Assembly (NCBI GenBank): GCA_012026655.1
Contig: JAAILG010001591.1
Span: forward strand, 1-64,000
Origin: Hydrolagus affinis
Lineage: Eukaryota
Direction of reading: 5' to 3'
Length of the DNA stretch: 64,000 nt
Shown: piece after piece, positions 1-64,000 of the stretch
How the letters are laid out: every line of letters begins with the position of its first letter
How positions within the stretch are numbered: position 1 is the first letter of the stretch
Notes under the pieces: model-generated
What the model saw: only the letters and a program-made list of their open reading frames with translations
Databases searched by the model: none
What the model was told of the DNA's origin: nothing
Translations under genes and position numbers: made by a program

Positions 1-732
1 AGGGTTATTGACCATCGGATTAAGGAAATTATTTGAAGTCAATCAGTTCTTCATGGTGTTTCTTTTATTAAAATTGTGTATTGCTTTTGGTGTGTCAAAA
101 ATGCTTTATGCTTTACAGCACAGCAGCATTATGCTTATTTATTCCATTGTGATGGATTAAGTTGACTTTTCCAAATATTGTAAATAGAGCAAACGTGATT
201 GAGAATTAACATTATTTATGACTTTAGCTTGTTTTAAAACTAAAGAAGATTGAGGGATTTTATTAAAAGGTGCTTTGAAAATTACAGTAAGTAGGAAGTG
301 AGAGAGGGACAGAAAAGGCACAAAGCTTGTATAAGGGGAGAAATTCCAGTTGGTTTTCTCTCAACTACGTGACATTTTAGAATTTACACAATTTGGGGAA
401 ATTGTTGAATTTAGTCTTAACTTTGTAATTCTTAGAAAAAAAAATGTGCCCCAGCCTTTGAAGGTGGGGCGAGAGAGAGAGGAAGTGAGGTTAAAGAGGC
501 TTTAAAGGAGGATACCAAAGGTCGGATCCTAGCTTGACCATCAGTGGTAGAGTGGAGGGGTTCAGGAAAAAGCAATAGACTAGAATATGACGTAAAGGAT
601 TTGGGCAAGAGAGTATGACTAAATATTAAATTCACTCCGTGCCAGACTACATTGGAAAAAATACATTTCTAAATATCTCGTGAATTCATTTTCTGTTTTA
701 AGGAATATTTTATTTGCTGTTTTTGATTTTAG

Positions 733-844
733 TGACTCCCCGCGAAAGCGAAGCAACCTAGTGTCCGGGCAGAATTCAACTGCTAAAGCGGCAGAAAATG
801 AAGGGGAGGAAAGTCAAGTGGAAATTGCTGTAGAAAACTTTCCA
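733..844 (+). CDS. NPAT: NPAT coding exon (about exon 8)
   Basis: ttttag|T GAC TCC CCG CGA AAG...TTT CCA|gtaagt; encodes [10 protein letters not shown]...AVENFP. Confidence 0.85.
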
Positions 845-3800
845 GTAAGTATTGCTTGAACAGGCATTAACTCACAGTTATTACTCCTTCCCACTGACTA
901 AGACTTCTACAGTAGATACAAACAGAAAGATGGCAATCGGTCCATCGTGCCTGTGTCATTACGATCTGGTCTTCAGGAGCGATCTGAAGACCAGCAAGGA
1001 AGGGACAACATGCAGAGAATTTGACGATTGACTTGAGAGAGTTCTTGGGCCAAAGTGACTGAAGGTGAAGCAGAGGTTTCGAGTGATATAGAGGAAGTTG
1101 TAGCAAACCCTAGACTTCTAAAACGTCTCTGATCAGAGCAAATCAGCTAGTTTAAAGGATGTTCTGTTGCTCGTATCTCCCCATTTTACATCTTCCCCTA
1201 AATGAAGTATTTTGCTGGAGGGAGAGAATTGAAAAGTTTTACATCTGGATCAGATGTACCTCTAATAAACAGGCTAGAGATTTTCCAATAAACAGGCTAA
1301 ATTAGACTAGTTATTTTAAATTATCACTGATTGAATGTTTCCCTCAAGGGTAGTAATTGACGTGGCATGATGTGTGGTTGAATTGACTTTCGTTTTTTTT
1401 TAGCAAAGGGTGATTGAAAATGCAAGGGAGAAAATCTTAAAAGATCGCTCTCTGCTGGAGAAACTTGCAGAAAACATCAATAAAGTCATGTTCAGGTAAT
1501 GTACACTGAAACAGACTGATGTGGTGTCTGATACAGAACTTTCTATTGTTAATGCTCTGTAACCTTTCACCCGTTATCGAGTGAAATTAGAAATGTCTAT
1601 AGAATTAAATTGTGTTCTGGACGTGAAATTATTGAATTGCATTGAAACTGAATACAGTAAAAGACCGTTTATCCGATCAACTGGAATGCTCGACCCCCTC
1701 CCGGGGCAATTCCCCATTCCAGCAATCGCGAGTATGCTCACTTTGCGCATGCGTGCGCATGCACACTTATTAAACTTGTGAACTTGGAGGTTTTTACCGA
1801 TCGGTAAAAAATGCTTTTTACCAAGTGTGCTGGAATCTTTATTGGTAAGTAACTATACAATATTCAGTTACTATTTAGCATATTATTAATATAGTATGTT
1901 TTAAAATAAGTAAATTTTTTGTGTTGGGTTTTCGGCAACTTGCCGCCCGTCTATCCGGCACAGTCAATTAGTCGACCCCCCAACGGAGGGTGCCGGATAA
2001 ACGGGCTTTTACTGTATTTTGAAATTCTGAAAACTGAAATTTGTCTTGTAGTAAGTAAAGCATGAATTGGTGAATATTGAAAGTGAAATGAAAGTACACG
2101 ATCCCTGCTTAATAATGTGGGCAAGAAGAAATTTTTCAAATGGAGCAGAAGAAATTTGAATGTTTGTGCTTGCATTTAGAGTAACAATGATCTGCGTTTA
2201 AGTTCTGAACCTAAACTAAATCTATTGAAATCTTTTACAGTGAAGGTAATACACACACATCAAAGCCACCAGACAGCAATACATCTTTACCAGATCAGTC
2301 GATTGATGAAATCCTAGGCCTTGGGGTAAAGTATTTTTTTTAGCATAAGTTTTAGTTCCTCTCAGAATCCTCTGACTCTCCAATACTAAATGTTAAATAT
2401 GGATTCAGAAAGTAAGATGTGAAAAGAGGTATTTGGCGCATAATGTTCCTATCTAATGTACAGTATAAAATGTATGGATATTTTCTGGAATAATTCTGTA
2501 CATAAAATTGGATTAATCCATGAAATAAATAGATACACCCTTGTAGGATAGAGCGTAGAAGCTAATGACTGATTTCTGAGCATGGTGAGTGCAAAGTAGA
2601 AGGACTGCACAAAGGGGATTTTGGTTTATGACGGTGCAGAGAATGTATGGGGAAAATAGCTACTGTTCTATCACTGCATTTGTGAATGCAATAAAGTCTA
2701 ATTCTGCCGAGAAATGGGATTAGCTCCAATGTAAAAACAATAACAATTTGTACTTAGCGTCTCAGAGCACTTAATAGTGGTGGAGCCTAATACCAAGCTG
2801 GGTTGGTAACCAGCAGAGTACAGTATTGCAGCCTACTGTGCTGAAATTTCTGCTAACCACAGTCAGCCTTTAAAAATCCAATGCTTTGAAGTATCAAAGT
2901 GATGCAAGTGAAATTTGATCTAGTTTTGAAATATTTTTATTTCCATTTATGCACAAGAATGTTGGAACAAATGAAATTTGTTTAAATTTTTTTTAATAAA
3001 AAAACAAAAATTTGAATACAATTTTTCAAGATGTGTTCAGCTCAACTTGTAAGGCTAGATTGAATGGTGTGTTTTTAAGCAACATAATCTTATAAGTAGT
3101 CTGACTCCTATGAAAGCTCATCACCATGCTTAATCTATCTCCCATCCCCATGCTTAACCTTTCTTTCCAAACGGAACTACAGAGAGTTCCACATATGAAT
3201 AGAAATTTACACATGGTATGGAATCCGCACTTTCCCGAATGGAAGCAGCATTCATGCATAAACTCCACAGAGTTTAGGGCTGGGTTGGGAAGTGTATGTT
3301 GGGAGTACTGCTGGAATTTGACCAGCTAAAACCATGCATCTTACCAAAACTGACACTGGCAAGCTTCTCACTGCATGTACAGCTAGGACCAACCTTGCCA
3401 ATTGGGGCTTTATCTTGTGAGGTTATCAGGAGCACAGTGGGAAGAATTCCTGTGAGTGGTTTGCTCCTCCAATACTCCTGTTGAACTAGCTGCCTGGTTT
3501 GTCATCAGCATTTACTTGCAGTACTCCATATTTTGCTGATTCTGAAACTTTACCACCAAGCCCATCCAAGAGGATTGAAAGTATATTCCATTATCAGGCA
3601 TGTGAGCATGAATTCTGCAGATGGACAACTAAAGTTCATAACACTAAAAAAAAACCTTGCCTTTCATAGGATGAAGTTCACATGTCTGATCAAGCTATCC
3701 AGGACATCTTGGAGCAGACCGAGTCAGACCCAGCCTTTCAGGCACTTTATGATCTCTTCGATTATGGTTTGTATGGGATTCTATGTGAATGCTGCTTTTT

Positions 3801-6800
3801 ATCTAATGTGGATTTGCTGACATTCAGACAATCTCTAGTTTAGCACTTTTAAATGAGGTTCTTGTGTGTTTAGCATTGAGAGGCATCTGGGTGAAAAAGG
3901 AATATATATAATATATATATATTCGGCATTGTAGACAACAAAAAATACCTAAATAAAGGTATGGAAGGATGATTAAAATGCTAAGTGCTTTATGGAAGGA
4001 AAAGGTTTAAATCTCCTTAAGGAAAGAGGATTATTTATTAAAATGGATGTTCCCTTATCAAAATTGTCATAATATTTTCAACGATTTTGCCTTGGGACAT
4101 CCTCCTGATGTGTAAGGTGATTTACAAATGTGATTTGGTTGTTTAATTCCCATCGGCAACTCCTAATCCCCCCTCCCCTGTCCCCAGCTCGGGTCTGACA
4201 CAGTGACTGTCCAGCGCCTTGGGACGTCCTCCTGACGTGAAAGGTGCTATACAAGTGTACTGGTACTCCTCTCTATACGTCGACCCAAATATACGTTGTT
4301 TCGATTATACTTTGTTGATGAATTAATAAATAGTTTAAAAAGAAATTAGAATATTGGATTAATTGAAGGGATATTAGCTGATTGCATTTTATAGTAGTTG
4401 TTTAGTAAATATATAAATAAGATAATAAATACAATTAAGAGAACACTGGAGATGGTTGATGTGGTAGTGGGCAGGGGTGGAGTCATTCAGATGAAGGGTC
4501 GGGATTACCTGCCTCTTGTATGGATCCCCAGGGGCGCCTCCCTCACGCCACGGCCCCAAACACCTGATCGCTGGCAAGCGTTTGCTCATTCGTAATTTCG
4601 ACAATTTTAGAAAACATGTACGAAGGCGCATTATTTTGATATTCAGACAGTCCAATGTTGCTAATCTAGATTTTTATTTGCGATTTTGTGTGCTTATGGA
4701 TTTATTTTATCTGTTGCTTTGTATTCTGTTTGATATAGATAAATCCCAAAAAGATGAGGATACTGATTATGGGCTCTCTGGGGAAGATGATTTAAAAGTA
4801 ATAGAAAGTAGTAAAACGTCAGCCTTCACTGAAGATATGGAGACCCTTAACTCCTTTCAAACAGAAGAATTGGGTTAGTTTTCATTTCATTATTATTTGC
4901 TGTTTTTCTGCCCCCAAAACATTATAAAATTCCTAATTTGGGCTCCGCACACCTAATCTTAACAAAGCTCAATTGCTCTCACTCAGTCACACCATGGAAT
5001 CAACCTTATAACTAGTTCTTGTCTTTCATTTCCTTCATGGTCTTATNNNNNNNNNNNNNNNNNNNNNNNNNNNNNNNNNNNNNNNNNNNNNNNNNNNNNN
5101 NNNNNNNNNNNNNNNNNNNNNNNNNNNNNNNNNNNNNNNNNNNNNNATTATTATTATCTTCCCTTTAACTATTTAATCTCTGCCAGTTTTTCCCCTGCTA
5201 ATATTCTGCAGTCCTATTGCTCACTCCTCCAGTCCCATTATTGGTTCAGTGCTCAGTCACTGTCCTTTGGAAATCTTCCAGTATCTTGTTTTCTCTCTAG
5301 AATCTTAGAATATTGCAGCACAGAAGGAGGCCATTGTGCATGTACCCATTCAGTCCCACAGCCCTGCCCTTTCCCCACGTCCCTGAAATGTTTTCCTTTC
5401 TGATTGATGTAGGTAAATCCCAGAAGGATGAGACTGATCATGGACTCTCTCGGCAAGATGATTCACAAATAATAGAAAGTAGAACAACTTCAGCCTTCTC
5501 TGAAGATGTGGAGACCCTCAACTCCTTTCAAACAGAAGAATTGGGTTAGTTTTAATTTCATTATGGTTTGTTTTGAGCCTCAATGCCCTTTGTGAATCAA
5601 ATCTCTGCTCAGGCTTTTGGTCAGTATCTTTAAAGCTCGCCATTCCCTTCTTGTGGAGTCCTGAGCACTCACCTTACAAGTGAGATACCTGGGTTTGATT
5701 CCAGTCAGGGTGAAACTGTGGACCAGTTTTCTTTCTCCACACCCCTGATAATAATCCCCCAAGAGAGATAAAAATAAAGTGGTCATTTCAATCCACGACT
5801 GTTTTTGGTACATTGCTGTGTGCAATTGGCTGCTGCGTTTCGCCCACAAAATATACAGTCAATTAATTTTACACTATTTTGTGAAGCGCTTTGAGACATC
5901 TTGAAGACATGAAAAGTGCTACATCAAATGCAAGGATTGTTATATTGGCTCTCTATTATATCAGTAATGTGCTTCAAGCCATTCATCCTACATTAAAAGG
6001 CTAAGTACAAGTTGCTGTAGTACCTTAATGGGTAATTCTTAAATGTATGTGATATTCAAAAGCAAAAAATATAAGAATTGCCCATTAAGATACAACAATA
6101 AATTGCACTTGTATAGTGCATTTCACATAGGATGATCACATCAAAGCACTTTCCTATATTTAATGCTTTAGGTGCTACTTATACAAATATGCAACTTTCT
6201 CCATGGTTTTTCTAGATGAGAAGACAGAGGACTTTCCTTCAACAGTCCTTGATAAGAATGTGCAAAATGGATCCGAATGCGAAGCTGACAGTACAGTATC
6301 TGTAACTCAGAAAATCCTACAGGAGTCAAGTTCCAGTTCAGAATCCAAGAAACAAGAGAATCTCTTCCAAGCGATCACTCCAGTCGATGCAGCGCTTTCT
6401 ACAGACAATCTTACCTCCCCCGTCCAGGCATCTGAATCTAGCCACTGGACAGTAGAAGTTGCCAATGCTACACCTACCCTTTCTTTTACTGGTGCTGATC
6501 ACTCAACTGAGTCAGCTATGTGTGAGGCTCATGATCCTGAAGATGTAGCTGAGATGGAAATTGAAGACCATTCTCCATCCACTAATCCTGAAAGTGCAAA
6601 TGAATCTGTGGTCCTGCAACAGGATGTGAGTGAGGAGACTGCTGGTATTCAACAGCTGACTGATCCCAATGAAAAAGCACAAGACTGTTCTCAAATAACC
6701 CAACAAAGTGAACCACTTGTTACAGTTAATGAGCAACATTCAGTTTGTGATGCTGATGTATCTGAGATTACAAGTCCAGGGAAGCTCGAAGAGCCAGTGA

Positions 6801-9800
6801 GTCCAAACGTCTCGGATAAAAGGACAGATGGCGAGAGTGCAGTTGAAGTTGGTGAGATGGTTCCTTCAGCTAGCAGTGAAACCTTGTTACAGTCACCTCT
6901 CCAAGGTCAGAACAGCTGTGCGGCGGTGCCTGGTGATCACGATGGAAATAAACCGTTGTCGTTTGATCCTAATAATTCCTTAATAGGAACAGTGCCAGAG
7001 CAGCCAACGGTTTCACATGCATCTGTGACTGACCCAAGCTCCTCTTTAATCACTTCACAGTCTTCACAAGCTGAAGTTAGTTTACTTGTTTCAACTGTAA
7101 ATTCCAGTTCAGTGAACTCCGTTAATTCCAGCACACCTGTAAAGGACGACCCTTCTGAGGGTGTGGAATTACCTGACCAAACGGAACCGGTGTCTTCCTC
7201 TGTATCTTCCAGATCAATCTCTGAGGCCAAGGCTACAACCCTGCACCTGGACTCTGGGGTTTCTGGGTTTAAACCTGTTCCCGAAGGAGAACGTTTTTCA
7301 ACCGATACAGTCTCCACGTTCTCTCCAACCATCACCTCTGCAACGTCCGATGTTATTCCCACATCTGATGCTCCGGACCCTGAGCCTTCCAGTACAGTAG
7401 AAGTGGATCCCACAGATATAGTAAATCTCAAGATTGTCATCTGCGATGATCCCAAACGGTCTTTATCCGACACCGAATTAACCAACGCAGTGTCTAGTAT
7501 TACAAATGAAAATAATGACAATATGCCCACAATTGTATTGTCCTCTCCAGGTGAGACGCCTTTACAAGGCAAAGGTGTAACCCAGCCTTCCACAAGTGGA
7601 AAGGGTGGGGCTGTTACAACAACAACAACTTCGATTTATATAGTGCCCTCTACGCCGGACGGTGTCTCTGTCTTTAGCCCCAGTCAGTGTGTTAGTGCTG
7701 AAGAAATTGAAAATGCTGTTGATATTCTGGGTGTGGCAGAGGAGCCTGAAAGCTCTGGGCAGAATTTTGCCCTCGTCGGTGTTCAATCGGCACCAACACA
7801 AAGTGTAACTACCTGTACAGTGAGTTCACCACAGAGAGACAGGGTTGCATTTTCCATCAATAAGCCAATTGATCTGTCAAACAACACTGGTTACATACAG
7901 CTGTTACCTGCAGCTACCACCTTCGGGCAATCCAATAGTGTTTTGATTGCAACTTGCTTGCAGGACTCGCCCTCCTTTTGTAGTTCTCTAGGACGATCTG
8001 TGAACCAAAGGGTTGAGCCAAATAACAGAAATCCATTTGGTTTGGGCGGCCAAGGGAGCTCTGCAAATGTCTTAATGTTACCAAATAGCTGTGGTGCTGC
8101 AACCTTCTCCATATCTGTTCCACAAGCATTGTCAAACCCTCTGAGGCCAAGCGCTATTTTGACCATGGGACAGCCTGTATCTTCAAGCTTTCCACAAGGT
8201 ATTAGGACAGCTGATGATCCTGTAGAATATTGAGCTCACAAGTAATAATAATTCCTGTCATTTGATATAGTGCCTTTCATCCATGGAGGATGTCTAAGCC
8301 ACCTCACCTGATATATTGCAAAGTTGTACACGAATGTGACACCATTTTCTTGTCACAAACAGCCATGAAGTGAATGACCCAATTTTATTTGGGTGGGTTG
8401 TTGACAAGGACACTTGGAGAAATTCGCTTCTATTTTGAACAGTGCCATGGGTTCTTTCTCATCCTTCTGAACAGGCAAACGATTTAAGGTCTCATCTATT
8501 TATTTAGAAATAATAGATTGCAATGTTTTTATCTCCAAATATTATATAATAATGTCGACATACTTTATTTCAAGGGAAGGAGCATACAATGCTTGTACAT
8601 ACAAATTAGATGAATACAGTATTTAGGAACTAGAATGGCATTGAAGTAGAATGACTTGTAGGGGTAGCACCTTTCGTCACACTGTTAAAACCTTCCTCTT
8701 TGATCTTATGTTTCCCATCACGTCCTCCCTCCCCCAGACTCAGAGTCAGGCTCTGCCACTGTTAAGAGCTCCATGTCTCTACCCTGCATGAAGGGCACCA
8801 TATAAATACAAGTTGTTGATGGTTGAGTGTTGCAAATAAACTGTGAAAGCTTGTAATAAGATTATTGTAACTAATGTTGAGATTTAGATGGTACAATTGA
8901 CCTTTCTGATTTGGTTTTGATCCTCTGAAAGAGTGGATAAGTCAGTAACTCACCTAGTGGTCAGTGTTCATCATATGTGAGGCTGGACTCTGAATGTTGA
9001 CCAGATAAACCTCTCTGCTAACTTAGTCCAGACCATAGATCATGTCTGGTGTCTGTGACTAGGTTCCGCACCACATAGTTCATTAACTCACTCAGCCTGG
9101 TAGAACACGAACCTTAAAAACTGATCTGAATTTGTATTTTAACCACAAACAATTAAATAGGATTTTGTGGCTTTGCTATTGCAGTAAATTGTGGAAGCAA
9201 AAAAAAACAAGGAAAGACAAATCAGATTATTATTCAGAAACATAAAGCCTTTTCTGCACAGTGCAGTTTAACACTGGGGTTTTGAATGGGCTTGTGGGAA
9301 AATCACCAGAGTAAATGGTGTGTCAACCTGAAAAGCTGTCTGAAGCTGCACTTCCCTATCCCTCAGTGAATCAATTGTATGATCCTTCTTTGTACGGTTA
9401 AAATACAAATCCCTGCTCACGTGAAGCATGCTATTTGTTTGGTGGTTGTTGTTTTCTCACACTCTCCTTTGGAAGTGATTAGGTTTGAATCTTTTCTTTC
9501 ATGCCTAATGTGACTATGGTTTGATATTTTTAAACTACAAGTTACTAACCCACATGTGTTGAATCCTCAGGGTCAACTTTTTACATCACTTCCCCCATTC
9601 AACCGGTGCTGCAGGGAATGGTGGGAGTGATTCCAGTTTCAATATTGGGTCAGAGCAGCCCAAATCCATTCACAGTGTCCACCCAACAGGTGAGTTCACA
9701 TAGAATTGAACTCATTGGAAAAGGTGCAGAGAAGGTTTATTAGAATGGTACCAGGATTGAGGGACTTCAGTTATGAGGAAAGGCTGGATAGGCTAGGTTT

Positions 9801-12800
9801 ATTCTTTTTAGAACAGAGAAGGTTGAGAGGAGACCTAATAGAGGTTTATAAAATCATGAGGGGATTCGACAGGGTGAATAAGGAAGATTTTTTTCCACTG
9901 GTGGGCGAATCTGTGACTTGTGGTCACAGATTTAAAATAGTTTCTAAATGAAGCAGAGGGGAGCTGAGGAGAATTTTTTTCACTCAGCGGGTTGTTCGAA
10001 CCTGGAATGCATTGCCTGAAAAGGTGGTGGAGGCCAATTCAATAACAGCTTTTAAAAGAGAATTAGATCTTTATTTAGGGAGAACAGGTCTGTTAGGTTA
10101 TGGGGAGAGAGCTGGGCAGTGGGATTGAGTTGCTCTTTTCAAAGAGCCGGCACAGACTAGATGGGCCAAATGGCCTCCTTTTGTGCCGTAAAATTCTATG
10201 ATTCTATTAATATATCTTTGTCAGAATGTAATAGCAATGACTGAGAAAAAGGGGTTGGTTTACTATAAGCTACTGGTATTACTACATGTGGAGCCATGTA
10301 GCTCAGTGGCTAGAGCACTCTCCTTGCAAGCGAGAGGACCCAGCCAGAGCAAAATCTTGCTCAAGTTTCCTTACTCCGCACGCCTGATAGTACTCCCTCA
10401 AGAAAATAAAAACCCAATAATAAATCGGTCATTTCAATCCAGCACTGTTTGTGGGTCACAGCTATGTGCAATTGGCTGCTGTGTTTTGCCTGCAGATATA
10501 CAGTCAATTCACTTTACAGTATATTCTGTGAAATGTTTTGAGGCGTCTAAAAGACATGAAAAGCGCTATATCAAAATGAAAGGATTATTGTGTAAAAGAA
10601 TGATATGGCATATTTGGAGTTTTTGGGGGAGGCTGTTACTGTATTATAGTGAAATCTTGTTACAACATACTTTATTATAACACAGGTTTGCTTATAAAGC
10701 TGGTGTCTTATGGACCCATAGCCCAGCCAGTTCTATGCTGTGCCTGCACAGAAAGTGAAGATGCACAACCAAACCTCTCACACTCGTAGATTTGGTTGCG
10801 TGTTGTAAAATACAACTTAGCCTTCCAGTGTGAGTAGATTAAAAGGCTGATTTCCAGGACATTAAGTTGCCACTGATGTCAATGCACAACAAATGCCATC
10901 GAGAAGTCCCAATGACCCAGTTCACTGTTTTGGCTTTGTGCGCCATTTGACATTCTGCAGATATGTGCAGTGAATGTGCAAACGTTCACCACCGATTATA
11001 GTAGTATAGTGACACAGTGACTAGTGATCACTGTAGTGATGGAAATAATTTTTTGGGACCTCAACAATTTTGTTATAATCAGGTACCACCTTAATTGGGC
11101 ACAGAGCTTTGACTCACAGATAGCAAGTAAGCTTTTCCCTGATTATTATTTAGATCATTATGAATGGACCACCAGTACGCTCACACATATTTTGAAGTGT
11201 GTAATAATAATAATAATAATCCTTCATTTGATATAGTGTCATCACATTTTAGAGACGCCTCAAAGAGCTTCACAGAATGTATCCTAAAGTGAATTGACTA
11301 CATATTTTGTCGCCAAAACGCAGCAGCCAATTGCGCACAGCAATGTCCCACAAACAGCCGTGGGTTGAATGACCAAATTATTATTTATTTTTTGGAAGGG
11401 GTTATTACCCTCAGAAAAGCAATCCTCCATATAAGGTCTTCTAGACACTAGTTATTTTTCTGTTCAATGCATTAGTTAAGTTTTGTGTGTTTAGCCTCGT
11501 GTCACAGAAGAGTTAGATGAGACTTGCATCCTACCATTCTCCAAACAGTGAGCCATGATCATGAAATGGAAGGACATGGGGCTGGAGCTTGCATTGCACC
11601 TTGGTATTACAGAATGGGAGGACATAGGGTTCAAGTCTGCAAAATACAATGAGTTGGCGATCTAGGCTGTTTCACTGCAGAACCAAGAGGAAGCTTTACT
11701 GTTACATGCAGAAAGGGAAGGGCAATGTAAGCGCTTGGCATTCCTAAAGTCCCACTGGGCCCTAAGAAGTATATGTCATATTGAATGGTCTTCATTAAAC
11801 CAAGAAGGACATTGGGAGATTAGAAGCAAATTGCTTAAATCAATTTAATTGATTAAATACAAGTTTATTTGATACACGGCACTCTGATTGTTTATCAAAA
11901 TCTTTAACTTGAGAACCTACTCTTGAACACTGATGGTATAATGCTGCTGTTTTGTTCAATCACTAAATCTAGCTTGACCACCTCCAAATTGTCACTTCGC
12001 CATCTCCAATGTGCAAACCTTGTAACAACAACAAAATTACACGTGTATAGCACCTTTCACATCAGGAGGACATCCCAAGGCGCTGAGTAACACAGAGTCA
12101 TCCTGAAGTCTACCACTTATTGCTGCCTCCTCAAGCCCCCTCCATCTTCACCTCTCCAAGGGAGTCATGGACGTCCTTATTACCAATATCTGCCTAGTTG
12201 CATCTTACCCCTACCCCTACTAGCTATACCTTACAATCTTTTGTCCCCATTTCTCCCTTGTCCTTCTCCACTCGTTTCTCACTTGAACTCCCAAAAACAA
12301 GTTACTGTAATAACATCTGAAATCCATGGGTAATTACTATTTCTCACACAAAGTGCGTGAGAATTTTCAAACCAAAAGATGTTTGTGCAGAACAATGGGC
12401 TCGAGGTACGGAAATAAGACCCAGGTTTGGGGTTTATGTTACTGGGGTTTACAATGAGTGCTTGAAAATAGTGAAAATGAAACTCATCCTGGGTTAAAAT
12501 GTGCAATAATTGATGGTAGATTTATTTCACTCAGGTTTTCCAACCTCCCACTTCATCTCCACTTCGCAAACAGTGTCCCAGGTTCAGTAAACTTCCCATT
12601 TCACGGAAACAGCCACGGTTAGCAGTTAGTCCAGACACCTCCAAAGCGGGTGAGTACATGTTTGGAGCTGTTTTTTGGTATACATTTAATCTGTAAACTA
12701 TTTTCATTTGAAAACAAATGCAACTGTTTAAATATTACATTAAATCTGCCTGCTGCCTCCTTGTTTTCATGTCTTTACATGATCAGTTGTTAATTGAATT

Positions 12801-15800
12801 GTATCATATGCAGCATTCCCTGTGTAAAATGATCCTGACAAATGTTTAAGCTTGCTAGTGGAGTGATCTTGTACAGTGTCTCAATACAATAGGTAATACT
12901 AACACTGGAAGTGAAGAGGCATATTTTATATTCGCTATCTCCATTTGGGAATTCTGGGCTCTGTTATTGGCTGAATTGCTTAATGATTTGGTCTGTAATG
13001 TATTCAAACAGTGAAATTTGTGACTCTTGTTTTTCAGGGCAGTCTTCTTTTGGCACTTTCATTTCATTGGATTCACCAGTCGCAAAAGGTAGCTGCCAAC
13101 TTCAGAGGTAAGGTCTTAGACTGGGATAAATCCTTCAGTGTTGTTTTGGGGATATCCTTTCCCTGTGCAGCTTTCTTTTTCTTTTTGGTCATGATGTAAA
13201 ATGTTTTGTGTAGCATAAATTATCATTGAACATTATCATTGATTGACATTTATCTTTTGGCTTCTCCAGTGGGCAAGTTTTGCCATGGCTTTGTTGAGGG
13301 AGTTTTGCCATGACTTTGTAAGACGGGAGAGATAGAGGGGAGCCCGTAATATTAATTATGATAATAAAAAGCCTTGCATTTGATATAAATAATCCCTTCA
13401 CTTTCCAATGAAATGCAGCTACTAGTGTAAGGTCAAATGTATTTCCACAGTAGCATAGTAATGAACACTCAATAACATGATAAGACGTTATATTAAATGG
13501 AAGGATTATTATTACATATCCCGTTGGGTTATGTTTTGCACGGAAATGTTGGTGTAGGGAAACTAGATTTTGCTTTAAATCAGAGAAATGCATGTTGTGG
13601 GAGTGGGAGCAGAATATCCATTGGTATATTCTTTTCTGGATTCTAGAAGAAAATATGCCATTAGAATACTTTGCATTTTTGTCCCAGTAGTTTTTCTCTG
13701 CGCAGTTCATGAGGTTAATTTTCTTATTAGTTAAAAACAACTTGCCTTTCTTTGTTTGACCATTTTTGCTTTAAGATGGAGTTCCTCTGTTTGTGTCTGT
13801 GCTGGGGAAGGCTTCCCTTTCTCTGCTTTTCCAAGCCTTGGCTTGTGTTATTTAATCTCTCAGTATTGGAAATATGAGACTGTGATTGACTCCGCCCCAA
13901 GTTTAATTCCATCTCTATCTTTCTCTCTCCCCCCTTCCATTTCCCCCACTCTTATCACCACCAGTGCGATCTCACACAAGACACTTTGGGAAGAAAATAA
14001 TGGAAGTGAGACACTTACCTTGTGGGAAGGGGCTCATTGGTGTCAAGCAGCCATAAATGCTTTCCACAAATAGTGTGTGATTTGATGGGAATCTGAAACC
14101 ACTTGCATAATTTCCATTCCTTTGCAGGAGTAGAATTGAAGACCAGAGAATTACTTTGGAGCCAATTGGAAAACCAGGCAATCCCCCATTGAAAAGCGAT
14201 GCACCAAGCTTAAAATCGCCAGCAAATGAACGGCACAGAAGAGTGCTGTGCTTTGACAATACTGTTTCCACTGAGACCAATCCATCCACAGTGGAATCCA
14301 TCCCCGTTCAGGATAATAAAACAGAAAACAATGTGAGCCAAGCAAATCATAAGAAGAAAGATCAAACAGATGGTGTCCATCTTTCTGGTGTTCAAAACAC
14401 TTCAGAACAGAACAAAGAGACATCTGAAAGGACAGATGCGAGTCTTAGTAAAGGGAGGGAAACACAGGGGAGGTCGGAGAAGAACGAAGGCACATCTTCA
14501 AGTCTGAGCCAAGGCACTTTCCACAAAGCAACAGCGAATAAGGAAAATGAGAAGAGCAGGGCTCAAGTCAGACAGAGATGTAGAGAAGCGTCAGACCTTT
14601 CAAACGTGCAACAGCAAAAAAAGGGTTCTCAAGATGAAAGGCCGAGTTCTCAAGCAGGTGGTCTTGACAAGGAGGGCACAAGCCGTAAAATTTCCGATTC
14701 TCAACAAGAGGGTAAAAAAGGGAGCTCTACGTTAAAAGTCTCTCAAGACAGGTCTTCTAAAAGGAATCTGGATAAAAGTGCAAACGAAAGCTTCAGTCTG
14801 ACCAGTGCGCTGACTAAGCAAGCGGCTGAGATGCTCCAGGACATTCAGGGGCAAAGTCCTGTCCCCAAACAGAGCAGTAACAATGAGCTTCCTGTGCCCA
14901 GGACGCCCGGCTCCAACGCACATGAAGGGCAGTACGACTGCTCAGACTTTCAACGGACTCCACAAAGCAAGTGTATTCGAGATGATCGAGCGTCTCCTCG
15001 TGTAATGGCCCCGCCTACTACCCCGGACCTGCCCTCGTGCAGTCCAGCAAGTGAGACGGGAAGTGAAAACAGTGTTAATATGGCTGCCCACACGCTCATG
15101 ATCCTGTCAAGGGCAGCCAGTGCAAGGACTACTGGTACAACACCGCTGAAGGACAGTACCTGTCAAATCAGGTCTGCGCATAGCCAGACAAAGAAAAGAA
15201 AGTTAGATGAACTGGAGGAAGATTGTAGACAGCAGCCCTTATCCAGCAAGACAGAGGTTCAGAATTCCAGCTCACCCGGAAGGAAGAAAAAGTCAAAATC
15301 ACGTGTAAGTAGAACCAACATCCCTGTTTATACAGCAGAACTGTCCTCAAGTGCTTAAGAAAAATTATTAGACCAGCAAATATCATTTAAGCAAACACAG
15401 CAGCCAATCTGTGACACCAACATCCCATAATCAACAATGAGACAGATTGAAATTTAAAATAAATATTCTGTATATTAACTTGATTTGGTCTAGCTAGAGT
15501 AGAGCCATTTTAAGTCAGTTGTTGCGGTTCATAAGTCTTAGCCAGCGATACAACGGCTCTTCTCCATTTACTGCACTCGCACAGCAGCCGACAAAAAACA
15601 AATGACAATGTTCAGGTCGGTGCATTACCATTGGGGTGGATTCCCACACGGGACCCTTTAGATCAGCCATACTGGGCTCCCATGCCGGCCACCCTCTTAT
15701 TTTTTTTCTGAATGCAATGAACAGCCTGCAGTCTGAATGTTTTGAGAAAGTAAATACCAAGATCAAAATATTTTAATGGTTTAGACTGTATATGCTTTAC

Positions 15801-16395
15801 AAGCAAAAAGATTACAAAATGAAATTTGGAGATCTTTTATAATAAAAATGTTGACTGGAATTTGGCTAGAGTTTGTAGCTTTTGCTAAATAATTGTTCAG
15901 CTTTCACTTGAACGCATCAGGTTAAAATGCACATTTGGTGCATTTCCAGCAGAATTTATCATTTCAGCAGTGTTATTTGATTTTTTTAGAAACAAAAATT
16001 CATTTGCACTGAACCTGGTAATATTTTACATATGTTAAATATGACAACCAAACAATATTTCCCAAACAAACTTTTTGGCAAAGCATTGGTGTGGCATTAT
16101 ATTACAGACAATGACAAAATGTTAAGCAAAATTATGCTACTCTAAGCTTTAAGCAAAATGAGTGGATTCGCTGTCTCACATACGCAATGACTACATTGTA
16201 CAATATATGCTGAAACCCATCCTCCTAACATGAAAAGTGCTAAACAAATGCAAAGATTGTTATTAATTAATTATTATTGTACCTTAATTTGCCTTTTTCA
16301 TTTTACAGAAATACAAGAAAAAGAAGCATCTGGATTCTTTTCCTGTAGAAATGGATGTGGAAAAGTTTTTGAATTCACTGAAGTACGATGAGTGA
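733..16395 (+). CDS. NPAT: NPAT (histone locus body coactivator), 3' portion, 12 coding exons; 5' exons with LisH domain lie upstream of the window
   Basis: Spliced translation gives NPAT hallmark segments [97 protein letters not shown] and C-terminal [14 protein letters not shown]. All introns are GT-AG with consistent phases. Confidence 0.95.
1404..1495 (+). CDS. NPAT: NPAT coding exon (about exon 9)
   Basis: tttttag|CAA...TTC AG|gtaat; [30 protein letters not shown]. Confidence 0.93.
1655..2014. mobile_element. MITE, Tc1/mariner-pogo type (family A, copy 1)
   Basis: TIRs CAGTAAAAGACCGTTTATCCG / CGGATAAACGGGCTTTTACTG with TA on both sides; no ORF. Confidence 0.85.
2241..2325 (+). CDS. NPAT: NPAT coding exon (about exon 10)
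   Basis: ttttacag|T GAA...CTT GGG|gtaaag; [28 protein letters not shown]. Confidence 0.88.
3670..3766 (+). CDS. NPAT: NPAT coding exon (about exon 11), LFD-motif region
   Basis: ttcatag|GAT GAA GTT CAC ATG...GAT TAT G|gtttgt; [32 protein letters not shown]. Confidence 0.93.
4739..4873 (+). CDS. NPAT: NPAT duplicated exon, copy A (135 bp, phase 1-1)
   Basis: tgatatag|AT AAA TCC...GAA TTG G|gttagt; open frame [18 protein letters not shown]...FQTEEL. Confidence 0.75.
5047..5146. other. Assembly gap (100 N)
   Basis: Run of N of standard placeholder length; true size unknown. Confidence 1.
5413..5544 (+). CDS. NPAT: NPAT duplicated exon, copy B (132 bp, phase 1-1)
   Basis: tgatgtag|GT AAA TCC...GAA TTG G|gttagt; open frame [17 protein letters not shown]...FQTEEL. 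Confidence 0.75.
5650..5945 (+). mobile_element. Same tRNA/Deu SINE family
   Basis: Head, CAATTGGCTGCTGCGTTTCG core and tail align with 30600-30880. Confidence 0.8.
6216..8198 (+). CDS. NPAT: NPAT large central exon (about exon 13; 1983 bp, S/T/E-rich)
   Basis: Lies within the 676-aa ORF 6203-8233; tttctag|AT GAG...CCA CAA G|gtatta; contains [38 protein letters not shown]. Confidence 0.93.
9571..9689 (+). CDS. NPAT: NPAT coding exon (about exon 14)
   Basis: cctcag|GG TCA...CAA CAG|gtgagt; [28 protein letters not shown]. Confidence 0.92.
9699..10208 (+). mobile_element. CR1 LINE, 5'-truncated 3' end
   Basis: [50 protein letters not shown] is the CR1 ORF2 C-terminus; ATTCTATG-type tail. Confidence 0.9.
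10290..10590 (+). mobile_element. Same tRNA/Deu SINE family
   Basis: TAGCTCAGTGGCTAGAGC head, core and tail present. Confidence 0.8.
11203..11390 (-). mobile_element. tRNA/Deu SINE, 3' half
   Basis: (AAT)n-CCTTCATTTGATATAG...GCAGCAGCCAATTGCGCACAGC. Confidence 0.78.
12535..12649 (+). CDS. NPAT: NPAT coding exon (about exon 15)
   Basis: cactcag|GTT TTC...GCG G|gtgagt; phase 0 to 1 fits neighbours; [21 protein letters not shown]. Confidence 0.8.
13038..13107 (+). CDS. NPAT: NPAT coding exon (about exon 16)
   Basis: tttttcag|GG CAG...CAG AG|gtaagg; phase 1 to 2 bridges the flanking exons. Confidence 0.78.
14128..15304 (+). CDS. NPAT: NPAT coding exon (about exon 17), with RRVLCFD and CDK-type S/T-P sites
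   Basis: tttgcag|G AGT...TCA CGT|gtaagt; overlaps ORF 14156-15358; [38 protein letters not shown]. Confidence 0.93.
16309..16395 (+). CDS. NPAT: NPAT last coding exon with stop codon
   Basis: ttttacag|AAA TAC AAG...GAT GAG TGA; [28 protein letters not shown], matching the conserved NPAT C-terminus. Confidence 0.94.
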   Translation, partial: KYKKKKHLDSFPVEMDVEKFLNSLKYDE

Positions 16396-16768
16396 TTGCT
16401 CCCCATCGTCCAGTAACAGAATTCTTAAATAGCCTTAATCTCGGAAATGAGGGTGAGGAATGGAACTGTTTATAGGTTCTGCTGTTAATACATCTGTCCA
16501 TGATCACCGACTCCTGCCGTTGTATTGTCGATATACAATATTGTAAATAATTCAATCCCATTAATCTGGAGTGTAAATTTTCCGGTATTTAATTACAAGA
16601 ACTATCACTGAGAACGATTGCGGTGAGCACTTACTTCTCACCACTCGTGGTTAAATAACAACAACAAAATGGCATTTACAGAGCGCCTTGCACGTCAGGA
16701 GGGCGTGCCAAAGGGCAAGGTTAAAGGGCAAGGTTTGTAAATAATTGGGATTGAAGAATTGTTTTTCA

Positions 16769-16778
16769 AATAAATAAA
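16769..16778 (+). terminator. Candidate NPAT polyadenylation signal (two overlapping AATAAA)
   Basis: aataaataaa about 375 nt after the stop, followed by T/GT-rich sequence; further AATAAA hexamers lie downstream. Confidence 0.45.
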
Positions 16779-19178
16779 CTTGTTTGGGATTTAGGCCTTG
16801 TATTTTCATTTACAGTTGATCATAAAAACTGTCAAATTGTACATATTGTAACTTTAAAGCTTGATTATAAAGCTGCTTTGTGCAATGAGTATCTGGCCTC
16901 ATTGAATCGTCATTCCATTATTATGCTTTATTGAAATAATCCACTGCGGTTCAACCATTCTACTTTAACAGGAGTTTGTAATTGTATAACACAGCAGTGG
17001 TTAAACTGTGGAGTTTGATGCAAAGATTACTTTGGAAACTAATAACTCCATATAGGAATCACAGGTGCAAGACAATCCAAGTTGTTACCGCTCAGTTGAT
17101 TCATTTCTGGTTCCTGGTTAGGAGCAGTTATTAGTTGCTATCAGTGACCAGTGTTACAATTTGCCAAGTCCTTGGTTTGAGCAGAAAACTAGTTTAGATA
17201 TTGTAACTAGTGGTATTTACTGATCGATCTACATCACCAAATCCAGATTGTATTAACAGATCTACTTTTTAAGAATACAGTTGTTCCATGTGCCACTAAT
17301 GTATCTTATATTGTTCTAATGGACTCTATTCTGAATTTCCCTCCCACACCCTTTTTGGGCTCATCCTGATAGATGCTAACAGTCCTGTAGCAGTCTCCTA
17401 GCTACACCTCAAAGCCAAAATAGATCCTGTCTTCACCTGATTAACAAAGATAATGCATTTTGTTAAGAGAGATTGGCATTGTCATCCTCTTCCTCCCCAC
17501 CATCAAAAAAACAATTTGTATTTTGCTGCCCTGCTCAGTACACCACAGTACAGACTAGGGATCCAACCTCAAATGTTCCATCTCTTTGAAACTGAGCCAG
17601 AATAGAGACCACTTATGTGTTTAGCAAAATGCACCAGTTTTCTATGGTGGATAACAAACATACAGAAATATATATACACAGTATAAATATTAAGGTTCAG
17701 TTGAAAGTTTGACAACATTTGGTGGTACTGTAGTTAGTTTCAATCCATTTCTTATTGGGGGCAGTGGATGTAGTGGCATTGTCTGCTAACATCAGCAAGC
17801 AACATCTTGTATTTAATCTGATTAGACGATCAGGTACTGGGAGTTTTTCTCATTGTGCCAAAGGAACATTCATTCGTATGGGCCACTGTTACATTCTCTC
17901 TAAGCCTCTCAAAACTGAGCAAGCCAGAGCTCAATGATTTTCATTATATGAATAGGTGGTTTAGGGATTTTGTTTGGATTAAAACTAAATTGTTTCAATA
18001 AACAACTAAATGAACTATTGAATGTGAAGCTTTAAACTGCATGTTTTATCATATTCCAGGACTTTATTTTTTTAAAAAGCACGACCTCTTATGCCTCACA
18101 AAGAATCACTTTTGTGGTTTACAAAGTGGGTACGATTTCAGTGAGCAAATATTAACCCGTGCAACAGGCTCCCTCGGGAGACTGTTGGAAGCCTTGAAAT
18201 ACAGATGAGTTTTCTTTTAGGAAATAACATTATGGGACATATGTGTGTACAGCTGACAGAAAGGCAAATGGCAAGCTAGAGGGATTTGTTGTTTTTTCAT
18301 CTAGCATTTCTTGTGTTACCGAGACAGACAATTTCACCCTGTTACAAACCTCCTCAATAGTGAGGATGGTATACAGCGACTGACATCAAGCTTCATGCTG
18401 ATGAAGAATACACGATCAACACACCAGAATAAAAGAAAATATAGTATTGCAGATCTACGTGGTTTGCATTTGGATTGAATGCACTGTGTACAAGCCCAGA
18501 GGAAGGTAAAAGCTGTACACTGGTTCAGCTAGCTTACAATGAGAAAATAAATACCAAATAAATATCAAATACCATGTCAAATGTTCCTTCTGCAATTATC
18601 CCAGCTTTTAAATTGGAGAAAAAAGTTTATTTGTGGTAATGTGACTTACAGTAAGACAGTACAAGTACAGTAAATTTCATAAAAAGTTGAATTTTTCCAT
18701 TACATTCTAGCAATAGTTTAATCAGTATTTAAAATATAAAAGTTTCAAACTTAATTGAGATTACTGTAGCTGATGTGTTCATAAACATGACAATGTTAAA
18801 GTAACCTATTGCATTAAGCTCCACTAAGCCAAATCCACCACAATTTTTATTCATAATTCCAATATTTATTTTAGAAAAGAGCATTTTAATAAGCTCATCG
18901 AATGTGTTTAACCAACAGAGAGAAGGGAACCACTCACCATTGTCACCAAATATTTTGTAGTTTGTTCTTGGGATGGTCATGTATAAACATGTCCTCAAAA
19001 ATGCGAATTATATCAAGGTTAACATTACTTTAGAGCCATTAGATTTAATATTGGTTAACCAACACCAGACAGTTTCTGTTGGTTAAGATGAGTGAAGGAC
19101 AGCCTAAAATGTCTGAAAATTGTAATTTGAATTCCATTAATGCTTTTGAAGGTACATGTTATTACAATCAATGTAGGT

Positions 19179-19287
19179 TTTATTCCATACATCATTATTG
19201 TATGGCCTTAAAATAGTTTGTAACAGCTGGAATCTTTGCCCTATCAAAACAAACATTGATACAATTTGTAATTAGCTAATATTTATT
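19179..19287 (-). terminator. Candidate ACAT1 polyadenylation signals
   Basis: AATAAA on the minus strand at 19282-19287 and 19179-19184, about 90 and 195 nt after the stop. Confidence 0.5.
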
Positions 19288-19378
19288 AACCATAATTGCT
19301 CAGTAACAAAAAGGCAACTTAGTCCTTAAATTGTATAGGTATGAAATATGAACACTATATGTAAAAACAGCCAAAATT

Positions 19379-27812
<8,434 letters not shown>

Positions 27813-28981
27813 CTGTGAACAAAAGAGTGTGCAATTCATTAAAGGAAACTACAAACTAAAGTTATAAATAAAACTAGTTAAGTATGCAGTTAGTTGGCTT
27901 TGTTTTGCAATGTACCCAGTGACAGAGTCATTAAAGCAGTTTAATTTTTTTATGGCACACATCAAGGCATGTTCTTTATATTGCCATCTAAAGGAAATGC
28001 ACTATATATATGGTTCCATTTAAAATCTAAATAACTGAACAGAGGATTGACATGCTTAACATTTGGATATTGGTTCTGGAGTCTCATTTTAATCCCAGAG
28101 TATTGGTTTCAACAGCAAAAATAAATAAAATTCAAAAATAAATAAATAAAATTAAAATAAAGAAATATTTAGCAATTGTTTTTTGAATTGCTAAAGCTCC
28201 CTTAGAAACAAATAGAATAAACTGCCCAGACACACAAATCTGTTGACACATACAAAAGATAATGGCCGGTAATTGTGGACAGTCTGAAGCTTAGACAAAC
28301 ATGGCTGCAGACAGCAAAACAAATGCTTATTGCTGGGAAGAAATAAACGCTTATATTCTGCATTACAATAATAGAATTTGAGAGACATCAAAGTTACTTT
28401 TTTCTAAGAAGAATCCTCACTAGAGATCAATTAATAATAATACAATAATAATTAGGACATAAGTAACACACACTACATTGCCCCCAGTTACATTTCTCAA
28501 TGTCAATACTGGTCAACACACTGTAATCATCTATTGCAACACTCTAAATAGGGCAAAAGTGAAATTGAAGCCACAATCAAAGGACTACCCACAAGTTCAG
28601 TGAGGTCAATTGGTTCAAGAATAGTGTGTGAAAGATGCTGTGTAAGAAGAATGGAGATAGCGTTCTTTGTTGAAACGAACCTAAAGAGATTGCAAGGTTT
28701 TTTTAAGGTTCATGTGGAATAAGAAAAACAAAATCTGTAAATTTAGGTTATGGGTGAGGACTATTTTACAATGCATCTTTACACTGATTATAAGCTGTGA
28801 AAATGTAAAAACAAATGTACATTATGACGGAGTATAGTGCTTTGAGACATTTGAAATAAGGTGCTATAAAATGTAGATTCTCGCTAGAAAATGTGAGCAA
28901 GAGACACAGTTCAATTGGGACGACCTCCTGACGTGAAAAGTGCTCTACAGGTGTCATTTTGTTCTGGTTGTCAAACACTTT

Positions 28982-29304
28982 TAAGAGTTAATATAGATCT
29001 ATAAGAGTTAATATAGATCTATAAGAGTTAATATAGATCTATAAGAGTTAATATAGATCTATGAGTTAATATAGATCTATAAGAGTTAATACAGATCTAT
29101 GAGTTAATACAGATCTATAAGAGTTAATATAGATCTATAAGAGTTAATATAGATCTATAAGAGTTAATATAGATCTATAAGAGTTAATATAGATCTATAA
29201 GTTAATATAGATCTATAAGAGTTAATATAGATCTATAAGAGTTAATATAGATCTATAAGAGTTAATATAGATCTATAAGAGTTAATATAGGTCTAATATA
29301 GATC
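28982..29304. repeat. Minisatellite, 20-bp unit TAAGAGTTAATATAGATCTA, about 16 copies
   Basis: 15 AGATCT-containing units plus a degenerate end; a few 2-bp deletion variants. Confidence 0.97.
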
Positions 29305-29479
29305 ATTCGACCAGGAATAACTCGTTTCACTTTAAGACTCCAGTTTGTTTTTGAAGCGAACGCCTCTTCTAAAATGATACAAAAGCATTTAAAACCTTTC
29401 TGATGGCACACTGCCTGGTAACCGTGAATCTTGCCTAACTGAAAATAAACAAAACAAATCCACTGATAACAATTTGGTT

Positions 29480-29607
29480 CCTCGATCCACGGCAGCTTGC
29501 GCGATTGGCTGCTCTGTTTCTCCCACAAAATGTTCACTTTACAGTAAACTCTGTGAAGCGCTTTGAGACGTCTGGAAGACATGAAAATCACTGTATCAAA
29601 TGCCAGG
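29480..29607 (+). mobile_element. tRNA/Deu SINE, 3' half running into the assembly gap
   Basis: GCGCGATTGGCTGCT...GTGAAGCGCTTTGAGACGTCTGGAAGACATGAAA. Confidence 0.72.
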
Positions 29608-29707
29608 NNNNNNNNNNNNNNNNNNNNNNNNNNNNNNNNNNNNNNNNNNNNNNNNNNNNNNNNNNNNNNNNNNNNNNNNNNNNNNNNNNNNNNNNNNNNN
29701 NNNNNNN
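29608..29707. other. Assembly gap (100 N), probably containing ACAT1 exon 1
   Basis: Run of N between ACAT1 intron 1 and a GC-rich promoter; no exon 1 found elsewhere. Confidence 0.9.
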
Positions 29708-29860
29708 GGGGGGGCCAGGTGGTGACGCAGCCCAATCAGAAGCAGCAGCCAAGGACCAATAGCAAGCCAGGGCGCGAGCTGACCAATCAGAGCACGAGAG
29801 AAGGCGAGTTACTGTCCAATCAGAGCAGATGGGGGCGGGGCGATACCTCGAGCACGTGGC
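29708..29860 (-). promoter_or_regulatory. Probable ACAT1 promoter: CCAAT-box array, GC box and E-box
   Basis: CCAAT at 29732, 29756, 29783 and 29816; GGGGCGGGG 29832-29840; CACGTG 29853-29858; GC/CpG-rich; lies just upstream of the gap that probably hides exon 1. Confidence 0.7.
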
Positions 29861-29984
29861 CAGCCTGGGCTCAGGGTGTCAATCAACCAGAGGGTCAGCC
29901 CAGGGAAGGACCATGTGATGTGACACCTGCTCAAGTCCTCAGCACTCAGATTACCCAGAGGGCAGTGAGCGTGTGGATCTCTGC

Positions 29985-30165
29985 CCCGAAGGGCTGTAGC
30001 GGCTCAGACCTTCAACACATTCAAGACTGAGGTTGATAGATTTCTTGTGGATTAAGGGATATGGGGCTAAGGCGGGGAGGTGGAGTTAGGTCAGAAGATC
30101 AGCCATGATCTTATTGAATGGTGGGACAGGCTCGAGGGGCTGAATGGCCTACTCCTGCTCCTAAC
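29985..30165 (+). mobile_element. CR1 3' tail fragment
   Basis: GATCAGCCATGATCTTATTGAATGG..GGCTCGAGGGGCTGAATGGCCTACTCCTGCTCCTA, shared with 38230-38300. Confidence 0.7.
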
Positions 30166-30599
30166 TCATTGACCTCCTTCCTCTGGCCCTTCCTCCCCTG
30201 GTAGATCAAGGTTTCTGCTTTGTATATTTTGTGTCAATTCACTTCACAGTATAAAGCCCAACAAGCTCTTGCACCCCCCTTACCTCACCGACTTCCTAAC
30301 CCCATATCAGTCTATCCACTCCATCCGCTCGGCGGACACCAGTCTGCTTTAGGTCCCCTACACTTCCTATCCCACCATAGGAGATTGGGTGAGCATTGGG
30401 CGATTGAGATCCAGCATCACTGCCTCCACAATCTGAAACTCTTATCCCACCATCTCATTTCCCCTCTCTTGCCTCCTTCAAGTCCTGTCCAAAGAGCTTC
30501 CTCTTCGATCGCGCCTTCAGCCATCTTCCCACGCCTATCCCTCCTCCCCTTGACCCTAAATATGGGTCCAAATTCCCCTGACTGTCCAGTGCCGTTTTT

Positions 30600-30880
30600 T
30601 CCTGTAGCTCAGTAATTAGGGCACTCGCCTTATAAGCGAGAGACCTGGGTTCAATTCCAGGCAGGGTGAAACCTTGGGCAAGTTTCCTTACTCCATATGC
30701 CTGCCTAATAAATTGGTCATTTCAATCCACGATTGTTTGTGGGACATTGCTGTGCGCAATTGGCTGCTGAGTTTCGTCCACATATACAGTCACTTCACTT
30801 TACAGTATATTCTGTGAAGCACTTTGAGACATCAAGAAGACGTATAAAGCGCTGTATCAAATGCAAGGATTATTATTATT
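30600..30880 (+). mobile_element. Full-length tRNA-derived SINE with Deu-like domain and L2-type tail
   Basis: A box TAGCTCAGTAATTAGG; B box GGTTCAATTCC; central GCTGTGCGCAATTGGCTGCTG; tail GTGAAGCACTTTGAGAC..AAAGCGCTGTATCAAATGCAAGG(ATT)n. Confidence 0.85.
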
Positions 30881-31899
30881 TCCAACGTACAGTGTGATAT
30901 GAGTGTAATTTGTTGGTGTGAAGCACTTTGAGACATCTCAAAGATGTGATAAGGTATATTAAATGTAAGTATATTATAATCTTTCCAGTGCCAGGTGGTA
31001 GATTACCATCTAAAATTAATCCATCACCTTGCAATAAAATAAAACTGCATACAAAACTTCATTAGCTCGCCAATGTGCCCATAAAACACAATAAATTATT
31101 TGAAGAACTTGGGAACGTACTGACGTGAAAGGTACTATATCAAATGCAAATATTATTAAAACCTGCTGAATTCCATAATACATTATATACTATAATACTG
31201 CAACCCATAATAGTTTGATGGACATTATCCTTATTAAATCACAACTTCCATTAGGAATTCCAAACCATTTTAATAAGATTATATATTTTGCCAAAATAGT
31301 CAATTTGCTTTACAGTAAATACGCTTTGAGATGTCTCAATGACTTGATAAGGCGCTGTTTGAGATTCAAGAATTATTATTAATACAAGTTGAAGTATTTT
31401 AAGACTTTAATGTTACAAATGAATGTTTGTTGCTCTCAACATTCCAAGACCATCAAAAAGGCAGGCTAATGTTTGGTGCTGTAGACAATCACCACTAGCT
31501 TCTGACCCACACCAGACAATAAGGTGTCAAGCAAATACTAATGCAGCACCTTGGAACATCCTCCTGACGTGAAAGGCGCTGTACAAATGTAATTTTTTGT
31601 TGTTGATACAAGGACGATTGGCTGCCAATTCGCTGTAGTAGACTTCTCTGGAGGTCCTAGTTACCCAAGTACACACAAGCAACACATTAATCCATGTAGT
31701 CGCAAAAATGACTTTTTAAAGACGTTGAACTCACCATCAGATTATTGCACCATAACAAGTAGTGGAAATTGAATTATATGAGGTAAATACAACCTTTTGT
31801 TCTCCCTCCCCATCGACTGTTGATTAGCTTGCTTAATCCTAATGTCGGTAAAAAAAAATATTTTAATCTGCAACTGCACCGTTGGGAGTCCTAAAGTTA

Positions 31900-34800
31900 T
31901 ACATCGCTGGTTATATAAAACGCACATGGAGATTTTATATTGCACTTTTATTTTGCTGGAAAATAAATTATGCAACTTAAAAAATAAATTCAAAAATAAT
32001 GTAGTACATCAAAATATTTTGATCAGGCTGCTATGTAGAAACTGCTACCATTCAAAAATTTTACAGCATCATAACCTTGGTAGGTAGTGGCACGCATTCA
32101 ACTTTATATTAATTGTAGATAGGGTAAAACCTATCAATTCAACTTAGCGCAACACTCCAGACTTGACTTATATTACAAGAAAGCTTCTTAAATCCTCAAG
32201 ATCTTACAATGAATGATATGTAACAGATCATTTGTATAACTAGGGTAACAACTGTTACAATTTATTGGTGACCTAACACGCACAGATCCACATGTAATTT
32301 CATCTGTGTAAGTCCAAGTTGTTTCAACATCTTGTGTACAATAAATCTGCACAAATGAGGAAAGAAAACTTATTCCTAACATAATGAAACGAACTCTTAG
32401 TCTCTGCAGTTGCTATACCTTTTTTTTTAGAAAAAAAGTCATTTCTTGGGTAATACAAACAATTAAATCCAAACACTTCAATAACACGTTTGAAGAATTT
32501 GTAAAATAGTCTAACTAGTTATTCAACAACTTCAACAATTTTAATTTACACAAGTTACAATAATAGTTTCATCTTTGTCTTTTTTTAAATGGGGGGAAAA
32601 GTAGTCTCAAATCACACTCAATCACTAATGCTGCAGAGTAAAAGAACACATTTGACAGTCCATACAAAGGTAAGAAATTAAAGATTCTGTGGACGCAGGA
32701 GAAATGGAAGACTTCATAATGTAATTTTAATGCCATTGTTGCCATTAAATTGCAGGATTTGGATAAAACGATTTTTATTAAGTCATACAATTGTAAATTG
32801 TTGACCAATTCCATATAAAAAGATTATTTTTATTCCATTTGAATAAAAGTAGTAATAATTTCCATATGTTCTCTACCAGGCAGTGTTGAAACAAGATCTC
32901 CACACACTTTATTTAATGAAATTCTGTATGTGCATGTATATGGTGCATGCTTTCTGGGGGTTTCATAGTGCATGTAATTCATTTTTATATACCAATTTAT
33001 TACTCTGTAATAAATCACAATAATCTGGTCACATGATTAAGTTTTCCCTTTTATTAAAATACTTATTCAACGGCCCCAGATCATTGTGTTTAGAGTTATA
33101 AGAACACGCACTAGCTTCTCCCCCATTCTGCATTTGGTGTGTACTCAGGAAGGACTGAATCACTGTCATCGGGGAGAAACCTTTCAACGTGTAGTAGCTG
33201 ACAACAGTAGTAAACAAAAATGGATTAGCAAAAATATGCATTTCCCCTTTCTATCCTTGTTCCTCACTAATATATTTCTTAGTCCTTCCTTACCTTAGCA
33301 ATTGCTTATCTTAGCACCCAAGATTGGTTCATTGCTGACTAAGAAGTGACCATTCCTATATTTAACTACTGTTTACACCAACACATTTTACATGAAATAT
33401 TTATTTTGAAAAATAATTCTGTGTGTACATATTAATGAAAACACCAGGCTGCAAATCAGTTTCTTTATTTTGCCATAAATAGTGGGTCTGCAAATTTTGC
33501 ATAAGTGGAAGAACTGTGCTAGGGTATGTAAGTTTCACGTGTAGAAAGCTTCCATACACATATTATGGTAATTTTAGAAACTAGTAGTTAAAGTCAGATT
33601 CTTAACCACTATTTTGAATGCAATTTTGGGGATCAAGAGATTTATCAATTACTCTTTGTAATTACAATGCACTATTAGGTGAATTTCCACCCTAAAGCTC
33701 AGAGTCAATGATGCATTTGATGCCACAGTCAAGTGCATTTGCTTTTGTTTGAATCTGAAATGCACAAGAGACCTAAAATTAATGAAATTCAAAATCTGAA
33801 CAGATTGAAGTTTAAAATGACATTTTAACATTGATAACTTCCTCTCTTGTTTCTCCTCCATTGATGGGATCGGCACCTGCTGCACAGTATATTTTGGTGA
33901 GTTCCAAACTGGCCGTTAATTATAGTAGAGAACTACTAATGGAAATATCTGAAAGGATAAAATTGTACAGTACCAACATCTGAGTTAACGAATTTAGATC
34001 TCTGCATCACTGGTAGCCTCTGCTTTTCATAGAGCAGCACCATCCAGGTTATTGACATAGCATCTCTTCATCAGGAAGGTGCAATTTCAGAGGCAGGTTT
34101 TGCTCCCTCTTGCAAAACTAAGAGGTAAATGCAAGGGTAAAAGCAGTGGAAATACAATCAGTTCTGGGGACTCAATCCACGGATCAGACTGAGAGTCTCC
34201 CTCACTATGATGCATAGTTGAAATTGCTTTTTAGTTAAAGATACTGACATCATAATAATGATCCTTGCTTTTGATATGGCATCTTATGTTTTTGAAACGT
34301 CTCGAAGCACTTCATAGAATATACTGTAAAGTGAATTGACTGAATATTTTAGGGCACACAACAATGTCCCACAAACAGTCATGGATTGAGTGACCAAGTT
34401 ATTATCATTACTGTCAATGTAACTGAAGCCACACACGGCTGCTTTAGGAAAACTGGGAGCTGGACATGTTCAAGCGTTCCTGTGGCAGAGGGTATTGAAG
34501 ACAATGTCTGCAGACACAAGATTTAAAACAAAGTTAACAGCACCATATGCATATAAAGGCTGATGCCAAACATCCTTTTTTTTATTAGAAAGGACCAAAA
34601 TTTAGGGAAAGATGACCTAACTTTATGAAACAGTCAAAATCTGCACCTAATTATCGATTAATTCTGTACAGGAACTGTGTAGCTGCAAGACCAATGTGCA
34701 ACATTGTGTTTTTTAGAAAAAAAAATACCATTTACTGTAGAAAATGTGTATGTACTGTAAATTAGCACTAAGCTCTGTTAATTCATCACAGCATTGAATT

Positions 34801-35867
34801 TCATTAACAATATGACTGCAATGTTGCCTTTTTTGATGTGAGAAGCACTATGAAGCAAACATTTTGTCATCTTAACAATTATGCTGTTTCGCACCGACCT
34901 GCCCTTCCCTTCCCCACACCACAAACAATGCATTGTCTAATATGTCTCCCACAAAAGCAGGCTATGCATTTCTCCACGGCCACCGTCAGCTTTGCTGTTA
35001 TCAGCCAACAGGGTTATCAGCCAACAGGACTGCATGCAATAAGGTGAAATGTACAATAGCTTTTATACTTTTTCTCCTTTCCTCCAGACATGTTGGAAAA
35101 TTTCTGCAAACTCAAGGCACTCCACTTCTAACCTGGTAGAGAACTGAAACCAATTATCCCAGAGGCAACATGCTTATTTGAGGGGCAGGTAACCATCGCT
35201 TGGACTTTTCCCTCCCAACAATTTAGTTAGAAAGCTAACGTGGACTCATTTTAATATCACCACATTTCTGCACCATCAGCTCAACAATGCACCACTTACA
35301 CTATTCACCAAAACTACAGTAATGGCAACATTTTCAAGTTTGTAATATGTTTTTCGAAAAGAAATCAGACCAGGTTGTTGAATACTAAAAGATAGAACCC
35401 GGTTCATCCAAGAAAAAGTGAAAGTGCTAGTCCTAATACTTTTTTTTCTTTTTAATACAAAACCAAGTTTTGAGTATTTTCCCAGTGCATGAAAATGTAA
35501 GTGTCTATATTGATTGATACATGTATCGATGGGAAGAAAAAGTGTATATGCAATCGTGGGACAAGAACAGAATGAGTGAAAAACAGATCTAAAGCTACGA
35601 AGAAAGCACAGCAGGCTCTGATGAATGCAGAACTCCCACAAAACAGCATGCTGTCAAAAGTCAGCTACACAAATGCAGGTAACAACATGCTAAGTGGATG
35701 AAACTGGCAAATATTGTCCGGCTGTAGTAAGGTAAGGCAGGGATGTAATAATTATGCAACTGAATCAATCTTTGAAGTGTAGTCACTCTTCAGCCACTAC
35801 TTGCAAAGTCTGCAGGGACATAACTGGACTCAACCCAAAGTTTGGCACTGTCCTTGTACGCCATCAA
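31900..35867 (-). other. CUL5: Probable long CUL5 3' UTR (3' end uncertain)
   Basis: Repeat-poor, AT-rich stretch after the stop, with several minus-strand AATAAA (for example 31947-31952 and 32908-32913). Confidence 0.45.
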
Positions 35868-36062
35868 TTATGCCATGTAAATGAAAGTGTTTATGTCCGA
35901 CTCATCCCTTCTAATATACTTGTGCTCTATCAGCCATTCAATTTGTTCTTTGATCATTTTTTTCTGTGGCAAAAACATGTTTTTTAGTATTTCTACAAGT
36001 TCTGTCTGAAGTTGAGCATTTGTGATTTTCTTTCGCATCTTCATGATTTGTATGATGGCCTC
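35868..36062 (-). CDS. CUL5: CUL5 exon 19, coding part with stop
   Basis: EAIIQIMKMRKKITNAQLQTELVEILKNMFLPQKKMIKEQIEWLIEHKYIRRDESDINTFIYMA*. Confidence 0.96.
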   Translation of the reverse strand, partial: EAIIQIMKMRKKITNAQLQTELVEILKNMFLPQKKMIKEQIEWLIEHKYIRRDESDINTFIYMA

Positions 36063-39000
36063 CTGAAAACAAGCAAATAAAGAGAAATCAAACATCAATC
36101 TGTCCGTACTACAGGATTGTTTCCATTTTATATTCTGTAGTAAATTCATTTTCTTTTAAGTAAGCAGGGGGCGTTTAAGTTTGAAATTAAAAAAGACTAG
36201 GTTGGTTATCAAACTAGGTTGTTTTAGTTTAAAATACGGCAGATCTTACACTATTCTATTCCATTGCTAAAACCAAATGTGCAACATCTAAACATAAAGT
36301 TATTAGCATCTTGAAGATCACAAATAATAAACACACAGTCAGTCCACTTTACAGTCCATCCTGTGAAGTGCTTTGAGACATCCTTCCAATGTGAAAGGTG
36401 CTATACCAGAAGTAAAGATTACTATTATTAAACTACAAACAAGAAACTGGGATCAAGGTGATAAGAGATAAAGCATTTTTTTAAGAATTGATTTTCTCTC
36501 TAAGAACTCCATTGTCTCACTAGGAAGGCCTAAAACTTAACACTATTATGTTACTATTATGTTGATGTCACTATTATGTCATGGCTGAGATTCTCCCACT
36601 CCATGTACAGAAAAATGGAAATACTTATCCATTTACTTTGTACAAGTGACCTTATTCTTTTAATATTTGAGCATCTATAGATCTGAGAGCCTCGATAACC
36701 TTTTGCTTACAGTAAAAAGCATTACACTGCAGTATATTTTAACAATTTAACAATAGGCTAACACATTTTTGCTTAAACAAGTGAAAATAATCGGTGTTAA
36801 TTAGAATAGTTCTAATTAACAGGATAAATGGATCGATTGAGGGTGATGTGGGATTAAAGAGATCACATCTATTAGTTGAATGTTAAATTATTCCTGAAAC
36901 AATCATTCGGATAAACAGATGTCTAATTATCCCTTTCTAAATGTCAGTACTCCTCAATTGCCTGAATTATTTTTGACGTTATATAGATAACTCTTATGAT
37001 AGAAGTTTATTAATCTACCATGAGCATTAATTCTATGTTACTCTGCTCAATTGCATTGGATTTATCAGATTATAAAATTAATAGCATGGGGAATCATGAT
37101 TCTGGCGAGGAGATTAATTGCTTCCAACTACTCCAACATGAGTACAGTTATTCATCTGTTTAAAATAATTTTATGCTTGGTTTGCAGATTGTATATGCAA
37201 AACAAATTCTCCTCTAGAGGTTTTATAGGGTTTTCTGTTCAACTAAAAATAAAATTCACAACAGAGAAAAGTTTTCAACTCGAGGTTACAGATTTAAGGA
37301 ACAAATTTACAATTTTTTAAAAACAACTTCACCTTCTTCACTGCAGAGCCTGAATGTGTCATGTTAATAGCGCATTAACAGAGGGAAGGGCTCACAAATT
37401 TAAAGTTATGAAGTCCTCAAATTCCTAAGTAGATTTAACATAATAGTTATTTAAATGTTCCACTTAATTTATAATGCAACTTGTAGGGACTACAGTCATA
37501 CCGCTCAGACTTGTAACTTTTTTTAAAAAATCAAACGTACCTGGGTGCGTAATATTCTCAGCTGGACTATTCCTTCATTTTCTTCTTCCCTCATTCTTTC
37601 TGTAGTTAGCTGTAGTCTTCCAATTAAATTAATTTTCCCTCTCTTCTGAACTTTGCTGTTCTTTCTGTAATAGAATAGTGCAGGTCTCAGAATTAAAGTC
37701 ACTGCTAGATTTTTCTGATCTGTGCAGTTGTTAGTCAGAACCCGTTTGGAGTAATGCACTCAGTTTTGGGAACCACACCTCTGGAAACCTATATTATCCT
37801 GGAGGGGGAGCAGTGCAGGTTCACCAGAATGTTACCAGATCTAAAAGGGTTAATTTACAAAGAAAGGCTGAGAAAACTTGGGACTGTATTCCTTTGAGTT
37901 CAGAAGGTTGAGGGTTAATTTGGTTGAGGTATTTAAGATGATAAAGGGATTTGGTAGGGTAGAGAGTAGAGAAGCTATTTCCTCTGATGGGAATCCAAAA
38001 CAAGGGGCCATAGTCTTAAAATTAGAACCAGACCATTTAAGAATAAAATCAGGAAGCATTTTTTCACTCAACGGGTAGTAGAAATCTGGAATTCTCTCCC
38101 CAAAAGGTTGTGAATGCTAGATCCATCCACACCTTCAAGTGTGAGGTTGATAGATTTTTGGTAGATCATGGTATCATGAGAAATGGGGAGAAAACGTGAA
38201 ATTGGAATTGAAAGGATGAGTTGAGGTACAGATCAGCCATGATCTAATTAAATGGCAGAACAGGCTCGAAGGGCCGAATAGCCTACTCCTGTTCCTATGT
38301 TCACATTTATTATAAGTATATAAGATTTTAATAGGATTGAGAAAATAAACTCAAACAGTTGGATGCACTGAAATATCAGACAGATATAGCATTGCAATGT
38401 GCAATTTCAGGACAGACAAGTAATTTATTAACCAGACTAATGATGTAAACAGGTTACCAGGAAAGGTGATTGATGTCAGAAAACAGGACTCATTTAAAAG
38501 AAAAAAAAGTTTGATGCTGTGATGGGTGGACAGAAGGGGGAGCATTCTAGAAGGATGAGATAAAATGAGCCAAAGGGCCTTCTTCACCCAAACCTTAGTC
38601 TGATCCTGTGATTAAAATATATATTAATATAATAATTAATATATCCATATAATATCACAATAGTATTAATATAAAGTGTGATATTAATAATTAATATTTA
38701 CCATTCTATGAATAATTAATATTGATATTAACAGAATTATATTTTAAATTATTTAATTAATTATTCATGTGTTTTAATATACTGATAATAATCCTTGCAT
38801 TTGATATAGCGCCTTATCACAATAAACGGCTCCACTGTAAAGTGAATTAACTATATTTTGTGGGCGAAATGTGGCACAGCAGGGTCCTTTAAACAGTCGT
38901 GCAATGAGTGACCAAATACATTTTTGAGGCAATTGTTTAAAATAGTTATGAAATGTTTCAAAGTGGGCGCTTAGCAGTTTGCCTTGTCACACTTAAATAA

Positions 39001-42000
39001 TTTATTATGTGCCAAATAGTGATTTTCTGGATTTTCCATTGCTTTAATAGGTACTGAATATTTTTGGTGACAGGACTCCCAGAAAGCCTCAATTAAACTC
39101 AAATTATGCTGCTGCAAATCCTCCTCTGTCATCAGAGTGACCTACTACATGTCCCACTTCCGATAAACCAACCATTTCTCAGTAAAAGGAAAGAATGTTT
39201 CTATAGTTGTTGGGGTGGGAGGGGCTCTTCTTAAGTAAGAATAATTTGAACCAAATGCATTTCTTACAGACTTTGTTTCCCTGTTCGAAAACAAAAGCCA
39301 GAAGAAAAGAAAATCAGTACCAATACGCTCAGGGGAATCATTTTGTGGACTATCAAGCATCAATAGATTAATCCTGCCAAGGGGTGTAATTCATACTTCT
39401 ATCATGTAAATTTTTTTTAAAAAAATATCCTTGATACTTACATTAAAGAAAAATCCTGATTCACTGAGAAAAGAGTGCCTTCTGTGAAGTCTTTGGGTGA
39501 GTTGACCTGAGGTTCATAGAGTAAAACCTGACGTTTCAGTTTTGGAAAAGCTACTAGAGACTGTTGAGATAAAACAAAAGCATTGTGATTCACTATCTCA
39601 TTGTTGTGATTCATTTGATAGATATCATTTCTGCGCTAAAAGTTTTGGGCAGCACAGCACTGAGATATAAATGGGTTTGAATGACTGCAATTCATTAGGC
39701 TCAAATTCATAACACTTATACTGAAGTATTTGAAAAAATACATTTGATATAATGCTTTATCACACTGTCTAAAAATGCTTCACAGGATTTTATTGTACTT
39801 AAAAGATTATGTATTTCACCAACTGAATTACCTCTATTGCTCATGCAATTGTAAGTTTTAAATCTGGAATTTTATTCAACTCAACAAATCGTTTGACATT
39901 CATGTCATGTCATTAAATGAAGATTTTGGGCAGCTTGTAAATCCGATTGGAGGGGTTTGTAGACAACAACAACAAAATTACACTTGTATAGTGTCTTTCA
40001 CGTCAAGAGAACGTCACAAGACACTAGACAGTCATTGTTTTAGACCTGAGCCGGGGACAGGGAGGGTGGAGGGAGAGGGATTTGGAGTGGCCAATGGGAC
40101 AGTCAAAGAGGAGGGTCTTGAGGCGGCACTTGAAGGAGGCCAGGGAAGGGGAGGAGATGGAGGGACTGCAGCATGGAGTTCCAGAGGTTGGGGGCAGAGT
40201 GGCTGAAGGATCTAATGGGAGAAGAAGCAGTGAAGTCGAAAGAAATGACTCATTCAAGGACCTTGGAAAGGGAGGTTGGAGATGGGGCAGCAATTTGAAC
40301 CAGAGATGGGTTCTGGTAAGGTTTTTTCAGGAGTGATGAAGTCTGTTTTTAAGGAGGTAGGAACAGTGCCTATAGACAAGGAGTGATTGATGATGTCAGC
40401 GAGTAGAGATATAAGGAGGTGAATCTGTGAGGTAAGGAGAGGGATAGGGTTGAGGGAGTATGTAGTTAGATTCATATGGGTCATAATGGTGGTGAGAGAG
40501 TTGGGGGAGACAAGTTTGAAAGTGTGGAGGGAGGGATGGATAGGGGGCGGAGCCTGAGGAAGAGGTGGTCACATTTCAAAGGGCAAAGGCAACTGAGTGA
40601 TCCTCTTGATTTTAGTCTTGAAGAAGTCCAGCATCTCCTTGGAATTGGAGGAGAGCATGGGCGAGGCTTGAGGGGGTGGACGGAGGAGCTGGTTGGTGGT
40701 GGAGAAGATGAGCCTGGGGCTGTCCTTGACTTCCAAGATTATCTTGAGTAGAAGGATGGAGCGATAGGTTTTGATGAGGTCCAGCTAGATCTGCCGATGG
40801 ACCGTTAAATCAGATATGAACCGGGACCAGGTGTGTTCGAAGGCCTGAGGGAGCAGAGGTGGCTGGTGTACCAGGTTGACTTGCGTGAACAGGAAGCAGT
40901 TTGGGATGAGGGGAGCAAGGGCATCAAGAATGGTGGAGAGGGAGTTATGGAGGTTAGTGACTGAGAAGGATAAGTCGTTGTGGGAGGAAGACCAGGGGAG
41001 GAGTTCAGTTCACTCCAGGACAGCTGAAAGGGAGTGTGAGGAAATGGTTTGCTCCAGAGGCAGTAGGAGATGGGAGGTGGGATGGGCAGCAAGGAAAGGG
41101 GTGGAGGAATTAAGGGAGAAGAAACGGTGGTCTGACTTGGAGACAACTGTAGACGATATAAAAATTAAGACTCAGAAAAGTAACTCACCCATAATGTCCG
41201 CCTAAGTTCTGCATCTGGAAGTTCAGTTGCTAACTTTAGATTTTCAAAACTAATCTTCTCCCGTGGTCTTTGGTTCCAGGCAAACAGCACAGCCAACTGA
41301 AAGGTGGTCACCTCTAGGTCATACTGGCCAACCTCATTTTTAAATGTTATCTGTTTAGAAACAAAGTCAACCTTACTAGTTATCTTGATAGAGGATGACT
41401 GTGTACGTTAGCTCTTTTCCCCACTTACAGTCTGCCTTGGGACGTCCTCCCGACTTGAAAGTCGCTCTATCAATGCAATTTTGTTGTTGTTGTTGCCCAC
41501 AGAACAATGCTACACGAACACTGCAACTCTTGATTTTCTTAAGAACAATAAAGTTGAGGTACGTTCTGCTAATTCAATAGAAAGTTCTGTTTGTGCTTTT
41601 TTTGGGTCAGATGGGTAAATAACCCGGGTAAATGAAAACTCATCAGCAAGCGCAAGAGGCTCAGAAGATGAACTACTGAGAGCTGCAGGGGTGTGTGTCA
41701 ATTTGTCTGGTATGGCGAAAATCCCGATTCTACAACGACGGCAACAACAACTTGCATTTATTTAGCGCCCCCCCCCCCACGCCAGATGGTGTCTCAGAGC
41801 GCTTCACAATAGCGGAGCCCGGGTTCTAATCTTCCATTTCCACTTGAGTCACCACATAAATGTGCAGCACAGAAGGCAGCCATTTGGTCTATCGTGTCTG
41901 TGCTGACCGTTTAAAACAGCAATACATTCAGTCCCCTTTCCTCATATCCATGCAAATTACTCTTATTTTAGATATTTATCTAGTTCTCATTTCAAAGCTA

Positions 42001-45000
42001 ATATGGATTCTGTCTTAACCACTGTTCTGGTAGAGCTTTCCATGACATCTACAGCATCACAATTACATTTCTAGAGCTCTTTTCACGTTGGGAGGACATC
42101 TGACAAATACAGGTTTGAGCGCTCACTATATACCAGTGGAACACCTTGTGAGTCACATGGTGAGCAGCACAACTCAAGTTTAAACAGTAGGAGAACATTG
42201 GCAATTTCCTCCTAACCGTAACCTGGACACACACTGCTACCCACTGACTGATGGTTCAGGTTGCTATTGTGGGGGTTTAATAGGAGCTGTTTATCTCCTC
42301 ATTTCAATCAAGATAGGGATCAAGCCCTGCATGTATGGAAATTTGCCCACAAGCCCATTGCTCACAATGCCTTCCAGCAGATGTTGGAACTAAATTTCAG
42401 AGGTTTCTCAACAGCTATTTGATGGATATGGTGGAAGGATCTATGCGATGGAAGAACCACCTTCACGTTTTATAGGTCCAAGTACAATATCTGGTTTGCT
42501 TAGAACCAACTGCTTGATCCAGATCCTTATGTGGTGGTCTTGACCAAGAGACAGGTCTGGTGTGAAGCTGACTCTACAGTAATGAGCGACAGGTCAGTCT
42601 AGGCCATAAATCCACCTCGTAGCTCAGTTCTGGTTCTTGCAAAAGGGCAAAGGGAAACTCGACTGTTCCACGCCAAGGAGCTCGGAACCATTAAAGAAAT
42701 CCATTTTGATACACATTGTTTATGCCATCATTTTACCCTGAGTTTGGACTTTGAAATCAGCTGTACAAAAGCACTATCACTTTACAATTAAACATGAAAA
42801 CCGATAATAATAACGATACTCACAATTCCGTTAGACATGAGGTGATGCCAATGCAGCTTTCTACCACTGTGATTCTTTTTGTAGAATTCCTCCACCTCAG
42901 GGATAAGATCTTCCAGCTCAGTTGGCAGAGAAACAAATACCTTTTCTGAGCTCCGTGACCAGGCACCAGCATTTAAAATCTTGATATTCACAGAGTCCGC
43001 TAAACAATGAAGTATTCAAACGGTTAACCAAATGGGATAGACAGCATGTGCGAAGAAACAAATTGCAGTAAGGCTTATATTTTCTTGTACTAAACTAACA
43101 ATTTCAGGCAAGACTAAAATCCCTGATGCATCAAAATTAACCCTTTAAATTGTCATCAGATTCTTCAACACATCTGAGTTCTAATAATTCACTGAATTAT
43201 TTTAATTTCCATAAACAATGTTTGCATTTGATATAGTGCCTTATCATGTTTTTGAGAGGTCTCAAAGCACTTCATAGAATGTACTGTAAAGTGAATTGAC
43301 TGTATGTTTTGTGGGTGAAATTCTGTTCATAGCACAATGGTTTGGAACCATAAAGTCCTAGATCAAAACAAAACAAAAGCAGACTTCAATTGACGTCGCT
43401 TACTTTGTGCAAGTATTGCTCAAGTAGCTTTCTTCGTGAGATGAGGTTAGATTGAGATGAGGTTAGTGATCTAACCTCATCCACAGTAAGCAGGAAGTGA
43501 CATCTGCCCCACTGTTGCTCCCAGTGCACAATGTGCAGAAAGTGACAGCTGCAACCAATCAAACCAAAACGCAGACCAATTTAGCACCAGAATCTTGGTA
43601 TACAGCAGTTCCAGGGTAGGCGGGTCAAGGCCACATACGACGATGTCCTGTAACGACCTGTGTGTGTTCTAATGGGTTGCCCTATATAGACCAACATCTG
43701 TACTGGAACAGTGTAATCCTGTTATAAAGTGATGCATTAGAACGCAGTTGGGATTGGAACCCTGACTGGTGGCTGTGACTGGTGGGGGGACTGGTGTTGG
43801 GAGGTGGCTGTGACTGGTGGGGGGGGGCTGGTGGGGGGACTGGTGTTGGGAGGTGGCTGTGACTGGACTGGTGTTGGGGGGCGGCTGTGACTGGAGTGGG
43901 GGCGGGTGGGGCGACTGTGACTGATGTGGGGGTGGATGTGATCGGTGTTGGGGGTGATGTGACTGGTGTGAGGCGGTGGGGGGAGGAGGTAACATATTTA
44001 CCTAGACTGTGCTGACTTAAAAATAAGCTATTTTGTCTTTCCCAAGTTGGCCAATCTATGAAGTCTCTGTGGGCTTGAGCAGTAAATGTGGAAGAGCTGA
44101 CTGGTGATTGTTCCCCATTACTGATCCAACTCCAGTACCATATTACAATTGGGCCACCACTACAGTTAGACCCACATCGCTTCATCCTTTCACTGAAAAA
44201 GTTTGCTGCACTAGACAGTGTTCACTTTTGTTGTCCTTATTTTGAAACCATGACCCTGTTTTTTGAAATGATTAAAGTCTTCAAGATACAGGAGTGGAGC
44301 CACCAATGCTTGAACAAAGCAGCACAATTTCATGCCTATCTTTGGACATTGAACACATTCAGAACCTGCCCTCCCAAAACTCAAAGCAAATACATACCTG
44401 GCAAGGCCAACTTATTGTTTTTGTGCATTTCTTTGAAAGCCTGGTTCAGGTCTTCAGAAACTTTAATATCCTGAAACATCCTGGCCAGTTTGTTTACGTA
44501 GTCAGCTGGCATGCCTACTTCCTGTACACATATGCAAACTAAATATTAGAAAAATCCAGTCTTGTAGAAACTAAACACTGGTAAATATGAGTGACAGACA
44601 AAATGTGCATGATTTGTAACCATCGCTTCGACACACCAAAGTGAATAACTATCAAATCCTGAAACATTAGTGATTTAAATCAATTCTGAAATAAAATAAA
44701 CTGCTGGAGCCCAAAGCTTCATATACTTCATATACTTTGCATGAATTACATTCCGTACTGCAGAGATTATACTTACCATAAGGTCATTGAAAATTTGTTC
44801 ATTAATTTGGAATTATTTAGCAAACCAATTTAACCCAAGCATAATGGCTATCTATGAACTGTGATGCCACACAACAGTACACCATGTTCCCACAAGAAGC
44901 CCATCTTCCTGTCTAACATAGTAACTGGCTAAAAAGGATTCTTTGGGGCCACATTTCTGGGCTGGGGGGTGACAGAGAAGTTAAATAACATATTTACTCA

Positions 45001-48000
45001 CTCTGAGCCATTCCACCATATTTTCTTCAATCTCACTATCTGCTGATATATCCAGGATCAGACGTCTTGTTAAGTGAGCTTTATGGTATCTCATAAAGAC
45101 ATCTTTGTTCTGCACATACTTAAGTACAAGTAACTGTTAAAAAGCAAAGAACAATAAGAAATTTAGTTTTTTTTTGACAAATATCAAATCTCGAGTCAGC
45201 CATAAACAAATGCCAACATGTCCAAAACAATTAAGTAAACTTTTTTTTCTTATTGCAACTTAGCCTCCTTTATACTACCTGCCCAGGCCTCTTTGTGATT
45301 GGGAGGAGGGTCCCAATCACTACCAACTGCCTGGCAGCTCCTCTTCACTTTGCCCCACTTTCTCCTCAGTAGCTCTATACAGTACTTGGCATTCTCAGAT
45401 CAGAACCATGTGGCAATTTAACCTGAGTTAATACCCACTCTGTGCTTTTGAGAATTGGTGTTGTGATACTTTTGAGCCATTAGGCTGCTGGCCAGGAGCT
45501 AAACAAAATGTTCAATTTGTGGTAAGAAGGGAATATTGATTGTGATGATGTATGTGGATGAAACAGTTCTTAGTTACTCTGCATACAGCGTTTTCTAAAG
45601 CTTGATGAGTTGCTGCATCATGCAGAGTATAGAAAGAAACCAGATACCGGTTATGATTAGTCAACATAATGTAGCTGCACAGACCAACACTTATTTACAT
45701 AAGACTACCAATAGATGGGGTCAGAAGTGATTTGTGGATAGACTCAGTCTTGCGAAGCACTCCAAGATTTTATACTACCTGAAGCGCACTATATAAATGC
45801 AAGTTCTTGTCACAGAGAAATTTCAGTGCACATCACAATGCACATCAAATTCTGAGGTATTGGGTTGATTAATAATTAATCCAGTGATTAATAAAAATAT
45901 TGAAGTGGACCATGTGTATTGTTCCATTACTGAAGTTTATTGTTCCTTATGAAGAAGTGTGGCCAAATTAGAGATTTAACAGCTGAAATAATGCAATATG
46001 ATTTCCGTACTGAAGTCATGCACTATAAAAGAAAACTCAACCTTTTAGCAATTTGCAGACAATTTTAAATTCTGTGAAAAGCTGAAGCGGTCAGACAAAA
46101 GTAACTCAGCGACAACTCAGGAATCAACTTACATTCCATCATATACACACACAAACACACATATTATATATATATTAAAAATATATTTACTTACCACTTC
46201 CTTTAACTTTGCTTCAATTTCTTCTGAAGCAAGTTTCTTACTAAGTGGTGTTTTTCTTAGCAACATGTCACAGTAATTTGCTAGTAGTTCTGGGCACTTC
46301 GATTCAGGCTGAGTTTTCAATCCCACTCTAGAACAGCAAACGTAAATTCCAAATCACAGCGGTTGTTTGAACAATACAACAACAACTTGGATTTATATAG
46401 CGCCCTCCACGCCTGACGGCGTCTCAGAACGCTTAACCACTTTACTCGCATCAAAGGAGTGGAGTAAGATTTAAATTTACATAAAGCAATTCGCAAACTG
46501 CATGATGTAATAATATCTTAACCTCTTTAATAGGATTCCTTCTCTCTCCCCCTCCTCCCCAATTACATATATTTCCCCAGACTTTTGAAAATATCCTGAT
46601 TAAGACAGCCATTAGGTATTAGACAGTGCAAGGATTATAAAATGCAACAACAAATTTACACTTGTATAACACCTTTCACGTCAAATGCAAATGCTCGGAC
46701 TATTATTGTACAATGGCTCAGGATGATTCACAGAATCATTTTTACTCTGAAAGAAAATAATTTCTACCAGATGCTGGAGGCAATACAGAAACAGGAGTAG
46801 TAGGCGTTTCAGGCAACTGAGCATGTTCCACTCGTTCATTCGATCACTGCAGATCTTTTAATCTTATTTCCAAATCTTTACTCCAATTCCCTTAAGTTAA
46901 TGCCCTTACTTTCCAAGTATTTCTGTCTTTTAATTAATTCTGTCTCTAATACCTTCATGGGCAGTGCATCTCACTTTACTACAACATGAAGAAATACCAT
47001 TAACCATCATAAATTATGTACACAAATAATCATGTTATCACCAACAAATAAAGATCTTACCCTTTTTGCTTCAATGGCAGTTCAAGTTTAAATATGGTAG
47101 CATCATTCACAACTGCCTTATATGCCTGTTTTGGAAGACAATTTTTCCCATCAAAACACATACTAAGTAATGGTGGCAAGTTATGCAAGTTGGAATAAAT
47201 GCAATTTAGGTAAATGATTTGCCCACAAAATAGTTAATCCACTTTACATTATATTCTGTGAAGTGCCTTTTGAGACATCGCAACAACTTGATCAAGCACA
47301 ATATCAAATGCAATGATTATTATTATTTGAAAAATAGAGCTTTTAAAAGACATAGGAATCTGTTTCTGCATTATTTGAAGAAGAATAAATTACCTGTTAT
47401 ATGATCAGAGATTTGTTTGCAAGCCAGTAACCGCATTATAATATTCAGAAAATCCAAGGTAAATACATTTATTTTTAACTGTCACCTGCAAAGGTTAGAA
47501 AATATTTATTTCAAATTTATTTTAATGTCCAATTAAAAAAAACTTACTTTGTCTCTAGCAGTAAGGAAGCGAGGGTCGTCCTGAAATGCTTCTTTGACCA
47601 GTTTACTAAATCGATTAAATAATGTAAGCAATTGCTCTACATATTTTTCAGAATCCTATAACAAAAAAAATGCAGTTTATCATCCAAAGTAACCCATTAT
47701 AATACAGAACCACTGTGACTTGACAAGCTAAGCATTAGCTGATAACTGTGATAAATGTTCTCTAGCCCCCACCTCCCACCAAGTTTACATTACTGAACTT
47801 GTCAGGATTGGTAGGATTCCCAATTGCGGCAAGTAGAGACAACCCTCTAGAGAGCCTACATATTGCAAGGCAGAGACCATGGAGACCATGGAGCTCGTAG
47901 GATCAACTAGAATTCAGGGTATATCTTTTGAAAGATTTTGAAGGGAGAGAAAAATGACTGTGGAAGTTGCTATAATGCTGGCGTAGGAACTAATTTCATG

Positions 48001-51000
48001 GTCGACACAACTAATATTTCACAAGGTTTGAAAATCAAAGATAATATGATTACGTAAGAGTTGCAAGACTGCCAAGATCTAAATTTATGCTCACTTAAAG
48101 AGCAACATGCCTACATATGAGTTATGGATAATTATGGACACTGCTGTGCACAATTGGCTGCCGTGTTTTGGCCACACATATACAGTCAATTCACATTACA
48201 GTATCTTCTGAGAAGTGCTTTGAAACGTCTAGAAGACATGAAAAGCGATATATCAAATGCAAGGATTATTATTATTATTATTTGTATGCCAGCTTCACTG
48301 GTGAGGTCTTTTAGAAGTGAAACAGGGCGATTGAAAAAAAATGCTCCACTGAAAAGTTCTTCCTGTGCCAAATAGTTCCTGACCGATAAATCCTAATATA
48401 ATAGTGAACAAGAATAAAAACAAAATGACATTTGCAGGGTGTCTTTCATGTCGAGAGGACATCTTAAGGCGCTAGAAAGGCAGTATTTTAGATCCAAGCT
48501 GGGGGTCAGGATTGGGGAGGGGGGAGGGCAGGTGGGATGGTGTTCTGGAAGTGGGAGCAGAGTGGCTGAAAGCCTGCCTGTCAATGAGGTGGGGGACGCG
48601 AAGCAGGCCAGAGTCCGCTGAGTGAAGGGAGTGGACTGGTTGGTAGATGGTTAGGAGGTTGCAGGGGAGGGTGAGGTCATGGAGGGCTTTGAAGGTAAGA
48701 ACCAGGATCTTGAACTGTATCCTTTGTGAGATGGGAAGCCAGTGGAGTCAGGCAAGCATGGAGCCGAGTGCAGGAGAGGACACGGGCTGCAGAGTACTGG
48801 ATGATCTACCACCTCTGGAAGGAGGAGAGGGAGGCTGACAAGGAAGAAGTTTGCATAGGGACATGCAAACTCATGTAAACAATAATAAATTGGTCATTTC
48901 AATCCACAACTGCTTGCGGGACACTGCTGTGCGCAATTGACTGCTGCATCTTAATATAAGGCAGCATGTCAGTTTCCAGCATTAATTGTCAAAATTCGAT
49001 AGTTCTTTCCAATTCCCTCCAAATCAATGAAAATTAATTTTTCAACAGGCTGTTGAAGCATTGTTGATACAGAGAGATACAGAGACAGAGTATAAAAGTA
49101 AACAGATATTACAACTAACTTTATGCAAATCATTCATTATGCTGAAGCATTATGTCAGATTTTGAGCATCTCACTTCAGAAAAGATTTTAAGGCCTCAGA
49201 GAGGTCTCAGAGCAGGTTAACGAGAATGATGGGCTTACAGTTATTAGGAGATATTGGAGAAGCTGGTTGTGTTTTGAATCAGAGAAAGGGAGAAGGTCCA
49301 GGACACTACCTAGCATGAGGGGTGCTATAAATCTTAGTTATTTTTTTGTTGTTCAGGATGACCTGTTAGGACTAAAATGATGAGGTGTTTTGTTACGATA
49401 AGTAGGGATAACTTATTTCCATTGATAGAGAGGTTTATCACTCAGGGGCATTTTAAGATAGCTACAAGCACTGTAAAAGGAGAAACTCAGGAGTATTTTT
49501 TTCACCCAGAGATTTTTAGGGGTGAAACACTATCTCGGATGAGAGAGGTCGAGTCTATTGTGACTTTCATGAATGAAGTAAATAGGCCTGTGAAAGAGAA
49601 GAGCTTGAGAGGATCTAGGGATCAGGTGGGGTGGTAAGACTGAATTGATTTCCTTACTTTTTGAGCCAGTACAAACTCGATGGACCAAATAGCCTCCTTC
49701 TGCGCTGTAGATTTCTAGGTTTCAGGTTTAAAACTCGCAAAATATCTAATTTCTGGGTCACAGATCGCTATAAAGGTCACTTCCGGCAGGCCACACATGC
49801 ACATTACACACCGGCAGAATCGCTATCATCAGGAAGGGAAGAATATAATGTTTTAGGCTTTGCTGCCTGTTGAGCATGTGCACACAAGTGACATCTGTGG
49901 TGACCTTATGGCTCAGACGGTGGTTGTTTTGGAAGTCAAAAACCTCAATAAAAATCAGAAAAACATCCGGAAAAAAAATCAAGTTAAACAATAATTTTTT
50001 TTTAAAAAGTCAAAAATGAGTGAGCAAGTCTTCATAACACCTTCAACATTCTTGTTGAATGAACAAGAATATATTTTCCTTTTTGCGCAACTAAATTTCA
50101 ACCAAAATTTCAACTTCTACATTTATTTACTTACAGTAGTTATAGTTTCTGCAGCTGCTACCATATCTGCTAAACCAGCACTGATGATGTGCTCTTCCAA
50201 ATCTTTTAACATTGGTTCAATCCCATTAGGAACTTTATCCATCAGTGTAAACATTAAGTGTAATTCTGCACAAGTCAATAAAAAAAGTAAAGTTATTACA
50301 AAGTGACAGACAGCGTAAAAATTGCACAACAGGTAGGAAATCACAAGCACTTTATGATCAATATAATTTTTTGTCAACTCTTAAATTTGGATTAATAAGT
50401 AAGACTAAAGTATTCCAGCTCATATATAGTCCCAAAAGGTCAGCAAATCATACAATATCAATCAATTCAGCAATGCTTGAAAACTGAAAATCTAAGGACC
50501 AATGTTTTGTATTAAATCAATAAATATGAACTCATATTCTAAACCATTTATAAAAACACAAAATACTGCAAATGCTGGAAATCTGAAACAAAAACAGAAA
50601 TCACTGGGAACACTCAGCAGGACAGGCAGCATCTATGAAGAAAGGTAAAGTGAGTCAACATTTCGGATCTACGACCCTTCATAAAAACTCATCAAACGTA
50701 ACAAATCTTAAATCGTGAATTAAAACAGCAATTAAAATCGTTTTACATTTGGCTTAATTTATTTTACATAAAAGCAATCATCTATTTTCGTTTCAAAAGT
50801 ATTTAGATTTTTAAAAATTTGACAAATTTCAAATTCCTAACAAATCAACCAACCAACCAACTACAGTACATAGTACAGTACATTGAAGTATTTATGAATT
50901 TATTCTTTAATTGTTTAGTTTACTTTACGGCTACAGACAATAGCCATGTGCTGATCTATCAGTTGACCTTCTTCAAAGATTCCTACTGGACTTGTATGTG

Positions 51001-54000
51001 TATAAAAGATTGCACAAGTGTGTGTGTGTGTGCATGGGCGTACATACATTTGTGTGCGTGCAAGGGGGTGTCTATTCACATGTGTGGATGTATATATGTA
51101 AGTATGGATGTATAGACAAGATTAGACTCAGATGTGATGCCTCCTTCATGCTCACTCTGACTATCTATGCTCACATAACAATCCCCACTCAGGTAGGATA
51201 TCAGTCTGCAATTGACTCCTGTGGACCCCTGTGTATGTCAGTTTCCTCAGGAAAGAAAATTTCACTGGTTAAAAAAAACTCCTAAACAGAACTAGTATCA
51301 TGTATCATGTCACAACATCTGATAACAATAACTTTAGAAGACTAGTCTGGCCAATTTGTCCATTCGTTTAAGTGTGGTAATACAGTATGTACAATCAGGA
51401 AATATACAAAGTGGAAAAGTGAACTTGTTAAATAAATCTAGTTTTAAGCTGAAAGAGACTTAAATCTGTAGGATACACAGAAATATTATAATTTTACTCA
51501 CTATCCGTCTCATTTCGCTTGATCATGCCTGGGCATTCAGCTAGAATGGTTTCCTTAAACGATGTCACCAGAGCATTCACACAGCATTCCATTAGCTGAA
51601 ATGGAAAGACCTGTACAGTGAGCAGGGATCTTACCAGGGTTTAGGTGAACAGTACTTTATTAGTCAAGACTGAATGATGCTACTTATACAATAATCTTGG
51701 GAGTTTTGAGCGATATCACACAAAAAAGTTAAAAATGACGTCGATCAGACAAGATGCTGGCTCCGTGAGGATGTCGCCACAGGATTGCCAAAACAGGGGG
51801 AAACAAACTATGTTTGCAATCCAAATGAGCGGAACAACAGAGCGCAACTGGAGCAGTGTGGAGAGGCTGCAACTGCGCAGGGAACCTGTAGCTTTCAGGC
51901 TCGTCTGGAGCAGGGCTCGACCATGGGGTACCGGGGCTGTCTGTGATGTGTGGGAGCCGAGGGGGTTGTGTGGGGACTGAATGGAACCAGTGGCCTTGGC
52001 TGGTACAGACACCAATGCAGCCATTTCAGAAGCGAGTCTTCACTGCTGTGCGCAGTTGGCTGCCACGTTTCGCCCACAAATATAGAGTCAATTCATTTAC
52101 AGTATATTCTGTGAAGTGCTTTGAGACATCTAGAAGACGTGAAAAGCGCTATATAAAATGCAATGATTATTATTATAAAAATGACTGAAAGTGCAGTCAT
52201 AAAGATGGATCCTATGGCTTCTGGGGAAGGGGGGTGGGGGGGTTGGAAACTGTAGGAATACTTCCTGGTTGCCAGGAGTATTCCATTCCACAAGATCTCC
52301 TTCCTCACAGAATTTATACTCCATGTAGACACTTATTAAGATATATTATGCTAGGAGTATTATTATGTATTATTAGAAATAGCAAATGTGTTTGCAAACT
52401 GGTTAACCAAAATTACCCAAATCAGAAACAGTGCAAAACTGCCTGCTTGTGCATGGCTGGAAAGGAAATGACAAAATAAGGCACTGGTATTCACTGGTCT
52501 CATGTCGGGTATGTAAAAGGAAAAGTACTGGGAAAGGAATGAAAACAAACTATGTTTGGCCTCAAGTTGTTTGTCCCAAAATAACTAGTGCTTGGGAAGA
52601 GAGACCACACTTGATATTGCTTAATCTCTCTCTGCACTAATGTAAAGACCACAATTCCCAAAGGACAACCCAATAACTGGAGTGGTGCTGTAAAGTGTTT
52701 AACTTAAGACAGGATTGGTAGGTCAATGATGTGGTTATTACACAATATCTTTTGAACTTTGCAGGTATTCTTCCAGGATCCTTTGCAATCCTATATGTTC
52801 ATCAATTTTGTTTTTAAAACCTAAAACCCCATAAAATATAGTAATTAATAACTGGATATTGTACAATGGCAGAAGTATGTGAGAAGGTTGTAAGTCCAAG
52901 AGAACATATTGGAAGGGCAAGCAAATCAATGAACAATTGTCAAATCTTCAAAGATATACTTACAGCCTGAACAGAGTTACATTCTCGCCTGGTTTCTAAA
53001 TAGCGAAGCGCCCTCTTCTCCTCCTCTTTTAATTTAGCATCTGCCTGTTGGGAGGGATTCCACTTGCATTCAATATAGTTCATAAAAATCCTTACATTGG
53101 ATACAAACGATAGATCATAAATTGCTTTAACACATTATTTATTGTGCAAAAATAAGGCATTTGGAGATGAAGACCATCATACTGTTCCACCTGGGTCCAG
53201 ACTTAACGTATTTATGTAGCATATCAATTTAAACTTTGAATCCTGTTTTTAAACCAAGTATAAACAGGGGTATGTGGAAAGGCCACGCAAAAAGGTAGCT
53301 CAAAAGAGCCAGCACAGATATGATGGTCTGACTGGCTTTCTTCTGTGCTCTAAATTTCTACTGTTCTAAATGACAGAAAAACTACCGTCAAAATTGAAGT
53401 CTGCATTTAAGAATTTGACCAATTCTGGATGCTCTGAAATGCTATGTTGATAGACTAACTCTGGACCCAGGTGGAATTTCTACCCATATATTTGCAATTC
53501 AACTTTCAGGCGTGTACACAGTTTTATATAATAATCACAATATATTAAAACGAAAGCATTGCAACATTATTTTAAGGCATTTTCTGATAGATTATTGTTA
53601 CAATGGGAAAATGGCCATTTCATATACTTCTTAAAATATGCAACTTACATATTTCATGTAATTTTGTACACCATTTTGCTGCAAGTAAGATGGTGCTTGT
53701 GTTCTGTAAAACCTCTCTGTTGAATCCAAATAAGCCTTTTCAAAATTATCACGATAAATCTGAAGCTTGTCCTCTGGATTGGAACACAGATTAACTGCAA
53801 ATAAAAGAAATAAAAAGACGTAGACTGATGAGATTGCTTTGTATTTAGCATTGAGCTATTCAGTAACTAAAATCGCAGTAATTTACAAAGCCTTGTTCTA
53901 TGTTAGCTTGACTACAAACTAATTTTTAATTCACGTGGCACACTTCACTGAATGCATCAATAACCTATCTGCAGCTTTTTAAACTAGTGGTAATCTTGAT

Positions 54001-57000
54001 GTTTGTAGTTTTGCTACGGTTCAAACACTTGGATTCCCCATCAACCTTATTGTGGTTCCATTCATGTTTTCTTACATTATACAGAACTTTACAAAGGTTA
54101 AGATAAAGACTACAGAAATTCTTGACTTTTAAGAAAATAATGAATCTTGCGCAAAGTTAAATTGTGCAGTTCAATCGTAATTATGTCAGCTGTTACAAAC
54201 AGCCTGCTGTAACTGAGTATAAAATATTTATTTCACATTATATACACACACACAAATGCGATAAACAAAGTGCTGCTCCGTGTGTTTTAATATCTACCTT
54301 ACAATAGACTGGATAACATGTAGAGAATACACCCATCTTTGGGTTTGTGAGCAATCTATTAATATTATTTAACTGCTGTTAAGCAGAACATAGTACTGCA
54401 TCTAGAAACCTGCATCATCAGTGAAAATACATTTGTTTTCAAAAAGATAAAATATTGCATTGTAATTTCTACTAAAACGCTTAAGTTGATTGCAGATTCC
54501 TAACGACTCCAGGATCCTGATTCAAATACCGATTCTACATATTATATAAACACATATACAATACATAGTTAATAGTTATAGTTCCAGTATAATTTGTGGG
54601 ATATTGTGTGTGTAAATTGGCTGTCGTGTTTGCCTGCAAAATCCAGTCACTTTGCAGTTAACCTGTGAAGCACTTTGAGACGATCGCCTAATTTGAATGG
54701 CTCTAGAAGAAATACAGTAAAAGCCCGTTTATCTGGGGGGTCGACTGATTGACTGTGCCGGATAATTGGACGGCAAGTTGCCGAAAACACAACACAAAAA
54801 AATTACTTATTTTAAAACATATTATATTAACAATACGTTAAATAGTAACAGAATATTGTATGGATACTTACCAATAAAGCATTCCAGCACACGGTAAAAT
54901 GATCGGTAAAACAGCATTTCTTAACTGATCGGTAAAAACTCAAGTTTGTAAGTTTAATAAGTGTGCATGCTTACGCATTGCACGCATGCGCAAAGTGAGC
55001 ATACTCGCGATTGCTGGAATGGGGAATTCCCCTGGGAAACGGTCGAGCAATCTGGTTGATTGGGTCACGGATAAACGAGCTTTTACTGTACAAAGATTAT
55101 TATTATAGTTTGAGGTGCCTGCAAATTGATCAGCAGCTGAAAGCCTTTCGGCCACTGACCTACCTTGTCTTCAAGTGCTGAGCAACTTGCTCTGAATGTC
55201 CAGTTTGTCTTACCTTGTCAGCGCCTTGGGAAGTCCTCCTGACGTGAAATGCTCGCTATAAATGTAATTTTGTTTGTTGTTGTTGTACCTTTACCGTTAT
55301 GTGATCCAAGTTTAAGAGGATTTTCTTCAAACAAGTTTTTGAACAGAAATAGTTCCATAATTTGTAAATGATCATAAAATATATTTATGTATAGCCTCAG
55401 GAAAAGCACATCTCATGACATTGCATGGTATGAAACCAAAGCCTATGTAATTATCACTTATCTCTCGATACCACATTAATGATTCTATATACAATAAGAA
55501 TTATTATGATGATGATTAAGATTTGTTCAATCAGGTCATAAGTAAGTTTTTTTCAGAATGCAAGCTTCAGCAAAGGTAGAGTACCTTATGTGCAACAATA
55601 ACCTTACCATACGATTCTCTAACTCCAATTACTAGCTGTGAGTCAAAGGCTTCTCCTAGTCTTTCGGCATGAACTAGCTTCATTGCACTATCTTGCAGAC
55701 GATTCTTAATATTTGAGAAGATGGACTCATTCCAGGTGTCTAGCATAAGCTGAAAAATTTAAAGAATAATATTATTCTAAACCTTCAGACAATATCATAG
55801 ACAACAGATTACAAACCAACTAAGAAACTCTATTTTCAGCTTTACAGACTGCACCTTTTATTCGGTCATGGGTGTCTGACACCAGCAGAAATCCATTGTT
55901 AAAGAGTATCCACACCAGACAGATTTCCACATATCAAACAAAAGTACATATAATTATCACTGTAGGCATTACAGGCATGGAGATTTCCATGCAGTTGGAA
56001 ATGCAAACTCTCCCAAAACAGATACACCCTAATTATCTCATTCTGCAAACTATTAGGTTCAGGTTGCAAGAGTCTAGGCTTAGGGATGCAAAAGTGTGGG
56101 TTAGGTATTGCTGGAATTTAATTAACTAAAACTGCATAATTTGCCATTGCGAGGATCGTTTGGCAAGCTTCACGTTGCTTGTCCAGCTAGGACCACCATG
56201 CCCATTAAGACTTGGGTTTGCAGAGTTAACAGGGTGGGAAGAATCCCTATCCCTGGTGCCCCTCTGAGTCCTACCAAGACTCACTGGCCCATCTGCCAAC
56301 GATGATGCCTTGTGGACCCACCTGGCATAAACCAGGCCATTGAGACTACTTTAGAATAAATGTTAACATTCCTTTGTCAAGCACGTCGCCTTGGAGCCAG
56401 TTCAGGTACAAGAAATGCTAATCACCTCCCTCCTGCAGCATGTTCCCAGAACTGGACATCATTCTGTTTCATTCAAATTATATTATAGATTATTGCTAAT
56501 TTTTACTGAAGTAATCCATTCAGTGTTTTATATAGAATTAGCAGCTGTTAGTTGTTGATTTTATAAGATTCTAGTACCACTAGTTTTTTTTAAAAAAATA
56601 TACTTTTACTGTGAGTTTAGTTTTAGTTGTGTTTGGAAAATTCTTTTTACAAAAATGACAAGGCAAACAAATCTGGATTGATAATAGCTATTAAGCATTT
56701 TGTTTAAAACAAAACAATTCTTTGTTTTTGGTGAATTTAATCCATCAAAAACCTGGTCTCCATAAAGATAATTTAAATTCCATTAAATATTTTGCCACAC
56801 AAAAAGATAATAGATTAGAGTTAACTTTTCTAATGATCATTTGAAGAAACATAGAAAAAAAATTATTTCTCGTTTTGGAACAGTACAATTACTATACCTT
56901 TCTCACAATACTATCCTCTACATTGGATTTTTTATTGCTGCCCTGTTTGCCCATTAATGTAATCTCTAGCTGGCAGAAGGGTTTGGGCAAGATATCACAC

Positions 57001-60000
57001 TGTGTGAAGAATTTCCGCCACTCTGCAATGTAAGCCTTCAGTAACGCAGTATCATCTTGGTGACTCAACACCCTCTGCAAAACAAAACATTACGTTGATC
57101 AAACCAAACTGAAATATTTTATAAGGCACTGAAAATCGTAGTGTGAATGCTGAGCTTCACAAGAGAAATAAATGGTCCATTTCACCTTGATCCGAAATAA
57201 AACAAGTTGATCTAAATCCTTCAGACAATTTTGAATAGTGAATTCATATTTAACATTGTGTACTCTTAAAGATTACTGAGCAGATAACTGTAAGCATAAG
57301 TATTCCACATTCTTTGAGCAGTTTATCTGTAGGCTCAGTCTCTCAGGACCAAAGCACCTTTAATTCAGTACAAATTGAATATCACTCAAATATGACACCA
57401 AAAATGTATTATAGGGAGTTAGGAATCATTTTTGTTGTGATTGGATTTGAGGCACATTGTCAGGCAGAGCAGAAGCAGTTGTACACTGCCTATAGCTGTG
57501 CTGTAGCTGACCTCACAGTGCCTGATGATACTGCCGGACACCTGAAATACGAAAAAGATAAATTTCAGGAAAATGTTCAATTTACAAGTACTAATATCTT
57601 CCATCATGATGAACCATCCCAGGTAGTTCAGTCCGGAACGTGCTTGGGAACATAAGATTTCCCAAACTCAGTGAGTCCCTTAGTCCTTCATCCTTTCAAG
57701 ATTGATAAAATGAATACAGGTATCCCCAGATTTACGACAGGGTTGCGTTCCTGAAAAATTTCACGCAAATCAAAACACGGTTTCCCATGCGGTCCCACGA
57801 AATACACTCTGCATGCGCAAAACAGATGCACCAAATTTTTTTGTCGTTAAAACCAAACCATATTGTATATCAAATAAAAGGTGTTAAAAAATTATGTTTG
57901 TTAAATAGAAAACATGTAAATAGAAACGTCATTAATCCGGGGATTCCTGTACCAAGATTCAAAAGAAACAACCACCTATCCTGTATCAATCTGCTCCTGC
58001 ATTCAATCAAATTTTAATGCATCTCTCACAACTCACAGTTGTCCCATCTGCCATACGTAGTGGAAAGTTAGTTATAGTGATGGGATCACTAAAAGTTTTT
58101 TCCTGCTAAATATTAAGATGCATCTGATTCAGATGTATTCATTTCATGTGTGAACCCAATTACAATTTGGAAGAAGTGGACAAACACTGCCAATTAAGTT
58201 AACACTCCCTGTAACGTTGTCATGTATACTTGGCTATTGCTGCAGACGAGGAGACTTCCTTAGGAAAGCAGGATTGATATTGTCGCAATGGGGTATGACC
58301 TCAACTATCAAAGCCCAAGATTACATTTGTAGAGTGTGTTTGATGGCGGGAGGACGACCCAAAGTGCTGACCAGTCAGGGGTCAGGACCCAAGCATGGGG
58401 GCAGTGGGCAGGCTTAGGAAGAGGGAGGGCAGAGAGATAGGAGGGCGACCAAAGGCACAGTTGAAGAGGAAAGTCTTGAGACTGGTCCTGAAGGAGGCAA
58501 GCGAGGAAGCAAGGTGAAGGGATTGTGGGATGAAATTCCAAAGCATGGGGGTAGAGAGGTTGAAAACCCAGCCAACAATGGTAGGACAGGAGACATGGAG
58601 CAGGCTGGAGCCTGCTGAACAGAGGGAGAAGACAGGTTGACGGGGGGAATCAGTAGGTCAGAGAGGTAGGAGAGGGTAAGGCCATGGAGGGCCTTGAAAG
58701 TGAGAACAAGGATCTTGAACTCTATCCTCTGGGAATGGGGAGCCAGTGGAGCCAGGTGGGGGTGATGGGGTAGCGGAGCCTGGTGTGGAGCTGCAGAGTT
58801 TTGGATGATCTGCAGCTTGTGGAGGGAAGAGTTGGGGAGGCCGACAAGGAGGGAGTAGCCATATTCGAGCCTTGAGGTCACAAACATGTATAAGGGATTT
58901 AGCGGCCTGAGGGGTGAGGCAGTGACAGAGATGGGCGATGTTACGGAGGTGGTGGAAGGCGGTGCTGGTCATGGCACATATATGGGGGAGAAAGGACAGC
59001 TCACGGTCAAACAAAACACCCAAAAGGCATTTTAAAAGCTGCTTCCACATCCGAATCAGAGGGTAGGAGTGAGGAGTATGATAACAAGTGGAATTTTTTA
59101 TCCTTATTATCCTGCAGTTTAGAAAATATAGGACATCTTAAATTAGTTGGTAAAAGCCAAAATACCATACAGAGTTCAAGTGTACATTTGTTAAAATTGG
59201 GGTTTATTCTTGAAGCCTAACATAGAATAAATTATTCTAACTTTTTTTTAGTGTAAATATAGAATCTGAAAACAAGAAACCTATCAATGTAATAACACTA
59301 GAATGTTTCTGCCCTCATTTCTAGTCTAATTATTACTCTTGCATCTTTAATTAGGCATCATTATAGCAAGACACGCAGCAAAACTAAGCCAATAAATATT
59401 ACAGCCATTAACACGTGTAGTTAATACGCATGAAAAATGCTTTAAATATAGATGGGACTTACAGCTTGAGCTTGTTTAATAAAATCAAGAATATCTTCTT
59501 TCAGCGCCTGATGGATTTTTGCTGGGCCCTTATCATCCCACAAACAAACAGCGTGAACATCCCTTTGAAAGGAAAAAAAAGCTTTTAATGATTGCCTAAA
59601 CAACAGAATGCTCTGCACGTGCCAGAGGTGTCAACATCAGTGCAAATCGATTAGAACACTTGTACATCGTAATGACTTTTTAAAGAAAATCAGGCATTTC
59701 AAGTTTAATTCATATTTGAATTTGTAACTGACAAGTATACACAATGCTGATAGAATATACTGATATAGCTCTCTCGATTCTCATGTAAGGTAAAGACACC
59801 TCTCAATTAGTGTAAAATGTTGAAATTTACAGCACAGAAAGCCATTCAGCCCATTGTGTATAGACTTCAGTCTGTTGCAACTGCATTTTCAAATCCCCTT
59901 GGGCCTCTCTGCACTTTACCTTTGTAGTCCCGGTTACTCCCCCAACTTTACCTCCTCCTTTCCCACCTTAAACACCTATTGTTTGAATTGTACTTTTGAC

Positions 60001-61642
60001 CCCCTTGCTAAGGCTCTTAAATTCACCAATAACTTTCAGTTTCATACTTTATGGTACATCATGAAAAGCTTTTTGGGACAGATGTGCATCAATTATTAGG
60101 ATTATTTTGAATTGACAATCTCGAATCATAGACTCAATGCCCAGCGGAAATAATTAGTCCTCATCTACTCTAGGAAAATCCCTTCTGCCTTTAAAGACCT
60201 TTATCAGGTCCCTCCTCAACCTTTTTGTTCCACTGAAAAAAAGAACAAGTTCCTCTCATCTCTGCTCATAGGACAAACCATTTATCCCGGTATTATCCTA
60301 TTAAATCTCTTCTCCACTTTCTATGGCTCTTTCCAGAAGTAGGTTTCCTGACTGAGCCTGGACCCAATACTGTACCTGCAGTTTATTTAATGATTTACAC
60401 AGGTTAAGCATCACCTCTTTGGTTTTATTTAGCACTAGGCATACAAACCGGAAGCTCGCATGTTGAACAAACTGTATTTGCTGAGTTATTGGGGAACTCA
60501 AGTGGCCTCAGAGGCGCGGGGCAAAGGAGAAGAGGAATAAAGGAGAAAAAGCAAGGCTGGGTTGTAAGGTGTAGCTGCAAAGTGCACAGATGTGAATGTC
60601 AGCTAAGCACAGGATGGATTTAAAATACGATGTCCCCTTCTACTGATGGGACTCCAATGAAATTTGGCCACTTGAGCCAATTAGCGAAGGACTAATGTCT
60701 GTGTAACATCTGTGGAACCATATACTGTACCAACAAATACCAATAAATAAAGATAAACACCATCAGGTTCTGGGTTCCAATGATGTTTAAGTCGGATATG
60801 GGACCTATCTGAGCTTGGAAATTTGTTTATGCATACTTAGGACTACAGTATTATGTAAAATACAACTCACTAAAACTTCATATACACTACACTCCACCCA
60901 TTACAGCCAATGTTAAGAGAATCAGCCTTGGAGCTGACACTTTATTATACAGTACTTTAAATTCACAGATGGCGAGAAAATAGCCCAATTTCTCTGCAAC
61001 ACTATAAAGAGATGCCTTGCAATGCTGAGGGAGCTCAGAAAACATCAAACCATCAATAAAATCTGCATCAATCAACACCGACGATCATTTATACAGCACC
61101 CTTTACGTAGAATAACCTCCAGGAGCACTTTCGAGTAGTGGGGATGGAGCTAAGGGGGGAAAGTGACCATAGGTGTGATCAAAGAGGTTTTACAGGGGAC
61201 CTTGACATCCAATAGAAAGGTGCCAAGACAGAGAGATAGAGGGAAGGATCTCTAGAGGGTAAGGCCATAGAATCGAAAGCTCAGCCACTTATACTGACAT
61301 AGGTAGGGCAGAGAGTGGGAATAAAGAATAAGGGTTGTGGGAAGTAAAAAGATCAATTAAAGTCAACATATGAATCCAAATGGTTTCAAAACGCAGCACA
61401 CCCAGATATTTGATTGCACAAGAGATTGGCATTGTAATATACGATGCAAGTTTTTTTTAATGGTTTATGCAAAATAGATTTACAGCATCATGTTTTTCAC
61501 TCAATTAAATACAATATAAATAATTTACTTACGAAAATAAATCAAACCACTGCTGCTTTGTTACAGATTCCTGTCGTAACAGCTTTAGAACAATAGGGCG
61601 CATCAAATCCCATTTGTCTTCAAATTGGAGGGAACCTTTATT
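35868..61642 (-). CDS. CUL5: Cullin-5, exons 2-19 (exon 1 is outside the window)
   Basis: Spliced translation is nearly identical to vertebrate CUL5 from NKGSLQFEDKWD to DINTFIYMA*, including the neddylation-site region IMKMRKK; all introns GT-AG. Confidence 0.98.
37541..37664 (-). CDS. CUL5: CUL5 exon 18 (124 bp)
   Basis: KNSKVQKRGKINLIGRLQLTTERMREEENEGIVQLRILRTQ. Confidence 0.96.
37735..38302 (+). mobile_element. CR1 LINE 3' fragment
   Basis: LGLYSFEFRRLRVNLVEVFKMIKGFGRV; tail GGCTCGAAGGGCCGAATAGCCTACTCCTGTTCCTATGTT. Confidence 0.85.
38610..38790. repeat. AT-rich low-complexity tract
   Basis: Almost entirely A/T, with repeated TATTAATA/AATTAAT words. Confidence 0.7.
39442..39560 (-). CDS. 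CUL5: CUL5 exon 17 (119 bp)
   Basis: SLVAFPKLKRQVLLYEPQVNSPKDFTEGTLFSVNQDFSL. Confidence 0.96.
39962..41150 (-). mobile_element. L2 LINE remnant, apparently internally deleted
   Basis: IINHSLSIGTVPTSLKT..ITP..PISNLPF (pre-RT region) joined to SLASFKCRLKTLLF and the (GTT)n tail. Confidence 0.75.
41189..41350 (-). CDS. CUL5: CUL5 exon 16 (162 bp)
   Basis: ITFKNEVGQYDLEVTTFQLAVLFAWNQRPREKISFENLKLATELPDAELRRTLW. Confidence 0.96.
42824..42999 (-). CDS. CUL5: CUL5 exon 15 (176 bp)
   Basis: ADSVNIKILNAGAWSRSSEKVFVSLPTELEDLIPEVEEFYKKNHSGRKLHWHHLMSNGI. Confidence 0.96.
43762..43990. repeat. G-rich imperfect tandem repeat (GTGACTGGTGGGGG / GGTGTTGGGAGGTGGCT units)
   Basis: Direct reading; many G-runs of 3 or more on the + strand. 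Confidence 0.85.
44398..44521 (-). CDS. CUL5: CUL5 exon 14 (124 bp)
   Basis: EVGMPADYVNKLARMFQDIKVSEDLNQAFKEMHKNNKLALP. Confidence 0.96.
45002..45133 (-). CDS. CUL5: CUL5 exon 13 (132 bp)
   Basis: LLVLKYVQNKDVFMRYHKAHLTRRLILDISADSEIEENMVEWLR. Confidence 0.96.
46195..46327 (-). CDS. CUL5: CUL5 exon 12 (133 bp)
   Basis: VGLKTQPESKCPELLANYCDMLLRKTPLSKKLASEEIEAKLKEV. Confidence 0.96.
47061..47125 (-). CDS. CUL5: CUL5 exon 11 (65 bp)
   Basis: AYKAVVNDATIFKLELPLKQKG. Confidence 0.96.
47548..47655 (-). CDS. CUL5: CUL5 exon 10 (108 bp)
   Basis: DSEKYVEQLLTLFNRFSKLVKEAFQDDPRFLTARDK. Confidence 0.96.
48135..48283 (+). mobile_element. tRNA/Deu SINE, 3' half (further fragments near 34250-34405, 36330-36430, 38785-38920, 43220-43325, 47220-47330, 52040-52180)
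   Basis: Core and (ATT)n tail. Confidence 0.75.
48415..48850 (-). mobile_element. L2 LINE 3' fragment
   Basis: Aligns with the 58320-58860 and 21400-21850 copies. Confidence 0.78.
49130..49716 (+). mobile_element. Degenerate CR1 3' fragment
   Basis: Diverged similarity to the 9699 and 37735 copies; tail GATGGACCAAATAGCCTCCTTCTGCGCTGTAGATTTCTA. Confidence 0.6.
50135..50265 (-). CDS. CUL5: CUL5 exon 9 (131 bp)
   Basis: KLHLMFTLMDKVPNGIEPMLKDLEEHIISAGLADMVAAAETITT. Confidence 0.96.
50552..50691 (-). mobile_element. Second, older copy of the same PLE terminal repeat with a degenerate hammerhead
   Basis: Reverse complement aligns to 62040-62177; core reads TTTATGA..GAAATGTT instead of CTGACGA..GAAACGTT. 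Confidence 0.75.
51502..51595 (-). CDS. CUL5: CUL5 exon 8 (94 bp)
   Basis: LMECCVNALVTSFKETILAECPGMIKRNETD. Confidence 0.96.
52964..53044 (-). CDS. CUL5: CUL5 exon 7 (81 bp)
   Basis: ADAKLKEEEKRALRYLETRRECNSVQA. Confidence 0.96.
53649..53794 (-). CDS. CUL5: CUL5 exon 6 (146 bp)
   Basis: VNLCSNPEDKLQIYRDNFEKAYLDSTERFYRTQAPSYLQQNGVQNYMKY. Confidence 0.96.
54715..55088. mobile_element. MITE family A, copy 2 (opposite orientation to copy 1)
   Basis: Same TIRs and TA flanks; interior is the reverse complement of 1655-2014. Confidence 0.85.
55608..55749 (-). CDS. CUL5: CUL5 exon 5 (142 bp)
   Basis: LMLDTWNESIFSNIKNRLQDSAMKLVHAERLGEAFDSQLVIGVRESY. Confidence 0.96.
56898..57074 (-). CDS. CUL5: CUL5 exon 4 (177 bp)
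   Basis: RVLSHQDDTALLKAYIAEWRKFFTQCDILPKPF...EDSIVRK. Confidence 0.96.
57717..57949. mobile_element. Tigger/pogo-like MITE (family B)
   Basis: ta|CAGGTATCCCCAGATTTACGAC...GTCATTAATCCGGGGATTCCTG|ta; 22-bp imperfect TIR with TA flanks. Confidence 0.72.
58320..59025 (-). mobile_element. L2 LINE 3' portion
   Basis: LGVLFDRELSFLPHI..AFHHLRNIA, FVTSRLEYGYSLLVGLP..LQIIQNSAA, RIEFKILVLTFKALHGL, with frameshifts. Confidence 0.88.
59463..59562 (-). CDS. CUL5: CUL5 exon 3 (100 bp)
   Basis: DVHAVCLWDDKGPAKIHQALKEDILDFIKQAQA. Confidence 0.96.
59825..60430 (-). mobile_element. Degenerate CR1 3' fragment
   Basis: Reverse tail TTTACAGCACAGAAAGCCATTCAGCCCAT; ORF2-like KTKEVMLNLCKSL..QYWVQ. Confidence 0.6.
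61533..61642 (-). CDS. CUL5: CUL5 exon 2 (110 bp)
   Basis: NKGSLQFEDKWDLMRPIVLKLLRQESVTKQQWFDLFS. Confidence 0.96.
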
Positions 61643-61982
61643 CTGAAAGAAATTGATACAAAATAGTGATATAGTTGACAACAAAAGGATTCCAAAAGAT
61701 GTACTTTTCATTAATTGAAAATGTCTCGCATCGAGTCACCTTTTCATCCACAATGCCAATTTCCCTAAATTTCTGCTCCCCCTCAGGAGTTAACACTTCC
61801 TCACACCCACGTTACTGAAATAATCTGTTAACCCCTCTTCAGATCAATTGTTTAGTGGTTTATTCTGCACATGTAGAAACATGAATATTCAGAAGAAATA
61901 AGAAAAGCATTGGAGACCATGGGATATCTTGTGAATTACCAATGAGTGAATACACTCATTCAGGCACAACCTTCAAACAAGT

Positions 61983-62177
61983 ACAAGAAGTTGCTGGGAA
62001 AACTCAGCAGGTCAGGCAGCATCCATGGAGAAAGGAAAGTGAGTTCTGACGAAGGGTCGTGGACCCGAAACGTTGACTCACTTTCCTTTCTCCATGGATG
62101 TTGCCTGACCTGCTGAGTTTTCCCAGCAACTTCTGTTTTTGTTTCAGATTTCCAGCATTTGTAGTATTTTGTGTTTT
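61983..62177 (+). mobile_element. Penelope-like element (PLE) terminal-repeat insertion with inverted 5' end and 12-bp target-site duplication
   Basis: Direct repeat CTTCAAACAAGT at 61971-61982 and 62178-62189; 59-bp inverted repeat 61986-62044 / 62076-62134; sequence resembles the chondrichthyan PLE terminal repeat (recognised by eye, not by database search). Confidence 0.8.
62040..62080 (+). ncRNA. Minimal type I hammerhead ribozyme motif
   Basis: Stem I TGAGTT/GACTCA; core CTGACGA 62046-62052 plus an extra A; stem II GGGTC-gtg-GACCC; GAAA 62067-62070; palindromic stem III AACGTT; GUU cleavage triplet 62072-62074. Confidence 0.72.
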
Positions 62178-64000
62178 CTTCAAACAAGTGTTTGTTTCAA
62201 GATCTGAAGGCAAATGAAAACACCAAAGTATCTCAAACATTCGTTTGACAATAAAACATGCAACAACATATAAACGCAATTGTTGTATAATCCGAATCAA
62301 GTCACATACTAGCTTTAAAAAAAGATGAGGCATACCTCCTATTGAGAAGTAAGAAAAAGGAGACCATTTAAAATTAGTTCATACTTTAATAAGGAATCCT
62401 GGGTTCTGGGGTTATGACAAAATACAGTCATTCCACTTTACAATGTGTCCTGTAAAACACTTTGACAGCTTGTTTAACGGACATTAACCGCTGGATCAGT
62501 GCAAATTTCCTGCAGCTGAATTTTGGCAAGATGGAAGCCATATTTTTTGGCTCCCATCAACGCCTTCTCTCCACAGAGAGAGAAGCTCTCCACCTGGCGT
62601 GAAGTGCACTATATAAATGCAAGTTGACCCTGCTGGTCAAGGCCAACATTTGTTTTTAAGCGCTCTGACACTACCCTGCATGAGGGCGCAATATAAATGC
62701 AAGTTGTTATTGTTGTATAACCTTGTAAACTAATGAATTGCTACTGTGAACCTAAGCCATACAGATCTGAAAGGTTGTAAGTTAGATCTCCCAATCTGTA
62801 AATTAGATCTCCCAATCAACTCAGAAAAAGGAATTTCAGCCAGGACGGCAGATAAAGGTGTGACATAGCTTAATCAGGGGAACCAACCATAGAAATTCAC
62901 CTTTACAATCTCATAGCAGTTTCCAAAGTTATTTCAAGCTACACATCTCTCTAATTTTGTGAAGTTATAAACAAAAGCACGGAAATTTAGAATGAACAGT
63001 TCATCAGCCATTTGAGAACACATGTCTGAGCTGGCCACAATGATCCCCTGCCAAACAGTTACAATTGTCTGACCTTGAACAATGTAGATGAGGTGTTTCC
63101 ATTTTGAACAAAAATCAATTTACAGTACAGTACCATGTTATTTAACCATAAAGTATTATAAGTTTTAACAGTACACAATATAAAGAGGTTATAGAGCACT
63201 GACATGGACACAGAATATTTTATGAAACTGCAGAACTCTTGCCAACGCCTGCATCTTTCAGTTCCACCATATACTGTACGACCAGAGGAATTCTCACAGA
63301 CTGACTGACCTTCAGATTTTCACTTTGAGCATCAGACAGATATTCTGTTGTACTGCATTGTTCATGTGGAATTTAAGCAACAGGTGTGAGGAGCTTCCCA
63401 ATCAACTTTGCTCACAGCTGCTATCCTATTCATCACAGGCAGCTGCAGTAACAAGTGTGTTATAAACTGACTGGAGCTTTACAGACCACATGCAAACAAA
63501 CCCTGAATCTTTCTAATCGCTGTATGGAATTTGAGGAAGCTTTAGGAATAAATATCTTGAAAATCGTAAATTAAGCCTTATTATCTAACTTGGGTGACTC
63601 ATCAAATGGGTGGTAAAGGAGAGAATTACTAGGTTCTCTCCGAAGACAATTTGTATCTGTTCATTTTCTGTTGCTCAACCGGGTGACTGACACATCTAAA
63701 AACCCATCTCCATACTTAAGAATATCCAAATCAAGATGAGATTTCCATTCATCCCATCTACACATGGAAATACCGGAGACAGATTGTTGGAATGGCATAC
63801 ACACTCTCTCCCTGGATCACAGGAATGAGGATCACAGAAATGGAAACCAGTGCAGGAGGCTATTCGCCTTATCTATTCTAAACTTGTACTAACTCATCCA
63901 CGGCTGTTTACTGCTCTAATCTCAATTCCTTGTTCTTGCACTTTTCCCTTCTAACTCTATGGTGGTCTTGGTAGTCTAGACGGGTCAGCAGTATTCCATA

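Follow-up and report, generated by a model that had tools for sequence, protein, structure and literature searches.

The window analysed here is a 64,000-nucleotide stretch of the Hydrolagus affinis genome (contig JAAILG010001591.1, positions 1 to 64,000 of the forward strand). Near its right end, upstream of a coding exon of CUL5, lies a 195-bp insert that is abutted at both ends by exactly matching 12-bp direct repeats (Table 1). An exact 12-mer pair within 11 × 11 offsets has a computed chance of about 1e-5, which bears out the target-site duplication (TSD) and the coordinates proposed in a preliminary description of this DNA. The long hairpin reported there was also recovered on re-reading the sequence: the arms at 61986–62044 and 62076–62134 pair at 58 of 59 positions. 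The sole mismatch sets G at 62019 against T at 62101, giving a G–U pair in RNA of the + strand and an A–C mismatch on the − (CUL5) strand. Between the arms lies a 31-nt loop, which reads U, CUGACGA, A, GGGUC-GUG-GACCC, GAAA, CGUU, G. For all copies of the family to which the insert belongs, we use a coordinate q, the position along 62040–62177 of the window. The insert consists of two oppositely oriented halves of this family sequence. They join at the three letters AGT, which are also the complementarity of hammerhead stem I. The inverted half of the window copy likely carries a 5-nt deletion near its outer end.

Table 1. Features of the insert and its surroundings in the window.
Feature	Position	Strand	Description
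CUL5 coding exon	61532..61642	-	Cullin-5 residues 9-45; E ~4e-19 to 7e-19; 340 nt from the insert
Left target-site duplication	61971..61982	+	12 bp, CTTCAAACAAGT
Right target-site duplication	62178..62189	+	12 bp, exact repeat of CTTCAAACAAGT
Inverted half	61983..62044	-	q37-q103 in reverse; outer end is the family's short 3' site
Join microhomology AGT	62042..62044	.	Occurs both in the inverted half, as complement of q37-39, and at the sense half's usual 5' start
Sense half	62042..62177	+	3' pseudo-LTR end of a Neptune-like Penelope; usual 5' boundary to long 3' site
Minimal type I hammerhead core	62045..62075	+	CUGACGA, extra A, 5-bp stem II, GAAA, palindromic AACGUU, no loop III
One-sided tail	62143..62177	+	35 nt between the family's two 3' end sites
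Older solo family copy	50553..50691	-	88% identical, core mutated

The ribozyme strand is antisense to CUL5. The preliminary description placed the insert in CUL5 intron 1, and the matched exon upholds the gene. CUL5 exon 1 was found neither in the window nor in the contig's remaining 798 bases, so the number of the intron is presumptive.

The insert belongs to a high-copy family. A similarity search of the genome gave 1902 candidates, with the best matches 94–99% identical. The 18-mer at q36–53 has at least 3378 exact genome matches (control, 0), and the 15-mer at q3–17 has 3692. Copies that extend further upstream have up to 1.2 kb in common, and the 3' parts of the long copies align at 92% mean column identity. 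Raw translation of four long copies yields reverse transcriptase (RT) motifs, a C-x4-C-x2-C linker (seen in L164, L172, and L177) and a GIY-YIG region, all in broken frames. Pfam matches to RVT_1 (E 0.018, 15.2 bits against a curated cut-off of 29.6) and GIY-YIG (E 0.0015, 19.2 bits against 22.6) both come from the broken frames of a single copy, L177. With these remnants upstream of the shared 3' end, the Penelope-like origin suggested earlier holds, and the insert corresponds to the 3' terminus of an element that encodes RT followed by GIY-YIG endonuclease, as expected of an EN+ Penelope-like element (PLE). The parent looks Neptune-like by its C-x4-C-x2-C linker, a feature that Nematis has too; a Cys-rich linker is described for both (PMC8557442). 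A literature search for shark Neptune elements found nothing relevant. At five loci (L002, L008, L012, L013, and L021) a second family insertion lies within 0.4–1.6 kb, in agreement with high density or local clustering.

To describe the family without regard to the 5' end, 89 distinct loci were drawn from 93 of the first 100 listed matches of the 18-mer, blind to that end. An inverted half lies directly upstream in 44 of the 89, so the inverted 5' part noted at the window copy recurs head to head across the family. The 3' ends fall at q98–113 in 38 loci, at q123 or more in 37, and elsewhere in 14. The family has two 3' end sites about 34 nt apart, with each half using one: a short end is paired with a long end in 30 of the 31 inverted copies that could be classified (p 1.5e-8), while 13 of the 44 have one end outside both classes. 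The window copy has its long end on the sense half and its short end (q103) on the inverted half, and contig loose ends fall behind 62143 and 62177, the two sites. Its 35-nt tail lies within the 30–40 bp of known one-sided tails (PMC2377424). An inverted 5'-truncated copy with a 30–40-bp tail on one side is likewise what two further sources describe, the first for EN+ PLE insertions (PMC8557442, PMC3846280). For Poseidon of Anolis, the published report explains the tail as the gap between two internal RT starts, names uncleaved RNA as the main template, and has both target strands cut and extended (PMC11167929). The inverted halves of several copies, including L109 and L126, omit part of the hammerhead, passing from stem II or from the cut region to the 5' end as though the polymerase hops across the hairpin.

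At the other end, the sense halves of the 89 loci start at q0–9 in 42, further upstream in 16 (some by a few bases only), at q10–33 in 26, and at q34–38 in 5. Contig loose ends pile up at 62042–62044 in four contig sets. In long copies (L161–L190) a TTAAAAA stands 29 nt upstream of the boundary sequence CCAGTTC, which we take to be initiator-like from its consensus. Among 100 listed rows in each case, G precedes AGTT in 55 (24 expected) and GTT in 47 (28 expected), counts that include inverted joins and make the excess suggestive only. The TTAAAAA, the initiator-like CCAGTTC and the G excess fit a capped transcript start, and suggest that the family 5' boundary is where a capped transcript begins. 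An extra G at the start of nearly all copies had appeared in a query-biased set of 30 top matches; the pattern re-test leaves an excess only. The boundary bases may instead be a splice acceptor, with branch point, pyrimidine tract and CAG; in Drosophila virilis an intron ends at helix I (PMC4209133). Capture of a host exon through the acceptor-like CAG was considered and rejected. In single copies inspected by eye the left TSD lies about 0–8 nt from the core start, so no upstream exon is carried. TG before AGTT is over-represented (38 among 100 listed rows), often as AACT-G-AGTT, a tiny palindrome at the 5' end.

One question is whether the join on stem I is special. Joins in the 44 inverted copies range from q−1 to q118, about 120 nt. 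A gapped pattern found 140 joins between q38 and the core. Counted by eye among the 100 listed, the zero-gap join, on stem I, occurs 4 times, against about 3 expected from an even spread over 31 gap lengths (p 0.40). Gaps 1–4 hold 1, 1, 0, and 0 joins and gaps 5–7 hold 2, 3, and 5. Short sequence matches seem to make small join peaks, stem I among them. Because the zero-gap count exceeds those of gaps 1–4, joining may mildly favour stem I locally, as it does gaps 6–7. The junction 16-mer has 10 exact genome matches (control, 1): seven have the same join followed by the core, one has this join with an 11-nt duplication, one continues differently, and one is unrelated.

The seven same-join loci are not alike. 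Two carry the tail on the sense half and five on the inverted half. TSD candidates measure 12, 13, 10, and 9 bp, with none convincing in three; counted over the junction matches, the TSD is 12 bp at the window copy and 9–14 bp at four other loci. The sense halves differ at 2–16 positions over up to 68. Both halves of L034 carry private letters absent from the other same-join copies, and the same is true of L038. In five copies the inverted half has q108–138, which is missing from the hammerhead-bearing half. Differing TSDs, tail polarity and subfamily letters indicate that the seven arose independently. The inversion does land on stem I at the window copy, as first described, and the inverted architecture does recur genome-wide with different TSDs, but as independent events and not as a mobile unit. 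The preliminary description had itself named random inversion points in other copies as evidence against its compact hairpin-ribozyme unit; with joins spread over such a range, that unit is not supported. The join likely fell on the ribozyme's own stem by chance. No report of a stem I join or a 60-bp helix I was found in the main texts consulted, in searches of wider aim.

The core matches CUGANGA, GAAA and UH, with an unpaired base before stem II and a palindromic stem III without a loop. By hammerhead consensus numbering, the cut presumably falls after 62074. The native stem I, previously put at about 6 bp, is actually 4 bp (CCAGUU/GACU) in long copies, as the bases before the core (CCCCAGTT) show. 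The copy at 50552, used earlier as the stem I reference, has a mutated core (UUUAUGA). A monomer that lacks loop III is unable to make stem III, and the stem I of a dimer is intermolecular. By inspection against the published description, the minimal type I core is intact, in line with the preliminary reading: minimal hammerheads (min-HHRs) of metazoan PLEs have the extra base before stem II and a palindromic stem III without a loop (PMC4209133). Rfam hammerhead families gave no match at the gathering score or at E ≤ 10; only sub-threshold miRNA models, which fit any long hairpin, appeared.

Folding points to an inactive monomer. In ViennaRNA, the core GACG pairs with CGUU at P 0.99 and the open core has P 0.01, with no difference between 6- and 60-bp stems. 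Relative to two monomers, the active dimer is less stable by 7.1 kcal/mol at each modelled stem I length (4, 6, and 60 bp), so the 60-bp extension gives no thermodynamic gain, and an active dimer of 60-bp-stem copies would need 60 bp exchanged. These nearest-neighbour values leave out Mg2+, tertiary contacts, and the protein help on which the Anolis ribozyme depends (PMC11167929). A lone core is predicted to be inactive: it lacks the stem III loop and depends on a second molecule with the stem I strands exchanged; it also lies antisense to CUL5. The min-HHR work reports that a single motif does not cleave (PMC4209133), and a review is in line with the dimer topology of loopless hammerheads (PMC6765202). 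Folding predicts no help to cleavage from the long stem. Cleavage by the clamped core, should it occur, would offer a natural route from a dimer-only to a monomer- or trans-active ribozyme.

We are highly confident that the insert is a short stub left by an abundant Neptune-like Penelope; it was likely dead on arrival and probably arose from two cDNAs joined head to head. The capped transcript would start at the family 5' boundary, which lies a few bases ahead of the hammerhead core (step 1). The 5' end of the element's RNA would give two cDNAs, each primed from a different strand of the same cut target, and the family's two 3' sites would be two internal reverse-transcription starts, as in Anolis Poseidon (step 2). 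The shorter cDNA would have stopped near q37–40 (step 3) and paired with the full cDNA's 3' end through the 3-nt AGT/ACT, that is, stem I (step 4). The 60-bp stem I helix would then be a by-product of the AGT/ACT join.

An alternative route would use one cDNA. Terminating in the complement of the 5' stem I strand, it would fold back on the 3' stem I strand of the same molecule and use itself as template, so that this join would arise by design. The window copy and L038 have exactly the geometry that this requires, TG often stands ahead of AGTT (38 of the 100 rows), and a proposal for Adineta explains palindromic joins by self-priming (PMC3846280). This reading is nonetheless unlikely for the insert and was ruled out as a general route. 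Five of the seven stem-I-join copies have inverted-half sequence absent from the other half: q108–138 is present only in the inverted half, so a simple single-cDNA fold-back cannot explain them. The window's inverted half ends at the short 3' site, as in two-cDNA copies. G before TGAGTT occurs in 17 of 100 listed rows, against 28 expected by A, C, G composition, and without a G excess there the step-wise fold-back extension is not seen. We judge it very unlikely that ribozyme-cleaved RNA, with its 5' end at q36, served as template for the inverted half and that the join is thus a fossil of in vivo cleavage. In favour of this reading, q37 is the last position of the inverted half, a single base away from the predicted cut, and single joins among those listed end exactly at q37 or the cut position. 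Genomic 5' ends show no excess at q36 (15 of 27 distinct loci, from 28 matches) over the controls q38 (20 of 30 examined, 37 matches) and q40 (10 of 29 examined, 48 matches) in this three-position test. In Anolis, too, no reads at the cut site are recorded (PMC11167929).

That the 195-nt fold-back RNA was itself copied and spread, as a non-autonomous mobile hairpin-ribozyme unit, is extremely unlikely. The same join in seven of the ten exact junction matches, the intact core, and the intact TSD speak for it. Opposed tail polarity (2 against 5) and differing half lengths speak against it, as do the 2–16 sense-half differences over up to 68 positions, the letters private to L034 and L038, and a stem I join frequency at the flat expectation. 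A self-spreading MITE- or SINE-like unit would show numerous copies with common ends and a common join; the seven same-join loci differ in ends, polarity and subfamily.

Several known systems resemble the insert. EN+ PLE insertion units (PMC8557442; Pen2a_Av, PMC3846280) have an inverted half, a one-sided tail and a TSD, as well as a hammerhead in the pseudo-LTR (pLTR) and a short overlap at the join; the window insert differs from them in having no ORF, halves under 140 nt, and a join that coincides with stem I. The Anolis carolinensis Poseidon (PAc) has two 3' sites one tail apart and an uncut genomic hammerhead (PMC11167929). The parent of the window family differs from PAc in its C-x4-C-x2-C linker, as in Neptune and Nematis, and the stub has no open frame from stem II onward, with an in-frame stop within about 20 codons. 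With PLE min-HHRs, as PMC4209133 describes them, the insert shares the extra base between 9 and 10.1, G10.1–C11.1, the palindromic 15.2–16.2, the absence of loop III, and a 4-bp native helix I; lone motifs and pairs on opposite strands are already reported there, and the window copy is set apart by a helix I stretched to 60 bp. Animal non-LTR retrozymes are also non-coding and PLE-derived, with a type I hammerhead, but they are described as head-to-tail tandem arrays of at least two motifs, in contrast to the one motif and inverted layout found here (bioRxiv 10.64898/2026.07.22.740005). A retrozyme identity was rejected on that layout. The window insert is most likely an ordinary EN+ PLE inverted-pLTR insertion, with all the defining features that were tested present.

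As one outcome among many join positions, the single locus carries little weight. The family as a whole can serve as a fossil record of how Penelope elements integrate. Its signals are the use of a different 3' site by each half in 30 of 31 copies, the start of most short copies a few bases ahead of the hammerhead with an excess of G that would fit a capped RNA, and the absence of a mark at the cut site.

The preliminary description suggested a young insertion. The halves of the window copy differ at 1 of 59 positions (95% range 0.04–9%), and the nearest family copy is 98.5% identical to it. A contig of a second organism (B) runs from unique flank into 32 letters of the insert, with 14 flank differences over about 920 positions; a contig of organism A reaches 30 letters into the insert, 1 under the bridging threshold, with 7 over about 610. 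The insert is present across flanks about 1–1.5% diverged, so the insertion predates that split: it is fairly young for the family and older than the split marked by this intron divergence. No empty-site joint was seen among 15 listed of 166 joints in four contig sets, out of 23 listed sequencing runs. The window copy keeps an intact core and all CpGs at positions where 14–34% of 118 aligned copies differ. Youth would explain both; selection for retention is possible.

The long hairpin proposed as possible in CUL5 pre-mRNA is supported by the model, with predicted folding of the CUL5-strand RNA at −122.8 kcal/mol (z −18). An A–C mismatch in dsRNA is a plausible substrate for ADAR, given its preference, and the CUL5-strand hairpin, with such a mismatch, is a plausible editing substrate. 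It is highly improbable that the hairpin was retained for a role in CUL5 expression, whether as intronic dsRNA for editing or dicing or by cutting antisense RNA. The stable hairpin with its A–C mismatch and the presence of the insert in a second organism are what one would expect of such a role, but about half of the sampled family copies form comparable hairpins, the arm divergence of 1/59 (95% range 0.04–9%) agrees with the flank divergence of 1–1.5%, and the nearest exon is 340 nt away. A further reading, in which stem I is a DNA-level joining aid for the two cDNAs of one insertion and an intact core clamped by 60–100 bp cuts host antisense transcripts such as those of CUL5, with an element protein or a second molecule, is very improbable.

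Donor-like AAA/GTGAGT motifs lie antisense to the element at 62076–62084 (−) and 62036–62044 (+); the CUL5-strand motif is inside the hairpin, about 430 nt upstream of the exon acceptor. An acceptor-like TTCTGTTTTTGTTTCAG at 62130–62150 (+) overlaps the family's short 3' end site. The inverted half lacks it, which leaves CUL5 facing no acceptor of this kind. Elsewhere in the window, a tRNA-like match at 30598–30669 (+; Rfam, 43.9 bits) heads a repeat that recurs many times there and is likely a tRNA-derived SINE. A local tandem duplication lies at 28982–29295, with units 94–97% identical, and inverted copies of a repeat of about 380 bp, 81% identical, lie at 1653–2019 and 54710–55090.
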